Assembly: GCA_951406725.2 (NCBI GenBank)
Contig: OX597831.1
Span: forward strand, 53,382,001 to 53,446,000
Source: Octopus vulgaris
Taxonomy: Eukaryota
DNA length: 64,000 nt
Reading direction: 5' to 3'
Position numbers and translations under genes: made by a program. Positions 1-64,000 of the stretch are shown here, in pieces. Every line of letters starts with the position of its first letter. Position 1 is the first letter of the stretch. The notes beneath the pieces were generated by a model. The model saw nothing but the letters and a program-made list of their open reading frames with translations, was not told where the DNA came from and ran no database searches.

Positions 1-3000
1 CCAGGTGTACATCTTATGGTTACACAAGATTCACAGAGGTCAAGGACATGATATATGGTGTTGAATACTTTTTAATAATGTTATGCAGTTCAATGCTTTT
101 AACATTTGTAGTGAAACAAATTAACTTATTAATTTTGAGGATATGTAAAAGTTATATTGTTTTGTATGTCAGAAAGATACTCAGCTTCCATACAAACCAG
201 CTTGTAATTTTAATTAAATATTAACTTCTAGCTATCTTTATGATTGATTATCAGCTAAATACTATTTCATTACCTTTATTTTAGGCATTTCACAAAGCTT
301 TCATGGATTACAAAATTGAACTGTTATCATGTATCATTCATACCAAAAGAGTAGAGGCCTACCATTCCAATATACCAAGATGTAACACTGATCTATGCAA
401 CAAACTGTTACTGGTTTTTAAAGCGGCATGTCTGCCTGTCATCAATTATGGAAAGTATTTGACAAGTGTAAGTCAATCTATTTACAAATTAATAAAAGAG
501 AAATTCATTTATTCCAATACCTGGATTCTAATACAACTGTTTTATTTGAACACAATCATAGTCTTAAGAAACATCATACAATCAATAACTCCAATGCCTG
601 AAGATTGTTAAGATTTCTTTCTAAGGTATCTAATCATAGTAACCACTAATGAAACCACTTAATTGTTGCTTGACCTGCTAAAAATAGCAACAAAATCCTT
701 TTGAAATCATTAAGGAGACAGTGGCTATCCATTATCTTTCTTAAGTCATTGGACAATGGTCATGATGGAGCACTGGCTTGAAGAGTTTAGTCGAATAATG
801 AACCTCAGCACTTATTCTATTATCTCTTTTGCTGAACGGCTAAGTTATGGGAAGGTAAACAAACCAACACCAGTGGTCAAGCAGTGGGGATGGACAAACA
901 CAAAGACATGCATAAATACACACACACACACACACACACAATGGTTTTCCACAGTTTCCATCTACCAAATTCACTCACAAGGCATTAGTTGGCCTGGAGT
1001 TATAGTAAGAGGCTTGCCCAAGGTGCCATGCAGTGGGATTGAACCACAGTTACAAAGTGAGCTTCTTAAACCACAGTCATGCCTGCACCTAATGCAGTCT
1101 GGGAGTGGAGGAAAGATGGGACAGTCATTATTGAAACATATTTGATGATGACTAACCTGGAGCTAAGCAACAATGTGTTATTTTTGGTGAAATGACCTGT
1201 TGTCCCTAAAACATGAATTACTCTTGTGTGAGGTATCAAAAATTTCCTAATACCAATTTGTCATTGAAATTAATTACCTCTATCAGTCTAGTTTAAGTGT
1301 CCCTTCTACTGTTATTTTGTCTCCAGCCCCATCTTTTGCTTTCAATATAACCCTCACTCTTACACTATTAGTCCAATTGCTTCAATATAACTGAGACAAC
1401 ATACAGTAGTCTGGATCTTTCTCATTTCGCAGGCTAGTCTCAATAAAAAACTCAGTACACAGTAATGTGAACTGCAAACAAATGAAGACAATGTTAATCT
1501 TGGGGACGCTTTAGTCTTATGTTCAGGAAACATTTCTGGTGTTGGCACTACAAAGACGAACCCAGCACACTTTGTAGAGTGGTTGGTATTAAGAAACAGC
1601 ACCCAGCTGTAAAATTCATGCCAAAATACAATGTACAAGAGAGGCATTTAGGAGGGCAGTAATTCCAAATAAGAATTGAACTGGAATAACTTGTCCAAAA
1701 ACATACCTGTGTGGAAAGTTGATTTAAAATGAAGAGTTGTAAAATCCTTGATTTTGAGAGCTTACTAATTCTAATCTGTCAAAACAATTTTATGCCTTTT
1801 CTATATTTTACGGCCTTATTTATATACTAACAGCAAAAAGTTAATTCTTCCATATCTACTTATTTTACAAATGGATGTCTTAAGCAGTAACTAGCCAAAA
1901 TGAAGTTAGTCAGAAGCAAGCTGACTATCTCACCACACATTGCTCAAACTATCAACTATTATAAGTATGGGTACTAATATTTTGCACAAATACACACACA
2001 ATACAATTTATATAAAACCACCGTTTAAATTTTTTAAAGTTTAACTTTTCTAGAATATTGTTAAACATGAAAGTTCTAACAATTAAAAATATTATCTTAC
2101 AAAAATAATCTTTATAACTATAAAAAAAAATTCAACAAAGACACAAAATAAAACAGGAGATATCACGAGGCTTTATCTTCTAGGGCTTTTACAATATAAA
2201 TTGATCAGGTTAGAAAGCTGAATTTCAGTCAAATATAATATATCTCTTAAAATATAAGCATAATTATGTATGTATGTTAATATATGTGGCAATTATTCTT
2301 AATAGAAACAAATTCACAGCTTACATAATCCTAAAATAATAGACAACATTTGAAAGCAGACAACTGAAGATTCAAATATATAAAATGCAGCTCATAATAG
2401 AATAGGTAAGCAAGTGGCAGAGGGTTTTGAAGCACATTGTATTCCTTTCTATGCACAGCGAAATAAGATATAATAAGCTCATAGCATTAGACCACATAGT
2501 AAAAACTGAGAATCTTAAGAAATCTAGTGTCCTAGTAAATGAATATCTAACTAAAGAAAATTATCAGGTCAGAAATTTGTAGAAAATGTATTTATTTCAA
2601 GTAATGTGAGAAGATACACACACACACACACACACAAAACAGAGAGATTCAACTACAAACCAGACAAAAAAACCCCACCAAATGCAGATAGATCTAGAAA
2701 AACTGTAAGTTTTGTTCGAAACATGAACACTTGTTGCAACTTATGTTTATTAAGTGCTTATAAAAAATTTAATATGATGCAAGATTTGAAGATCAAATCA
2801 AGACTATTTACTTTCCATGAGTATTTAGTTTTAGTTATGCTAAAACATTAAAAATCAAATAACTAAAATTTGACAAAAAAAAACAACCTATAATTCCTTT
2901 TTAAAACCAATCAGAACACTGGTGTCTTCTACATCAGCAAAAACTCTATTGCAGGAAAAATTGCACCAAAACACAATGTGGAAACTGTCATTAAATCATT

Positions 3001-4715
3001 ATTTAAAATGGTTCATTTAACTCCTCTCCATCAAAACAATTTTGAATTACTATTTCGCACTAATTAAGGAGAAAAAAAATAGATGATAACAAAGCAATTT
3101 GTGATCTTGATAAAAGAAAATCTTTAGTTAAGTACATTATACATGTTTGCACATTATCATTAAAATTATTGGATTTAGCTATGTAGAGCAGTGAAGTTGG
3201 CAGAGAATTTGAACAAAAATAAATATTCTGGTATCAAAACTTACTTTATCATGGTCTTGAGATACATAAAAATGAGCACCAGTTCAAAACCATGTTCAAT
3301 ATCCATGTTTCTTTCACGCAAGTCCTTATACTGCCATAAAATCATTTAAAGCCATTTTTCGAATTTATTTTTTAAAAGTAACACCAAAGAATATGAATGT
3401 ATGTGTACAGAGACACCATATAAAAATGCTAACCACGTAAAACAAATACAGCAGACAATGTCCAATTGTTTAGTGAAGACATTCCTGTGATGGTATAAAT
3501 GAAACTAATATATAAATCAAGTACCAACAACAACAAATAAATAAAAATTGGCAGCAGTGTTCAGAATAAAGAATATGATTTAGTGATAAGAGAATATTTC
3601 AGATGATATGTAGCAACACATGAATTATATGCTAGTTTAATATCAAAATATCTATCTACTTCTAGCAGTAGTTTTACCTCCTAGCTGTTGAGGTAGTTAA
3701 ATGTGAGAGCAGTCAAAATTTGAGGTATAATTGTTTAGTCTGTATTTGAACAGCATTGGATAATGTTGGAATGGAAAACCCACTTACAAAGCCCAGTTTA
3801 GTCCTTTATTTGAACAGTGTAGATGTTGGACAATGTTGGAATGGAAACCTACAAACAGTGAAACCAATCTATATGCAACACTGTTTCAAAAATACTGATG
3901 GTATGAATTTCAAAGAATTATGTATGAAGTATTAATTAAAAAAAAAGTATGGAAGAAAAATAATAAAGCATCCAAAATTACAAAGTGAACCTTCAAAATA
4001 ATGAATCTCAAATGAGAAGTGATTTTAAAAATTTATACTTCAATTTTCTGTATGTTTTTTTTTCTCACTTTTAACAGTACATTCTTATTAAACAGCAAAA
4101 AATGAGTATCTTTTTTCATATCTGGGTCCAAAATTAGAGTGGGTCACATCGTTGTATGTTAAAAAATATAACCATAGAAAGAATAACTGAAAATAAATTC
4201 GTAGCTACAGAATAAACATATACCTCAATATTATTTACCAGTTACTCAATAAAATAAATAATAAAATCTGAATCTACTCTAATATAAATGTTGCCAACTT
4301 ACACCCAAATTATCTCTGAGTAAATTAAGTAAATTAATTGAATGCAAACACTTCTAGTTCATAACATTTATTATTGAAATTTATCTAATCCTGAATTTTT
4401 TACTCAGTCTTTTTTATTTTTGAAAACAAGATACCAATTATATTACTCTAGTGAAGAGAACTTTAATTATAAGGACTGCCAGTCAATATATAATGCTGTG
4501 TAGTATCAAGAAATAGTATCAATATAAGTTTGCTGTGGAAAAGTCCGAGTGATATAGACTAATAGACATGAAAAGAAAACATTGCTAAATATTTCTATAA
4601 AATGTTCAAGTCATCTATTTGAGTATTTACTACGATTTTGATGCTTTATAGCACAAAAAAAAAAAACTAGCAAAAGATACTATATAGTAATATCAATAGC
4701 TTACATCCCTAAATA

Positions 4716-6005
4716 TAGGGTTACCCCATAAATAATGCAGTTTTTTCAATTGCATGAACTAAAAGTCAGAGGGGGACGGGATAAACTACCTGCATCAACT
4801 TGCTGTAAAAGCAGGAAGTAATTTTACCATGTATTTATTCTTAGTGCAAGTTTTGAAGAATGCAGTTCGATTTTAACAGTTATTTTTTCAAAGCTATAAT
4901 GGAAGTGACAAAGGAGCATATTCAGCATATTTTGCTTCATGATTTCAGTAAAGATGACAACAAAACAGAAAGTGAGAGAAACATTAATGCAGTATATGGG
5001 GATCAGATAATAAGTGTAAGTCAGTATCAACAATGGTTCCTGAAATTCCGAGCTGGAAACTACAACCTAGATCTGTAGAGCTTGACGAGGACGTCCTGCA
5101 AACCCTGGTAGCACAAAATCCCATTGTAACTGTTGAGGAACTAGCAGAGAAGCTTGGATTTGGTCATTCAACCATTCATCAACACCTGTATGCCATTAGA
5201 AAAGTCAACAAATTGGGTCAATGGGTTTCTCACAAACTTCCCAAGTCTAATCATGTGCAGAGAGTTAATGTGTGCCCTTCTATGTTGTCACGTCTCACAA
5301 ATGAACCTTTTGGGACCAAATAGTAACTGGTGATGAGAAACGGGTTCTCTATAAAACTGTCAAGTGCCAAAGACAGTAGATAGGGAAAGGAGAAACACCA
5401 GCACCCTAGGCTAAAGGCCTTCACCCACGTAAGGTGTTATTATTTGTTTGGTGGGAAATGAAAGGTTTAATCCACTTTGAACTTTTACACCCAAACCAAA
5501 CAATAACAAAGGAGGTCTACTGCAAGCAGCTTGAGTGGCTTAAGTCAGCACTAGAAGAAAAATGACCATCTTTGGTTTTAAGACAAAAGGTATTCTTCCA
5601 GCAGGATAATGCTCAGCCACATACAGTGAGGATGACATTCCAAAGGCTGGAGCAGTTTGAATGGGAAATGATGCACCACCCACCATATTCACTGGACATT
5701 GCCCCATCTGATTATCATTTATTCTGCAATCTTCAAAATCATTTGGATGGAAAATATATGAATTCTGTAGATGAGGTCAGAACAGTGCTTGAAGAGTATT
5801 TTTTGTCATGGACAAGAGAATTTTGGAAGAGGGGCTTTGCAAGTCTACCAGATAGATGGAAAAGCATTGTAGAAAATGAAGGAGGGTATATTTTAGATTT
5901 AAAAGAAAAACTTAATTTTTTAACTTAAAAACTTAATAACAAAATCTTAATTTTGAAAAACCAAATTTGTATAAAAAAAGCCACATTAGTTATGGGATGA
6001 CCCAA
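4716..6005 (+). mobile_element. Full-length defective mariner (DD34D) transposon, copy 1
   Basis: About 1290 bp with imperfect ~28-bp TIRs and TA flanks. Transposase fragments WVSHKL, TGDEK, QDNAQPH and HPPYSLDIAPSDYHLF are broken by stops and frameshifts. Confidence 0.93.
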
Positions 6006-7382
6006 TATAAAGCTGCAAATCTAAGCTATTAAGTTTCTTTTTACATTAGAAATTCTAAATATCTGTTATTGTATAAAGCAGAATGGAAACATGGTTGATA
6101 TAAAAGCCATAGGCATAAAAAATATATACACAATCTATAAGAATTTCTCCTAAAACAATTCATAAAGAGTATAATGGAAAACAGACAATTTTAGTTAACT
6201 ATATTAAGCTGCCACAGTGATATTTTCCCCTCTAAATTACAAGTCCTAATTTGGTAGATTTTATAAAAAAAAAAAAAAGAGTAATTTAATCAATATCAAA
6301 ATGCAAGAACATTTACTCTCTAAATGATTTGCATTCAAAGATTGCATTTATACAATGCCAGAGGAAGGAACAAAAAATACTGTAATTGTAGAGTAATATT
6401 AAGTTTATTTTGTATTTGTTTTGCAAGGTTCTTGAGGTGAAATCATATGCTGAAACAGCTATTATTGTATTTTAGATGGTGGTCACAACCAGTGCATGTA
6501 TTTTATTGGCAGAAATGACTTTTTTGAAGTACAACAATGATTATTGTTCATCAAATCAATTCACTGTGAGAAACAGGTGTGTATATGTTTACTTTATATG
6601 AATGAACAGGAGGAAAATTGAGGAAGCAAGGTACAAAGAGTATTGTTTAAAGACGTTAAACAGGCGGCATTGTTGAACAGGAGTGCTAGCTAGTGAATGA
6701 AACAGGAAGAAAGAAAGTTGAAGCATTGACAAATAGAACAAATGTAAGCAGAACTGGACCAGCAATAGAATAAATGCTGCAGATTTAAATGAGAGGGTAT
6801 ATCATTCCGGAAAATTGTGGTACCACCTCGCTTTTGTCTTGTAGTAAAAAATTCTTTAAAAAAAAAATCTTTTAATATATTTACACAATATCTTTAGTCC
6901 AATTCTTTGTTTAAATCTAAAATTCAAACCAGTGTTTTTTTCAGCACATATGAATAAAACTAATATTTTTCAAGATATATAATTTTCTTCCAGTATGCTT
7001 CTTATGTAAAATTGTTATATAAATCTTCTAAATTGATTTTAAGCTTAAAATTAATATGAAACAGAAGAGAAAACAAAAAATGAAGTCAAGGACACATAAC
7101 CTATCAATAAAAGTTTACACATGTATAGAAGAAATTCTATTAGGATTCCATGGAGAAAAATAGTTAATATAGCAAGCACCAAGCCTGTGTGCAAAATCCA
7201 CCTTAACTAGTATAATAATGTAAGTCTGGTAAAGTTCTTAAGACTATAACAAACCTAACTGTACCAATCCCAAAGAACTGGATATAAAGATACTAATTGA
7301 ATTCCAACTTGCAAAATTAATGTATAAGTGGGTGAATGTTTTGCAGACGTGTACTCTTAGCACAATTCTTAGGCTGAATCAA

Positions 7383-7408
7383 TGTGCGTGTGCGTATGTA
7401 TGTGTGTA

Positions 7409-7470
<62 letters not shown>
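7383..7470. repeat. (TG)n(TA)n compound microsatellite
   Basis: Directly visible. Others at about 32743-32820, 33051-33102, 38262-38294, 41344-41440, 53330-53397 and 60316-60355. Confidence 0.95.
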
Positions 7471-7472
<2 letters not shown>

Positions 7473-8434
7473 TTGGGAGAGAAAGCAAGAAGAGGAAGAA
7501 TCAAACCAAGTAAGTGAACTGGTATTTTATCGACACCGAAATGAAAACAAGGATGAACTCAGAGCACAAAGGGATGTAGTCAAAGAACACATGGTACTTT
7601 GAAGCTCTACTGATTTTCTTTCATCAAGAAAGTATTTAAAACGAACTGCTCAATAAACAACTGAAAGTGTTGAAATATTGTTTTAAAAAAATCTTTTTTT
7701 TTCATTTGATTTGATTTAGAACAAGAAAACAAACAAACAATGAAATCAACACTAAAATTAAATAAAACCAAGAATAAACAAAACTAGAAACAATATAATT
7801 ATAAAAAACATTTTTTAAAAGTCTGAAAACAATGAATAAAAATGTAAGGACAAAAAGAAAACAATTTATTCCTAGAAATAGGTTTTAATATAGCAACAAA
7901 TTTATCATCGCTACACAATAATAAGCTGATGTAATGTTAGTTGGTTGAATTTTACAGCCATATAGAGAGAAATGAGCAAGAGAGAAGTAAGAGAGCGAGT
8001 TACCATAAGAGGTGCAGGATGAGTGCACACACAAGGCTTGGGAGGTAAGCAATGAGGAAATGAACACCATACACAGTGAGAGAGAGTAAATGACATAGTA
8101 AAAGGAAGAGTTGAACAAATGAGAAATGTGTCATATTTAAATTCAAGGTAATACTTTTTTCTTAAATTAGTATTCATTTCATCATTTTGCATAAGCACCA
8201 AGAAATTGTTGAATTATAATTATTGCGTATATATATAGATATACACTATATACAGATATTACCCATCATATGACAGGTAACACTCTAATCATAACATATG
8301 TATAATGAAATGAAGAAAATTTCAAAGATTAAATACTTAGAATGTGTGCAAAAATGGCCAGGTAGTAAAGAAGTTGGCTTTGCAATCACATGGTTTCAGG
8401 TTTGATCTTGTTCTGCAGAAGTTCTTTCTATTAA

Positions 8435-8654
8435 CCCTTTCGTTACCAACCCGGCTGAAACCGGCCCTGGCTCTGAGTACAAATGCCTTGTTTTCATAAA
8501 TTTTGAATTAAAATCTTCCACCAAACCTTAGTCACAATTTATGTTCCTAACACTAGCTTAATGATAACTAAGTTATATTACTAAATTCTTTGTTATATTT
8601 AAAGTAATTGAAAGATACACAGAACTTCTCAAAATAAATACAGTAACGAAAGGG
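8435..8654. mobile_element. piggyBac-type MITE, family A
   Basis: Perfect 12-bp TIR CCCTTTCGTTAC / GTAACGAAAGGG with TTAA on both sides (8431-8434, 8655-8658). 220 bp. Confidence 0.88.
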
Positions 8655-11314
8655 TTAAAGCATCATGATGACCTATGACAGAGTGAAATAGGGTAGAACA
8701 GAAACTGAAGCAATCTGTCACAGTTTTGTAGTAGACTTAATCTACTGCTCAACTTAATACAAATCATCAGGTCTTTGGGTGCCTTTGGCATTCAGACAAG
8801 GTCCACAGAATAGAGATAATCCAAGAGATCCTCACTTTCAACAGTTGGATAGCTTCTTCAAATGTCATAGGCACCACCCCATCTCTCTTGACTAACTCAT
8901 AAAAGGCACTGTGGTATATAGCTTCAACATAATCATAATCTTTATCATTCACATTTCTTATATGTGTCAAGTGGACAATAACAATGTTTTTTTTTTCTTT
9001 GAGAATCAAAACACTTTTCTAACCTAAAGATCATTGATCTTCTGACTGGATAACTTATAAAGATAACTTGGACTTCATATAGTGACAATTAAGAAGTCTC
9101 TTTGTTGTTACTCGGCCTATTAGAATTATACTGTATCATCACTCAAATTATATTGTATCATCAAAGTGGACTGTTTGAGCAACAAGTCATTCTACTGAGA
9201 AATACAAAAATATTTAGCACCATATTGGCTGTTGATTAAAAAGACCTATGATCAAAGATGCTCCACCAATAACCAGAGCATTTTTTCAGGTAGTGGTTTA
9301 AGAAGCTTGCTTCACAATCAGATGGTTAGGGATTTGATCTTTTAGGTGTCTTCTACAATAGCCATAAGCTGATCCAAGTCTTTTAATTGAAATCAAGCAA
9401 ACAGAAACCATGTGGAAAGTCATTAGATGGACTGTACCTGTTCTTAGGTGACATCTAACCCATCTAATCCAAGTTAAACATTTGATCCTTTAGTGAATCC
9501 ACTCAGTCGGAGGCATTCAGACCAGGTTTCCAGTCAGACGAGGATATTGTGATGCATCTTCCTCCCTCCATACAAAGAACACAGGTGTGCTCTTCTTCCT
9601 GCCTACAGCAATTAAAAACAATCTAGGATGACACTATCCAATGTGTACCTTTTTAAGACAGTATAATGGGATTCTAGTAGGTCAAGTAACTGCTTAAAAA
9701 CACTCTCTGAAGAGAAAAAAAAAAATCAAATATTTTGGGAAGTACACTTCATCAGTCAGATGTCCTGCTAAAAACATAACACATTTCCTCTTATGGCACA
9801 TCAACACATTTCTTTGTGTTGATGAACTGACTTGGGTCTTGCAAACACTGAACACTAACCAAACATAGAAGTTACTTCCTTGTTTCAGTCTTAGGAATGT
9901 AGCAACCACAGGGTAGTTTTGGTTATGATAATCCTTCATTTTATAGATTCAAACTTGAAGTTGAAAGTCCTGATAAGTACAGTCAACCACTGGGGCTCAG
10001 GATGTTTGACTTGAGCAAATCTATTATCTAGAGTGAGGGTTGTTAAACAGTATCCCATGGTCTCAGTGGAGAGAGACAGAGATAGGATTATAAGGAGTGA
10101 TTAACAAGCAAAGGGGTACAGTGGAAAGTAAGGCTGATGACAAAAAGGTTTCACATAGGATCAATTAAAATCAGAGCAAAGATCAACTATATGACATTAG
10201 ATAATTCCCCACCATTGATTCCTTACACTGGATTATGCCAAGAGATCTAGAATTCTATTTTTTAACTGGGATTATTGTGAAAGAATTTTTGAGAGCCAAC
10301 AAGTAAATACAAAATAACACCAATCTTCCACCCAGTTAATAATCATATACATTCATATATTTTTTCTAATAACTATAACTCCATGCAAAGTTTCTAGTTA
10401 GTCTCCATAACTTCATATCTTTCAACAATACATGTGACATTTGATAATATCAGATATAGGATCACTTTTGCTGTTTTTAAATGTGGGCCTCAACAAAGCT
10501 AAATATAAAGTTTCAGGATGACAATTGTGGCACCAATCTTGTGGATTTGTGCTAAGAAAGATGCACCAAGATTCATCAAAAATGTAAGCATTGACATTTT
10601 AGAATCTTTTCAAATATTACTTTTGATGTAATGGTAAAGATTATTATAATTATTGTTTATAACAGAATATAAGGAAATTAAACAATAGAACTGTTAGAAT
10701 GTAACTTCTTGTTTCTTGGAGACTATATAGAATAGAAAGGACCTCTTTATCTTGCCTTGGACAAGGCAACTTCTCTAGCACTGGTGCTATAATAAAATGC
10801 ACCCAGTACACTTTGTGAAAGGCATCCTGCTATAGAAACCATGCCAAAATGGCACATACAAATGAGGTGTAGCTCTCAGGCAGCAACTCTGGAAAAAAAC
10901 TGACAGAGACACTGATGATCTGTCCAACCCATGGCAACATGAAAAATGGAAATAAACTATCATTCTCTTTTTTGCCTTTTAATGACTGAGTATTATTCAA
11001 TCACATCTGCTTCAACAATAAGCTTTCATATGATCAGAACTTTAGAAATTCTAGCTGATCACTAAAGCAAATCTCAAGAGTTCAACAACACAGATCAATT
11101 AAAATGGGTTCCTTTTTTCTTGTAAAGTTTGCAATTTATAGAGCTTAAATTTGACAGACCATTAATTTCATCTTTTGTGCATTTGTCAAATATTCAAAAT
11201 TTTGCCTAAGTATTCCCCTGCTACATTATGTGGCTAAGTATTCTTTAACACCCAACAAGTAGAAATAAAGATTCTTAGTTCAAACTCAGTTTAGGAAGCT
11301 ATATAGAAAGGTAC

Positions 11315-11765
11315 AGGCAGAGCTCTGTAGTTAAGAACTTTGCTTCACAACTAGTAGGTCCCATGTTCAGACTCACAGCATGGCACCTTGGCTAAATGTC
11401 TTCTAGTATAACCTTAGGTTGACTAAAACCTTGTGAATGAATTTGGTAAATGGAAACTGATAGAAGCTCATCATTATGTGTGTGAGAGTGAGTGCATGTG
11501 TGTGGGAGAGAGTTAGTATCTCCTAGTTTTGACATAGCAAGATTGCTGTAAATAAGCAAACAAGTGCCACTGTCACACAAGAGATGGCCTTCATTTTCAA
11601 ACATCTGTGTAAACATATATCCAGCCACAGGGAAATGTTACCTTTCTTGGTAACAGGTGAGGGTTGGCAACAGGAAGGGCACTTGGTCATAGAAAATCTG
11701 CCTCAAATTCTGCCCAACCCATGCAAGCATGGAAAAATAAATGTTAAAACAAAGATGATGGCGAT
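11315..11765 (+). mobile_element. SINE with OR-like head and (TGA)n-type tail
   Basis: tRNA-like head, then GGTTGGCAACAGGAAGGGC...AACCCATGCAAGCATGGAAAA...GATGATG. A similar copy lies at about 48735-49080. Confidence 0.65.
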
Positions 11766-14700
11766 GACAACAATATATATCACTTGATGATCATGGTGAA
11801 CAGATTGAAAGTTAGTGTAGTAGACAAAAATTTGAAAGATAAAAATACTGGTCAGAAAAATTTAAGTTGTCATAGTGATAACTCAACTCAGATACAGACA
11901 ATTACTGGTTACTGCTGTAAAATACTATACATACATATATTTGTATACACACAGACAAATTTAATCTTTCGAAGAAAAGACAATACTGGTTTGACAAGCT
12001 TCAAAGTATTATACAAATTACTTATTTTTACCAGGGTTGGACATTATCTGCATTTCTAGGAAACCATTAAAAAAGTTGATTTTTTATCAAACTTGGTATT
12101 TCAAATACACTGAGAATAAGTTATTTAGCAAGTCAGATAATGGTAAAACTATGAAGAGAGTAACTCCTAATATATAATAGTATATATCAATTTCACAGCT
12201 GCATCACGTTACCCACCTAGAAGGGTAATATCTTCGAATAACAGTGTCCTTCTCTCACAAAATATTTCCATTTCCAGCACTGACAACATGATAAAATGCA
12301 TTTGCTGTCAAGGATAACCAGTATTCTCTATTAAAGTAAATGAAAACTGACACGGACCATAATGACCTGTCCAACACATAGCATAGGGCACTACTTAAAT
12401 ATAAAAACAAAACAAAAAACTCATGTTCAGACTTCACCGTAGACATTGTTCTGACTTTGGCCAAGGTACATTATTTTTTCAAGATCAGTCTAACTAAAAA
12501 TGAGGATTAATTTTCCACACACATAGCTGAGTGTTATTCATGCTGAGAAGGGCATTCAAGTGTAAAAGAGAAACCTCAACAAATCTTTCTAATGTTTGCA
12601 TTTAAAGAAATCTTTCTACTAAGAAAATGCATATTTTACTCTCAACTCCCGTGTGTCTACCCACACTTCAAGCAGTCTATTTTTTGATCATTTTCAGGTG
12701 CTGTATTTCTATGTACATACAATTGATTAGAAAAAAGTATTTTTATAACTTTTGTTTCTTACATGAATTGTCAAAACAGATCTATGCACAATGTGGTAGC
12801 TGGTTTTGAAACACTATATTAGAAATATTGGATCTGAATTCAATGTGTACATGTAAGTAAGGCATCTGAAGACTATCAGAAAACAAACTGCTTAAATGTA
12901 AGGTGAATGCAGGCACAGAAGAGTTGGTTAAAGCAACACTACAAGCTACAACTCTCATATACAACCAATAAAAATGCATCTTGTCATCCTACCATCACAA
13001 CTGTCTCATATCAAGACCTATGACTTGCAGCAGCAGTAGAAGCAATCCAAAATTAATTCAGTTTAAATCATGAAAGCAACTGCTAAGACATGAAAATTGG
13101 TTCTAAGGTGCAATTATGTTTGAAAATTTGATTAAGCATTAGATGCATAAATTAAAAAACAAATCTTCAGATTTGGTAAATAAAGTATTGTAATTTGCTT
13201 GAAGCACTGCAGTAGGTAAAAATGTGATGTTTTTAAAACCTTTGAGCAATGCAGGCAAGAACTTCAAACATGTATAATGACGTAAATGAATAAAAACAAA
13301 AATAGATATTGTATTACAGTGGTTGCTTAATAATTGTATCTTTAGGGACGAATTTCCCCTTTCAAATAAAAGAAAATAATCAGAGTTCAGCGAAATTTAC
13401 TGCTATTGGCAAACTGTCTCAGACTGTGATGGTTTGTCAATAATAAATTTCTTCAAACTCATTACTTTCATTTTTTTAAAAAATCTATTATTTGAAAAGG
13501 GGGATTTATCCCCAAAATAACAACCTATGCAATGCAATACAACATCCTTATCTTTGTTTTCGTTCACTGACATTACATCACCTTACATATCTTAATTCTT
13601 CGCCTTTATTCCTCAAAGGTTTTATAAACATTTATCACACAGAATTGCTAGTTTCAAACAAAAACAGACAGCATATAATAGATATATTACTAAAAACATG
13701 AAAACTAGATAGTCTTAAATTTAATTCTTTAGTCTAATCAAAAGCTAACATGTGTATGTTCAAACTTAATATCTCTTTAATATATATAATTCAGAAAAGA
13801 AGCAGACAAAGCCATAAATTTGCCATCCTAAAAGGTGAATGACAAAGATGATAGTGACTAACAAAAACAACAATTCTGACATTTCATGTAATAATTTCCA
13901 AATAGTGATTAGTAAGTTATAGCTTATAAAATGTAAATAATAACAAACAAAAATGTATAAGAACATCTTAGTAGCGTTTTTCTTCATTTTTATGAAAAAA
14001 TATTTTGCCCCAATCTAGCTAATTCATGTTCATGGCATACATAGCCATATATTATAATAAATGCAACCAGGAGTATTCAGTTAGCTAGTGAAGCATTGAA
14101 AGTTGCAAACAAAGAAAAAAAAAGTGGTATAGAGATATGTGTGGTATGAATTAGTAATAGAGTTAAGAACCAAACCTCAAACTAAATTTAACTGCCGCCC
14201 CAACTGAGAACTTGAAGAATTTTGTCCAGTATAAGTAGAAAAAAAAGTATCATATTACAGTTGATTATATAATCCAAATAAATAAAGCATACTGAGGATT
14301 ACTATTTAAATGAACCATACTATTAATTCTACTTTAAAAAGTAGATCCCTGAAGCTAAAGCTTAAAACTAAAATTAAAATACATAAAATTTAAATTGACA
14401 AAAAAATAAATATAAAAAAGCCACTGCGTGAGAAGAAATGCTATAGAAAACTCTAAGATATAATACAATAAATAATATACATTATAATATATAACAAAAC
14501 AAATTTAAACATAAAAACTGAATATATTAATAACAAATAACAATTAAAAAATTAATTATAGCCCCATTGTTCTAATGCTTCTGAAATAGTATCTTTCTTT
14601 TTACGTAAAGTAAACTGTTAATGTATAATAATTATAACCGGGAAACATTAAAAATTATGTCTAGACCTATGAAAGTACTGATACTAATAAACCTAGAAGC

Positions 14701-15060
14701 TTAATCATTTCTTACTACGGATCAACGAAAATTACATATTAGATTGATATATCATTATTTTCTATAACCAATATCTTTTAACCTTCAAAATACAGAATGG
14801 AAATATTTTTTTAAAGCAGGCTAAATTTTTACTGGACCCAACAATACTGTATTTTTTTGAAAATTCATTTTAACTAGAAAAGAGTTTTAATAATTCACAG
14901 TACACACAAAAACAATATCTTTTGAAAATAATAAAATGTTAATTGAAAAACGAAAAAAAGGTGAAGTAAAAGGAAAAGTAAATCGTGTAAAAGATATGAA
15001 CCAAAAACAAATAAAAGTAAATCCAAACAAAGGAAAAATTTTTTTTAAAATGTAACAAAC

Positions 15061-15220
15061 CTGCTATAGGATCCATTGATTCTCTGCCATTAGGTGAAAG
15101 CCCTGATAAAGTAGATCCTCCAGGTGGTATATGCATGTTAGCTCTCCTAGAACGAGTGCTTCCAACACCCCGTGCTGGATGAGGTATTCGTCTTACATGC
15201 CTCATTCCACTTGACTCTTC
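15061..15220 (-). CDS. KCMF1: KCMF1 exon 5 (later exons not found in window)
   Basis: Follows an AC acceptor, 160 nt. Encodes EESSGMRHVRRIPHPARGVGSTRSRRANMHIPPGGSTLSGLSPNGRESMDPIA, then G|GTTTGT donor. Matches the KCMF1 RHVRR and MDPIAE motifs. Confidence 0.92.
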
Positions 15221-18200
15221 GTAAGAAAAAAGTTAAGGACAAATACATCCAAGAAGGAGTACAAGAAATATAACAAATTTTGGAGATGATTTTTTTAAAA
15301 GAAAGAAACCAGACATTTTAATAGTAGATGAACCTTAAGGTGGCAAGCTGGTAGAAATCTGACATTTTGTCTGCCTTTATGTTCTGAGTTCAAATTCTGC
15401 CAAGATGGACTTTGCCTTTCATTCCTTTGAGGTCAATAAAATAAGTACCAGTTGAACTGGGTTGATGTTAACTTAACCCCTCCTCAAAACTTGCTGACCT
15501 TGAGCCAAAATTTGAAACGAATATTAGATAAATCTGTGTTTTATTTTCAAACAATATGCATGCATATTGCCACTGTTGGTGCATTTGGTTACATTCCTGG
15601 CAATAATGCATTTTCTGAAGAAATAATGGTTTATGTTCTTCTTAAGTAGTTAATGTGTGATGGTATAAACTTGTATTTTATCATGACATCAATGTGAGCA
15701 ACGCAAGGAATGTGAATGAAGCAAAGAGCAACAAAAAGCAATTAATATTTTATCAATGAACGTTAACAATGCAAATGTCACAAGAGGGAAGTCAGTCAAC
15801 TGCAGAAGACATTACAATAACAACCAAGAGACTCTAGATGGTTACCAAACATGCTATAAATAACAGCTTTCTTTAGACCAACTGCCTTAAAAAAGGAAGG
15901 ACACACTAGTTATGTGGTTGTAGATAAAATATGTTGAAAGAAACAGAAAAAAAATAGTTGCAATTGGACAGCATTCAGATGTGCAATCACCAACAGCCAT
16001 ATCTGTTCAATCTGTAAACAAGTGGTTCCTGCTTTGGTTCTACTTCATGACACCTTGGGCAGGTGTCTATTTTAATTTTTGGTTGATCAATGTGTTGAAT
16101 GGATTTAGTAGACAGGAACGTGAAAACACATCATCAGTATCTGCATGTGTGTGCTTGTATTTGTCTTCACTGATATTGTTTGAGCACAGATTCAACATGC
16201 AAAGAATGCAGTCAGCACAGCTAGAATACCTTTGATCATATGTCTGCTCAATCAGGGATGACATGAAGCTAAATAACTGCCAGTAACACAAAATATAATC
16301 AACATCAGAACCAATGAGAGAGAGAGCCTTTATGTTGTCATTCAAATGGTTAAATATGGATGTTGAACTTACATCAAATCACCCTCTAAAAGCTTAAAAA
16401 GGAAAAAGAGATATTGGATAATGGAGTCCTAGCTACACACTGACACTATTTGAAATAAAATTTAAGCTGGTACTGGCTGACAAACTTTTCAATACAAGTC
16501 TGCTCAATCAAGAGTCAACATTAAATGCTGAGATTGTTTGGTAGAATTCTATGGTAAGATGTTCTTGTTGCCAACCCTTACATGTTTTTCAAGTAAGGTA
16601 CTTATTTAACTGGCCCTTCTTTGCATGTTGGATTACTTGGCTGCAAGATTTTGTTTATGAAGGACATAAATGCAAAAGCGAGACAATACAGGAAAACAAA
16701 CATTCGGACACACATACTGGTGCAGGCATGGCCATATGGTTAAGAAATTTGCTTAGGAGCTACATGGACACTGTTGACTGACTGGAGTCTTGTACTTTCC
16801 CTTTGTGAGAGTTATCTGGTTGATGGAAACTAAAAGAAACTCATTGTTTGTGTATATACTAGACTTGGTGTTAGGAAGAGTAATCATTCACAGAGACCAC
16901 ACCAAAGCTAACATGGGAGCTTGTTGTAGTCTTGGAAAATGAACATTAAATGATAATGAATATAGTGTCTGAGGAATGAGTGAGGGTAAGTTTCCTGTTG
17001 TCCTGACATGGATGCATTAATTGTAAATGAAAGTTACCATCATCCAACCACTGAGCTGTTCACTGTTTGAAAGGACCAGGGGAAATATTACTTTACTTGG
17101 AAACTGATGAGGGCTGGTAAGAGACGGAGCATCTAGCTTCATGCACCTCATCACTGCTAGTTTACTTCCGACTCCACCTAAATGTCAATAACTATGTAGC
17201 TCCTTTACAAGAAGGCCCTGCTCTTCACCCACACCCCTATCTCTTAGTATAAAACTGTCTACACTTCCTGCTTCCACTGGGATTTGTAGTCTTGCAAGCT
17301 GCATGGTGACAACTAGTACTGGTGGCATGAAAAGAAGCCCAGTAAAGTGGTTGGAGTTAGGAAATTCAATCAGCTGTAGAAAGCATGCCAAAGCAGTACT
17401 TAGACCCCTAATATCCCGTCAAATCATCAAACCCATGCTAGCAAGGAACATGGACAATAAATGACGATTGTAGCTGTTAGTGGTGGCCTTAGTAGAGGTG
17501 GGCAAAAGCTGACACAACGACACAAAAACAGACCAGGTAATACTGCAAACTGAAGTGTATAGTTTGGTCTTCAACAAAACAGATGCACAGTATATAGAGA
17601 GCACCAAATCTGGGGATGGCCTTAATCATTTAACAGGCCACACAATTGATAACTGATAGCAATTTAACCATTTAGCATTTAAACTGGCTCAAATATTGTA
17701 CTTGCTTTACGTTCAAACTGGCCAGATCTGGCATCTCACAGTTACCTATACGGTCATTCTAAAAATAAACAATCACATTATCAAAATCTCAAAGCTATAA
17801 GAAATGTTAGTTTGTAGCAGAGTTTGACACTAACGTTAGAATAAGGGGATAGGTATTATTAGCAAAGTATTGCAATTAGAGTCAAGAATGGAGCTAACAA
17901 GTAGAGTAAACTAAAATCAGTATTGTTTGAAAGAACCTTAGTAAAGATTCTTTGCTAATAGGAGTGGACACAGGTCATACAACTATGAATGTTTGAAGTT
18001 TATTATGAATGAATGATAGACTGAGTGCCATCTAGCTGAAAATAAGAAGCATGAATCTGTTCAGTGTAATCTTTTGAATGTGAGGGGGAGATGAGATAAT
18101 GTATTCAGGTTGGAATGTTTCGAGCTGGTGATTGAATGTAACTGAAAGTGAATTTATATAAGACAGCTAAAAAGATACATTTCAAAGTTGTCAAGTGAGC

Positions 18201-18388
18201 AGAAAAAAAATAACATGATTATGGAGATAAAAGATACAATTCAAAATGAATTTCAAAAAGAAATTAAAAATGTAACCATTTTTTCAGTTAATTAAACTGA
18301 GTTTTTACTTTTAGAAAAAGTTTAAAAAACTTGTTATACAGAAAAAAAAAAAAGTTTTTGCAGTAGCTGGACAATATGAAAAGGATAT
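15221..18388 (-). other. U12-type (minor spliceosome) AT-AC intron, KCMF1 intron 4
   Basis: 5' end ATATCCTTTT; branch site TCCTTAAC at 15232-15239; 3' end TTTTTTCTTAC. Splicing keeps the reading frame (REF|EESSG). Confidence 0.93.
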
Positions 18389-18490
18389 AAATTCTCTTGG
18401 TGTTCTGTGTTCTAATGTGAGGTGTGCAGCAAAGTCATCAGTTACATGGTTAGGATCCCCACCAGGCAATGCAGCACATATTGGACAAAC
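18389..18490 (-). CDS. KCMF1: KCMF1 exon 4
   Basis: ttgaag| acceptor, 102 nt. Encodes VCPICAALPGGDPNHVTDDFAAHLTLEHRTPREF and ends at the U12-type donor ATATCCTTT. Confidence 0.95.
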
Positions 18491-19689
18491 CTTCAAAAGA
18501 AAATAATGACAATGTTTACACACAAAATCTGAGCTATGTATTGTAAAGATATGTATAAAAAGAAGCTAAAAAAAAAAAAAATGGTGGTTTTCTGTTGATT
18601 AACATAACTCAAGATATTCTTGGGTTTTATGGAGCAACACTTATAATGCAATTATATCTATGTAAGTGAAATCCAGGTTTGTTAATGTTAACAATATAGT
18701 TTCTCTGAAAATGAGTACCATGAATAAAAAGATTTGCTTTGCAAAATTCTCAGAAAGTTCTTGCCAGGATTAGGACTTTTAGGTTTGTACAATATTGAAG
18801 AAAATGTCAGGAGAAGATTTCTATCAGTTTCATCACTTGCAGCATTTTCATGAGAACAGGTTGACAGAAGATTGTACCTAGTTTCAAAGCAGATAGCCTT
18901 CAGGATATCCAACAATACGTACATGTGACTGATCTGAAGAATTTCAATATAAACCATGTTGACTCAAGTCTTGCCAGGGAGCAATCAAGAAAATAAGAAA
19001 AAAATGTTCTATATGCACTGTATAGAATACAGCAATATTATTCATATTTCTTACCTAATCCTCTTCTTATAGTAAAGATTTATTAAATATCTATTTTTGT
19101 CTTGAAAGACATTCACACATAATCATCATAAAATACCAAGTATCAGAAACTATTTCTTTATACTTTAAGATGAATTGTTGGAATGCCTTTGTCAAATTTT
19201 GAAAAAATAATCTTAGAAAAAAAAAAATCCAAGTATCGAACAAAATTTAAATATAATAGTTTTCCTCAACTAAATAGCTAGCTTTCCAAAATTTGGTAAA
19301 TTACCACATTAAAAAAAATTTTTTTTAGTTTGAATTTATTTTCATAAGCATCAAAAAGGCAAGAATTTTTATTTTGTTGTAAATTTGGACATGAATTGTG
19401 GTGAAAATTTTTTTTTACAATAACCTACATAACTTTACAATACAGTAACTGTAAAAAGACTCAAACTCTTAAACTTGCAGTCTATAATCCCATGTCTTAA
19501 TCACACAGTAGCTGTTTCTTTTATTAACATGTGAAAAAACAATATAGACAAAATATCAAACTGATAATTTTAGACATATTAAAAATTGTTTCCCTGTTTC
19601 ATAATAAGAAATACACAAATGAAAATAATGGGGGAAAAAAAAAAAATGTGGAAAATAAACACTCAATGAAAAATAAAGATTATACTAAC

Positions 19690-19829
19690 TACTTCTGTAG
19701 AGGCGTCTGCATGCTCTGATGTGACATGCTCCTGTAAAGTTGCTTCTGTAAACCCCATTTTGCCACAATATGGACAAGTGAAAGACTGGGCCTGCTCGGC
19801 AGGCAATGCTTCTCCCCCATAATACAGTT
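19690..19829 (-). CDS. KCMF1: KCMF1 exon 3, C2H2/Di19-type zinc finger
   Basis: tttcag| acceptor and |GTTAGT donor, 140 nt. Encodes ELYYGGEALPAEQAQSFTCPYCGKMGFTEATLQEHVTSEHADASTEV. Confidence 0.95.
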
Positions 19830-21104
19830 CTGAAATATCAAGCAGGTATATTTTAAAATACTGAAGTGAAAGTAATAAAATAAAAGACATCTAATTTAGA
19901 AGATGTTATGCAAGCAATTCTAAAAATTTCCAATATATGTAAGGTAAACAAGATTACATATTAAATCAAAATTTCTTTTTATTTCAATTTTCAATGACTG
20001 TGCTGACGAGTAGATGATTAGGAATAAATTTATTTACAGATCAGTCAACAAAAAATTCTGACTGAATGAAACTTTCATGTGGATATGTAATGTGAATATG
20101 TTATACATGACAAACATTATATATTCTACTAACTCCTAATATAGAGATGCATGGAAAACTTTTTTGTACCAAAATCAATCAATCAGAGTGTATGTATGTG
20201 TGTGTATATATATATATAAAAGATTGTTTAAAGATTACATTTGTAGGCAATATAAGTTTTAAGCATAGAGGAAATAGAAGTAATGTGATGTAATTTAAAT
20301 TATTTAATTTCATTATTTCACCAAAGTGGTTGAATTAGTTAACACAGCAGTGATTGTTTCTACTCAACTTAGCACTACAAAGTATGAAAACAACTGACAA
20401 GCACATTGTTGGCATCAACAATGGGTTAGATAATCTTTTTAATTCCCACTGGCGACTATAATATTATTTACATTAAAATCTTTGATGTTGATTATGAAAT
20501 AAAAACTAGCAGCAATACTTAGCCACACTGAAATTTATAGAAACTATATATGAGAGGGACAGAGAGAGAGAGAGAGGAAAGTGAGTCACATAGTCAATGA
20601 CTTCTTCACAGAAAGTTGCACCCCTAGACAAAGCTGCAACTACCTAAATGCAAAACAACTAGAAACATACATTGACCTTTATATATTAGGATGGTTTAAA
20701 ATAGATTTCTTGCTAAAAAATATAATATATATTTTTTTCAGTATTATATACATTATGCTACTGTAGAGACAGTAAAAAAAATCTAGTTTTTCCACAAGTC
20801 AGTTATCTTGTCTCTAAACAATAATGATTTCATTCAAACACATGCACACCTTTAGAAAAAGACAGGTAGGTATAGTTGAGTGACTCAATTTATTTTGTAG
20901 AATAATAAAGTATAGAAAGCAAAGTTTATTTGGTTGGAATCCTAGCGCTTTAACCCCTCACACCAAACCTACAATGTCATTCTAAAAATAATCGTCATTG
21001 AAATTTTGAAGCTACAAGATAATGTATGGTTAATTCAAAACAATGTGAATAAATAAATATTACATTCAACGGTAATCTGAATGCTAAAAGACTAATATAT
21101 ATGT

Positions 21105-22367
21105 GTGTGTAATTCCATAAATAATGTGGTTTTCTCAACTGCATGGACTAAAAATTGAAGGAGGAGAGGATAAACTACCTGCATCAACTTATGAAAGCAG
21201 GTAGTAATTTTACCTTGTATTGATTTTTAGTGCAAGTTTTGAAGAGTGCAGTTTGATTTTAACAGTTATTTTTTCAAAGCTATAATGGAAATGACAAAGG
21301 AGCATATTCGGCATATTTTGCTTTATGAGTTCAATAAAGGCAACAACACAATGGAAAGTATGAGAAATATTAAAGCAGTATATGGGGATCAGACAATAAG
21401 CATAAGCCAGTGTCAACAGTGGTTCCAGAAATTTTGAGCAGGAAACTACAGACTAGAAGATGAGCCTTGTCCTGGAAGATCTGTAGAGCATGACGAGGAT
21501 GTCCTGCAAACCTTGGTGGAACAAAATCCCATCATAACTGTTGAGGAACTGGCAGAGAAGATTGGATTTGGTCATTCAACCATTCATCGATATCTGCGTG
21601 CCATTGGAAAAGTCAGCAAATTAGGTCAATGGGTTCCTCACAAACTTTCCAAGTCTAAACATGTGCAGAGAGTGAATGTGTGCTCTTCTTTGCTGTCACA
21701 TCTCACAAATGAACCTTTTTTGGACTGAATAGTGACTGTTGAAGAGAAATGAGTTCTCTATGAAAATGTCAAGCACCAAGGAAATTGGGTAGGGAAAGGA
21801 GTAACATTGGCACTCCAGGCTAAAGAAGGTTTTCCCCCGTGTAAGGAGTTGTTATCTGTTTGGTGGGTTACGAAGGGTTTAGTCCATTTTGAACATTTAA
21901 AGCTTAACCAAATGGTAAGAAAGGAGATCTACTGCAAGCAGCTTGAGCGGCTCAAGTCAGTGATTGAAGAAAAATGATCATCTTTGGTTTCAAGACAAAA
22001 GGTGCTCTTCCATCAGGATAAAGCTTGGCTACATACAGTAAGGATGACAGTTTGAATGGGAAACTATGCCCCACCCACCATATTCGCTGGATATTACCCC
22101 ATCTGATCATCATTTATTCTGTAGTATTCAAAATCATTTGCACAGAAAATATATGAATTTTGTAGATGAGGTCAGAACAGTCCTGGAGGAGTATTTTTCA
22201 TCACAGCAAGTGAATTTTGGAAGAGGGGCCTTGCAAGTCTACCAGATAGATGGAAGAGCATTGTAGAAAATGGAGGAGAGTATATTTTAGATTGAAAAAG
22301 AAATTTATTTTAATTTTGAAAAATAAAAGAAGTATTAAAAAACCGCATAATTTATGGGATAACCCAA
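21105..22367 (+). mobile_element. Defective mariner transposon, copy 2 of the same family
   Basis: Colinear with copy 1, with WVPHKL and HPPYSLDITPSD motifs. Right TIR ...tttatgggataacccaa|TA; left TIR eroded. Confidence 0.92.
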
Positions 22368-24344
22368 TATATATGCACACACACACACGATGTACCATCA
22401 TTCCAGACTTGCATTAACCATCAATGAATTATTTTAGAGGAAAAGTAAACTTTCATGAAATGGATACACACATTGCTGTGTGGATAAGAAGTTTGTTTTA
22501 TAACCATGATTCAAGCTGGATTACACTGTGTAGCACCATGGACAGGCACCTATTATTGCCTCAAACTGACCAATGCCTTTCAAGTGAAACTGGTAGATGG
22601 AAACTGTAAGAAGTCCATTGTGTGTGTGTGCTGCGTAAGACCAATGCCATCTCCTATGTACCAATGTCTTTGTTTACAATGTATTTCCCTGTCCTTTCAG
22701 CACATGTACAAAGAACTAGGGGGAATAGTACTTTTCTTAGAAAAGAGTGTGGGCTGGCATCAACTGCGTTTGAATGGTGCTTTTTATGTGCCACTGGCAT
22801 GGGGAGCCAGCCAGGCGGCAGTGGAAATGACCCATGTATGGATTGTCCCTACTGCGTGCTACTAGCATGAGAACCAGTCAGGTGGCACTGGCACTGGTCA
22901 CAAACAATCCACAGATGAAATTTATATTTTAATGCATCGTGATGCTTTAAAATATTTATAAATTCTATCCATGGATTATTATCATTATTATTATATTTGT
23001 CCTATATTATATTGACACAAAGTGGTACAACCCCAAAAAACTGCTGTTGCCGGTATGATAATATAGAAGCTTTTATATGCATATTCAAGTGTTTCCTACA
23101 AACGAATTTAAAGGGTATATATATGATTATTTCTTTTAACACAGTAAAGGATGTAAACATTGGCAAAACAACAGTGCTCCTTGAATGAAGTCATCTGAGT
23201 TAGACACTCCCTTATCACTCTCATTATCAGAAATATAATCAGTGGTCTTGTAGAATTTTGTATCCAGTGATGGTATGGTTAACAAATTGCAAAATAAACC
23301 AACAAATCCAGCATGTTATTGGTGTTTGTTTTATCAATTTAGAGGGACAAAAAGCAACGTAGATTCTGATAATATCAGAACACTAAACAGTAGAGGGGAA
23401 AAGTAAATGTAACTGCCCACTGTTATTTTAACCATCACCAGTGTCCTCTCAATAATAACAATGACATTTTAAACTTTTTTTTTTATTCAAAACATTAAAC
23501 TAGAACATTCTGGCAAATGGTAAATTATGATGTTAAAGTGTTAGGTTCAAAACATGAAGAGAGAAAAGAACGATAAGAATATTTAAATTTAATGAAATTA
23601 GGACAGAAAATTTGAAGCCAAGAGTGGAAAGGAAAACAAACTAAGATTTCAATTACTTATGCAGTCCTAAAATAATCCTTTTATTCATTGATACCTACTA
23701 ACATTTAAAATTACTAATAAATACTTGTGAAAGGTAGAGCATTCAAATTTCCATTTGAAAGTCTATACTATACAAAAACAGAAGACAAAGAAATTTAAAT
23801 GAGAGACATTTAGAAAATAATTAAAAAAATGTAAGTCAACCACTATTTGGAAATATACAAGTAAACACTAATTGTTTACAAATTATAAAAGCAAAAGAAG
23901 AAACATGTTGCAAACATTTAATTAGAACAGAGTTTATTGTTAATTTGTCTAATTTGTATTCTACCATGAATATTTTGAAACCTATAGTAAAAACAGCATA
24001 GCTTTTAAATTGAATCTTAACTAAGTTGAGTTAAAAAAACACAGAACTCATGTCCTCAAAAGTTGAACAGAGGAAAAGTTCACCATATTTTTTATAAATT
24101 AAAAATGAGTGAAGTCAATTAACTAAACACACAATGTATTTTTTTGGTTAAAAAGCAAATAAAAAAAGAAGAGGGGAAGAGGGACTTAGAAACCTGAAGC
24201 CCCATCTACAAAATATTTCCAAGAAAATTGAGAGAGATTCAATGAAATAACCCAGAATAATGCAGTGTGAAAATGGATACTAACTATATCATTTAAGATA
24301 GAAACATTCTGAGAAGTCACTGAACCATATCTTTTTTTTTTTTA

Positions 24345-24693
24345 AACTTGTTTGTGATTTGATTGCAGCCATGCTGAGACACCACCTTGAAAGGCTTTTA
24401 GTCGAACAAATTGATCCCAGGATTTATGTTTTTAAAGCCTAGTACTTATTTTATTAGTCTTTTTTGTTGAACTGCTAAGTTACAGGGCTGTAAACACACT
24501 AGTTGTCAAGTGATGGTGGGGGACTAACAGACATACACACAACAGGCTTTCAGTTTCTGTCTACTAAACTCACTCACAAGGCTTTGGTTGGTCCAAGGCT
24601 GTAGTAGAAGATACTTGCCCAAGGTACAACACAGTGGGACTGAACCCAGAACCATGTGGTTGGGAAGCAAATTTCTTACAACACGCCTGTGCC
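24345..24693 (-). mobile_element. OR-like SINE
   Basis: Colinear with the 60128-60532 copy. Further copies at about 740-1090, 47059-47360, 50465-50776, 53145-53460 and 53461-54528 (interrupted). Confidence 0.75.
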
Positions 24694-27600
24694 TAATTGT
24701 TTATAAATTAAACAAGCAAAATAATGTATGAGATTATTTAAAAAATGATGAATACACTTCTATAAAATATGGAAATTGTTGGACTTTGGAAATCATGATG
24801 CTTAAAAAAAACAATCCACTATGAAAATCACAAACCAAGAACAGTTTTTCTTTTTTATTTGTTAGTAGCTGTTGAGGTGCCGAAAATCTCTAGCTTCATT
24901 ATCTGGATTAAAAGGGATAAAAGCAAAATACAACAACAGAGGTTGGTGAAAAATAGAAAGTCAAAAGCAAGATTAATGTTTTGTAAATAAATACAGGGGA
25001 GGGGGGGATTAATGTCAAATTAATACCTATTAAAAAGGCTTTCATTTAAAGAACAATGAAAGATTTGTAATGTCATTTTAATAATGAAGTTTTTCTAAGA
25101 TTTGTTAATCTTGATAAAAATAGGTTACAAAATATGGAATTTAGTCAAGATTTTGAGGAGGTCACACTTTATGTATATATGTATTAGGATCTTTTTACAT
25201 TCTGAGAGAGAGTGGGTGTGTGTGACAAAATGACTTTCAACAAATGTGTTGTTACATAGTTTAGATGGAGCTGAATGATGTTACAGGAATGGAAGTCAGT
25301 CAATTAAACTAAGAGACTGAAAATACAAAACAAGAGATTTTCTTTGCAAGAGGCTCAGATGTAAGCATTTTTCACAATCTCAAAAAGGAAAATGACATTT
25401 TGGCAGGTTCTGAATATAATTGGCACAGTTTTGTGTTCAGAATCGTAAACAATCCAATAACCTATGAATTATATTGCTTAAATTGAAAAATTTTGTGATA
25501 CTGAGATAGATGGTCACTTCTTTTTTTATATCACTTATTCAGGAGGTAAGGGCAGGGCTCATGTATCATTTGAGAGCCTCTGAAAGTGGGAGAGAATGGG
25601 GAAGGTATCCTCAAACCAGAGATCCATATTTGAGTGCTTGCAACTAAGTGGACTCCACTAGAGATACTAAGGACCAGGTGGTGGTGATAAACTGGATAAC
25701 AGATTAAGTTTATCACCAAGTAAGCCACGATGAGATTTGAACTCAAAATGCAAAAAGCCAGGGCAAATACTAAAAAGCATCTCAACCAATGCTTTAAAAA
25801 TTCTACCAGCCCATTGCTCTAGAATAGCATTTTATTGACCCAAAATGATGAAAGTCAAGGCAGACCTTGGTAGATTTGAACTCAGAATGGAAGGAACTGG
25901 AATAAATTCTGAAAAGCATTTCATATAATGGTTTAACTCTATTAATTTACTGCCCGATACTTTGGATTGGGTTAAATCATATTCTTTGATTACTGAGAGT
26001 TGAAATGGTTCTCTAATGCCAGCCAAAAAATTAGCAGTCAACTTCCAGTAAATGATTTAATGCATAGTGGCCATTGCAAAATCACTTAGCACTCAATGGT
26101 CCAGTCCACCAAGGCAAAAACAGATACTATGTAACAATACAACTATTGCCAGCAGCTGGGACACTAGATAATTGAGTCTTTCAGTATCCTGCAATGCTGA
26201 GTGGAAGTTCTCTTACAAACACAGGTCATAAAAGGGATGCTTACTCAGCAGAATTGTTTAAACAATTCTATTATTAACAAGCCAAGTGGAAAGAATATGA
26301 ACAAATTTAGAAGTTAGCGAAATGATTAAAGTTAAATTTGGAACTAAATTGTGATAAAAACACCGGATCCAATATTCGCTATTAATGGAGTTAATAGGCT
26401 TGTTCACCTCAATGCTAAAATAAACAATCCAAACCGCAAACCCAAACTTGACAGATTATTCTTTTTGATATTGTTTTCCAAGGAAAGAGGGCAGATAAAA
26501 TCCTTAGCCGATAGGAGATTCAAATGAAGACAATACAATTATTATTTTCAAAGAGAGAAAAAAAAATCAGCAGTTTCATAATTATGTCATTTTATAAAGG
26601 AAAGCTAGTACATTGGTAAAAGATTTTTGATGAAAACAAATAATAATAGAAAAAGAGATGAGGAGCAGAAATTGTTATAACAGAAGCAAAAATAGGAACC
26701 AACACAACAGTAAGAATTTAAAGAAGATTCATAAGTTTAAAGAGATAAAACAATTGAGAATTGTTGAAACAAAAAGCGAAGACAAGTTCAATTTCCTATA
26801 GGTAACTAACATTTGGACCTTGACATCACCGAATCCTACATGGATTAAATAAGAGTGTAAAATATTGTTATGGGTTGAAGAAAAGTTAAGGAAACTAATG
26901 TTATTGGAAAGGGTAACTGATAAATGTGAGGACATTTTAGGCAACTTTTATATGACTACAAATATATTGTGTACTTGTACTTTTTCTTTGTATGAGATAC
27001 TGGCACACAAAGATTATTGTTGGAAAAATATATATGCAATTCTCACAGACTGTTTCCTTAAACTGTTAAAACTTTAAAAAAAAATTTGATTATGAAGAGA
27101 AAAACACAAAACATTAATGACAAGTTGCCATTACACCAGATTTATAAAAAATTCTATATTACTGAATAATATTACTATTTCATTAATTTTGTCTACTTTC
27201 TCCACATTGGCATCAGTGGACTATGGTCACATGCCTGTTCTGATATCAACTCTTACATATTTTCAAGTAATGTAATTTATTCCTTAAATTCACATTAATT
27301 GCCAAACCTTTTGTTGATATAAGACATAATCATTGTTACCATGAGCTGAACAATTCCATGTAATGACATGCTGATGACAAATACAAATGGCAGGCTTCCA
27401 TACATTTTCCATGTACCAAATTTTGTTCACATGTCATTGGTCAACTTGAAGCTATAGTAGAGGACAAGGAGTGAGCAGTAGGCCTGAACCTGAAACCACC
27501 TGGTTACAAAGCAAACATCTTAAGCACACAGTCAAGACTGTACCTACCATTGTTGTTTTACCTATTCTGCACAGAATAATTTGCTCAATGTAATTATACA

Positions 27601-27753
27601 AAAACATAAGATATTATAAATCCAGTTTAAACTGAAAAAGAATACATGATAATTATATACTAAACTAATCTGACATTTGCTTAACTGATTACATTATGCA
27701 TATATATCCAAGGATATAAACAATGGTAAAGATATAAAGAAAAAAATTAGTAC

Positions 27754-27921
27754 CAAAATCAGCCTTAGTAAGTATACATTGGACTGGGTGATCTGTAGTA
27801 TGTCTGGTTGTGGTGGCACCTGCCTCATAACAATTTGCACAGAGATCATAATCATAGCAGACAAGACATTTGTATCTTTTCCCACGAAAGTTGCCCTTCA
27901 AACAGGAATCACAGCTCACAC
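27754..27921 (-). CDS. KCMF1: KCMF1 exon 2, ZZ-type zinc finger
   Basis: tgtag| acceptor and G|GTACTA donor, 168 nt. Encodes VSCDSCLKGNFRGKRYKCLVCYDYDLCANCYEAGATTTRHTTDHPVQCILTKADF. Confidence 0.96.
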
Positions 27922-28400
27922 CTACAAGTATAAGAAAAAAAGAATAGAAACACAAAATGAAGAGCAAATTTGTAGTATTCATAACAAAATACACAAGTAA
28001 ATTAAAGATAGTTTTTTTTAAAATTTTAAATTTAATAGTTTTCTTTTTTTTTTTAGCTCTATACATGCTTCTAAAGAAATGAAAGATAGATAGAAGTCAT
28101 AAGCAAACTTGTTAATGTAAACCATAATTTATAGAATTATAAAAACATAATTGGGAATATCATCATAAATGACATATAGTGATTGAGATGGTAATCTCAC
28201 ATTTTGCAATATGTTTATATTGTAACAGAAGGAAAAAGTTTTTGCTACAATTAGATTTCTCATTTGCCATGAGGAAATTAACAGAATATATATCTCAGAA
28301 ATTTTGTGCATGTTAATCTATAGAAATAGTCTTTGGAAATGTATCTGTATTAGTAATAATGGTGGTTTCAAATTTTGGTATAGCACCAGTAATTTTAGGG

Positions 28401-28731
28401 AGAAGGGGTAAGTTGATCATATCAATCTCATTGATCAGCTGGTACTTTATAGCCCCCAAAAGGATGGAAAGGGAAGTTGAATCTGGTGGCACTTGAGATA
28501 AATAATTCTAATTTTGACATGAGGCCAGTAAATGTAAAGGGGGAGAGGATAAGTTCATCACATCAAACTCAATACTTTGAACAGTACCTTATTTTGGTGA
28601 CCCCAAAAGGATGAAAGGTAAAGTTGACTTTGGTGGGATTTGAGTTGAGAATATAGAGTCAAAGAAATAGAAGGGGTAAGTTGATCATATCAATCTCATT
28701 GATCAGCTGGTACTTTATAGCCCCCAAAAGG
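28401..28731. repeat. Exact 63-bp direct repeat inside a SINE cluster
   Basis: 28401-28463 is identical to 28669-28731. Confidence 0.85.
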
Positions 28732-29838
28732 GGCTAGAATGTAAGGGACTGCAACTAAATACAGTAAGGCATTTTCTCTGATGTTCTATTAAATTATGCC
28801 AATCTATTGTCTTTTTATCAATCCAATAATAAAGAGTGACAAGAACCAAACATATTTCTATATCAGTATTAGGGAAATTAATAAATTTTCTTGATTTCAG
28901 TCCATTTTTAGCTTGATTTTAAACAAAGACCACCTTTTACAGATATCTGGTATCATGTTATTCTAGTCAGCAATGTTTTTCCCAAATTTAACTTTTGATA
29001 CAAATGTTCACAAACTAGAACTAGTGAAAATACAAAACATTAAAAAGTTAAAATTTTATGCTATTGTATGCATAGCAGGATTTGCTTATTTATACTTTTC
29101 ACTATAATCCCAGTTAGTATTCTAAATTATAGTTTACATTTCAGTCATGTGAAGCTGGCTATGTTGAATTTTCAATTATTTCTCTCAACTATTCCAATAT
29201 GTAATGATTACTAAGTTCATTCAATCTATATTTGTTTTTCCATGCTAACATGGACTGGATGAAGACTTAAATCGAGGCAGCATTTTATGGTTGGATGCCT
29301 GCCCAGTCAAGCAAAGGATTTATTATTTCACCAATCTTTGAAAGAACAGAGTTACAAGATATACTATTTACAGGGAATACAAACATTTTCCTTAAACAGC
29401 CTATATACATATATATATATAACCCATGCCAACATGGAAAGCAGATATTAACTGATGATGATGACATTATACACTTATCTCACTTAGTAAGCATTGGGTA
29501 TCCTAAGGCTAAAGTAGAAAGTATTTGCCCAAGGTGCCACATAGTGACATAGGATTTGAGACGCAGGGTTATGTATGGAAATTTGTACCCACACAGCCAT
29601 GCTTGCATTTAACTGATACCCAAAATAGAGTAATGTTGGTCAGGGTCACCTTTTCTAGTGTTATTTTGCCAGCTCTTCAAACAAGATTTTAACAAGACCT
29701 TACTGTTTCAATGTACAATATTCTAATAATTAAAGAAACAGTAAATTTCATATAAATGTTTTAAAGAAGAAAGTTGTAACTAATGGACTGCCATCATTGC
29801 TTTTAAGCCTGCTTTTTCTATGCAGGCATTGTTTAGAT

Positions 29839-30039
29839 CAGTGGTTTTCAACCAGGGTTCCGCCAGTACAGTCCAGGGGTTCCGCAAGTAGTTACAAAAA
29901 TGCTAAAATCGACAGTAATTTTTAATTCTCCTGTGCAGATATATGTGCATAAGACAATTAAATTATTGCACAGGGGTAACTCAAGCCAGTGGAATGTTTC
30001 CTTGGAGTTCCGCTCCAGCAAAAAGGTTGAAAAGCACTG
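29839..30039. mobile_element. hAT (Charlie-like) MITE
   Basis: TIRs CAGTGGTTTTCAACC / GGTTGAAAAGCACTG and an exact 8-bp TSD GTTTAGAT at 29831-29838 and 30040-30047. Confidence 0.9.
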
Positions 30040-33000
30040 GTTTAGATACTTATTGAGCATCATTTTGCAGCCAGATGTCCCATCCTGCTACCAACCCTTG
30101 TTTCTTGAGCAAAATATTTTTATTTCACTGGCCTTTAGATGAAGCTGCAAAGCTTTGGCAGATATTGCCGACAAGAGACATAAACAAGTGCAACACCAGG
30201 CAAAGGATGTCAATGTGTCACACTCACACACACAGGCCATCTATGATTTCATATTCATTCAAAAGTTATTGGTTGATCCAATGATATAGTAGAAAACACT
30301 TGACCAAGATATCACACAGTGGGACTATTCAAAACCAATTCAGAACCATGTAGCTGTACTCTATATATAGTACAAGCAACTTGTCATAGGTACCATATAT
30401 AGATGGAGACGTATAATATAATTTATTAAATTACGACTTAAGGAAAACAGGTTATTAATGTCAAATATAAATGCAGTTTAAACAAGGAACGTCTTGCCAA
30501 CACAATAATTTGTCATGAAATTTTGCAGTAAGTTAACACATCTATTTTATCATGTATGAAGAAGCTATAAAGCCTGCAATATAGATTGGCACTCAGCCAG
30601 AAACTCTCTTCATTCTAAAGCAATCGGCTCTTAAGTAGATATATTTCAGAATAAGTCTCTTATAATTCAGCATGTTTCATAAAAACAATTATCAATATCT
30701 TTTAATGACAAAATATAAATAAAATTAAGCAATTCATTGTTTTTGAAATTTAAGCAAATTATTGCTTTCCTCAGAGATACTACGGAAAATTAAGCTTAGT
30801 AACATATGGAGTGTAGTTTGTCAAGAACACCACTAAATATTTTATTAACATTAATGTTGTTTAACCAAATTCAGCAGATTTATGACTAAAAACGTACCAA
30901 CTATGACTAACCTGTTTTATCCTACTTTTTAAAAAGCTATCACACCTCTGGCTAATAATTTTTGATGCTTCAAGTACTATGCTTTAATGACAAGAAAATG
31001 ACAAAAATTGAAAGCTTGTATAAGCTCAAAGGATTATTTATGTTTGAACAACATTATTGCATGTCAGCAATGAAAATACCCAGTCATTAGAATTTTTTCA
31101 ATCATGCTTTTATCTGCCAATATTTTATGAATATTGATAATTTAGGCATTATAAGATTATGATAGCTAGTGTGATGAAGGGCTGTTATTTCTAGCAAATA
31201 ACCATGTAAAAGTGCTTTCTTTGTTTAGTACTAATTGGCTCTAATTCTATAATTGCTTATTAAAAAATAATTGTTCCTAATTTCTTCAAAAAGTTCACAA
31301 ATCTATAGTATATTAGTCAACTTCAATCACTGGGAAATAACATTGTATTAAATTGATAATAATTGTGTATATTTAGGGACTGGCTTGCTTTTTGTGCTCA
31401 TGCATCAATGAGTAATGGTTTTATGGAAAAAAATTATGAAATACCCAATAGCTATCCATTTTTCATTTCCTATTTTTGAAATTTCCAATTGGCTTTCTAA
31501 AATTCAGGGTACTATAGAACTTTAATGGAAAAATTGCTTCATATTATCAAATTCCATAAGCCAAACTTTCAAGAATGCATTATTTATGTAACACAGAGAA
31601 TTGTCTGCATACATTTCCTAGTACAAATACTCATCCTCCAGAGCAAAAGCATTAATGCCTCTTCCCCTTATGAAGAGGATTGGTCTGCAAGAGCTTTGTG
31701 CCTATGCCATGTAAAAAGCACCCAGTAAAGTGGTTGGCATTAGGAAGAGCATCCAGCTGCAGAAACCAAGCCCTGAACTTTAGAAAGCAAATCAGACAAG
31801 AACCTGGCACAGCTCTCCTGCTTGCCAGCTCTGGTTGAACTGTCCAACCCATACCAGCATGGAAAACAGTTGTCAAAGGATGATGACATACACACACATT
31901 TTTTTTTATCAATAATTGGCAGAAGTTACAAGGTGACTCAAAGGCAGAAAGTCGCATGCAATGCCAACACTCTCAAAACTCTCAGGCCTATAGTTATTCT
32001 CTAACGTTTGCCAATTACAAATAATAAACATATACTCACATTCGAGTTATATATTTTTCTGTTTGCATTACCAAACCTATGTATATGTCTACATATGTAA
32101 TATATATGAGTGTAAACATTTTTGTAACTAGATTCAATTATTTTTTAATATCTGACAATAAAATTAAAGTCAGTAAGTACTGGACAAAGAGGGTACTTTT
32201 TCATGCTTGCATGAACCAGACAAGACTACAGTGGGACAGGAATTTCTCTACCGTTGGGTGCCTTTCTGATACCAACCCTCGTCTATTTCCAAAGAAAGTA
32301 ATACTCACCAGCCCAGACATGGTTACCTAGAGAACTGGACACAGTGACACTGTTGGAATGTGTATTTTGTTTATAAAGATTGCAGAACACATCAAGAATT
32401 TTTTTGTGGTGAGCTGCAAGCAATCAATACTACCAGTATAATGTGATGCTTTTGTTTACAATCAACCAATGCATATGAAGGCAAGGGGAAATAAGAATTC
32501 ATTGACATAAACATATATATCCCATCCCTTATATATGTGTGTGTGTGTATATATATATATAAACGATGAGCTTTTTCACTCTGTTAACTAATTTCAGTGA
32601 CAACATATTGCCCAACTTGTGGCCATAGTATTGAAAACCAGTAGACAGCACCCAAACAGTGGGACTGAAACCATAAACACATAGTGCCAAAGCAAACTTC
32701 TTAACCACACACCTGTACCTGCACCTGTGTGTAATCTCTCTTTTATATATATATATATATATATAGACAGATAGATAGATGGATATATATATAGACAGAT
32801 AGATAGATATTACACACACAGAATATGATATAGCACAGGAGGACAACGAAGGAACATACTGAAACCACCCCACCCAAAAACTCACAAAGGACATAAACAT
32901 GCTCACCCCTCATCAGTTATTGACAAAAAAATCATCACAATTTCAATGCCTTATTGAGAATATTGTTCAATTTGGAGGCATCAACAGCAAAACACTGCTG

Positions 33001-33059
33001 GGTTATAAATGAATAAACATGAAGGACAGAATGAGACCTCTAAACCAAACGTGTGTGTG

Positions 33060-33099
<40 letters not shown>

Positions 33100-34105
33100 T
33101 ATAATTCACACTTTACTGCATGGTAGATGCATATAGGGATGAATTTTCCAAAAACACCACCTATAGTGTTATCTAATATTCATTTTGTCTTGAAGCTTAA
33201 GAAATAGAGCAAAAATTTAGGCTTTAAGATCAGAAATATTTCAACACTTTTCACTGGATAATTTTAAAACATTGGGTGGCTTATTTTTATTCTTTTTTTA
33301 ACTCTAGAAATCTTAAATCTGGTCTTACACCTGGTCTAATTTCAATTGTTCCTTTCGTCCTGCAAAGATTCTATGTAGTAAACTTTACAGAATAGGAAAC
33401 TCCAATTTTAATTCAGTATGAGTGCTTTTAACTAACACTTAAAATAGATGCCATAAAATGCTAATGAACTGATTGTTGCAAACGAAAATCTGATAATCCA
33501 GGTGAAGATCCCACTTCTTTACCCTGTATTATTTAATCATCATAAAGGTAGTGACAGATTGAGGCTAAATTTTAATTTCTACAGGTTCATTTTAGAAAAA
33601 ATGTGGATGAGGGAGGGTTCCAGATGGCTGTAGAGTATGGAATTAAGGACTAAGCATAATAACCTTTAGCAAGGTATTTTAAATAACATAAATGAGGAGT
33701 CACTACACAAAGTTATTCTTGAGGACAGACCTGCTAATTATGAATAAGTTAATACTGTTCCTCTGGATTTATACAGAAGAAACACCAGCAACTTCACTCT
33801 TGCCTTTCAGTGAAGGCCAGCTGCTACAAACAATGAGGCAGTTCAACTATCTCTGCACAACATATGTGCTATAAGCAGCACACCGGCTTTGCCACCACTA
33901 TATGTAATAAATAGACAGATGTAAACACCTTGTCTCTATATACAATATATATTTGTCAGTTTCATTTTTGTATTGGGATTTCATCAACAACTGAGTATCC
34001 TCTTTAACTGTCCAGGGAAATTGCTTACAGACCCACTATTATAAAGTGGGTAAGTAAACTGGATAAACCAATTAGCTTTTATAACACTTTCTTGGTACAT
34101 TTCTG

Positions 34106-34404
34106 GTGTGTTAACAGTGTTTTTGTTTTAATGCTATCCTGTGCTACAGAGCCTATGTAAATATTTTAATCAATTCTGTATGTAATAGGCATGTAAACAC
34201 CTTGTTTTTAAAGAGAGTATCTTTGTGGACAAAATAAAAGGGATCAGTCAGACTTATTTCAATTTCTGTGTTGGGATTATACAGATGAATGTACTTGTAC
34301 ATAAAGACAGTGTTTACACATGCCTATTACATAGCGTTGGCTAAAATCTATAGATAGACAATGTAGTACAGAGTAGCACTAACACTAGACATTATTAACA
34401 CAGC
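34106..34404. repeat. Long imperfect inverted repeat (foldback)
   Basis: Arms at about 34106-34210 and 34302-34404. TATGTAATAGGCATGTAAACAC pairs with GTGTTTACACATGCCTATTACATA. Confidence 0.75.
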
Positions 34405-37400
34405 AGTAATTTATTAATGGCTCATGAGTCAGTGTTGACATGAGAAACTATTGAGTATATAACAGATGAAACCAATAACATATGAAAGCTCACAATCTTA
34501 AACCTTTTATTACTATGACAAAAATTATTGTTAGCTATCATAAGGGAAGGGTTCTAGTATGAAAAAAAAAAAAAAATCAACTCTACTTCCTCCTTAAAGG
34601 GCTTACTATACACAAGTATTGTTTACAATAACATATCTACCTCACCCTACGAGATATTTATATATATACACACACACAATAATACTCATCATCATTTAAC
34701 GTCCTCTTCCCATGCTGGCATGGGTTGGACAAATATAAATAAATATATATATGTATATATAGTGCACAATAGATTGTGGACAAAACAAATGTCAAGTACA
34801 TCCTAATATCAACAATTTACATAAATTTAGTTTATTTACAGCACCAATTGTCTGTCACAAACTATTGCAAATATTTTTCTAACCCCTAATCACAAATACT
34901 TCTTATACTCAGCTGGTTAAGATTTTTGGCTCATTCAATATATCCACATCTTCGATCCCTCTAAGTGTTCTTTCACTAATGGCTGGTTATAGTGTCATAC
35001 TGAGTTCTGACTTAGAGCTTTTGTAAAATACTAACATTAGTTGTTACTACAAGCATCACAGTAACAAAAAAAAAAATTAAAATTAAAAAAAACGTGTGAA
35101 GTATCAGTGAACATTACAAATTAATGAAAGTTTCTAGAGCATATTTTTTTAGCTCTGTATTTCAATTGTATTTTCAACTTGGTTTCCATAGCTGCAAACA
35201 GAGGTGGTGCAGAATAAAGATATTCATAAATAAATAGATAGATCAGATTCATTAAATCACTAGTGAACAGTTGTTAAAAATAAGTTGATGGGAATTGCCA
35301 CTTTCATTTATTTTTTTTATTGATTAAAAAAAAAATTCTAAAATCATGACGAATTCAAGAAAATACAATTCACTGGTCTGTACAGACTTTAGAACAATGC
35401 TCCATTACATAATACCACATTGTACAGTTAATATGGCTTTTGAAAGTTAGGAAAACTTGTCAAAAATATGTAAGCATAGGAAAATAACATGAAATGGAAA
35501 AAGCATTGTTGGCTAATTGCCTACAAGTATTCAATATTGCACTTTTTTAATTCAACTAAAATGACAAAGGCATTTGTAGAGCTGTTTCTTGATGTCATCT
35601 GAAGGTAATTCCCTACAGAAAGAGAGAGAACTTTTTGAATTTAAAAACAAAAAATATCACAATGATAATTTGTATATTTCCAAAATATATTCCTGTTATT
35701 ACATCTTAAGTTTGAAATTTGAGGGCAGATTATAACCCTCCCATTTCAAACTTATGGTAAAACACTTTCATCGAAGGACTCAAAATTGAAATTTTACTAA
35801 TAATCAGATTTTAAAATCTAAAATTTATTACAAACACAAAATGCTAAATATATTTTTTGTATTATGTGTTTTATTTTCCCGTGAAATCTCCACATAAATC
35901 TGATTTAGTTATTTTTACACAAGAATTTTGCAATACCAATTTCTCTTTCTTGAATCGTGCACTGGAAAGCAATACACACACAAAATATGTAATTTGTAAA
36001 GAGCTTTAAAATAAATCTTTAAAATCTTTTGATTTCATTATGAACTAAGGGATAAATCCAATTAGTTCATCTAAACTGCACTTGGAAAGCTGACACTTTC
36101 AGTTTTGTAGATACACAGCAATATGAGCAACAAGTTGTGCAATACTATTTCCACCCACTCAGAGACCTCTTTTGGAATTTTATCCCATTCCAATGAGTGT
36201 AATCAATATTCATAGCTTCATTAATTTCAGCATTACATTTATCTAATGTACTCTCAAAAATGATCCTCTCAATACCTTGTTTTAATTAAAAATTTCTGTG
36301 ATATATCAATGCTATTTATATTAAACATTCTGAAGGTGAATTTCAATTAAATCTGCTGAGAACTTAGCAAACATATAGTTAGCATATTTAATGAGAGCTG
36401 AGAACATGATTTCCCTGAGAAAGTCATAATAATACTGTGGCTCAACCAACTTTGCTAAAATCCAGTTATCTGGTAAGTTGGATTGCGTGCCTATGTAAAT
36501 TGCTTACAGGTAATCTTTAATTTATTTCAACCAGTATTTTGAAGACGCAAAGAACTAAGCTGACATGTTCACGGAAAATTGAGGCGACAAAATTCCGAAA
36601 AATTGAGTATAACGATTTTATTGAGTTGGCACAAGGTCAATTCTTTGTACTAGTGTGGGTAAGTCAATTCAACTGATCTTAGTATAAACTACTGATTCAA
36701 ATTTTATCGAAGGAGGAAAAACAAAGTCAACGTCGGAGGTTATTACCTAAGACACAACTCTCCCAAAGCAACAAGAAAAAAAAAAGGGGACGAATAATTA
36801 TAATAATTAAGTGAATACTAAAGATCCGAAACCAAGCTACTATATCACAACATGAAGGACGAGAGAAAAAATGACAAATATGAACTGGACAAATGCTGCT
36901 GCATAATGAATGAATTCAATGAGTGGAAGTTTTTACTTTCTCATGCAACATTTGATTTAGTGAGGTTTACATATTTTTTCGCAATAACTTAGAAAATAAA
37001 ACAGTTCAACGCACAAAAGAAAATTCTGGAAGACAGTTTAAACAGACACCAGCAGAATGTTAAACATCGATGTTAATTTATACAAATTATACGGTCTTTT
37101 TAGCTTAAAATATTACATTGAGAACAACAAGAAACAACTTGAGATTATCATTCTGGATTCTACACAAATAACTCTTTCTGTATGTAAAGAGTTAACATGT
37201 TAACGATTATAGAGCAAAATTAAACGAATAGGAAGAAAGTGAAAAGATAGAAAAACAAAAATAAAAAACACTAATAATCATTTTGAAATCCTTAACACTA
37301 TTCAGTATTACATTTCATTACTGACTTTTCCTAAACATTTTAATCTAAAACCGTTTATATTGTAATTCATATATCAACCATAGCTGAAAATAGTACAGTA

Positions 37401-38256
37401 TGTGGGTGTTATCTAGATGATTAAATTCTCAAACATTTTCTTATGTAACAAAATAAGTGCCGAATTAACTATTCCTAGTTAAGTGACCATAACATATAGT
37501 TTTATATAAATAGAATAATTAACTAAACAATAGGGCCTGACTGCTTAGTAAAACGACAAAAACAGATCGTCACATCAATACTAAAAATAGGTAGAATACT
37601 TTCCCAAAGCAAATCAGTATTTGAAACAATATTTTAATGTCAGATATATTACTTTAATTCATTTATACTAAAAGTACCTAAATAAACGACACTCAGTCAA
37701 ACAGTCTATTTTAGTCACATGCACAGTCATAACAACAACAATAATAAATTTAAAAAGAAAAACAAACAAAAAAACCCTGACTTTACAATTGCTACTTCCT
37801 AAAGTAATTTTGCTTAGTTGATCATATGGTAAACAATAAACACAAAAGTGTATAATGACACTGACTAACTCAGAAGGTGTTTGGACAACTGAAGAATTTT
37901 AACAATATATTAGAAAGAGGATATTACAAACGAGACGTATTAGAAGTAGAAATACAAATAAATTTTTTTTTTTAAATGGTTCTCTTGTTTTACGTTTTAT
38001 GCTATAGCTTAGCTTTCGGATATCTGCAACAAAAAGAATACACAATTTATACCGAACATTCAAAGGACGATAATATTATTTAAACAGTTTTAAACCGAAA
38101 GAAAGCGTATGACGCATTATGTACACACGCAAACATTAATACATCTGTATGTGTATGTGCAATATAAGTATATATATATATATTCAGTGAATCATCAGCT
38201 TCTTTAAAACTCTACATGCATCGAGTACTCTTTCTCTCATTTTGTACCTCAAAACG

Positions 38257-38299
<43 letters not shown>

Positions 38300-39366
38300 A
38301 CTAATGGCCAGCTTGTATCAGACAAGTCTAAACACACATTTTTTATCAACTATAGGGTTATTGGAAAATAAACCGCACAAGAAAAAAAAAATCATCATTA
38401 AATAGAAACTGTAAAATAAATTATATGATAAAAATCGACCCTGTTAAAGACATGTACTTGCAAATATCAAGTTTGAGATTTCATGGTCGATATATCTAGG
38501 TGCGGGTAAAATTTTAATATGCAGGGACATAAGAAACGACACAAAAATAAGATGTTGGGACATACAATTAGCTAGGTAAATTTTATATAGATATTTTTTA
38601 CACACACGCATTATATATTTATATATTATGCATATATACACTCACACACGTAAAATATATATATTCATAGTATACTTATCGATACAAGTATTTTATGGGC
38701 GTTTTTTTTTTAAGTATGTGAAATGATCTTTCGCTATTTTGAAATATGTATGTTTACGAAATCAATGATGATTTCTAGTAAAGTTAATTCTTTTCTTTTA
38801 AAAAGGATAAGGCAAAAATAAATCTTTTAAAAGCTCTCTAGTTTGCTCATAAAGTACGTAATATTGTGTATAGATAGCATAAATGCATTTAACTACAGTT
38901 AATATATATATACTATACATATATATATGAGGGGGACAAGCGGCATTAGGACATACTTTCCAAACGCTTTAAAAACAGAACATTACTGATTCTATTCTAA
39001 TTTTAAAAGCAAACTCTTTCAACTAGTCGTCTAGATTATCATTCAACGATCGACAAACTACAAGAATCTTATTTAAGCAACGAAAGCTAGAGAAAATACA
39101 TTTCCGAACTAGATAGTTATAACTGGTCATAGACATGGTATACAATTTTTTTTCACCCTTTACTTCCGGGATGTAGTAGAATTTCAGATTAAAATACGTT
39201 AAAATATGACACCAAACAGAAGGAAAAATAATTCAGATTAACATAGAAGTGTATTTAAAAGACATTCTACTCTGAGAGAGTAGAACGCGCACTGCGCACA
39301 TTGTATTATCAAACAACATCTTCAAAGCAGAACGGAGCCATCTTGAAAATTTTACGATGCACTCAC

Positions 39367-39382
39367 CCTCATGGCGAGACAT
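39367..39382 (-). CDS. KCMF1: KCMF1 coding exon 1 (MSRHE-G)
   Basis: Minus strand reads ATG TCT CGC CAT GAG G|GTGAGT: the conserved MSRHEG N-terminus followed by a strong GT donor. Phase 1 joins exon 2 to give GVSCD. Confidence 0.93.
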
Positions 39383-39847
39383 TATAGCTGAACGGACCGC
39401 GAGAGTGGCGAGTAAATATTCCGAAAACGTGAACTGATATGGAAGATTATACTCATGTATAGCAAGTTCTGTCTTCTGCTGTAATTATGACTTCTTTTTA
39501 CAGGTACGTCTGCTTCAAAATTCCCAGTAGGAATTTTGGAAAAGTCGAGGCCATGGTGACGTCACGAGAATATCTCGTCTTGTTTGGTAACAGTGTGATT
39601 TGAAGCACTGATTCTTTCAGTAATGCTTTTTAGCAATTTTTAGCATATTTTATCTTTTTATGCAATATTTCCATAAAAAATTCAATTAATTTGGTGTTTT
39701 TCTAATTACTTTGAAAAAAAAAATCATTATCTGTCCTAGTGACGACAACTGGTAATACTGACGCTTCCATTAGCGGTTGCTACTCCTGCTGTTTACTGGG
39801 AGGTCACTTCCGGTTGTAGCATCTCGTGTGTCATTGTAACATAAACC
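39383..39847. promoter_or_regulatory. Bidirectional promoter and 5' UTRs shared by KCMF1 and QDPR
   Basis: Divergent ATGs 465 bp apart. Palindromic CRE GTGACGTCAC at 39556-39565 and ETS-type CACTTCCGGT at 39805-39814. CpG visibly more frequent than in the introns. Confidence 0.8.
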
Positions 39848-39934
39848 ATGGCAGTGCAAGGTCGTATTCTCGTTTACGGAGGCAAAGGTGCGCTCGGCTC
39901 CACTTGTGTTTCTTATTTCAAGAGCAAGAATTTT
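39848..39934 (+). CDS. QDPR: QDPR (dihydropteridine reductase) exon 1
   Basis: aaccATGG Kozak context. Encodes MAVQGRILVYGGKGALGSTCVSYFKSKNF with the Rossmann motif YGGxGALG, then |GTAAGA donor. Confidence 0.94.
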
Positions 39935-40687
39935 GTAAGACACCCAATTATATTTATATTTTTTAGTGTATCTCTTTCCCAATAGTACCTTCTTCACATT
40001 TGTGATTATTGAAACTAACATTATCTTCTTCATTCTTTTCTACATCTATTTCGTTTGATGAATGAAAGGAAATTAAACAATACTCTACGAGACCTGTTCA
40101 TTCTATATTTTGGTAAAATTTACATTGTTTTGATAGTGGCTGTGATAAATCGGGTATTTATGAGCTGATTGTCGCATCTAATTGCATTTTGTACCGATGT
40201 CATTATTATTCTAACTTTACGTCTTATTTTGCGCTGTTTTCGTTTTCCTTATAATCAATGCTTTTTCTCTCATTCGTACTCTTGAATACATTACGATTGT
40301 TCCGAATGAAACATTTTTTTATAAAAACGAAACTGAATTTACCTGTACTTCTAGAAACAAAAAGAAAATCAAACCGACGCTTATGGTTTGTGTGTGTAAA
40401 TATATATGTATATATGCACACTCGTACATAAAATTATGGGTCTATATTACACTTAATTTTCACTTTTGTAAATCTTTATTAGTTACAACGATTAATTTAA
40501 AATAAAGTTTTAAATTATTTTTATATTTATATAAGGAATATTATCTTCAAATAAACCCTAGTTATATATTCCCAGTCATCGGGGCCTATCACCTTTTTTA
40601 ATTTATAACTCCACACTGTAGTAATTCACTAAATTCCTGTTTACTTTTGTAGTAAGTTAAAAATGCGCTTAAACAGTTAGATTCTGC

Positions 40688-40728
40688 ATCGCTGATGAGG
40701 TCGAATAAGACCGAAACACGCCAGGATT
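40688..40728 (+). ncRNA. Hammerhead-ribozyme-like motif, probably degenerate
   Basis: CTGATGA-GGTC-gaataa-GACC-GAAAC: an exact catalytic core with a 4-bp stem II. Stems I and III and the NUH triplet are imperfect. Confidence 0.55.
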
Positions 40729-43700
40729 TACACCGTACTTTTAAAAACCAAACCCACTGAAATTTAAAGGATAGTTTAATCACCCTGCCAGAATTAACTT
40801 TCACTAAACATGTAATTAAAACTTCCATATTATTTATAAGTTTTCATACAGCAGGTGTCCCTTGGTATTTTCTCCCTAGCTATTTACTTATAAATAGGTT
40901 GCTAAATATTCAGTTATTCCTCGAAGAACTTGTACATATATTAGTCCGGCCTATTGATTAACTGAAGAAACTGGAGGAGAATCAACGCTGTTATTCTGTC
41001 ATTCTACACTAGTAGAATTTAATCTTCTCCCATTCTGTTTTTTCCCCCAATTGCATTAATCTTTCTTTTTAGTACAAGACTTTTTTTTTTGTTTTTAATT
41101 TTTAATCTTCGTTTTCAAAGCAGTTATCGATCGACACAATACCATGACAGGAACACCTGCCATTTCATGGTGCCATCGATCACTCTCTCTCTCTTCCAGG
41201 AATAGTATATGTGTCTCTGCTCAGTTTTCTCTTACGCTGATTGCATTTGGGATATATTGATGTTTTTTTTTTATAGAGAACGAGATTTTTTATTTTCATG
41301 TCTTATTCTCCGAATTATCTGGCTTAAATGAAATAAATGAGAATGTGTGTGTGTGTGTGTGTATGCGCGCACACACACACGCACGCACAAACACACACAT
41401 GCTCTCTCACACACGCACGCACAATGCTCACACACACACCAGTTTATCAGTATATATTCTCGAAATCGATACAAGCCAATTTTCCATCATTATACTTAGT
41501 GTTCTTCATAGAGATGCCATTCCAAACGATATGATGTGACACAAGAGTAATGGTTGTCCTAAGGGAGAAGGCGTTGAGCAGCAGAGAAAGTACCATAGTT
41601 TGTAAAATTGAGTTTTAAAGAATTATATGGATGAAAAGTTTGTCTTAATAATTAAGAAGTGGTAGAGACAAAAAATTTTTTTTTACTATTTTATTTTGGG
41701 AAGACCTAGATTTTATTAATTTGAGGAACCCAAGGGTCGTTGACAATATTTGGGAATATTTCGAGGTTTTAAATTTAAATAATACAATTGACAGAAAAAT
41801 AAAGTCCGTATTAAAAAAAAAAAAGTGGAGAGAATGAGAGAGAAAAAAACGCCCATAAGACACAGCAGATTTTCTCCTCTCTCTACAGTTCAAGTATTTT
41901 ATATTTTCCTTTTCCGCTGGTCCTTTTTCTCTCAAGGGTTGTATAGTTATGCAAATTTACATGTTTAATGTAAGCATTGGGTAGTGTTTGTCTACTATCC
42001 CAGGTTGGCCCTGATCAAGCAGACCTATGCAATAGGTACATTTTTGCTTGGTACTTGTAAAAACGTTAAACGAAAAAAAAAACCCACCTTATCTCTTGGT
42101 CCTAGTTAATATATTTTCAGCTTAGATAATAGGTTCAAAACTTCACTGCATTGTTAAGAAAACAGAAAAGAAATTGAGATATTAATGTGATAAGGAAAAA
42201 AAAAAGTTTCAGATAAGACTCTTCTTTGAAGGATTCCCATTCTCAGCCCTGCCTTTTATGCATTAACTGTTTCTTCAAATACATCAGCATTTCTCCGTTT
42301 TTGTACTTCTTTTTATTTAACTGACTCTTTCTGATAATCACTTTGTCTTTTCAAACTCAAGCCATCACTTTTAATATCCTGATATGCCTCTGTGGCTTTA
42401 TACACTATTAAGGTACTGGAAGCCACTTGAAAAAAAAAAATACAACTATATGATTGAAAGATTGGCTATAGGATGGGATCTATATTTCATTGATGCATAA
42501 TGTAATAAATTACATGGGAGATTGTGTTAACCCAGTTAGATTATCATAGAAATAACTAGTGTACACAGAATGACAGCTGTGTTAAATTTAATGGTTACAA
42601 ACTCAGAGCTCTTTAACTATATCATAACACTTTTGGTTATTATTTTTCATAAATATAATATTCCATTATGTATTTGCATACTAATTGTTAATGCTATATT
42701 TATTATAAAATTATATTTAATGATGAATTTTATTTATATTTATGGGATTTGTAATTTATAAAACCATTAATGAAATAAGCATAAGCTAAGATCACTAAAA
42801 TTAAAAAGATCAAAGACTTTCTTTTTCTTTTTGTGAGAATAAAATCTGAAATACATGGAATCTAGTGTTGGTTTCTACTGGCAACAATTAGTCTACAGAG
42901 CATGTAGTTTGATAAGTACAATTAGTATGCTAATGTCCTTCCTTCATTCCTTACTCTCAGCTGAAGTTTCGCCTCTATCATTTGAGGTTATGACACTCTT
43001 CCAGAAACTCCCTTATATTGCACATTGTATGGGATAATATTGTAAATGTCATGAGAAATAAATATTGATAAATCACTAATTGCCTTATTACATAGCAGGG
43101 ATCAGGAGATGAGCTGGTAGAATTGTTAGCATATAATTCCATTCACATGCCAACATGAAAAAAACAGGTGTAAAATGAAAATGATGGCTATTATAGCATG
43201 TTACTGATAATTTAAAAGATTTTACAGTTATATTAGATGTTAAACGTTTCTTTTGTTAGGTAGCACTGACGTTTTACATAGGCTGAAGGTTAAAGAACTT
43301 TGATCGCTGGAAATGGGACACACTATCTAAATATGCATATTCATGCGAGTCAAGGGGGTGGAGAGAGAGAGCTTGACATGCTCAAAAATAACCAACTCTC
43401 CTTCAAGTCACACTCTTTCTTCTTGAAGAAAGATATTTTGGTCTGTCGTCAAGGTGTAGTGGTCTTGGCTGCAACACCTTTCAAATAGTTCTCAAACTGA
43501 CAAATATCAGCTAACTCCCTTCCTCCAGAAAATAGAGTAATTGTTTGGGTCCCGACCCAACTTTATTAATGTGAAGACAAAATATTTTACATCTGTACAA
43601 TTATTTTTTTCTTTCCCCAATATAGTGATGGACTAAAATCAAGACTACCTTGATTTTAGTAAAAATGTCAATTTGCCTGTTCCCTTTTCAATCCTCACAG

Positions 43701-45147
43701 CCCCTCCTTCAGGAGGGCATGTCCTTGTGAGAAATACGGTTTTAAATAACAGCAAACCTCAGGCTAAACAATAGTAAATTCTAAATATGAGCTCCATATA
43801 GAATTAAAACTTTAAATGGGTGTGAAACATATGCAAGATAACTTCCCAAACATAATTGTTTATGTGAAGCTAATTAACAGTAATTCAAGTAATTATACAG
43901 ATATAATTCATTGAGTAAAATTTGCTTTTACTCAAATAGTTATTTTTTAAACTGTACCCTGAATTATTTCGAAATCAATCAGCATGCTGTGTAGTTGTCA
44001 GTCCTCACTCGCCTCTGGAATTTTGAAACTTAGCAATGAATTGGGGAAAGTTAGGGCCCTGAAATAGTTTCCCATATAAATGCTTTATTTGCGCAGTATG
44101 TTTGATCGCCCCATTCTATGTAGTAACACTTCAGTTTTTTTTTTCTGTCACAGATTGTTTCAAAGGCTATAATTCCCACGAGTCTTCTGCAACCGTTCCC
44201 ATTCCTTGCCCCCATATCCTAGTTTTGTTTCAGATAGAGCTAAATTCCTGTTATCTTTCAATTTATCTCATTCTTTTACATGTTCAGAAGCAGAAGCATG
44301 AAGAGCGTTGATGGGGTGCTTGAGAAGACAGTGGTTGATAGGGGAGTAGAAGTATGAAATAATAAGGATAATAATAATAATAATCCCATATTTAACGATG
44401 TGGGGTGAAAAGTACAGTTAAAATGAGTGATGTGGGTAAAGGAAGAAGTCCTCATTGGGGTGAGAAAATTTTTTCTTAGCTGGTTAACTCTTGCTGATTG
44501 AAAATGCTTCTCCCCTGTCTCATACTTATATACATAGCATTATTTTTGGAATCTTATTATATTTGCGAGTTAGCAAGACACAAATATAAAATGTGTTTGT
44601 CTTAGCAAGGACTGCTGCAGATGTTTTATCCTGGGTCATCTTTGATGAAAGGTATTCCAACAGTGACCATCCCGTCTTTTTACAGGTATATAAGGCTATA
44701 TTATCCACTGTATCCCGTTTTTTTTTTTTATATGGTAGGATGTTATTTGAGGGAGATTTGGTTGCCATTTTTTGTTAGTTGAGCAAACCTGTTTGTACAT
44801 TGGCAAAGAAACAAGTATATCTAAAATATGTGTGTGTTGGCAAAGTCAAGGGTAGATCTGAAAATGAGAAGTAAACATTTGTTTTAAAAATAAATTGTAA
44901 GCTCTTAGAAGCATGCAGCTGTTCTTGTTTGATGGGATGTACATTGAGAGAAAAGATTTATATCTTACAAGAAAAGTAGTCTCATCTAAGAAATGGAAAT
45001 TCTTTTCTATCAAAATGTTTTAAAACTCATCTTTTTCTAATTCATTGCTTATAAAACTTTGTTCACTGTGTCAGAGAAAGGTTGGCTGGGAAACAAAAGC
45101 AGTAGAAGGCTGAATTTTGAGGGGGATTGGTTTGGCAAAGGGTTTAA

Positions 45148-45369
45148 CCCTCTAGCATTCAGACCAGCCATATCAGGCCCAAATATTCTGCCTTTTTTTA
45201 TGTTCAGACCTAAACAGATCAGGCCTTTCACAACTACCCTGCAGTGTCATTCTAAAAGTAAGCAATCACATCCTTGAAATCTGAAAGCAATGAGATAATG
45301 CATGATTAATTCAAAGTAATTTGAATGAATAAGCATTACATGTACTGGAGTAATCTGAATGCTAAAGGC
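45148..45369. mobile_element. piggyBac-type MITE, family B
   Basis: TTAA-CCCTCTAGCATTCAGA ... TCTGAATGCTAAAGGC. Partial copies at about 17663-17801, 20950-21095, 47361-47506 and 55696-55760. Confidence 0.8.
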
Positions 45370-48300
45370 TGAGGGATGAGTGTCTCAAGTAGGGACCTGT
45401 CTGGGGAGAGCTGGCCAGCCTATTGTGGCACAGTACCCTCTTTCACTAAGTGGTAATTAACAAATTTCTCCTTTCCATACTTGTTAAAAAGTCCAGATTG
45501 TTTTAATCAAAAAATTACTGACGGCGAAAATTTGATATTTAGATGAAAGCTGCCTTGTGTGTGTCTAATTGTTCTGCCCCCCCTCCACTACTTGACAAAC
45601 AGATTTGGTGTGTTTATATTTCTGTAACTTTGTGGATCAACAAAGAAGACCAATAGAATAAGTACCAGGATTAAAAAAGCTAACTGAAATAAGATAAAAA
45701 AACAAATTCATATTATTAGTACATTTAAATAACAAACAAAAAATTTAGAACAAGAAACATTACAATGTAAATTTCAAATAAAATACTGATCACTTTGTTA
45801 CTGCTGTTCACAAATCATCCATATATGTTGGTATTTGATTATAATAAAAAGCAAATGTAAATAAATAATTTTTTAAGTGGCGGAAGTTGAAGTTGACAAA
45901 TGTAAATAATATTGTGTAGAATATTGTTAAAAAAAACCCCCTTGAATGGAATACTTTGATTAGATGGCTCTGTAGAATTCTTGGCTATTGGTCTGTTGAT
46001 TCAATGGGCAGGTAATCCAGTTGATCAAAGATCATTGACACTTGGAGACCCATTGTATATATGTAGAAGATTGTTACAAAGGAACAGATTGTGAAATCTG
46101 GCATTTGGAGCAAATTTAAGCCTTTTTTGTTTTGTTTTAGTGTAGGGAGGGACTAGACTTGTTTTCTTATGATAAGTATAGTATTTGTGTCTTGATACTG
46201 TTGAAAGAGATTATGTAACCAATAAAGGATGTTTTTAGGGTCTTCTTTAAACATGGAATTAGGGTATTTCTGATATGATAGATAAAGGTTGTTTGTGGAT
46301 GATACTTTTGTGTGTGGAATGTTGAGATGTAAGGATGGCTTCATTTGCATAAAAGTCTTAAGTAATAATAAAGTATTATAATAATGTTTCGTCGTTAATA
46401 TAGAGAAGGTAGTAAGGTGGTGAACTGGAAGAAACGGTGTGTTGGGCAAAATGCTAAATGACATTTTGTCTGTCTTTACATTCTGAGTTCAAATTCCATT
46501 GAGGTCAACTTTGCCTTTCATCCTTTTTGGGTTGTTAAAATAAGTACTAGGAGTTGACATAACTGACTTACCCCCTCCCCCCAAATTGCTGACCTTGTGC
46601 CAAGATTTGAAACCAGTATAGAGAAGGAAGTGTGTGGGGAAACATTACAAAGCCTTAGAGTACATCAGAAGTTGATAAAATGTGTGTGAAAGAGAGAGGG
46701 AGGTGGGGAGAGAGACCCAGCAATGCACTCTGTACTGATTAGAAAGGAAACTTTCAATCCTAAAGAGAAAATGGGATTAGGATGGAGCTCAGCGGAGATT
46801 GACTTCGTGCATTTGCAGGCGTTCTTTCTGTGTTACTATAGAAATTTGCCACTCTTATTCCAATCAGTGCTTGAAAACCTGATTACTGTTGCTAAATGTA
46901 TGTTCAGTCTGTATATTTATTTGAAGGACTTATTCAAGAGAAGTGCTCACTCAGTTGAGTGTTTTTCTATTTGCCAGCTGGTCAAACAATGTAGCAAATA
47001 AATTTTACATTTGATACTAAAAACAATTCTGAATTGTTTATATATTTTTTTTTTGATAGGCACAGGTATAACTGTTTCATTAAGAAACCTGCTTTGCAAT
47101 CAAACCAGTTTCAAGTTCAGTCCCATTGCATGGCACCTTAGGCAGGTGCATTCCACTATATCCCTGGGTTGACCAATGCCTTTTGAGCGATAAATGGAAA
47201 CTGTTGAATCCTGTTGTATTCATGTGTGTGTGTCTGTTTCTCCATTTGTATTACTCGACAACTGGTGTTGGTTTGTTTACATTTTGCAGCTTAGCAAAAG
47301 AGACCAATAAAGTAAATACCAGACTTAAATGGAAATAAGTATTGGGATTGATTGCTTTGATTAACCCTTTAGAATTTAAACCACCCATATCCAACCCAAA
47401 TATTTTACTTGTTTTATGTTCAAACTGGTGAGATCTGGCCTCTCACACTTTCCCTACAATGTCATTATAAAAAGAAACAATCATGTCATTGAAATCTTGA
47501 AGCTACTGTTTCAAGCACTTTGCGCAACCATATCAGGAATTAGTAGGTTCTTGTTGTGAAGGATTCATCTTCATCATCATTGTCATTTAACACATGTTTT
47601 CTGTTGGCATGGGTTGGGCAGTTTGACAGGAGCTGGTCAGCCAGTGAGATGTCCAGTCCTCAGTTGTCTGTGTTGGCATGGTTTCTACAGCTGGATACCC
47701 TTCCTAACACCAACCACTTTACAGTGTGTGCTGGGTACTTTTTATGTGCTACCGGCACAGACACACTTACATGACACCAGCACCTGCAAAACAAAGACCT
47801 TTCAGCTGGGATAGGGAGTGGGGGGCATGGCCATAAAAAAACATGCCTGTTTGTATGGATGGTCACGATTTTACTTAGCTTGATGTGTCTTGGAGCGTTG
47901 TTGTAATTCTGTACTGAAGACAATTGTATAAACAAATTTCTTCAAAAACTACAAACGTACAAATATACAAATAAAATGCTATGATGCTTGTGCTTATTTT
48001 AAAAGTCTGATCTTTACATTTTCTTCAGATTACTAGCCTTGACATTATTAGACATTTAAATTTTGTTTCTCACAAATGAGATAACATTTTCCAGAAGAGA
48101 AGAAAAAGGAAAAAAATTTTTTTTAATTCAAGAAAATATTTTGAAGCTTAATATATTTGTTTCTACTTTTATGCATATTAAACAGAAAAATAAGAAAAGC
48201 AATCTTTAAATCTTAATAGACGCTGACCCAAATTGACATCCATTTTCCCTGCATTCTGATATTTTTTGGGAAAAGCTGTTATCATAATATATGTTTATTC

Positions 48301-49322
48301 TTGCCTGTTTTAAAAGGGTTTATGCTACTTAATAAATTAATGTCAGTTTTTGGTCTATATTTCTAGTATTCCAAGCAGCCATTGGATGAAAATGCTTGAC
48401 GCTATTTATTTCAGCTTATGTTCTGATTTCAAATTCTGCCAAAGTCAACCATACCTTTTTGTTCTTTTGGGTTTACTAAATAATGTACCAGTCTGGAGCA
48501 GTAAATTGGTGGAGTTATTAAAGCATCAGCCTTGCAGTAATTTGTTTTGGCTCTTCATGCTCTAAGATCAAATCCTACCATAGCCTACTTTCGTGGCAAA
48601 CTTAATCTGTTATCCACTTTAACACCACTACCTGGTCCTTGGTTGTTGAACATAACAGAATTTTTTGCTTTCTTATCAAGGCTTGTTACCAGTTCAATTA
48701 GCTTTACTCTACACAAAGCGTGTAATTTGGTTTTGTTTGGCTCTGTGTGGCATCTTGGGTAAGTGTTCTACTACAGCTCTGGACTAACCAAATCTTGTAA
48801 GTGGATTTAGTAAATGGAAATTGCAAGAGGCCTCTGAGTGTATGTTAGTCTCCTTGTCTTGACATAATATGGTAGTGTTAAGCAAGTTTCTCTGTCATGC
48901 AAGCAGTGTCCTTTGTTGCCAATCTTCCATGAAAACATGACTAGTCATGGGGAAATACTACTTCACTTTGGAAACAGGTGAGGGTTGGTAATGGCATAAG
49001 CATCCAGCTATAGAAAATCCATCTCAACAAATTTCATCTGACCCATGCAAGCAGGAAAAAGTAGACATTAAAATGATGTATCAATTTTTGTGGTTGAGGC
49101 CATAAATACCAAGTTCTCTGTGGATAACTGAAGGCAATACAGTGTTAAACCAGACAGGAACTGGATTGTCGACTTCTTTCAGGATCCACCCTCTCATCAT
49201 TTATAGGTGTTCTATCATCCAATATATTTTGAATTGTGAAATTGCTATAGTTTCAACCAAAGCTGAAAGTATTTGTTTTTCGAATACCTGTTTCTGTGAT
49301 GTGGAGAGCCAGAAGCCTTTAA

Positions 49323-49522
49323 CTCTCTAGCATTCAGATTTCTCTCTCGAACATAATGCTTATTTATTCTTATTGTCTTGTAGCATCAAGACTTCAATGA
49401 TATGATTGTTTATCTCTTATAATGACACTTTAGGGCAGATGTGAAAGGCTAGATGTGGCTGTCCTGACCATAAAACAGGTAGAATATTTGGGCTAGGTAT
49501 AGCAGGTTTAAATGCTAAAGGG
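49323..49522. mobile_element. piggyBac-type MITE, family B, opposite orientation
   Basis: TTAA-CTCTCTAGCATTCAGA ... AATGCTAAAGGG-TTAA. Interior is the reverse complement of the 45148 copy. Confidence 0.8.
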
Positions 49523-52309
49523 TTAAAATATGCAAGAATCTGGGACTGAATGGTAAAGAAACAAAGCTACAATAATGCTACAAGGCTGGGAATGGTAGTG
49601 ACAGTCTGGTGACATTTATGTATCATTCAGATTCCTTTCATTTTGTCTTTCTGTTCTCATATTCTATTGTCTGACTGAACCAGTCTGATAAATCAATACT
49701 TGTGTGTGTTTGGTGGTGGTAGTTGTGACAGAGAATACATAATGTTGAGCTTATGTGGAAGCTTTTGTGTTCAGCCCACTAGAAATAGCAACCAAATTCT
49801 CCCTCAGATCTTATTCTATTTTGAAAAGCAAATGGCTTTTTGTATAATGTAGCACATCATATAATTCTTTCTTTTAGATGTGGAATGGTTATGGCTTGAA
49901 CACAGTTGGTCAGAGCTAAGCAACACCTAGATATCATCAATTGGTTTTAGAGCTGCATTTTTTTTTCTTTCTTATGAATTTGTGAAGTCATCATCATCAT
50001 TTAACATCAGTTTTCAATGCTGGCTTGGGCTGGACTGCTTGGCAGGAGCTGGCTAGTCAGAGGACTGCATCAAGCTCCACTGTTTTGGCATGGTTTTTAT
50101 GACTGGATGCCCTTCCTAATGCCAACCACTTTACAAATTCGACTAGGTGCTAGCTCTAGTGAGGTCTGTTTTGGCATGGGTTTTATGGTTGGATGCACTT
50201 CCTAATGCCAACCACTTTACAGAGTGGGTTGGGTGCTTTTTACATGGCACCGACACTAGCGAGATCTGCTTTGGTATGATTTTATGTTAAAAAATGACCA
50301 GCGTGCTGGGCTTGAGACATTTCCAGTTGAATTTGTGACGGCCAATGTAAAAAAATTATTTACTAAAATTTAACATTGGGACATCATTAAAGATTTAAAA
50401 TTTTCATTTAGTGACTCAAGAGAGTTGTATTTTTTTTCTTTTACTTTTTGTTAAAGTTCTACCTTGAAGGATTTAGGTGAACAAATTGATCCTAGCATTT
50501 ATATTTTAAGCCTGGTACTTATACTATTGGTCATGTTTGCCAAACTACTAAGCTATAGGGATGTAAACAAACCCATACCAGTTTTCAAGTGGTGGGGAGA
50601 GGGCAAAGACACATACTTACATGAGTGTGTGTGTGTGTGTGTGTATATATACATGACAAGCATCTCCTGGTTGGTGCAGGCCTATAATAGAAGATATTTG
50701 TCCAAGACGCTGGGCAATGAGGCTGAACCCAAAACCATGTAGTTGCAAAAGCAAGCTTCTTAAGCACACAGCCATGATCCCTTCTCGAAGATCTGTGCAA
50801 AATAGCAAAGCGCAACAATTATACAGTGCATTCTAATAAAACCTTGCAATTATGCAACATCTCCCCACCCCACTGGGTTGCTCATTCCCTCATTTCTCCT
50901 TCCTACAATACCCCTTTACAGTTTAATGGGATTGTGAATTAGACTATCTCATAAAAGCACAGCACAGCTTAAATTGATTGCATTCTACAGAGACCAATTA
51001 TATTTGGCTCCAAAAGCTGATGCTGTATCAGTTTAGGTGTGACACTAATGTTTAATATATCTTATTAATCATTTTTGAGTTTTACGGAAGCATGTGTCAT
51101 CGTTTGACTGTGGATATGGAATGGTACCAATAATCAGGTTGCAGTGATCTTAGCTCTTATCTCTCTATGCAAGTGCTTTCATTCCATTAGGAAACTGTAT
51201 TAGGTTTGCAGTCAGTAAAAGACTGCAAAGTAATCTTTCTTCACTTCTGTCTCTGTACAAACAAGTGTCTCCATTAGATTATGTGACCCCCCCCACTTCT
51301 CATCTTTTATGTGTTTATGAAAAATGATAAAAAAGAACTATAAAGATCTATAAAAAAAAAAGTCTTTTGCTGTCTAGTGATGGTATTTCAAGAGCTTATT
51401 TGTTCTGTTTTTAATAGTACCTGCAGCAGTGAAAGTGGGGGGCTGCTGTCTTGTTTTATAACCGTTTGACACTTGAGCTTAAAAAAAAAAAATCCTGTCT
51501 TCTTCAATATGTGGTGGAGGGGATAAGGCAGATTAAAAGAGAACAAGACTATTCTTTTACACTTGACCTACAACTAGCTTTCTTCAGATTTCTCTTTTCC
51601 CCACCTCCCTGGTTTCAAGTTCTCATTCTAACATGTGCCATTTTAATTTTTTTAGATTGTTATACTTATTCCATACATGGGCCAATAAGGAAGCCTTTAT
51701 TAGTCTCTATCTGTGCCAGAATTAGCAGCTAAATCACCTTCCTCATATCCTATTATCCTTTAATAAAAAAAAATATATATATCACAATATAGTCCTAGAT
51801 ATAATGATATACTATGTTTGAAAAAATGGTGAAGTATGGTCATGGTTGAAATGCCTTTTGATCATAGGTCTTCCTGTAGAACAACTTGGTGTTAAAGAAC
51901 CCAATTCTTTTAAATCAATCAATATTTTAAATTCACTTCTCAGTTCAGTTATATCAAAGTAGATGCAGAAGAGTGACATGGTTTAACAAACAGTGGTGCC
52001 CCTGCATGACTGCAGCTTCTGAGCTGAAACACAATAGAATTATTATTGGTGGTAGTGAGAGGAGTCTTCTTTAGCCTCAGGCTGACCAAAGCTTTGTGAG
52101 TGGATTTAACACATGGAAACCGAAAGAAACCTGTTGTAGACATCATGTGATAGTTGTAAATGAGCATCATTGTTATATAAGTGAGGTTATTTATTTCGAG
52201 TCTTCCATGAAAAGCATACCTGGCCATGGGGAAATAATTCCTTGTTTGGAAATTAGTGAAGCTTAGCCTGTAGATTTCCGTCTAACTTGGGCAAGTATGG
52301 ACACCCACA

Positions 52310-52680
52310 TATATTTGTGTTGTAAGAAACTTGCTATGCAACCACATGGTTTTGGGTTCAGACCCACTGCGTGGAACCTTGGGCAAGTGTCTTCTACTGT
52401 AGCCTTGCATTGACCAAAGCTTTGCGAGTATATTTGGTTGCCACAAACTGAAAGGAACCCATCATATATAATGTGTGTGTGTGTGTTTGTACTCCACCAT
52501 TGCTTGATAATTGGTGTTGGTTTGTTTACATCCCCATAACTTAGTGATTCAGTCAAAGGGACTGGTAGAATAAGTACTAGGCTTAAAAAATAAGTCCTGG
52601 GGTTGATTTCTTTGACTAAAATCCTTCAAGGCAGTGCCCCAGCATGGCCATAGTCAAATGACTGAAACAAGTAAAATATA
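52310..52680 (+). mobile_element. OR-like SINE
   Basis: Same head (GGTTCAGACCC, ACCTTGGGCAAGTGTC) and same tail (GTCAAATGACTGAAACAAGTAAAA) as the 60128 copy. Confidence 0.75.
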
Positions 52681-53350
52681 AAAGATAATACAATAAACTG
52701 TACATTTTTTTTTTTTTTTAATGTTCTAAAATGCTGGTGTAACTAAAAGTAAATATTACAAGTGATTAACAATGTAAAAAGTGATGTCGGATTTCTAGAT
52801 TTATGAGACATGAAGATTTAACAAGTGCCCTTAAACAATGTCATAAATTGGAATTGTTGTTTATGTGTGATATTAAATTTTAGCAATAAAATCTGGTTTA
52901 TAAAACTGGTATGTAAATGTTTTTTTTTTCTTTTATTATATTAATGAACCAAGACAGCAAGGTGGCGGTCATTAAACATGCTGAACCATATGCTTAGTGT
53001 CATTTTGTATGGCTTTATGTTCTGAGTTTGAATTCCACTGAGGTCAACTTTGCTTTTTCTCCTCTTGGTGTTGATAAATTAAGTACCAGTTGAGTACAGG
53101 AGTCAATGTAACTGACTTGCCCCTCTCCACATATCTAATTCATTTTTCTTTTGTATTGTCATTTGACTGTGGCCATGCTGGAGCACCATCTTTAATCAAA
53201 CAAATCGACCCCATGACTTATTCTTTGTAAGCCTAATACTTATTCTATGGGTCTGTTTTGCGGAACCACCAAGTTACAGGGACGTAAACACACCAACATC
53301 GATTGTCAAGTGATAAGAGACAGACAAATACATACATATATGTGTGTGTT

Positions 53351-53397
<47 letters not shown>

Positions 53398-53616
53398 TGG
53401 GCTTTTCAGTGTCTGTTTACCAAATCCATTCACAAGGCTTTGGTTGGCCTGAGGCTATAGTAGCTGGAGCACAACCTTTAGTTGAACAAATCAACCCCAG
53501 TACTTATTCTTTGTAAACTTATTTATTCTATTGATCTCTTTTGCTGAACCGCTAAGTTATGGGGATGTAAACACACCAACATTGGTTGTCAAGCAATGGT
53601 GGGGGGTGCACACAAA

Positions 53617-54353
53617 TCTACTACATATGTGGGAAATTCTGTCTATGGGTGTGTTTGTGGAGTTGTTAGCTAACTCCTACATCATTTTATCGATTTTGAT
53701 GAAACTTGACATGAGTGTAGAACTCATTACTGGAAACCTCATGGCATAATCAAATTGTTGAAAAAATTGATAATAGAGCTCCTGGAAAAGATCATTATAT
53801 ATATGTAATATATTTCATTTTAACAACCAAGGGAAATAACCCATTCATTTTCCTAAATCATTTGGTATAAATCAAATTGAATATGCTTATTTCTTAGTAT
53901 TCATGAATATATCAATACTAGCACCGCTGAGGGTAATATTCTCTGGGAACACACAAAAGCCCTTTTCAGAGTTATTTAATTTGAGTTGTTGCGACATTAT
54001 ATCTGATTAGCCTGTTATTATGCAACATGCTTCACAATTTTATTATACATACCTTATTAGTATTTCCTCCTAGGTTCTATATACTCTGGGAACACAAAGC
54101 CCATTTTGGGGCTACTTTATTTGAATCCTTACTATCGGGTAACTAATTTCATGTTATTACAAAACTGACTTCACAGTTTGGGAATTCCTAAAAATAAGAT
54201 CCTGTGTAAGACAGTTCGGTTTTCTCTGTAAATGCACAAAAACCGTTTTAAGGGCTACATACTTTCTATTGTTATTGAATTGTCGGAATAATTATGAGAA
54301 CGAAACCAAGGAATAAACTCCACTTTCCCAGGAATTACTGGTACATCAGCTAG
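53617..54353 (+). mobile_element. Non-autonomous Helitron nested in a SINE
   Basis: Starts A|TC and ends CTAG|T, with subterminal hairpin CCAG-GAATTA-CTGG (54328-54341) and no TSD. The two flanks rejoin into one SINE. Confidence 0.75.
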
Positions 54354-55996
54354 TGTGTGTGTATACGACATGCTTCTTTCAGTTTTCGTCTACCAAATCC
54401 ACTGACAAGGCTTTGATCAGCCCGAGGCTATAGTAGAAGACACTTGCCCAAGGTGCCATACAATGAGACTGAATCCAGAACCATGTGGTTGGTAAGCAAG
54501 CTACTTACCACACAGCCACTCCTGTGCCTATGTATGTATATATGTTTGGGTCTGTGTTTGTCCCCACCCCATCACTACTCAACAACCAGTGTTGGTGTAT
54601 TTGTGTCCCCCGTAACTTAGCGGCTTGGCAAAAGATACCGACTTCTTAAAAACAAAATAATAAAGTCCTGGGTTTGATTCATTCAACTAAAAATTCCAGG
54701 CAGTTCCCCAGCACGGCTACAGTCTAGTGACTGAAACAAGTAAAAGGTAAAGGACCATATTGTCTTTCTGTTCTGTAATGACGGATGGGGAGTGTAACGA
54801 TAAGTCATAGGAAAGGGAGCAACTAAGGGAGCAAAATGTTGGGTCATGGGCACTATAAGATTCTAGAGATATTTTTGAGTGCAAGTAGACTCGATAATTA
54901 AGATAAGGTTAGCATTTATCTTGCAGTGGTGTTGGCTGGTGTTAAATCTGCATTGTGCTTTCTAATCTTCAATGGTGAAAGCATTATTATCATAAAGTTT
55001 AGCAATTGTTTTTTGTTTTTTTCAGTTACAAACATATGCTTTAAATGTTGTCATACATGTGCAACATAATTTCTTATCATTGCACAGCACCGTCACACAT
55101 AATGTAATGTTATTCAAGGCACACTGAAATGGGAAACCTAATTTGCTGCCTAATTTAATATTGGTTTCAAATTTTGGCACAAAGCCAGCAGTTTTTGGCT
55201 AGGGGTTACGTCAATTACATCAACCCCAGTGTTGAGCTGGTACATTTTTTTATCAACCCCAAAAGGATGAAAGGCAAATTTGAACTCAGAACATAGAGGT
55301 GGAAGAAATGCCAATAAGCATTTTTCCCAGCCTGCCAATGATTCTGCCAGTTAACTGCCTTTGCCTTGTTTAATATTACCAACTGGTTCCTCGGAATTGT
55401 TCTGCAGAGTCTGCTCTGCTGCAACCATTTGGATGATAATAACTTACTGTCTTAATACATTGCTTCCAGCTTCACCTTTTATTGAATAACACTTTCATAT
55501 TTAGTCAGCACAGATGGAATTGGTTCTCCGATAGACATGACCGCTGCCATAAAGAACATGCTTATCTTATTTACTGGTGGTTTCACCTGCAGTCATAGAT
55601 TTCTAGCTAGATTACTTTCAGAATTAACCTTTTTGATACCACTTTCCTGAAACCATCTCTGGTTTTAGGATAGAAACTTCTTACTTAAAGATGGTTTAAT
55701 CCTTTAGCATTCATATTACCTTGTCAAATGTAATACTTATTCACATTGTTTTGAAGTAATCTTAAAATAAAATAAATAGCAGTTGAGCACCAAGGTTGAT
55801 GTATTCAACTTAGTGCCTCCCCTAAAATTTGAAATCAATAAATATAGCAGTTAGGTTAAATCAGTTTTTTTTTTTTAAATGTTAATTTTAGAGTGAATAT
55901 TAATTTCAATGTTCAGCTTTAATTACAGTATATAATACTGTGCCAGGGCCCATAGTAAGCCACTGGTTTTAACCTGTTCAATTCTCTTTGTTGCAG

Positions 55997-56183
55997 TGGG
56001 TTGGGTCAGTTGACAGGATCAACAATGATGATGCCCATTTTAATGTACAAGTCACTGGTTCTACTTTGCATGAGCAAAATGAAGAAATCGCAAAGAAACT
56101 CTCAGAAAGTCTTGCTGGGAACAAGTTAGATGCCATATTGTGTGTCGCAGGAGGATGGGCTGGTGGCAACGCTGATTCTAAAG
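55997..56183 (+). CDS. QDPR: QDPR exon 2
   Basis: ttgcag| acceptor and G|GTAAGT donor, 187 nt. Encodes WVGSVD...KLDAILCVAGGWAGGNADSK, the DHPR signature. Confidence 0.96.
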
Positions 56184-56895
56184 GTAAGTTGGTTATATTG
56201 TCACTACCTAAATTTATTGCACACTTGGTGAATGTGTGCATGTATGTGTTTGTGAGTGTGTGTGTATTTGTGTGCATATGTCTGAGTATGTATATGCACA
56301 TCTGTGCTTTTGTGTATGTATGCACAACTGTCTGTGTGCATGTCTGCCTGTGTGCACGTCTCATGTTTGCATGCATGCATGTCTCTTTACATATATCTAT
56401 TTCTTTACTACCCACAAGGTGCTAAACACAGAAAGGTCAGACAAACAGATTAAATCGACCCCAGTGCGTAACTGGTACTTAATTTATCGACCCCGAAAGG
56501 ATGAAAGGCAAAGTTGACCTCGGCGGAATTTTAACTCAGAATGTGAAAACAGACGAAATACCGCTAAACATTCTGTCCGGTGTGCTAACGATTCTGCCAG
56601 CTCACCACTTTACATATATCTGTCTGCACATGTCAGTACATGTGGTGTTTGTGTGTAACTGTCTGTGAATGTGTCTGGCTAGCTGTCTGTATGTTTGTGT
56701 CTCTGTGAATGTGTCCATGCAGTTGTTTGTCAGTCAGTCTTTTAATTGGAGATGAACAACAGGAATAGTTAATTGTGGTGAAACTCAATAGAATGAAATA
56801 AAGTATTGTATTGTATTCTCAATTTTCCTCTTTCATATTAAATGGTAATAATATTCATTAATATTGAAAAGAAAAATTTTATTTGTTAATTACAG

Positions 56896-57036
56896 ACTTT
56901 CTGAAGAGTGCTGATGACATGTGGAAGCAAAGTGTTTGGTCATCTGTCATTGCCTCTAGTTTAGCGGCAAAGCATTTAAAAGAAGGTGGTCTTTTGACTC
57001 TTCCAGGAGCAGCACCTGCAACTGATGGGACACCAG
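56896..57036 (+). CDS. QDPR: QDPR exon 3
   Basis: ttacag| acceptor and G|GTACTG donor, 141 nt. Encodes [47 protein letters not shown]. Confidence 0.96.
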
Positions 57037-58537
57037 GTACTGTCAGAATAAAACTATAACAGTTATAGTATGGAAGACACTTTAACCTTTCAAAAACACT
57101 CTAAATCTGTTAATTTCATCTCATCATTTATTATTTGGTGCTGAGTTTTTTTTTTTCTTTGAATGTGTCTTTCACACTACAATTGTTTTAGTTTCAGTAT
57201 GTCATCACTATGCTCTTTATCATCACCATCATCATCATTTAATGTCCGTCTTCCATGCTGGCATAGGTTGGATGGCTTGACAGGAACTGGCAAGGCCAGG
57301 GGCCACACCAGGTTCCATAATCTGTTTTGGCTTGGTTTCTATGGCTGGATGCCTTCCGAATGCCAACCACTCTACAGAGTGTACTGGGTACTTTTTCTGT
57401 GGCACAGCTATGCCTGCACCTGTGTGTGATACAACATCATAAAAAGAAATATAACATAGTAGCATGTCTTTTCTGGTGTCTTGTCCAACCTTTCTTGAAC
57501 TGTTTCTTATTTCTTTCGCTAAATTCTTCAGTCTTGTCTTTAATTGACACACACATGTTGAAGGCAACCAATTATAGAATATGATTAAAAGCATTTCTCT
57601 GATTAACTGTACTGTGATGTTTGTTGAAATATGAGGACATCATTGAACTATTGCAAGTTAACAGCAATGTATTTCAACAGAAATATTATATGAAAAAGAT
57701 TAAGGGAATTTGGCTGCTATTTCTAGTGACTACATAGTTTCCTTTATTGGCTCATGAGATCCTAGATATTGCAACTCCAGTTTTAGTTGCTGAGCATTTC
57801 TGTGTCAGAGTTGTGAACCCCTCCCCCCATACTTAAAGGCGTCTAAAGAACTTCAGTCCTTTATTGTTTAGTCGTTTTTACGTTTTATTCACTAAATACT
57901 GCCTTTTAGATCTTTTAGCTCAAATTCACTATTGGTGGTAGAATTTGATCAATGCAGGGGACAGGGTTTGTTTATTTGACTAAAGTTCGACAATATGAGA
58001 GAGTATTATATAAAATTCATTTCCTGTCACCATTGATTTTCGAATGGATGATTTCCTTGAATTTTTGTCTCAGCAGTTCTGTGTTTCCATGTCAACCAGT
58101 GTACATTATTATAAATTTGCTCAGTGATTCTCTCATTACTATTTCGGCCAGTAGAATGAAGGCTATACTTCACTGATAAAGAAAGGCATAAGCCTTAAAT
58201 CCGTTTAGAGTTGTCTCCCATATATTTGGGAAAATGAAAATTTTAGCAATTGACTAATATTGTTATTCTTGCCCCCTTCCCATTGAATAATTATTCCTAG
58301 TTACCCTATTTAACCCTCATCATATTAACACATTTGCTCTTGAGCCTCATTTCTCATTTTGTTCCAGAATCCCAATATGGTATCTTAATTTTGATATGTT
58401 AGCCATATTTTTTTCACTCTATCAATATGTGAGGCATGGATCACTGATGCTGTTTATTAACCACAATCCACCAGTAGATTGTGCAGGTCTTGCAGACGTA
58501 CCACCACAACCCTCTGGTAGGTTGTGTTGGAGTCAGC

Positions 58538-58810
58538 ATCATCATCATCATTTAATGTCCGCTTTCCATGCTAGCATGGGTTGGACGATTTGACTGAGGA
58601 CTGGCGAACCAGATGGCTGTGCCAGGCTCCAATCTGATCTGCCATTCCTAATGCCAACCACTCCAAGAGCGTAGTGGGTGCTTTTATGTGCCACCAACAC
58701 GAGGGCCAGTCAGATGGTACTGCCAACGGCCTCGCTCGAAATGGTGTTTTTTATGTGCTACCTGCACAGGAGTCAGTCCAGTGGCACTGGCAATGACCTC
58801 GCTCGAATGT
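58538..58810 (-). mobile_element. Retroposon 3' end with (CAT)n tail (RTE-like or SINE tail family)
   Basis: (CAT)n-TTAATGTCCGCTTTCCATGCTAGCATGGGTTGGAC...CCTAATGCCAACCAC. Related copies at about 31700-31890, 47565-47790, 49989-50290 and 57218-57405. Confidence 0.7.
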
Positions 58811-59765
58811 TTTCAACTACTGCATTATAAGCCTTGAGAGATCCTCCCACATAGGCCCTTAGTGCATAGATGATAGCAGACAAGAATAAATATCTAAACA
58901 CTAATTGAACTATTTCGTACAAGACCTGGGTTAAACAGTTCGTCATGGTACTCAGGAGCTTAATTGTTAGGTCACTGTCAGTGATTTATGACACCTGTAT
59001 CTATTGCAATCTAAACAAATTAATATTGGAGACAAATTGATATTGTTGTGATCATCTACAGGCCAATCCTGATAGAAAGGACCAATGATGCAGGATATTC
59101 TTGACATGGCCATCTGCCTTATTTCTTTAAACACTGTAAAATTACATACAATATCCAATGTAATCTTTTGTTTTTGAAGGCTGGTTAGAAATTGATTTGA
59201 CTGTTATTTCTAGCATATATGACAACCATTAAAGGTTCCTTCATAAACATCAGTAGATGATTATGATGGCTATCTTGAATGTCAAATGTTTGTGTTTTAT
59301 GATTTTGTTGCATCTCAAGAGGATCAATAAACTCTCTCTCTCTCACATACACACAGAGGTTCTGTTTCAGTTATATTGTTTGGATTAGTCAATTAGTCAA
59401 CCATTTAACTAATTAACGGTTTGATTAATTGTTCGGTCAAACATTCAGTCAGTTCTTTCATCGCCATTTGTGACTGCATCAAGGGCACACTCTCTCTTCA
59501 AGTCTGTCAAATAATCATTCAATTAGTTAATTAGTTAACTAATTTACTAAATAATAATGATGATAATAATAATCATAATAATGATAAGTGAAATAGAACC
59601 AGTGTATGTGTTTATAATTGGCATAATGACCGTCCCAAGATAGATAAAAGTCTGTTTCAACAAATGATCTCGTATTAAAAATCTTGCTAATCAAATACAA
59701 AAAAATAATGTTTTATGACTTTCTGTTGTAATGTATTATTTATTTTGAGTTTTCCCTTATTTCAG

Positions 59766-59874
59766 GTATGATTGGCTATGGAATGGCTAAGGCTGCTGTA
59801 CATCAATTGACCAAAAGTTTGGCTGGTGACAAAAGTGGACTCCCTTCTCGTGCTGTAGCTCTTGCCACCTTACC
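59766..59874 (+). CDS. QDPR: QDPR exon 4 with catalytic YxxxK (later exons beyond window)
   Basis: tttcag| acceptor and CC|GTAAGT donor, 109 nt. Encodes [37 protein letters not shown]. Confidence 0.96.
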
Positions 59875-60127
59875 GTAAGTTTTGACTGATCACTTCATTA
59901 GAAACAATTTCTTGCGATATTCTTGTAATAAAGATTACATATTCTAAAAGGTCTATCCTCTTTACAACATTAATCATCATCATCATCATTATTGTTGTTG
60001 CCGTTTTGTTTTAAATCTGCTTTCTCCATAGTGGCATGGGTTGGATGAAACACTTTGAGACAGTATTCTACAACTGGAGACCCTTGACTCTTGTTTACTT
60101 AGAAGTAGTCTTCACTTGTCAAACCAC

Positions 60128-60312
60128 TCTTTTACTTGTTTCAGTCATTTGACTGTAGCCATGCTGAAGCACCGCCTTTAGTCGAAGAAATCGATCCCAG
60201 GACTTATTCTTTGCAAGCCTAGTACTTATTTTGTTGGTCACTTTTGCTGAACTGCTAAGTGATGGGGACGTAAACACACCAGCATCGGTTGTCAAGCGAT
60301 GTTGGGGGACAA

Positions 60313-60363
<51 letters not shown>

Positions 60364-60532
60364 CACACCCACACATACAAGCTTCTTTCAGTTTCCATCT
60401 GCCAAATCCGCTCAAGGCTTTGGTCGGCCTGAAGCTATAGTAGAAGACACTTGCCCAAGGTGCCACGTAGTGGGACTGAACCCGGAACCATGTGGTTCAT
60501 AAGCAAGCTACTTACCACACAGCCACTCCTGC
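60128..60532 (-). mobile_element. tRNA-derived SINE (octopus OR-like, CORE-like segment), well-preserved copy
   Basis: Minus strand has A box TGGCTGTGTGG, B box GGTTCAGTCCC, GGCACCTTGGGCAAGTGTC and an internal (TG)n. Family name recalled, not searched. Confidence 0.8.
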
Positions 60533-61370
60533 AACGGTTTTTTTTTTTTTTTTTTTTTTGCAAGGTCTGTACATTTCTGCTGAGAATGCTAACACACAAA
60601 AATAAGAGGCCTGCACCTATGTGTGTATGTGTGACATAACACCAGAATAAGACAACAAATTACGTAGTCTTCACTTGTAGTAGCATTCTTTATGGCGTCT
60701 TGTTTCCACACACACGTCTTGCAGAATGTAATCAGTTATGGGATATAATTAAAAATACATTTCTGATTAACTGTACTGTGATGTTTATTGAAACACAAAG
60801 GCGTCTTTGAACATTCCTTGAATTGCTTTTGAAAGGTAAGTCACCCAACGAAGATGAAGCATTAAAATTCTATCGGCAAAAGAGACCGATAGAATAAGTA
60901 CTGGGCTTACAAAGAATAAGTCCCGGGGTCGAGTTGCTCGATTAAAGGCGGTGCACCAGCATGGCCGCAGTCAAATGACTGAAACAAGTAAAAGGGTATA
61001 TATATATATTTGTGGATTATTTTGTTTTCTATTATTCTGGCGAGAAGGGAGACAACTTTGAAAATGTTTAAAATTCCCAATATATATATCTCTGGAGATA
61101 GATGGTGAATGTTTTTATTTTTCATTCTCTTCGAAGTTTTATCCCTAATAGTGGTTTGGACTTTGGCTGTTCCTTCTAGCGTGCCAGGAATCCTATGACG
61201 GATACTTATGTGTTTAAATGTACACTGTATTTATATGAATAATATATAGTCTTTTGACTAATTTTTCTACACGTTAGGCCACTGGTAGTAAAAATTTCTA
61301 AAATCTTTATTACCCTGATATTATTAATTAATGATATATATATATATACTTAAAAGCAGCAGAAATATAA

Positions 61371-61419
61371 CAAAAGCTGTTATTTAGAGTTTCACGTTCC
61401 TGTTCGTCGGACAGTTTTG
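61371..61419 (-). ncRNA. Degenerate type I hammerhead-like motif
   Basis: Minus strand reads CAAAACTGT-CCGACGA-ACAGGAACGT-GAAACTCTAAATA-ACAGCTTTTG. Stem I pairs, the core is a variant, and stems II and III are mismatched. Confidence 0.4.
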
Positions 61420-62459
61420 GTAAAAAGAAAATTACATACAATATCCAATGTAATCTTTTGTTTTTGAAAACAGTGGCTGGAAATGGATTTCACTGTTATT
61501 TCTGACATATATGACAACCATTAAAGGTTCCTTCATAAGCATCAGTAGATGATTATGATGGATTTGTTTTTTTTTCTATTATTCTGGCGTGAAGAGAGAC
61601 AACTTTGAAAATATTATGTCTTGCCATTATTGTATAAGTATCGCTTTGCAACAAACGTATTGGTCCTTGGGCTCCTTTAGAAGTGTTCACACTGTAGAAT
61701 ATAGCAGTGTGATTTAACAAAGAATCAATGCTGATGTGACTTAAAAGTGAAACAATTCTGTTGTGATTTGACTACCTTCGCAGTCACAGGTCACACATAA
61801 GTCATACAGATCAACAGTGTATTTGTTGAGAGTTCCTGCTATGATGTAGCTATTGCTAAGACATTTTTAACACTACTTATAAGACAAGAAATTTACTATC
61901 TGTAGAGACCCTGAAACCCTTGTATATTCCCTGTCAGCAAAGCCAGATCGATACATTATCAAGAAATGAAAATACTTCAACTATTAGTTTCTATTTACTT
62001 TCCCCGGCTCTACAGTAATAAACACAAATTTCTAGTATTCAAAGCAAGTACAATGTATTATCCTATTTTTAAAAGCTTTTCAAATTGGTTACTACATATT
62101 CTTGATTCTAGGAGAGTACTCGTGTAACAAGAAGCTTCATACTGTGCACTACTTTGCAAATAATTTGTCTCTAGTACCATGATCCAGATTGAACTGAGGG
62201 ATTTCTCGTTTCTACCATGATAGCAACAAATTTTTCTGTGCACAGGACAATTATGCTGTTATAAAAAGAAAGAGTATATTGATTCTTAAAGCTTCTCGTC
62301 TGGTTTCCCTGTACAGTTGACAATCACTTGAATTTGAAAGGCAAATTTGAATGGATATATTATTTTAGAAATTACAGACCACAGTGATTTCTCTAGTGTG
62401 TTTATTGCATAAACACTGCAATGTGCCATTTACAACTATGGTTAGATGCAGCAACTTAA

Positions 62460-63026
62460 AGCCACACAGCCTATTATATTCCTACCGCTCTATGTCATGC
62501 TGGTGAGACCCATATTGGAGTACGGGATTCAAGCTTCTTCTCCTTATCTCCTCAAAGACATACAGCATCTCAAAAGAGTCCAGAAGCTGGCTACCCGCAT
62601 GGTTCTTGGTCTCAAGAATTTGTCTTATGAAGAAAGGCTGAAGATGCTCGACCTTTATTCTCTAGAAAAATGATGACGCCGTGGTGATTTCATTCTTGCT
62701 CACAACATCATAAGCGGAAAGTGTAACCTCTCGAAAGAGCTGTTCTTCACTCCTGCTCCAGAGCGTTGGCTGTGGGGTCACTCCGAAAAGCTCTATCTGC
62801 GACGATTTCATCTCAATCGAAGGAGAGGGGCTTTCTCTATCTGGGTTGCGGATCTGTGGAATAAGCTGCCGGACGAGATAGTGAAGATGCTGATGATCGC
62901 TCAGTTCAAAGTCTCCCTTGACCACAAATGGCCTGAACTCTTTGCATGAACACCACCCTGTACATAACTCCATGTCCCCCTACATGGCCTTGCTTTTTGA
63001 GCCAAAAAATTAACTTAACTTAACTT
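62460..63026 (+). mobile_element. 5'-truncated CR1-clade LINE 3' end (ORF2 C-terminus plus tail)
   Basis: LYVMLVRPILEYG...LKRVQKLATRMV...LSYEERLKMLDLYSLEK**RRGD...LWNKLPDEIV, followed by a 3' UTR ending in (TTAAC)n. Confidence 0.88.
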
Positions 63027-63814
63027 ATATCTTCAGTAGTTATTACAAGTCACATGGCCTTTGACAGGCTGCTTGCTCAGTACTTTGGTTAAATGCAACA
63101 ACTATACAATTCTATGCATTATAATGTCTGTAGTCATTAATTGTAAATCTTTTGACAGATTGCAAACACAAGGCTGATTTCTCAGAATTGTTTAATTTCT
63201 AAGTAATCATCTTTTTGTTCTATGGCAACAAATATACTTTTCTGTTGTATTTTACTGAACGATTTGTTTGTTACTAGTTCAATGAGTTATGTTAAGTTTA
63301 AAAATAGCTCTTTCTACTACAGACATAAGACATGAAATTTTTTGGATGGACGCTAGTCCAGTATATCAACCGCAGTACTCAACTAGTGCTTATCGACCCC
63401 GAACAGATGAAAGGAAAATTCGACCTCGCCAGAATTTGAAATGAGAACATATAGGCGGAATAAACGATTCTTCCTGCTCGTCGCTTTTGTTGAAGTTAAA
63501 ATAAGGACCTTATCCAGAGTTGTCCCCCGTTGTTACTCGGAAACTTAAAATAAAGTATCAGTCGAAGACAGAACCTCTAAGTGGTCCCTCCAACAACATA
63601 AAATAGCTAAATTTCCCTCATATCACAACTTGCTATCTTAAAAAAAATAATAATACATTAGATAAGGTAATTGTAGATATATTATGACTGAAATGCAGAA
63701 AGACAGGGGAGCCATGATTGAAGCACCTATGATCATAATTCTGTCAGAGCTGTCCAGATGTTAAGCAGCAATAACATCCACCACTTGGAATAGGCCTATA
63801 TTATAGAATATAAC

Positions 63815-64000
63815 AAGGTGGCAAGCTGGCAGAAACGTTAGCACGCCAGGTGAAATGCTTAGCGATATTTCATCTGTCTTTATGTTCCGAGTTTAAATTC
63901 CATGGAGGTTGACTTTGCCTTTCATCCTTTCGGGGTTGATAAATTAAGTACCAGTTGTGTACTGTGATCATCTAATCGACTGGCCCTCTCCCCCCCAAAT
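63815..64000 (+). mobile_element. Second tRNA-derived SINE family (central GCCTTTCATCCTTTCGGGGTYGATAAA..AGTACC domain)
   Basis: GGTGGCAAGCTGGCAGAAACGTTAGC head. Copies at about 15336-15520, 28360-28800, 46415-46617, 52955-53125, 55155-55360, 56450-56610 and 63310-63490. Confidence 0.72.

Follow-up and report, generated by a model that had tools for sequence, protein, structure and literature searches.

KCMF1 carries a minor intron that has been catalogued in human, mouse and fly. The human intron, for which a mouse counterpart is also listed, occupies chr2:85043666-85046103 (entries in PMC6717393 and PMC8280824); according to the table of PMC8280824 its donor follows the codons R-D-L, its acceptor precedes D-E and its ends are AT-AT. 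The fly intron is of the U12 type with AT-AC ends and an acceptor before D-E-P (entries in PMC7644725 and in Table 2 of PMC2831892). PMC2831892, in the part that deals with this gene, describes CG11984/KCMF1 as having an AT-AC U12 intron conserved in human and gives the human intron the same subtype, a statement that the later table of PMC8280824 does not bear out to the letter. Functional data are also available for these introns. Retention of the human intron rose from 0.043 to 0.42 after 48 h of CENATAC depletion, with an mRNA log2 change of ~0.05, and ZRSR2-mutant cells showed a rise from 0.08 to 0.45 (values from PMC8280824); the fly intron was responsive to U6atac loss (as given in PMC2952598) and was still partly spliced in minor-spliceosome mutants (as given in PMC7644725).

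Here we describe the corresponding intron in a window of 64,000 nucleotides from Octopus vulgaris, by which we mean the whole stretch of DNA analysed. With high confidence, intron 4 of its single KCMF1 gene is an AT-AC intron orthologous to the minor intron catalogued in human and fly; transcript contigs lack it exactly, and its removal is probably the work of the minor spliceosome.

The KCMF1 gene of the window and its fourth intron

The minus strand of the window holds five KCMF1 exons (Table 1) that together form 195 stop-free codons, with the in-frame junction REF|EESSG proposed by the initial annotation at codons 140-147. As the first four exons total 426 nt, intron 4 is in phase 0 and follows codon 142. 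All 195 residues are identical in four public proteins labelled Octopus vulgaris or O. sinensis, in agreement with the mollusc host that had been claimed. Exon 4, the counterpart of human KCMF1 residues 109-142, aligned with residues 109-141 (E 4e-18) and exon 5 with residues 143-200 (E 9e-12); PF05605 was found on the gene, and PF00569 together with PF05605 on the identical public proteins, so that the ZZ domain, the Di19-type zinc-binding domain and the collinear sequence of a KCMF1 orthologue are all present. Exon 5 has one match in the whole genome. Two candidates for further KCMF1 copies were rejected, L002 having no tblastn match and L003 just 27% identity to KCMF1. Exon 6 was not recovered by motif scans of the window; the remaining exons lie past the window start on L016 and L017, with the next one ~5.4 kb away.

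The window also contains other features. High-copy repeats within intron 4 (15363-15520, ~17400-17550 and ~17660-17800), which attracted thousands of contigs, are presumably short interspersed elements. Broken reading frames at 4988-5925 and 21438-22263 on the plus strand resemble what we take to be decayed mariner-type transposases, and a fragment near 62446-62946 is, we assume, reverse-transcriptase-like. A second gene is likely to lie on the plus strand upstream of KCMF1, where a short exon-like stretch (~56300-56422) bears what we take to be a resemblance to dihydropteridine reductase.

Table 1. Positions of KCMF1 exons, intron 4 signals and the enclosing GT-AG pair in the window
Feature	Position	Strand	Basis
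KCMF1 exon 1, coding part, 16 nt	39367..39382	-	protein identity to public models
KCMF1 exon 2, ZZ domain, 168 nt	27754..27921	-	protein identity to public models
KCMF1 exon 3, 140 nt, GT-AG flanks	19690..19829	-	sequence and contig joints
KCMF1 exon 4, 102 nt, second zinc finger of the Di19-type zinc-binding domain	18389..18490	-	contig joint, human alignment
KCMF1 intron 4, U12-type, AT-AC, phase 0, 3168 nt	15221..18388	-	contig joint in 4/4 runs and sequence
U12-type 5' splice site ATATCCTTTT	18379..18388	-	motif, snRNA pairing prediction
U12-type branch site TCCTTAAC	15232..15239	-	motif, U12 complementarity
3' splice site AC	15221..15222	-	sequence and contig joint
KCMF1 exon 5, 160 nt, from human residue 143	15061..15220	-	contig joint, human alignment
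Enclosing GT-AG pair, used by public model P0005	15215..18445	-	gene model only

Contigs from four of four runs aligned to the window join 18389 directly to 15220 and skip 3168 bases; the runs belong to four studies and carry two organism labels. The joint has GT..AT ends on the plus strand, equivalent to AT..AC on the minus strand, and the number of letters fitting both sides is 0. Its shorter side measures 82-102 letters in the contigs of these runs, and in two of the four runs contigs span exons 3, 4 and 5. The evidence consists of assembled contigs whose RNA status is presumed, no run being recorded as RNA, and the 15 joints listed were accompanied by 63 further ones. Low-depth contigs overlie parts of intron 4, and contigs give no retention level.

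The signals at the two ends of the intron were then set against chance expectation. Across the 64 kb window there is a single RTATCCTTT, where shuffling predicts 2.16, and there are six copies of TCCTTRAC against a predicted 4.26, so that by count over the whole window neither the donor nor the branch motif is above chance; the informative part is therefore their placement at either end of a junction that is spliced. Within intron 4 each motif is present once, at its proper end, and from composition the donor 9-mer would be expected at a given base with a frequency of 1.3e-5 and the branch 8-mer within a 15-base range with one of 2.9e-4. Between TCCTTAAC and the terminal AC lie nine bases, all pyrimidines, with no extended tract past the branch site. 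The candidate branch adenosines, 15234 and 15233, stand 13 and 12 nt before the last intron base, inside the 11-13 nt that the cited part of PMC3584512 gives as the optimum U12 branch distance. Intron 4 thus has a RTATCCTTT donor, a TCCTTRAC branch site near its 3' end and AT and AC as its real boundaries; with the exact joint in all four runs and the match to human, the original identification of a U12-type AT-AC intron in KCMF1 holds.

Minor snRNA genes above the Rfam cut-off were found in the genome for U12 (125 bits), U6atac (96.9), U11 (94.5) and U4atac (83.8), scores that speak to gene presence. Pairing of the intron 4 donor with the genome's own snRNAs was predicted at -7.1 kcal/mol for U11 and -6.9 for U6atac, against -3.4 or weaker for the other four donors of KCMF1. 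The branch site is complementary to U12 nt 18-24 at seven of seven positions with one bulged A, compared with 3-4 of seven in introns 1-3. By duplex energy with U12, intron 4 (-9.3) is indistinguishable from intron 1 (-9.6), since pyrimidine tracts also pair with this part of U12, and branch sites were for this comparison ranked by match count in place of energy. Donor and branch complementarity together set intron 4 apart among the KCMF1 introns.

Of 46 scored candidates, 43 matched U6atac, and these were scattered across many contigs. One copy (L011) is directly followed by a repeat tail that recurs in the window at 52627-52692 and 60126-60178, and another (L012) has a similar repeat tail after it. 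The two tailed copies, from the group L010-L012, are likely to be U6atac-retroelement chimeric copies, of a kind known from mammals (described in part of PMC4476161).

Competing readings of the junction and public gene models

The initial annotation held that no GT-AG pair explains the junction, and none reproduces it: each in-frame pair within 60 nt of it hits a stop or alters the protein. One such pair encloses intron 4, its donor 57 nt upstream and its acceptor 6 nt downstream of those of the minor intron, and keeps the frame with the loss of 21 residues, among them the histidine pair that completes the second zinc finger. Given that public model P0005, labelled Octopus vulgaris, has a junction matching 18445..15215 exactly, the minor intron might be nested in a real, competing GT-AG intron, a twintron-like switch with an in-frame isoform lacking these residues as its product. 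U2-outside/U12-inside arrangements are known for NCBP2, PRMT1 and others (examples in PMC8329584), and human KCMF1 uses alternative donors and acceptors in ZRSR2-mutant cells (entries in PMC8280824). We nevertheless hold the nested arrangement to be unlikely. The outer join is present in one of the 111 proteins examined as against seven cephalopod-type proteins with the AT-AC join, and a join-directed search among short proteins returned it in none of 13 matches; P0005 clusters with no other protein and is unmatched among the O. sinensis isoforms, in contrast to the other four isoforms, each of which has a counterpart there; and the outer joint is absent among the 15 joints listed (63 further). 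Both outer sites look weak by eye, with a donor lacking G at -1 and +5 and a GAG acceptor two bases behind an earlier, frame-breaking AG, and weak sites that keep the frame are as expected from a predictor seeking an open frame. The P0005 junction is thus likely to be a prediction error, and we would be surprised if the outer pair yielded even a rare real isoform. Slightly less probable again is that low minor-spliceosome activity switches KCMF1 to this isoform and thereby tunes the selectivity of the UBR4 quality-control ligase; if it did so, the switched isoform would have a broken substrate-binding zinc finger and an intact UBR4 pin.

The AT-AC ends could also be processed by the major (U2) spliceosome, a reading to which the pyrimidine run before the terminal AC would lend itself, as would the 85 major AT-AC or related introns mentioned in PMC8280824 and the partial splicing of the fly intron without U12 or U6atac (passage in PMC7644725). 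It is difficult to reconcile with a full U12 donor and branch consensus that is kept in coral, mollusc, arthropod and vertebrate-like loci, or with the retention of the human orthologue upon CENATAC or ZRSR2 loss (PMC8280824, values above), and we consider it very improbable. More remote still is an artefact, arising from a processed copy, from misassembly or from a GT-AG junction aligned out of register. The support for the junction does consist entirely of contigs; however, the joint contains no ambiguous letters and recurs in four studies, the single-copy state of exon 5 means that it does not come from a processed copy, in-frame GT-AG pairs within 60 nt all stop or change the protein, and the gene is collinear with human KCMF1. 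The clean joint, the four studies and single-copy exon 5 refute this reading in substance, and removal of an AT-AC intron by the minor spliceosome remains the preferred interpretation.

The expectation that predictors confined to GT-AG would mis-model the intron was met in part: P0005 and P0008 are examples, but the majority of public models place the junction correctly. Models apparently wrong at this point are those of Lottia (P0008), Strigamia (P0010), Halocaridina (P0044) and two corals (P0064 and P0088), and because several models either translate through the intron or splice around it, it serves as a warning for annotation. Two other models, labelled Octopus bimaculoides (P0014) and Sepia pharaonis (P0110), are missing the ZZ-DZB part of KCMF1 in its entirety.

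Proposed splicing route and dependence on the minor spliceosome

By the established pathway, U11 and U12 would recognise the donor and branch site of intron 4, and U6atac would then take the place of U11 at ATATCCTTTT. U12 would pair with TCCTTAAC and bulge an adenosine 12-13 nt from the intron end, with the terminal AC selected by its distance from the branch site. Splicing of intron 4 may be relatively slow, judging from the human data. The intron falls where the folded, substrate-receptor part of the protein ends, and read-through into it adds 25 further codons before a stop; the product of a retained intron would be either destroyed by surveillance or truncated. Such a truncated protein, a hypothetical product, would keep the ZZ-DZB substrate receptor and lose the C-terminal helix by which KCMF1 is pinned into UBR4 (domain roles as set out in part of bioRxiv 10.1101/2024.12.18.629163). 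Octopus KCMF1 output is likely to depend on U11/U12, and to do so partially, given that the human intron was retained without a drop in mRNA and that splicing was partial in fly mutants.

Age of the intron and comparison with described systems

Metagenome contigs scanned with the exon 4 motif yielded 24 loci of about seven sequence types; the loci are non-independent, and the search pattern favoured close relatives. A phase-0 ATATCC donor stands at the end of exon 4 in 18 of the 24, and an AC end after a TTAAC branch site in 9/9 loci in which the acceptor was found. Six loci have no donor: L024, L030, L041 and L045 appear spliced or intronless, and L027 and L032 have lost the intron. The junction sequence encoded by one type of locus (L025) is that of proteins with the labels Oculina patagonica and Orbicella faveolata, and the U12 donor and branch consensus is kept across the coral, mollusc, arthropod and vertebrate-like loci. 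As stony-coral-type loci carry the intron, it goes back at least to the ancestor shared by corals and bilaterians, so that the ancient bilaterian intron proposed initially is indeed old, although its origin predates bilaterians. The common ancestor of corals and bilaterians is likely to have had the intron with AT-AC ends; as the ends vary within vertebrates (AT-AT in human, AT-AC in the vertebrate-like locus L036), the ancestral AC is an argument from parsimony across few lineages.

Arthropod-type KCMF1 (loci L022, L023, L033, L037, L039, L044, L029, L027 and L032; proteins P0010, P0011 and P0036-P0045) has four extra residues before the junction, ISFL or ISFV, which are the translation of a U12 donor. 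Loci of the L022 type have two intact donors 12 nt apart; at L029 and in the fly the first donor is decayed and splicing occurs at the second; and at L027 and L032 ISFL is retained where the intron is gone. From sequence comparison this looks like intron sliding via donor duplication and exonisation.

Other variation was seen at the junction. Coral KCMF1 proteins (within P0025-P0102) occur with and without a Tyr at the junction, 35 having it and 18 lacking it among the 92 proteins tallied. The last three bases of the coral intron (L025 type) are TAC, and the optional residue would follow from use of a 3' site three bases further upstream. The octopus intron likewise ends in TAC (15221-15223), and no isoform with an extra Tyr was seen. 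L024, L030 and L041 have an extra Gln at the junction, and two Patella vulgata isoforms (P0007 and P0016) have 15 extra residues exactly there, which suggests an alternative exon inside the minor intron or next to it.

The octopus KCMF1 minor intron is real, ordinary and already known. It offers little as a discovery, the intron being catalogued in human, mouse and fly and its junction already present in public octopus models; its use is as a clean positive control for minor-intron detection. Modest specialist interest lies in its reach back to corals, in a last base that varies (AC or AT), and in the arthropods, where four codons apparently derive from an old donor. A pan-eukaryote minor-intron survey includes Octopus sinensis and O. 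bimaculoides (species information in PMC10639083), and the IAOD, U12DB and Larue and Roy tables likely list the octopus intron. The papers covered by the literature search contained no description of the intron in octopus, of its state in corals or of the donor shift in arthropods, and KCMF1 gene names had no match in PMC3291851.

Compared with the described introns, that of octopus is at the same site as the human and fly KCMF1 minor intron: when the published flanking codons are placed on the alignment, its position and phase in the aligned protein match theirs, which was the comparison of intron positions put forward initially. The accompanying statement that KCMF1 orthologues, including CG11984, carry a U12 intron was right as to human and fly orthology, with the qualification that the human ends are AT-AT and not AT-AC. 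The human and mouse intron shares with the octopus one the codon boundary 142/143, phase 0, the donor ATATCCTTTT, the A-type class of minor intron and the 11 nt from the branch-site C to the exon. The human intron differs in its AT-AT ends, its branch site TTTCTTAAC and its length of 2438 nt, compared with AT-AC ends, the consensus TCCTTAAC and 3168 nt in octopus. Drosophila CG11984/Kcmf1 is alike in its AT-AC ends, its U12 donor and branch site and an acceptor directly before D-E-P; it differs by four extra codons (I-S-F-L) before the donor, in DNA that resembles a decayed U12 donor, and these codons are absent in octopus, as they are in human and coral. Finally, the nested U2/U12 introns of prospero, SRSF10 and NCBP2 (cases in PMC8329584) resemble this locus in that a GT-AG pair encloses a U12 intron and the frame is kept, but the outer pair in octopus is known from one gene model alone.
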